A DNA stretch of 10,948 nucleotides from Armatimonadota bacterium (GCA_043814095.1 JBDRKI010000022.1:1-10948), one strand, 5' to 3'; positions 1 through 10,948 are shown, numbered from the stretch's first letter. The notes: generated from the letters alone by a model not told the origin. Numbers and translations are program-made.

Positions 1-461
1 CGAATAGTCACAGTTTTAATAGTGCCGGAAATTGCTCTGGAAAGGAATAATTTGAATCTACCAATATTTTTGATATATAGATATCTACCATCGAGTTTCC
101 ATCCTGCTTGTTTTAGAGTGAAAGAATCATATCTGTCTTTACCTTTAAAACGCGGAAACCCCGCCTTGCCGCTATTTTGTTTTAATCTCCGGAAAAAGGA
201 TTGAAATGCCCCCTCAAGGCGTTGAAGAACTTCCTGCAGTACCTGAGAACCGATAAGCTTAAACTCAGGAAAGACAACTTTGAGTTCTACAAGCTGTTTC
301 ATCTGTTCATATACAGAAATAGACTTTTTATGTTGATTATAGACAAGAATTCTCTGTTCAAGCGCGGCATTATACAGTATCCTGCACAGATCAAGCCATT
401 TTCTGCAATTATCTTCTGTGGCTTTATTAATTTTTACTCTATACAAAAAAGTCTTTTTCAT
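1..461 (-). CDS. tnpB: IS200/IS605-family TnpB (RNA-guided endonuclease), N-terminal part; continues beyond the left window edge
   Basis: Not in the ORF track. Manual translation from ATG at 461 is open to base 1: MKKTFLYRVKINKATEDNCRKWLDLCRILYNAALEQR...GSQVLQEVLQRLEGAFQSFFRRLKQNSGKAGFPRFKGKDRYDSFTLKQAGWKLDGRYLYIKNIGRFKLFLSRAISGTIKTVTI. It shows the typical TnpB motifs CRxLYNxAL, SQVLQ..L.RL..AF..FF and GFPRFK. The RuvC domain lies outside the window. Confidence 0.93.
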   Translation of the reverse strand, partial: MKKTFLYRVKINKATEDNCRKWLDLCRILYNAALEQRILVYNQHKKSISVYEQMKQLVELKVVFPEFKLIGSQVLQEVLQRLEGAFQSFFRRLKQNSGKAGFPRFKGKDRYDSFTLKQAGWKLDGRYLYIKNIGRFKLFLSRAISGTIKTVTI

Positions 462-598
462 TTCCTGCTTTGTGTCTCAATATATTTTTTGATGGTCTCA
501 TTACTAACATTGCCGGCAGTAGAACAAAAATATGAACGGGTCCATAAAGAAGGCAGTTTGAGAAGATAGATATGATGGCAAGCTCGTTTAAATTTCAT
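458..598 (-). pseudogene. tnpA: Internally deleted IS200-type Y1 transposase (mini-TnpA, 46 aa, in frame)
   Basis: Manual translation: MKFKRACHHIYLLKLPSLWTRSYFCSTAGNVSNETIKKYIETQSRK*. The C-terminal LWTRSYF.STAG.VS.ETIKKYIE.Q is the TnpA Y1 signature. The central part with the HUH motif is absent. The stop overlaps the tnpB start (ATGA, 458-461). Confidence 0.88.
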
Positions 599-604
599 GT
601 TGAT

Positions 605-613
605 ATTATATCA
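605..613 (-). promoter_or_regulatory. Extended -10 promoter (TGnTATAAT) for tnpA-tnpB, probably giving a leaderless transcript
   Basis: Minus strand TGATATAAT, then 6 nt (ATCAAC), then the ATG at 598. No Shine-Dalgarno sequence in between. Confidence 0.55.
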
Positions 614-760
614 TATAGCAACGAATTAATCTATCCATAGAAAAACAAGGGAGCCATTCATCCCCTGTTTAAAAACAGAAGCTTTCTGGCTAGTATTTTG
701 TAAAAGCATATTGGGCAGCAGCGATGTTACTGCCGTACACAAAATCAAAGTTCTTGTCCA

Positions 761-1021
761 TTACAGAGTTCTGTAAACATCTTTTCTATGAGCAATTCGG
801 ATAATTAAAATAAAAAGTTCTTTATTGTTGAATGTGTATACGACTCTATAATCGCCAACGCGCCATTTCCAAATAACGCCTTCTTTTCCTTTAAGGGGAG
901 TGCCTATTTTTGGGTCCGCTAAAAGTTTATTTCTTATTTCCCTGATTATTTTTTTTGCCGTTTTTTGGCCTAGTTTCTTAAGATCTTTTTTAACAGTCTT
1001 TTTAAACTGAAGTTTATACAT
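761..1021 (-). CDS. relE: Type II toxin, RelE/ParE family mRNA interferase
   Basis: MYKLQFKKTVKKDLKKL...LLADPKIGTPLKG...WKWRVGDYRVVYTF...ILIIRIAHRKDVY, with the RelE motifs RVGDYRVVY and HRKDVY. The start is placed at ATG 1021, which overlaps the antitoxin stop (TAATG). The ORF track start at 1033 is an alternative. Confidence 0.92.
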   Translation of the reverse strand: MYKLQFKKTVKKDLKKLGQKTAKKIIREIRNKLLADPKIGTPLKGKEGVIWKWRVGDYRVVYTFNNKELFILIIRIAHRKDVYRTL

Positions 1022-1257
1022 TAAATATTCCATCCAAGTTCATTGATAAACTCTTTTTCGCTTAGTATTTTATCTTTAGGATCTTTTAGTCTTTCTACTG
1101 CAATATAATAATCCGCCCAGTTTTCAATGTATACTTCAAGGGCTTCCCTTATAATTTCTCCTAATTTTCTTTTTCTTTCGTCTGCTATCTCGCTTAATAT
1201 AGAAAAAACTTCTTTCGGCACACGAGTAGTTAAAATTTTATTTAAGTTTTCATGCAT
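1021..1257 (-). CDS. Type II antitoxin, ribbon-helix-helix (CopG/RelB-like)
   Basis: 78 aa. N-terminal RHH pattern (ILTTRVPKEVFSILSEIADERKRKLGEIIREALEVYIE) and a C-terminal tail typical of RelE partners (ADYYIAVERL...LSEKEFINELG). GGAGGAG RBS at 1264-1270. Translationally coupled to the toxin. Confidence 0.88.
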   Translation of the reverse strand: MHENLNKILTTRVPKEVFSILSEIADERKRKLGEIIREALEVYIENWADYYIAVERLKDPKDKILSEKEFINELGWNI

Positions 1258-1277
1258 AACATTCTCCTCCCACCCTA

Positions 1278-1306
1278 AGTATACATTGTATACAAATAAA
1301 TGTCAA
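1278..1306 (-). promoter_or_regulatory. Sigma70 promoter of the TA operon with overlapping palindromic operator
   Basis: Minus strand TTGACA (1306-1301), 17 bp, TATACT (1283-1278). The palindrome GTATACA-T-TGTATAC (1279-1293; two GTATAC boxes) covers the -10 and spacer, as expected for RHH autorepression. Confidence 0.8.
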
Positions 1307-1309
1307 TGC

Positions 1310-1885
1310 GTGAAGTTTGGACTAAAAATAATTAAAAATATCGATATAAAAGAACTGGCCGGTCTGGTTTGTCAGTATCTTATGGGTAATGGCATTGAAG
1401 CAGTACTGGCTGGAGGAGGATGTGTTTCTACTTATTCACGGAACAGGTATATTTCCGGAGATCTGGATTTTATAACATATTCGGCTATAAAAGAAATAGA
1501 ACCGGTTTTATATAAAATAGGTTTTATTAAAAAAAGCGGCCGTCATTTTGAACATCCGCAATGCGGGTTTTTTATAGAATTTCCGCCTCCGCCTATAGCC
1601 ATAGGAAATACCCTCATTGAATTGGTGATAAAAACCAGATACGGCATTTTAAAGCTTCTTACGGTTGAGGACTGCATAAAAGATCGCCTTGCCGCGTTTT
1701 ACTTTTGGAATGACCCTCAATCATTAGAACAGGCGGTTTTGATAACAAAAACATTTAAAAAAGAGATTGATTTTAATTCTATAGAGAAGTGGTCAAAACA
1801 AGAGGGTGAAGAAGAAAAATTCCGGAAGTTTTTAAAATTAACGGAAAAAAAGTCAAAAAGTTTACAATTTATAATGATAAAATAA
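1310..1885 (+). CDS. Nucleotidyltransferase-fold protein (GG...DLD motif; AbiEii/DUF6036-like)
   Basis: AVLAGGGCVSTYSRNRYISGDLDFIT matches the pol-beta-type NTase GG-x(n)-DxD motif, followed by IEFPPPP and EDCIKDRLAAFYFWND. The first 61 codons of the 1127 ORF are antisense to the antitoxin and its promoter, so the start is placed at GTG 1310. The start is uncertain and there is no clear RBS. Confidence 0.65.
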   Translation: MKFGLKIIKNIDIKELAGLVCQYLMGNGIEAVLAGGGCVSTYSRNRYISGDLDFITYSAIKEIEPVLYKIGFIKKSGRHFEHPQCGFFIEFPPPPIAIGNTLIELVIKTRYGILKLLTVEDCIKDRLAAFYFWNDPQSLEQAVLITKTFKKEIDFNSIEKWSKQEGEEEKFRKFLKLTEKKSKSLQFIMIK

Positions 1886-1927
1886 AAAGATGGGAAATTA
1901 AGTAAATCTAATCTCCCATCTTTTATT
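1885..1927. terminator. Bidirectional intrinsic terminator between convergent genes
   Basis: AAAAGATGGGA (1885-1895) ... TCCCATCTTTT (1914-1924) inverted repeat with an A-tract before and a T-tract after, between stops at 1885 (+) and 1932 (-). Confidence 0.75.
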
Positions 1928-1931
1928 GTTA

Positions 1932-3959
1932 TTAAGGCTGTACGGTTCTGTTTTTATAATACTCTTTTTCCTCATCGGTAAACCTGTCCATAGGAAGCAA
2001 AGAATATTCCTTGCGCATAAGAGTCCTTACAATTTTAGATCCGCATGAGCATTTACTCTGGCTTTTAGGTGATTTTCCGCACTTTAAGCATTCATAAATA
2101 GGGAAGGATACCATACCGAACCCTATATCGTTTTCGTACATAAGCTTTATTATGTTTTCAATTGTTTTAGATGAAGCCGGTTTTGATTTTAATATGATAT
2201 TTGTAAGGTGTCCGCCCGGACATAACTTATGGTAAGGGGCTTCTATTTTGATTTTTTCCTTTATTGAGACTTTACAGTCCGGCGGTATATGGAAGGAAGG
2301 GGTATACGCCTTATTTTTATGTATAAGGTCCTTTTCGCCGTACATATTTATATCTGCCTGGGCAAGTCTGAATATAGTGTCTTCCGAAGTTGTGGCGGAA
2401 AGTATAAAGTTTACGTTAGAACCTTCATTTAAGTTTTCCACAAGCTCTTTAAGTTTCTCAACTATTTTAAGCCCTGTTTCCTGAGCTTCTTTGCACTGGC
2501 CGTGATGTTTGCCGGTTAATAAAAGCAGGCATTCGGCAAGTCCCACGAAACCTATGGAGAGGTTCCCGTTTGAGAGCGCGTTTTTAATTCCGTCATCCCA
2601 TTTTAATTTTTCAGAACCTAAAAAGAGCTTATCTCCCATTATAAAGGGGAGCTCCATTACTTTTAAATTACTTATTAATTCAAAACGGTGCATAAGGATT
2701 GAAGAAGCTACTTTAACGGCTTTTTTGAGCTCTGAATAAATATTTTCCAGTTTGGGGTCTTTGCGTATATGCTTCATCTTTAATATTATATGGGGCAGGC
2801 TTATTGTCACATGCGCTATGTTCCCGACCCCGTAAGGGTTATCTTTACTGTATGTAATCCTGTCCCCGTTGCTCCAGTATACGACATTCTCGCAGGGTTT
2901 ATTAAAGCTCGCGTCCATAAAGCTGAAATACGGGTTAGACCTGCGGGATGCGACACCCGCGGCCAGCTTTAAAAGGCCGTGGTTTTTATCTTTAACGGCG
3001 TAGTTTGCGCCTTTTTTAACCCTGAATATTATATGGGGATAAAGGGGCGTTTCTTTATTGCCCAGTCCTTTATCTATAGCGCTTAAAATCGAAGTTGTAA
3101 TTAATTTGCCCTGTTTGGTTGTGTTTAAACCCAAGTTTACACAGCTGTGCGGGACCTGTGAACCCAGTCTTGTGTAAAGAGTGTTTAAGTTATATACAAA
3201 TCCTTCCATTGCCTGGGAGTAATCTTTTTCTTTATCTTTGTAGTTTTTGGAAAGATAGGCGAGGTCATCATCAAAGAATGAGAATGCCTGCGGTCCGTAA
3301 GAATCATTCTGGCTTGCCTGCAGGATTATAGCTGTTAAGGCCATTGCCGTTCCTATTCTTTTAGGGGAGCGGTGGAAGCCGTATCCCGAGAAGAAGCCGT
3401 CTTTTAAGAGCTTGGCAAGGCGTATTTCCATGGAATTAAAAGTTTTGGAATAGAAGTTTAGGTCATGAATGTTTAAAAGGCCTTCTTTATGAGCTTTTGA
3501 ATAACTTGCCGGTATAAGCCTGCTTAAGTAATAGTTTGTACTGGCAGTGGACGCTATCTTAAGCATTTTAGCGCTGGGTGAATTGTAAATATATGAATCG
3601 GTTGCGGGGGTCTGTTTCAGAATATCTTTAACCGTATCCATAAGAAGGGATTTCCCATCCCTTATATTATTTCTTTTTTCACGGTACAGGATATACGCTT
3701 TCGCGACTTGGGGATAGTTTTCCCTTATAAGGATGTTCTCAACGTAATCCTGTATCTCTTCAACCTGGGGGATATGCCCTTTCAGCGTCTTTGAGAGTTC
3801 TTCAACCACTCTTTCGGCTAAATCATCCGCAAGTTTAACATCATGTATGTTGCAGGCATGCAGTGCTTTTGTTATCGCACTGCTTATCTTTGAAAATTCA
3901 AACGGAGTCATCCTGCCGTCTCTTTTTCTTATTGCCGGAAATAATGTTTTCATCTGCAT
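1932..3959 (-). CDS. nrdD: Class III anaerobic ribonucleotide reductase (NrdD) homologue with N-terminal ATP-cone; catalytic residues apparently substituted
   Basis: ATP-cone (IRKRDGRMTPFEFSKISSAITKA...VEEIQDYVENIL...VAKAYILYREKR). NrdD core motifs IHDL.FY, SQND..G.Q, QAMEGFVYNLNT, ETPLYPHIIFRVKKG.N, LSIGFVGLAECL, SFHIP, KIKIEAPYH.LCPGGH. C-terminal CxxC...CxC Zn ribbon. Start placed at ATG 3959 (MQMKTL) after an AAGGGGG RBS; 675 aa. Confidence 0.9.
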   Translation of the reverse strand: MQMKTLFPAIRKRDGRMTPFEFSKISSAITKALHACNIHDVKLADDLAERVVEELSKTLKGHIPQVEEIQDYVENILIRENYPQVAKAYILYREKRNNIRDGKSLLMDTVKDILKQTPATDSYIYNSPSAKMLKIASTASTNYYLSRLIPASYSKAHKEGLLNIHDLNFYSKTFNSMEIRLAKLLKDGFFSGYGFHRSPKRIGTAMALTAIILQASQNDSYGPQAFSFFDDDLAYLSKNYKDKEKDYSQAMEGFVYNLNTLYTRLGSQVPHSCVNLGLNTTKQGKLITTSILSAIDKGLGNKETPLYPHIIFRVKKGANYAVKDKNHGLLKLAAGVASRRSNPYFSFMDASFNKPCENVVYWSNGDRITYSKDNPYGVGNIAHVTISLPHIILKMKHIRKDPKLENIYSELKKAVKVASSILMHRFELISNLKVMELPFIMGDKLFLGSEKLKWDDGIKNALSNGNLSIGFVGLAECLLLLTGKHHGQCKEAQETGLKIVEKLKELVENLNEGSNVNFILSATTSEDTIFRLAQADINMYGEKDLIHKNKAYTPSFHIPPDCKVSIKEKIKIEAPYHKLCPGGHLTNIILKSKPASSKTIENIIKLMYENDIGFGMVSFPIYECLKCGKSPKSQSKCSCGSKIVRTLMRKEYSLLPMDRFTDEEKEYYKNRTVQP

Positions 3960-4075
3960 AATAAAAAACCCCCTTATGATATATATGAGGCGGCAGCTTA
4001 AAAAGCCGTCTTTCTGCCACATGGTAAAGGTTACGCTAACCGAGGACATATTCCTTCTTTGTGAAAAAAGTATAT

Positions 4076-5401
4076 TTATTTATATTCAAACAGCACAACG
4101 ATGTATTTTCTGCCGTCAGGCAGGTATTTTATAGACACCCCAACTTTATCAAAATCTTTATTTAACAGCTGCAGGTAAGGCAGGTCGTATTTATAAAACC
4201 TGTCTTCAAAATCAAAGTACCCCAGGTTAGCCGGGAGTATGTCGGAGAAAATTACGTAATTAAATCCTATGGAACGGGGCGTTAATTTTGTGGAGTAATA
4301 CCTTGCCCTGTTATCCAGTTTTCTGCTGCGTTCCATTGCTCCGGTTAGTCCGCACTGGGTCTTTAAAAAGATATAGAAATTATCTTCAGCGTTCGCGATA
4401 TTAGGCGCGCTTATAAGCTCGTCTCTGGTAATATTCCCGAAGGGTATTGATCTGTAATTTTCAAAAGCCTGTTCGGCGCTTATCTTTTTTTCCGGTTGAG
4501 GTTCTTTTTTTGTTGTTGATTTTCTGGCCTTTCCTATCTGGTCAATAAGCTGGTCCCTGAGGCCGGGTTCTTCTTGGGGTTGTTCTACCGGTACCTCATC
4601 CTGTACCGTCGCCGAAGGTTTATAACCGTATCCTTTAATGCTTGCGCCGTATTGAGGATAAGGGTTATTGGGGTTGGCGCGGAAGCCCAGCTCTGCGGCC
4701 CTTTCTCTCGCGTACTGTATTCTTTCATCAGGCAGGGGGTGGGAGCCAATAAGGCCGTTTAACAGGTTCGGCATACTCCCGCCGTATTTTTTCATTTTCT
4801 CAAAAGAGCTTATCGCGTACATGGGGTCATATCCCGCGCCGTACATATACGATAAGCTGTCAACGTCCGCCTGGCGCTCATCTGCCCTGGAATAGGAGCT
4901 GTTCATAACGGCATCAGCGAAAGCAACCGTATTCATCGCTCCCTGCGTGAGACTGCCTTTAGATAAGATTATGGCAAGGGCAAGAAGGCCTAAGCTTGTA
5001 CCCATCTGTTTCTCGGCTTGTTTAAATTGATGTGAATGGGCGCAGTGAGCCATCTCGTGCCCGAGGACAAAAGCAAGTTCCCCGTCATTGCTTTTATCCA
5101 TAAGTTCTCTTGTCACGTATATAAAGCCGCCGGGAAGGGCGAACGCGTTAAATACGTTTGTATCTATCACTTTAAAAGTGTAGGGTATCTCTTTCCTGGG
5201 GCATACCCTGTAAAGCTGTTTCGCGACATAAATGAGCCGTCCCTGATACTGATCATCGGTTAATACTTTATACTGCTTTTCAATTTTTTGAGCGGCTTCT
5301 CTGCCGACATTAACTTCATCCTGGAGGGTAAATGCAAATGCCTGTCCCGTTAAATTTAAAATTAAAAGCAGCGCGGTAATTATAATAATAGTTTTTCTCA
5401 T
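4076..5401 (-). CDS. Secreted M48-family Zn metallopeptidase (BepA/YfgC-like) with linker and CAP/SCP-like C-terminal domain
   Basis: Signal peptide (MRK + hydrophobic stretch + AFA). Motifs NAFALPGGFIYV, ELAFVLGHEMAH (HExxH), YSRADERQAD and SHP...ERI. Pro/Glu/Lys-rich linker. GGGGGTG RBS upstream. Confidence 0.9.
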   Translation of the reverse strand: MRKTIIIITALLLILNLTGQAFAFTLQDEVNVGREAAQKIEKQYKVLTDDQYQGRLIYVAKQLYRVCPRKEIPYTFKVIDTNVFNAFALPGGFIYVTRELMDKSNDGELAFVLGHEMAHCAHSHQFKQAEKQMGTSLGLLALAIILSKGSLTQGAMNTVAFADAVMNSSYSRADERQADVDSLSYMYGAGYDPMYAISSFEKMKKYGGSMPNLLNGLIGSHPLPDERIQYARERAAELGFRANPNNPYPQYGASIKGYGYKPSATVQDEVPVEQPQEEPGLRDQLIDQIGKARKSTTKKEPQPEKKISAEQAFENYRSIPFGNITRDELISAPNIANAEDNFYIFLKTQCGLTGAMERSRKLDNRARYYSTKLTPRSIGFNYVIFSDILPANLGYFDFEDRFYKYDLPYLQLLNKDFDKVGVSIKYLPDGRKYIVVLFEYK

Positions 5402-5537
5402 AAAACACCCCCGGAATCTGTTGATATTATAGAGTTTCCATATTTAGATATAAAAACCTTTTGGGTTTGTATCTTAAATAATCTGTCGCATATATTTTCT
5501 AATTATTACGGTTTGCCGTTGTGTTTAATACACAGGA

Positions 5538-5566
5538 TTGAAATAATACAATAATAATAATATAAT
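5538..5566 (+). promoter_or_regulatory. Sigma70 promoter for the rightward genes starting at 5598
   Basis: TTGAAA (5538-5543), 17 bp, TATAAT (5561-5566). GGAGGG RBS at 5585-5590. Confidence 0.7.
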
Positions 5567-5597
5567 AAGGTCATCTGATTTGATGGAGGGTATTATT

Positions 5598-6125
5598 ATG
5601 AAAAAATATCTTGTAATTGCGGTTGTGTTTATGATTTTAACATTTTCGGCAGGCATCTGCGCGGAGAAGGTTTATGAGAATAATTATTTTTCCTTCAGTT
5701 ATGATCCTTCCGTTTGGAACATTGATCTTGCGAACGACCAGAATAACAGCGTGGAATTAAAATATAATTTCATAGAGCAGGATGTAACCCTGAACGATAA
5801 AACAGGGATTCTTTTTCAGGCAAAAACAGAAGAAGGCACACTGGGGATAGAAACCATCAAAGAAAAGATAACCGAAGACATAAAGGTAATATGGGCAGGA
5901 TTAAATCCGGATGTTTTATCAGTTGAAGATGTTGTAAACAACGGCATTAAAGGCGTAAGGGTTGAATTTATAGGCGGGATACCCGAAGATAAGTGCAGGG
6001 TTGTGCAGTATATATATGTAAAGGGAAATGATTCTTATCTGATTATAACCATGGCAAAAGAGAAAGAATATGATAAGGCAAAACCGTTTTTTGAAAAAGT
6101 AATGGATACTTTTAAAATAAAGTAG
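5598..6125 (+). CDS. Secreted protein, PsbP/DcrB (Mog1p/PsbP-fold)-like
   Basis: Signal peptide MKKYLVIAVVFMILTFSAGICA. The YENNYFSFSYDPSVW start and the ...QYIYVKGNDSYLIIT...YDKAKPFFEKVMDTFKIK end are typical of the PsbP-like fold. Start moved to ATG 5598, downstream of the RBS. Confidence 0.65.
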   Translation: MKKYLVIAVVFMILTFSAGICAEKVYENNYFSFSYDPSVWNIDLANDQNNSVELKYNFIEQDVTLNDKTGILFQAKTEEGTLGIETIKEKITEDIKVIWAGLNPDVLSVEDVVNNGIKGVRVEFIGGIPEDKCRVVQYIYVKGNDSYLIITMAKEKEYDKAKPFFEKVMDTFKIK

Positions 6126-6136
6126 GATGTGAAAAT

Positions 6137-6802
6137 ATGGTTGAACTGGAAAATTATAATGAATTGAGAAAATTAAACAAAAGTTTAGGATTGAAATTAT
6201 TCGGAGTATGCAGGATAGAAGATTTTATAGATCATACTGATGATTTCTTAAAGAAATTTATCGGCAGTTATAAATATGCGGTCTGTGTGGGGTACAATTT
6301 AAGTCCGAGCGTTCTGGAGACAATTATTGACAAGCCCAACAAGATATACTTCAGGCACTATAAAATGGTTAATATGCTTCTGGATCAGGCGTCTTTAAAG
6401 ATCGGCAATTATATAGAAGATGCCGGATATAAAGCGATGCCGATACCGGCTTCGCTTATACTTGACTGGGAGATGCAGACCGCGCACATGAATCATAAAG
6501 TTGCGGCCCACCTGGCAGGTTTGGGCTGGATCGGCAAAAATAATCTTCTTGTGAATGAAAACTACGGCTCAGCCGCCCGGTATGTGACCGTTTTAACGGA
6601 TATGCCGCTTACAGTTGATAAGCCGTCTGAAAACGGGTGCGGAAGCTGCAGCAGATGTGTTGAGGTCTGTCCCGTTGGAGCGCTTGATAACGGGTATGAT
6701 CTTGAGAAGTGCCACTCTAAATTAAAAGAATTTGCCAAAAAAGAACATGTTGGCCTGGTATGCGGGTTATGTGTTAAAGTGTGTACGGGCAGAAAAAAAT
6801 AA
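6137..6802 (+). CDS. QueG-like (epoxyqueuosine reductase / reductive dehalogenase superfamily) 2x[4Fe-4S] protein
   Basis: HKVAAHLAGLGWIGKNNLLV...YGS..RYVTVLTD, CGSCSRCVEVCPVGAL and C...CGLCVKVC. This is a short form, so true QueG activity is not established. Confidence 0.8.
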   Translation: MVELENYNELRKLNKSLGLKLFGVCRIEDFIDHTDDFLKKFIGSYKYAVCVGYNLSPSVLETIIDKPNKIYFRHYKMVNMLLDQASLKIGNYIEDAGYKAMPIPASLILDWEMQTAHMNHKVAAHLAGLGWIGKNNLLVNENYGSAARYVTVLTDMPLTVDKPSENGCGSCSRCVEVCPVGALDNGYDLEKCHSKLKEFAKKEHVGLVCGLCVKVCTGRKK

Positions 6803-6818
6803 AGTCCGGAATAAATTT

Positions 6819-7352
6819 ATGGGAAAAGAAACATCCAAAGAAAAAGTAAAATTAATAACCGGTATTTTAACTTCGGATAAAGAGTCCGCCGATAAATTAA
6901 TCAAAGATTTGACGAAAAAGTACGGCGAGACAGATTACCGGAGTGATTATATAGATTTTATTTTTACAAACTATTATGAAGATGAAATGGGCGGTAATAT
7001 CTTAAGGAAATTCATAAGCTTTAAAACCCTTATAAATCCCGAAGATTTGCATAAAATAAAGATTTTTACAAATAAGTTAGAACAGAAACATCTATCAGCT
7101 TCAGGCGGCAGGGTTGTAAATTTAGATCCCGGCTATATCTGCCTGGGCAAACTTATACTTGCCACAACAAAAAACCAGCAGCACAGAATTTATTTGAAAA
7201 ACGGTATTTTTGCCGAAGTTACTTTAAGGTATAAAAATAAAACTTTTAGAAGCTGGGAATGGACTTATCCGGATTATGCAACGGATGAATATATCAGTAT
7301 TTTCAACAAAATACGGGATATTTATTATGACCAGCTTTATTCATCTGTATAA
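6819..7352 (+). CDS. DUF4416-like protein of unknown function
   Basis: F.FTNYYEDEMG..ILRKFISF, IKIFTNKLE, R.VNLDPGY, LILATTKN..HRIYL..GIFAEVTL and WTYPDY motifs. Start placed at ATG 6819 after the previous stop; the track start at 6732 overlaps the upstream gene. Confidence 0.8.
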   Translation: MGKETSKEKVKLITGILTSDKESADKLIKDLTKKYGETDYRSDYIDFIFTNYYEDEMGGNILRKFISFKTLINPEDLHKIKIFTNKLEQKHLSASGGRVVNLDPGYICLGKLILATTKNQQHRIYLKNGIFAEVTLRYKNKTFRSWEWTYPDYATDEYISIFNKIRDIYYDQLYSSV

Positions 7353-7407
7353 CATCATATTTCGATATTTTTTTCTTATTTTTAAACATTTTTTCCCTTG
7401 TATTTTT

Positions 7408-7436
7408 TTGTCAAAAGAATGATATTATGGTATAAT
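7408..7436 (+). promoter_or_regulatory. Sigma70 promoter with extended -10
   Basis: TTGTCA (7408-7413), 17 bp, TATAAT (7431-7436) preceded by TGG. GGAGAG RBS at 7468-7473. Confidence 0.7.
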
Positions 7437-7479
7437 AAAAGGGGAAAAGCAGTTTCTATTATTTTCTGGAGAGTTAAAT

Positions 7480-7683
7480 ATGAAAGAAATTAACTCCAAG
7501 AAAGAACAAGCAGATATATATGCTCAGCAAAACAAATATGTTGAGGATGTGAAAGATACATATCTGCAGAGACTGGCTGACGAGCAGAATAAGCTGATGA
7601 ACACCCTCAGGGGCAAAGAAGCTATGCGGTTTGACAGTATGTATAATGAAATAGTAGAAAGGATTGATTCAGAGGAATTATAA
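7480..7683 (+). CDS. Small hypothetical helical protein (67 aa)
   Basis: ORF with its own promoter and RBS. Charged, helix-favouring composition. No family recognised. Confidence 0.65.
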   Translation: MKEINSKKEQADIYAQQNKYVEDVKDTYLQRLADEQNKLMNTLRGKEAMRFDSMYNEIVERIDSEEL

Positions 7684-7777
7684 ATCCCGTTAGAAAGCGG
7701 ACATTAGACCTAACGTTTAGGGGGGCTTTGGCTTAAAAAGCCGGAGCGGAATGTTACACAAAGCTTTCTAACGGGAT
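7684..7777. repeat. 94-bp palindromic element with perfect 15-bp terminal inverted repeats (MITE/REP-like or structured RNA)
   Basis: ATCCCGTTAGAAAGC (7684-7698) / GCTTTCTAACGGGAT (7763-7777), with internal hairpins CCTAA-CGT-TTAGG and GCTTTGGCTT-AAA-AAGCCGGAGC. Confidence 0.75.
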
Positions 7778-7961
7778 CAATTATTTATATATAAAATACA
7801 GGAATATAGAAAGCATTTCTGTGTTTTTTTTATGTAAAAAAGGATGTTTATGTCCTTTGTAGAAAACTTAAAAAGTTCCTTTCTATATTTTAACTGATTT
7901 CGGCATATAAACAAGGAATTTCGGGTTTAAATGTGAAAAAATTCACTTTAAGGTGATAGTT

Positions 7962-8807
7962 ATGAGAAAAATCGAAAGCAGCAAGATAACACAAACCGTC
8001 AAAGACATGTTTCTTGAGGTAAGCTTTAATCTTCCCGGTGATGTGCTTGATAAAATCAAGGAAGCGGCAGGTAAGGAAGAATCCGAGCTTGGCCGCGAAG
8101 TACTTGATATTCTGGTTGAGAATGCTAAGATAAGCACAGAATGCCGTATCCCGTTATGCCAGGACTGCGGTTTTGCCGTTATTTATGTAAAAATAGGCGA
8201 TAAGGTTGAAATTACCGGAGAGAATATAAATAAAGCGGTTTCCGAAGGTGTCAAACAGGCGTATGAAGAAGGATATTTAAGAAAATCCATAGTTTATGAC
8301 CCTGTGTATGAAAGAAAGAACACGAAAGACAACACCCCTCCCTTAATTAATATTGAGATCATAGAAGGGGAAAATATAGAGATATATGTTTTGCCCAAAG
8401 GCGGCGGAAGCGAAAATATGTCCGCGTTAAGAATGTTAAAGCCCGCCCAGGGCGAGAACGGCATAGTAGATTTTGTTTCGGAGGTTGTTAAATCTGCCGG
8501 TTCTAATCCCTGTCCTCCCGTTATTGTGGGAGTCGGTATAGGCGGTACCTCAGATAAAGCCATGTCTCTGGCAAAAAAAGCGCTGTTAAGGCCGCTTGGC
8601 GCGCCAAGCAAAGAAGAAAAATTCGCCAGGTTGGAAGCCAAACTGCTTGAGAAAATAAATAATCTGGGAATAGGGCCTCAGGGATTCGGTGGCAGGACAA
8701 CCGCTCTTGCCGTGCACATAGAAATCTTCCCGTGCCATATAGCAAGCATGCCGGTAGGCGTTAATATTCAATGTCACAGCGCAAGGTGGAAAAAAGAAAT
8801 TATTTAA
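7962..8807 (+). CDS. Class I Fe-S fumarate hydratase (tartrate dehydratase family), alpha subunit
   Basis: PLCQDCG, GYLRKSIV.DP, KNTKDNTP, PKGGGSENMS, NPCPPVIVGVGIGGT, GIGPQGFGG.TT, PCHIASMPVGVNIQCHS. Start ATG 7962 after an AAGGTGA RBS. Confidence 0.93.
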   Translation: MRKIESSKITQTVKDMFLEVSFNLPGDVLDKIKEAAGKEESELGREVLDILVENAKISTECRIPLCQDCGFAVIYVKIGDKVEITGENINKAVSEGVKQAYEEGYLRKSIVYDPVYERKNTKDNTPPLINIEIIEGENIEIYVLPKGGGSENMSALRMLKPAQGENGIVDFVSEVVKSAGSNPCPPVIVGVGIGGTSDKAMSLAKKALLRPLGAPSKEEKFARLEAKLLEKINNLGIGPQGFGGRTTALAVHIEIFPCHIASMPVGVNIQCHSARWKKEII

Positions 8808-8826
8808 TCCGTGAGAATTAATTCTG

Positions 8827-9579
8827 ATGAAAATAATTGATTTAACAAAAAAAAATATAGACAGTATACCCAGGGCGTGCGGCAGTCTTCTGCCTTCGCG
8901 CGAGAGAGAAGCCGCAAGAGAAGTGAAAAAAGAATGGGTCAGGTCTTTATTAAGCAAGGGCTTTAAGATGAAGCTCGCCGTTGACGATGACGGCTATTTT
9001 ATGGGGATGATAGAATATCTGCCCATAGATGTAAGTTTGCAGAGAGTTACGGGAAAAAATATTGCGTATATTGACTGTATATGGGTTTTGAACCAGCATC
9101 AGAAAAAAGGCGTAGGCAGGGCATTAATGGAAGCGGCGTTTTCGGATACTAAAAAATTTGACGGGGTCGCAACATGGGCTACTGACCAGGTAATTATGAA
9201 TAAGGGTTTTTTTGAAGCTTTTGGTTTTGAGGTTGTTGATTCGGATAAAACGGTTCATGTGATGTTTAAAAAGAATAAAAAAGACGCAGAGCCGCCGAAA
9301 TTATTAAAATCTAAATTTAAGTTTGAACCGGATAAAGGCGTGCTGAATGTGGACCTGTTCTATAATCCCTGGTGCCCTTATAGTTTCGGAGTGGCACAGA
9401 AGGCTAAAAAGATGGTTTTAGATTCCAAAGAAAGAGTCAGGATAAAAGAGCATTACCTTAGTTCAAAAGAGATAATAGAAAAATACGGTCTTTCCGTTGG
9501 TGTTTTTTTAAACGGCAAGGATTTTACGGTTGATTTTTTAATGAGCAAATCTTTAGAAGAAGTTTTGATTTTGATTTAA
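8827..9579 (+). CDS. GNAT acetyltransferase with C-terminal thioredoxin-like (YoaP-like) domain
   Basis: GMIEYLP, YIDCIWV and acetyl-CoA motif A HQKKGVGRALM, then FFEAFGFEVVD. C-terminal FYNPWCPYS...GVFLNGK. Confidence 0.8.
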   Translation: MKIIDLTKKNIDSIPRACGSLLPSREREAAREVKKEWVRSLLSKGFKMKLAVDDDGYFMGMIEYLPIDVSLQRVTGKNIAYIDCIWVLNQHQKKGVGRALMEAAFSDTKKFDGVATWATDQVIMNKGFFEAFGFEVVDSDKTVHVMFKKNKKDAEPPKLLKSKFKFEPDKGVLNVDLFYNPWCPYSFGVAQKAKKMVLDSKERVRIKEHYLSSKEIIEKYGLSVGVFLNGKDFTVDFLMSKSLEEVLILI

Positions 9580-9588
9580 GAGGCTATT

Positions 9589-10134
9589 ATGAAAATAAAG
9601 TTACCGTTGACGGATGAGATTGTTAAACAGTTGAGGCCCGGGATGAAAGTTTCTCTTTACGGTGAGATTTATGTGGCAAGGGATTCGGCACATAAAAGGA
9701 TTGTAGAAGCGCTTGATAAGGGAGAGATTCCTCCTCTTGAGGTAAAAGGCGCAACTATTTATTATATGGGGCCTTCTCCCGCTAAACCGGGCGCAGTTAT
9801 AGGGGCTTGCGGCCCCACGACAAGCGGGAGGATGGATCAGTATACCCCTAAATTACTGGAACTCGGACTGAAAGGCATGATAGGCAAAGGCCTGCGTTCA
9901 AAACAGGTTAAGGATTCTATTGTAAAGAATAAAGCTGTATATTTCTCCGCGATAGGGGGAGCGGGATCTTTTTACGCCGACAAGGTTAAAAAAGCCGAGG
10001 TTGTCGCGTATGAAGACCTGGGCGCGGAAGCTTTAAGGAAGCTGGAAGTAGAGGATTTTCCCGTAGTGGTTGTTAATGATATGTACGGCGGGGATCTTTA
10101 TGAAGACGGGGTAAGGAAATACAGTAAAGATTAA
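9589..10134 (+). CDS. Class I Fe-S fumarate hydratase (tartrate dehydratase family), beta subunit
   Basis: ARDSAHKR, IYYMGPSPAKPG.VIGACGPTTSGRMD, MIGKG, YEDLGAEAL..LEVEDFP...ND..GGDLY. GAGG RBS. Confidence 0.93.
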   Translation: MKIKLPLTDEIVKQLRPGMKVSLYGEIYVARDSAHKRIVEALDKGEIPPLEVKGATIYYMGPSPAKPGAVIGACGPTTSGRMDQYTPKLLELGLKGMIGKGLRSKQVKDSIVKNKAVYFSAIGGAGSFYADKVKKAEVVAYEDLGAEALRKLEVEDFPVVVVNDMYGGDLYEDGVRKYSKD

Positions 10135-10152
10135 AATAAAAACGGAGGCATT

Positions 10153-10449
10153 ATGTCAAAAAGAGAAGGAAATGAATTTGTACTCCACGGTTTAAGGCCA
10201 AGGGAAATATCCAGGGAATTAGATTGCCTTATTAAAGAAGCGGATAAAAAAGTCATAAGGATAAAAACCTGGTGCAAAAGCTGCGGGATCTGCGTGGCGG
10301 TATGCCCCAAAAAAGCCATAGAGATAGACCCTAAAACAAAAAAAGTTGAGCTTGTAAGGCCCGATGATTGTATAAGATGCGGTATATGTGAAAAAATATG
10401 CCCGGATTTTGCGATTCTAATAACCGGTCTTGAAAGGAAAAATTTATAA
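10153..10449 (+). CDS. korD: 2-oxoacid:ferredoxin oxidoreductase delta subunit (2x[4Fe-4S] ferredoxin)
   Basis: WCKSCGICVAVCP and CIRCGICEKICPDFAI. Lies directly upstream of the alpha subunit. GGAGG RBS. Confidence 0.85.
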   Translation: MSKREGNEFVLHGLRPREISRELDCLIKEADKKVIRIKTWCKSCGICVAVCPKKAIEIDPKTKKVELVRPDDCIRCGICEKICPDFAILITGLERKNL

Positions 10450-10482
10450 AGCGTAAGTTCAATTAATTTTGGAGGATGTATT

Positions 10483-10948
10483 ATGCAAAAAGTTACGACA
10501 AAAAGGTATGAAATAAGGCCCGGGCAGTTTGAGATAGAAGACCCAGTTTTATACAGGACAAAAGCGCAAAAAATATCGTTTTTATCCGGTAATGAAGCAT
10601 GTGCGGAAGGCGCGCTGTGTGCGGGACTTGGTTTTTATGCGGGATACCCGATTACTCCGTCTACAGAGATAGCGGAATATCTTTCGCGCCACCTGCCCGA
10701 GAAGGGTGAAACATTCATTCAGATGGAAGATGAAATAGCGAGTATCGGCGCAATTATAGGGGCGTCTCTCGGTGGCAAAAAATCAATGACTGCCACTAGC
10801 GGTCCGGGTTTTTCTTTGATGCAGGAAAATATAGGTTATGCTTCTATCGCGGAAGTACCGTGTATTGTTGTTAATGTTCAGCGTTTAGGCCCGTCAACGG
10901 GCGGACCGACAAGTCCGTCGCAGCAGGATGTTATGCAGGCTCGATGGG
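10483..10948 (+). CDS. korA: 2-oxoacid (probably 2-oxoglutarate):ferredoxin oxidoreductase alpha subunit, truncated by the window edge
   Basis: Not in the ORF track. Manual translation from ATG 10483 (GGAGG RBS): ...FLSGNEACAEGALCAGLGFYAGYPITPSTEIAE...FIQMEDEIASIGAIIGASLGGKKSMTATSGPGFSLMQENIGYA..AEVPCIVVNVQRLGPSTGGPT...Q.DVMQARW. Confidence 0.93.
   Translation, partial: MQKVTTKRYEIRPGQFEIEDPVLYRTKAQKISFLSGNEACAEGALCAGLGFYAGYPITPSTEIAEYLSRHLPEKGETFIQMEDEIASIGAIIGASLGGKKSMTATSGPGFSLMQENIGYASIAEVPCIVVNVQRLGPSTGGPTSPSQQDVMQARW

Follow-up and report, generated by a model that had tools for sequence, protein, structure and literature searches.

NrdR, in which an ATP-cone is combined with a Zn ribbon, is a non-catalytic protein that senses ATP/dATP and acts as a transcriptional repressor of RNR genes. 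The cone of the S. coelicolor NrdR is listed among the structural neighbours of the cone of P. copri NrdD (PcNrdD) in Table 4 of PMC11226230. In the same study, the two-nucleotide a-site contacts of PcNrdD are K7, R8, Y83, R87 and R91, and the NxN motif, defined for this enzyme as Asn114/Asn116, forms the substrate flap. In canonical NrdDs the cone works through the positioning of this flap, as described in PMC12662201. An "NrdD-like paralog (no NrdG)" appears for Chloracidobacterium as a row in Table 1 of PMC12816986, and our literature search, with subscription journals and RNRdb outside it, found this row and no analysis of such proteins. Here we describe P0001, encoded in a window (the whole stretch of DNA analysed) of 10,948 nucleotides, which is very probably a selected, non-reducing derivative of NrdD.

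Gene, fold and catalytic positions of P0001

The earlier note on this DNA described an uninterrupted ORF of 675 aa with an RBS and a terminator, and all three were seen again (Table 1). The translated frame has no internal stops. The longest mechanical ORF comprises 705 aa and begins with an ATG at 4049; however, the starts of the homologues all align to 3959 and not to 4049. The GC content of the gene is 0.402 in comparison to 0.393 in the genome. In one groundwater metatranscriptome run we found an identical contig of 155 nt covering positions 2391-2545, although contigs cannot show transcription. Short identical contigs were also present in two DNA runs, and the run shares are small (0.06 to 0.15).

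Table 1. Positions of the P0001 gene, its signals and the protein elements discussed in the text, counted from the first letter of the window.
Feature	Position	Strand	Evidence or remark
Radical-less NrdD paralogue gene (P0001), 675 aa	1932..3959	-	Open frame; Pfam NRDD and ATP-cone; homologue-supported start; Shine-Dalgarno
Shine-Dalgarno AAGGGGG	3969..3975	-	Read directly in the sequence; the spacing to the ATG at 3959 is 9 nt
Intrinsic-terminator-like hairpin, 17-bp stem, then T-run	1885..1924	-	Consensus scan only; just past the stop codon
ATP-cone, residues 10-97	3669..3932	-	Pfam 6.7e-24 and genome scan
Former NxN substrate flap, now D121-S122-Y123	3591..3599	-	N-A-N in 102/102 canonical relatives; variable in the clade
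Ser176 at the first active-site Cys (PcNrdD Cys171); TLNCLQI to TFNSMEI	3432..3434	-	MAFFT alignment
Specificity-site helix end and loop 2, residues 249-270	3150..3215	-	Q249, N257, R264 and Q268 kept
Finger loop YWSNGDR, residues 361-367; canonical YMGCR[ST]R	2859..2879	-	MAFFT alignment
Zn ribbon, four Cys: C624, C627, C637, C639	2043..2090	-	Second pair CxC, not CxxC
Former glycyl-radical loop MRKEYSLLPMDRF	1980..2018	-	MAFFT alignment; Tyr652 at the Gly position

The assignment of P0001 to the NrdD family is based on several kinds of evidence. Pfam detected PF13597 (NRDD) at 2.1e-119 in addition to the ATP-cone (PF03477), and the protein scores 344.7 bits on NCBIfam TIGR02487, which has a cut-off of 326.35. 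The closest solved relative by sequence is P. copri NrdD (1.8e-87). The AF2 model has a pLDDT of 86.3 and a pTM of 0.80, and in Foldseek it matched 8p2s_B (P. copri NrdD) with TM scores of 0.79/0.81 and T4 NrdD (1hk8) with a target-normalised score of 0.84; the ten-stranded barrel of NrdDs and glycyl-radical enzymes is present. A search of the ESM Atlas returned ordinary NrdD clusters only. The architecture is that of a complete NrdD, consisting of the ATP-cone, a linker, the barrel, the Zn ribbon and the C-terminal loop, which bears out the view in the earlier note that the NrdD scaffold is well kept.

The catalytic columns were placed by a MAFFT alignment of P0001 with 120 homologues. Among these 121 sequences, 102 carry C/C/G at the three catalytic columns, and the remaining 19, including P0001, deviate in at least one of them; the first Cys is absent from all 19. 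In P0001 the site of the thiyl-radical Cys (PcNrdD Cys416) is occupied by Asn364 (positions 2870-2868), followed by Gly365 in place of Arg. A pairwise HMMER alignment to P. copri NrdD sets Asp366 opposite this Cys instead, and the finger loop is without Cys either way. The RRITGYLS of canonical NrdDs is replaced by MRKEYSLL, Tyr652 lying at 2006-2004, and Gly is absent downstream of the CGS of the Zn ribbon. The earlier note had placed all three substitutions (Tyr, Asn and Ser at 2004-2006, 2868-2870 and 3432-3434, respectively) and the missing Gly exactly where the alignment and the translation put them, and the substrate-motif drifts that it listed (YGPQ, ISLP and YTPS) are all present in the alignment as well. 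It missed the loss of the NxN flap, which adds to these catalytic losses. P0001 has neither the radical Gly, the thiyl Cys, the second active-site Cys nor the flap. The structural Zn ribbon ahead of the Gly loop is retained in P0001 and has disappeared from one subclade of its relatives.

The losses recur among these relatives, of which 22 were aligned as a clade (see below). Ser stands at the position of the first Cys in 19 of the 22, and the clade is variable at the Asn that matches PcNrdD Asn435. The drift in P0001 changes HxHD to NIHD, with the first His gone, GGQ to GPQ and INLP to ISLP; outside the P0001 subclade, most members of the clade have an intact HIHD. There are 57 positions that are conserved in at least 95% of the 102 canonical relatives and kept in no more than 25% of the 22 clade members. 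They include R119, N121, A122 and N123, C176, the finger-loop residues M362, C364 and R365, T523/P524/G527 of the ATPAE triphosphate loop, and I650 to T656 of the Gly loop. At the same time, 158 positions that are near-invariant in the canonical relatives (at least 95% of the 102) are still kept in the clade. The losses are concentrated in the catalytic and substrate elements, namely the flap, both Cys residues and the finger, triphosphate and Gly loops.

Conserved allosteric sites and maintenance of the clade

The state of the allosteric sites is different. According to the pairwise alignment, K12, R13, Y92, R96 and R100 of P0001 correspond to the five a-site residues of PcNrdD, so that the cone keeps the basic and aromatic residues for contact with two (d)ATP. 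N257 corresponds to the specificity-site Asn298, and R264 and Q268 to Arg305 and Gln309 of loop 2 (PcNrdD residues as given in PMC11226230); Glu290 and Phe412 of PcNrdD, which did not match the chain numbering, were left out of the mapping. All 22 members of the aligned clade have the five a-site residues and N257, and the predicted specificity-site read-out, Asn together with loop 2, is conserved in the clade. Within the same segment, the clade-specific Tyr262 substitutes for His.

Regional conservation follows the same division. The within-clade identity is 0.50 overall; it is higher in the ATP-cone (0.57), the s-site hairpin (0.63), the loop-2 region (0.66) and the first core helix (0.70), and lower in the triphosphate loop (0.41), the finger loop (0.38) and the Zn ribbon with the Gly domain (0.34). 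In the canonical relatives, by comparison, the finger loop, the flap and the triphosphate loop exceed the proteins' own average conservation. As the a-site residues, loop 2 and the Asn of the specificity site have been kept and lie in the best-conserved regions, we infer that P0001 would still bind nucleotides. The flap motif is gone from P0001, and therefore the known output route of the cone is absent.

About 30 sequence clusters (at 90% identity), coming from several sources, share the catalytic losses. In the phylogenetic tree, 25 rows form a single clade with an SH-aLRT of 100, nested within canonical NrdDs, and the same clade was recovered in a tree with 11 clade rows. The ORFs of the clade are all intact at 40-75% identity, ten genomes carry intact ORFs, and approximately 100 columns are invariant over 22 members. 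We compared the DNA of eight genes in 28 pairs, with P0002 to P0004 (relatives 74-75% identical) outside the comparison, and obtained pN values of 0.22-0.43 against pS values of 0.72-0.89, the latter being saturated; dN/dS could be computed for two pairs, at 0.14 and 0.17, the other 26 of the 28 being synonymously saturated. The earlier note had proposed to search for homologues with the same losses and to ask whether they form a clade under purifying selection, and such a clade was found, with pN far below the saturated pS. In this family the catalytic residues have been lost with the fold kept, under purifying selection and over a long period. The suggestion that P0001 is a repurposed pseudoenzyme and not a product of random decay is thereby upheld by the monophyly, by the intact ORFs and by a relaxation that affects the catalytic and substrate elements only. 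P0001 belongs to an old, small and conserved family that is mislabelled in databases as an active enzyme.

The clade also has features of its own. Twelve positions are clade-specific, i.e. at least 85% conserved in the clade and different from at least 90% of the canonical relatives; the clade-specific residues include K134, R147, Y153, Y262, T304, G365, E436 and G582. In one subclade the Gly at the radical position has been kept, but both Cys residues and the Zn-ribbon Cys are gone. When genome contigs were searched with the clade alignment, 80 loci were obtained, none exceeding 45% identity to P0001; they are labelled mostly as Bacillota, Clostridia and archaeal MAGs, and the carrier contigs are not among them. 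Among the best 150 cluster representatives at 50% identity, 26 lack the first Cys yet carry a cone motif of the KRDGR type. Such cone-bearing degenerate NrdDs occupy at least two separate positions in the NrdD tree, and therefore the repurposing of NrdD may recur.

Carrier genomes and alternative explanations

A P0001-type protein was found in 10 of the 401 genomes sampled from the host's phylum. In the window's genome (98.97% complete) P0001 is the only NRDD hit. This genome also encodes an intein-bearing NrdJ, which scores 1111 bits on NF006417, above the cut-off, and an NrdR (G000 C32; 202 bits on TIGR00244). As the earlier note stated, the Pfam-annotated ORFs of the window include no nrdG, and the genome contains no cognate radical-SAM activase above the curated cut-offs either: the best scores were 56.6 bits on TIGR02495 (cut-off 131.15) and 23.4 bits on TIGR02491 (cut-off 126.1), and the best NrdG-like match looks QueE-like. 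The window's genome has neither an activase nor an active NrdD; NrdR is present, and dNTP synthesis rests on the intein-containing NrdJ. When 131 ORFs of the window and of eight carrier loci were annotated with Pfam, neither a shared neighbour gene nor a nearby activase was seen.

Several connections to the other RNR genes were considered and rejected. A supply of the cone in trans to NrdJ was not favoured, as ATP-cone hits in 41 relatives occurred only in frames of NrdD type or NrdR size. The class I/II RNR loci of all 41 relatives lack a cone regardless of P0001, which speaks against tying a cone-less NrdJ to its presence. Because cones never occur at class I/II RNR loci, with or without a P0001-type protein, there is no correlation in favour of a trans cone. 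Membership in the NrdR regulon was likewise rejected, the window containing 0 NrdR-box matches at up to 3 mismatches to a consensus that was partly nrdJ-derived; a box-like pair is located upstream of nrdJ, and the adapted pattern gave 4 hits in comparison to 3.08 expected, none of them upstream of the P0001 gene.

The distribution of class III genes bears on two roles that the earlier note had offered for P0001, a regulatory partner of an active NrdD and a decoy for NrdG. That P0001 forms heterodimers with an active NrdD or titrates NrdG could be argued from three of the ten carriers (G013, G019 and G025), which also hold a canonical NrdD with an adjoining NrdG2, and from its C-terminal loop, which is shown to NrdG in active enzymes and retains the RR..L.P motif. 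However, the other seven carriers (G000, G001, G003, G006, G007, G010 and G034), five of them at least 97% complete, have no second NRDD-family gene, so that a separate intact nrdD/nrdG pair, for which the earlier note wished each genome to be checked, accompanies a P0001-type protein in the three genomes only. In these seven nothing scores above 63 bits for NrdG2 (TIGR02495; cut-off 131), whereas positive controls in kin genomes reach 196-212 bits, and in five of them TIGR02491 gives at most 29 bits and no passing match (control 170 bits). Moreover, the subclass to which the co-resident canonical NrdDs belong, a CC-type one, is distant. With regard to a decoy for phage inhibitors, which the earlier note had also named, the nine genomic contexts contain no signs of phage defence. 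A role within a canonical class III system is at odds with most of the carriers and very improbable, and neither the NrdD partner nor the NrdG decoy is supported. Even harder to credit is the explanation that P0001 is still an RNR, by unconventional chemistry or by a radical delivered in trans. The passing of TIGR02487, the name anaerobic RNR in public sources and the Gly retained at the radical position in one subclade would agree with it, but that subclade has neither of the two Cys nor those of the Zn ribbon, and P0001 is missing every known residue of the radical relay at once (Gly, finger Cys and beta-1 Cys). In addition, the NxN flap and the triphosphate loop are degraded, the counterpart of Asn435 varies within the clade, and an activase is absent. 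The chance that the gene is a decaying relic (a still-open pseudogene) or an assembly or sequencing artefact is close to negligible. The contig is short, a TnpB fragment and a ParE toxin gene lie nearby, and the P0001 subclade shows extra drift (NIHD, GPQ, ISLP); against this, the same state recurs in the roughly 30 independent clusters, the ten genomes have intact ORFs with pN far under the saturated pS, the invariant columns persist over 22 members, and identical short contigs occur in the two DNA runs.

The remaining alternatives accept a selected protein and differ in its task. In a neo-functionalised enzyme or ligand binder, the remodelled barrel would contain a new non-radical site or pocket under the regulation of the cone and the s-site. 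The 12 clade-specific positions, with R147, Y262, T304 and G582 invariant, the 158 canonical positions kept in a confident fold and the persistence of the HIHD triphosphate motif in most members outside the P0001 subclade are consistent with such a change. However, seven of the 12 positions appear, from the secondary-structure map and the description of PcNrdD, to lie outside the former active site, in the ATP-cone or in helices flanking the specificity site. In addition, conservation is lowest in the elements of the former active site, whereas a new catalytic centre would show the reverse, and no metabolic gene neighbourhood was found in the nine loci. We therefore consider neo-functionalisation unlikely, though not to be neglected, and the same applies to a new pocket formed by S176, G365, E436, G582, Y262, K134, R147 and Y153. 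More doubtful still is another non-catalytic or moonlighting role apart from nucleotide sensing, e.g. as a scaffold or through protein kinase-like activity. Tyrosine autophosphorylation and transphosphorylation have been reported for E. coli NrdD in PMC11140677, but that report concerns an active NrdD, and such a role leaves the best-conserved residues, those of the a-site and the s-site, unexplained.

Judged from the pattern of kept and lost residues, P0001 is most likely a non-catalytic (d)NTP-binding sensor or regulator. There is an even chance that it is a catalytically dead class III RNR paralogue maintained by selection as a putative nucleotide-binding protein, and the prospect that its task would be nucleotide sensing through the allosteric sites falls slightly short of that. 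In the cone, P0001 would then bind ATP/dATP, and its site at the dimer interface would take up dNTP effectors; the nucleotides would drive a repositioning of the cone or oligomerisation, as in active NrdDs; and the switch would serve an output other than the gating of its own substrate flap, the protein acting as a sensor or regulator of the (d)NTP pool. The earlier note had also named a (d)NTP sensor, and the kept allosteric elements fit this proposal, nucleotide binding being predicted from them; of its interpretation as a whole the repurposed pseudoenzyme is supported, and the NrdD partner and the NrdG decoy are not. More tentatively, radical-free cone-bearing NrdD derivatives could be an unrecognised class of bacterial nucleotide-pool sensors that has arisen at least twice from active class III RNRs, with the dATP/ATP-driven cone switch and the dNTP specificity site rewired from ribonucleotide reduction to the control of something else; the P0001 clade would be one such lineage, which minor branches of a single phylum, with a cone-less NrdJ for their dNTP production, have kept over a very long time.

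The score of P0001 above the NCBIfam NrdD equivalog cut-off, together with its name as an anaerobic RNR, means that genomes are credited with a wrong annotation, and metabolic reconstructions would therefore credit them with anaerobic dNTP synthesis, which these organisms almost certainly do not have. The protein would be a natural experiment in which RNR allostery (the ATP-cone and the specificity site) has been parted from catalysis, and it bears on the current question of what the class III cone controls (PMC11226230; PMC12662201).

Comparison with known systems

The canonical ATP-cone-bearing NrdDs of the formate type (PRK07111/TIGR02487 type) share 43-46% full-length identity, the domain order and the residues of the ATP-cone, the s-site and loop 2 with P0001, and the dead clade branches from within this group; the nearest canonical relatives are labelled Bacillota, Clostridia and Dethiobacter. 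Unlike them, P0001 is without Cys176, Cys364, Gly652, the NxN flap, Arg365 and the ATPAE loop, and without an NrdG, either adjacent or elsewhere in the genome. With P. copri NrdD (PDB 8p23/8p2s; PMC11226230), P0001 has in common the two-nucleotide cone contacts, Asn298 and loop 2, whereas Cys171, Cys416, Gly711, Tyr712 and Asn114/Asn116 are all substituted, and the cone output of that enzyme, in which the flap and the Gly domain are ordered over the substrate, has no counterpart.

NrdR resembles P0001 in coupling an ATP-cone to a Zn ribbon without catalysis. However, NrdR is a protein of about 150 aa in which the DNA-binding ribbon is N-terminal and the cone follows, an architecture that P0001 does not have, as it retains a whole barrel of 500 aa; moreover, part of the P0001 clade lacks the ribbon Cys, in contrast to NrdR. 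The Chloracidobacterium paralog is, like P0001, an orphan NrdD-like protein with no activase in a host that relies on other RNR classes, but it comes from a different phylum and is known from a table row that gives neither residue analysis nor function (Table 1 of PMC12816986). The sister group of the clade (P0127, P0199 and kin, labelled Stenomitos sp. and Sericytochromatia/Tanganyikabacteria; SH-aLRT 87-90) has likewise kept the ATP-cone, replaced the first Cys with Ser/Thr and lost the NxN flap. Unlike P0001, most of its members retain the Gly in RR..GY/W, and in two a finger-loop Cys persists, shifted by one position (LSGCAR). This group may represent an intermediate or a different state.

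Catalytic positions and predicted fold of P0001

P0001, the 675-aa NrdD-like protein, was aligned with its best 120 matches from a search of 5.8 billion proteins. Cys, Cys and Gly were present in the motifs TLNCLQI, YMGCR[ST]R and RRITGYLS of 102 of these 121 sequences (canonical NrdDs), while P0001 reads TFNSMEI (Ser176), YWSNGDR (Asn364) and MRKEYSL (Tyr652) at the same motifs. The alignment thus bore out the three catalytic replacements claimed in the earlier note, and the codon coordinates agreed. When P0001 was aligned pairwise with HMMER to the Prevotella copri NrdD (PcNrdD), the finger loop was shifted by two residues and Asp366 faced the Cys; the finger-loop Cys of P0001 was absent under both alignments. 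A fourth loss, overlooked in the earlier note, concerns the NxN flap, which is D121-S122-Y123 in P0001. According to sections of PMC11226230, the flap is among the most conserved NrdD motifs and both of its Asn residues hydrogen-bond the substrate. The first Cys was missing in 19 of the 121 sequences, one of which had the finger-loop Cys and one the Gly. Radical chemistry is excluded for P0001 at the level of sequence, since the activase is missing along with the flap, the Gly and the two Cys.

The longest mechanical ORF of the gene starts at an upstream ATG at 4049 and comprises 705 aa; the ATG at 3959 is the start position in all homologues according to the alignment. The GC content of the gene (0.402) matches that of the genome (0.393). 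Pfam matches covered residues 125-642 (NRDD, 2.1e-119) and 10-97 (ATP-cone, 6.7e-24). P0001 passed the NCBIfam equivalog TIGR02487 (344.7 vs a cut-off of 326.35 bits), and its best-matching model, PRK07111, scored 633.7 bits, below the cut-off of 764. The closest solved relative is PcNrdD (8p23, 1.8e-87). The AlphaFold2 model, based on 124 sequences, had a mean pLDDT of 86.3 and a pTM of 0.80, with low confidence only at residues 1-4, 116-123 (the former flap) and 263-268. In Foldseek the model gave TM values of 0.79/0.81 to PcNrdD, 0.67/0.70 to T. maritima NrdD and, target-normalised, up to 0.84 to T4 NrdD.

Features of the window, with match E-values in brackets
Feature	Position	Strand	Remark
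IS200/IS605-type OrfB/TnpB, N-terminal part (HTH_OrfB_IS605, 1.7e-07)	3-461	-	runs off contig end
ParE-family toxin gene (8.7e-13)	761-1033	-	downstream of P0001 gene
78-aa ORF, no Pfam match	1021-1257	-	overlaps and precedes ParE gene
252-aa ORF, no Pfam match	1127-1885	+	downstream of P0001 gene
Hairpin, 17-bp stem and T-run	1924-1885	-	after P0001 stop codon
P0001 gene	1932-3959	-	675 codons without interruption
Shine-Dalgarno AAGGGGG	3975-3969	-	9 nt 5' of ATG 3959
M48 peptidase, 441 aa (3.8e-29)	4076-5401	-	directly upstream of P0001 gene (116 bp), same strand
Class I fumarate hydratase alpha	7953-8807	+	
GNAT acetyltransferase gene, 250 aa	8827-9579	+	between fumarate hydratase alpha and beta
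Class I fumarate hydratase beta	9589-10134	+	

Constraint and distribution of the dead clade

Relatives that share the catalytic losses of P0001 are referred to here as the dead type. We compared 22 members of this clade with the 102 canonical relatives, taking as conserved the positions at ≥95% in the canonical set. The dead clade retained 158 such positions and lost 57, among them R119, N121, A122 and N123 of the flap, M362, C364 and R365 of the finger loop, Cys176, T523, P524 and G527 of the ATPAE triphosphate loop, N554, and the Gly loop from I650 to T656; the equivalent of PcNrdD Asn435 was variable within the clade. Residues described in sections of PMC11226230 were mapped by pairwise alignment to PcNrdD (chain number = paper number + 4). 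The ATP-cone contacts K7, R8, Y83, R87 and R91 correspond to K12, R13, Y92, R96 and R100 and the specificity read-out Asn298 to N257, all clade-invariant, and loop-2 Arg305 and Gln309 are retained as R264 and Q268. The flap motif is gone, yet the ATP-cone is the most conserved domain, and the regional identities agree with the residue-level pattern of losses and retentions. Judging from these residues, selection preserves both allosteric nucleotide sites. In P0001's own subclade, otherwise kept motifs have drifted (NIHD, GPQ, ISLP).

Regional identity in the dead clade and in canonical relatives
Region	Dead clade	Canonical relatives
Overall	0.50	0.74
ATP-cone	0.57	0.71
First core helix	0.70	0.81
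s-site hairpin	0.63	0.84
Loop-2 region	0.66	0.93
Finger loop	0.38	0.81
Triphosphate loop	0.41	0.83
Zn ribbon and Gly domain	0.34	0.75

Same-phylum homologues (42-49% identity) were found in nine genomes; Ser or Thr replaces the first Cys in all nine and the finger-loop Cys is absent in eight. A subclade made up of P0097, P0281 to P0287 and four of these homologues keeps the Gly (RRAAGLLLP) and has lost the Zn-ribbon Cys. A profile built on 22 dead-clade members (A1) ranked three dead-type sequences first (971-1009 bits) among 1.84 billion cluster representatives, the next match scoring 832 bits; against 90%-identity clusters the first 27 were all dead-type, with 28 among the best 120 listed, and the dead-type clusters among the matches listed had 1-7 sequences apiece. 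The member proteins carry the public labels Armatimonadetes, Chloroflexi, Eremiobacteraeota and Vulcanimicrobiota MAGs. Of 401 sampled genomes of the phylum, only ten carried the dead type (≥971 bits); they are spread over nine of the 21 families sampled, and none of the 297 genomes of the best-sampled family had it. The dead-type family is real yet rare.

Quick maximum-likelihood trees (LG+G4, SH-aLRT only, with composition warnings) placed all 25 dead-type rows of a 68-row set in a single clade (support 100) within canonical ATP-cone NrdDs, and this nested single clade was recovered in a 65-row tree. Among eight genes (28 pairs), pS was saturated at 0.72-0.89 and non-synonymous differences were 0.22-0.43; the only two correctable pairs gave dN/dS of 0.14 and 0.17. 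The reading frame was intact in all ten genomic copies, and about 100 columns were invariant in the 22 members despite merely 40-75% mutual identity. With the losses defining one clade, the frames open and pN far below pS, the earlier suggestion of a pseudoenzyme rather than random decay is supported.

Among the best 150 representatives at 50% identity, the first Cys was replaced by another residue in 26; the exact cone motif KRDGR was present in 23 of these, the finger-loop Cys absent from 24 and the Gly from 20. They fell in at least two separate places of the 65-row tree. One group (20 rows, support 87) comprised the dead clade, a sister group, P0133 and a trio (P0136, P0214, P0257). In the sister group (P0127, P0144, P0153, P0182, P0199; two labelled Stenomitos sp. 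and Sericytochromatia/Tanganyikabacteria), Ser/Thr replaces the first Cys, two members have a finger-loop Cys shifted by one position (LSGCAR) and four of five keep the Gly; it may represent an intermediate or an alternative chemistry. On another branch, ten of the rows make up a clade adjoining canonical P0134 (support 96) and four more lie with canonical P0150 (support 99), the C-terminal domain being wholly missing in many. This second lineage of ATP-cone NrdDs without both Cys includes P0188, P0198, P0204, P0207, P0222, P0237, P0254, P0210 and P0227 among others, many without the whole Zn-ribbon and Gly domain. Since it adjoins other canonical NrdDs, an independent loss of catalysis is suggested; given the quick trees and composition warnings, the number of origins is provisional. 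One of the members, P0224, is a 904-aa NrdD-NrdG fusion labelled Acholeplasmataceae (NRDD with Fer4_12/Radical_SAM). In its NrdD part, Thr and Ser replace the two Cys and Asp replaces the Gly, so that an activase domain is joined to an apparently dead reductase.

Ribonucleotide reductases and neighbouring genes of the carriers

In the genome that contains the window (G000, completeness 98.97%), the P0001 gene was the sole NRDD match. Its only class I/II reductase is a B12-dependent class II NrdJ of 1240 aa (C55:56398-60120; 334-4056 of the nrdJ locus L002, minus strand; NF006417, 1111 vs a cut-off of 961 bits), which has no ATP-cone and carries an intein-like insert, with residues ~300-715 matching intein-containing models. 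The genome has a single NrdR (202 bits). No NrdG was detectable in it; the best scores stayed at 56.6 bits (cut-off 131) and 23.4 bits (cut-off 126), and the top candidate was QueE-like. No second NRDD-family gene was found in seven of the ten carriers (G000, G001, G003, G006, G007, G010, G034); G013, G019 and G025 also have a distant CC-type NrdD (NxN, HIHD, MCCR, VMGY). None of the seven carriers that lack a canonical NrdD exceeded 63 bits for NrdG2 (TIGR02495, cut-off 131); genomes that have one gave 196-212 bits, at a gene adjoining the canonical NrdD. NrdG (TIGR02491, cut-off 126) scored at most 29 bits in G000, G003, G007, G010 and G034, the control G012 reaching 169.9 bits. With seven of ten carriers lacking a canonical NrdD and NrdG2 at those scores, the proposed roles as a partner of an active NrdD or as a decoy for NrdG are unsupported. 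All ten carriers had a class I/II match and an NrdR-size ATP-cone frame; the frame of G003 (C92:19208-19468) contains one in-frame TAG.

The genes beside the dead-type gene differed at every locus compared, and the M48 peptidase was absent beside it in other carriers. A hydrophobic leader forms the N-terminus of this peptidase, and its C-terminus is extended by ~200 aa without a Pfam match. The 78-aa ORF is probably the antitoxin of the ParE toxin; the 252-aa ORF overlaps it on the opposite strand and stops just before the P0001 terminator. Two NrdR-box-like palindromes, ACACAACATATAGTGC and CCACTATATGTAGTTG, lie ~40 bp apart upstream of nrdJ (L002 4240-4185), as judged by eye against an NrdR-box consensus; by that consensus, there was no such site near the P0001 gene.

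Possible function and comparison with known systems

In active class III enzymes, ATP or dATP at the cone alters the cone conformation and the oligomeric state, and the switch works through positioning of the substrate flap (PMC11226230; PMC12662201). Because the allosteric sites are kept and the flap motif is lost, P0001 might still bind ATP/dATP and dNTP effectors, and a conformational or oligomeric switch would then drive some output other than flap positioning. We consider this the most likely mode of action, though with chances somewhat below even. The (d)NTP sensor proposed in the earlier note remains plausible in view of the retained allosteric residues. The lack of an NrdR box near the gene and of any link between P0001-type presence and NrdJ architecture in an ATP-cone scan, the absence of a known partner and the subclade drift either count against the switch or leave it open. 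The same holds for the clade-specific residues, which might instead belong to a newly acquired ligand site, a rival reading that we regard as unlikely. There are twelve such positions (L17, Q65, E80, K134, R147, Y153, S176, Y262, T304, G365, E436, G582); on a secondary-structure map, seven of them would lie in the cone or in helices around the specificity site.

We found no paper analysing NrdD homologues without radical residues, subscription literature and RNRdb being outside the scope of the search; term searches of the eLife RNR phylogeny, a 2026 glycyl-radical-enzyme review and the 2010 horizontal-transfer paper returned none. The findings on P0001 are of real interest for RNR specialists and bear on annotation. 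In fold and regulation sites P0001 is like a canonical formate-type ATP-cone NrdD, whereas five hallmarks of an active NrdD are missing: the Gly, the two Cys, the NxN flap and the NrdG activase. Its closest functional analogue is NrdR, in which an ATP-cone serves sensing alone.
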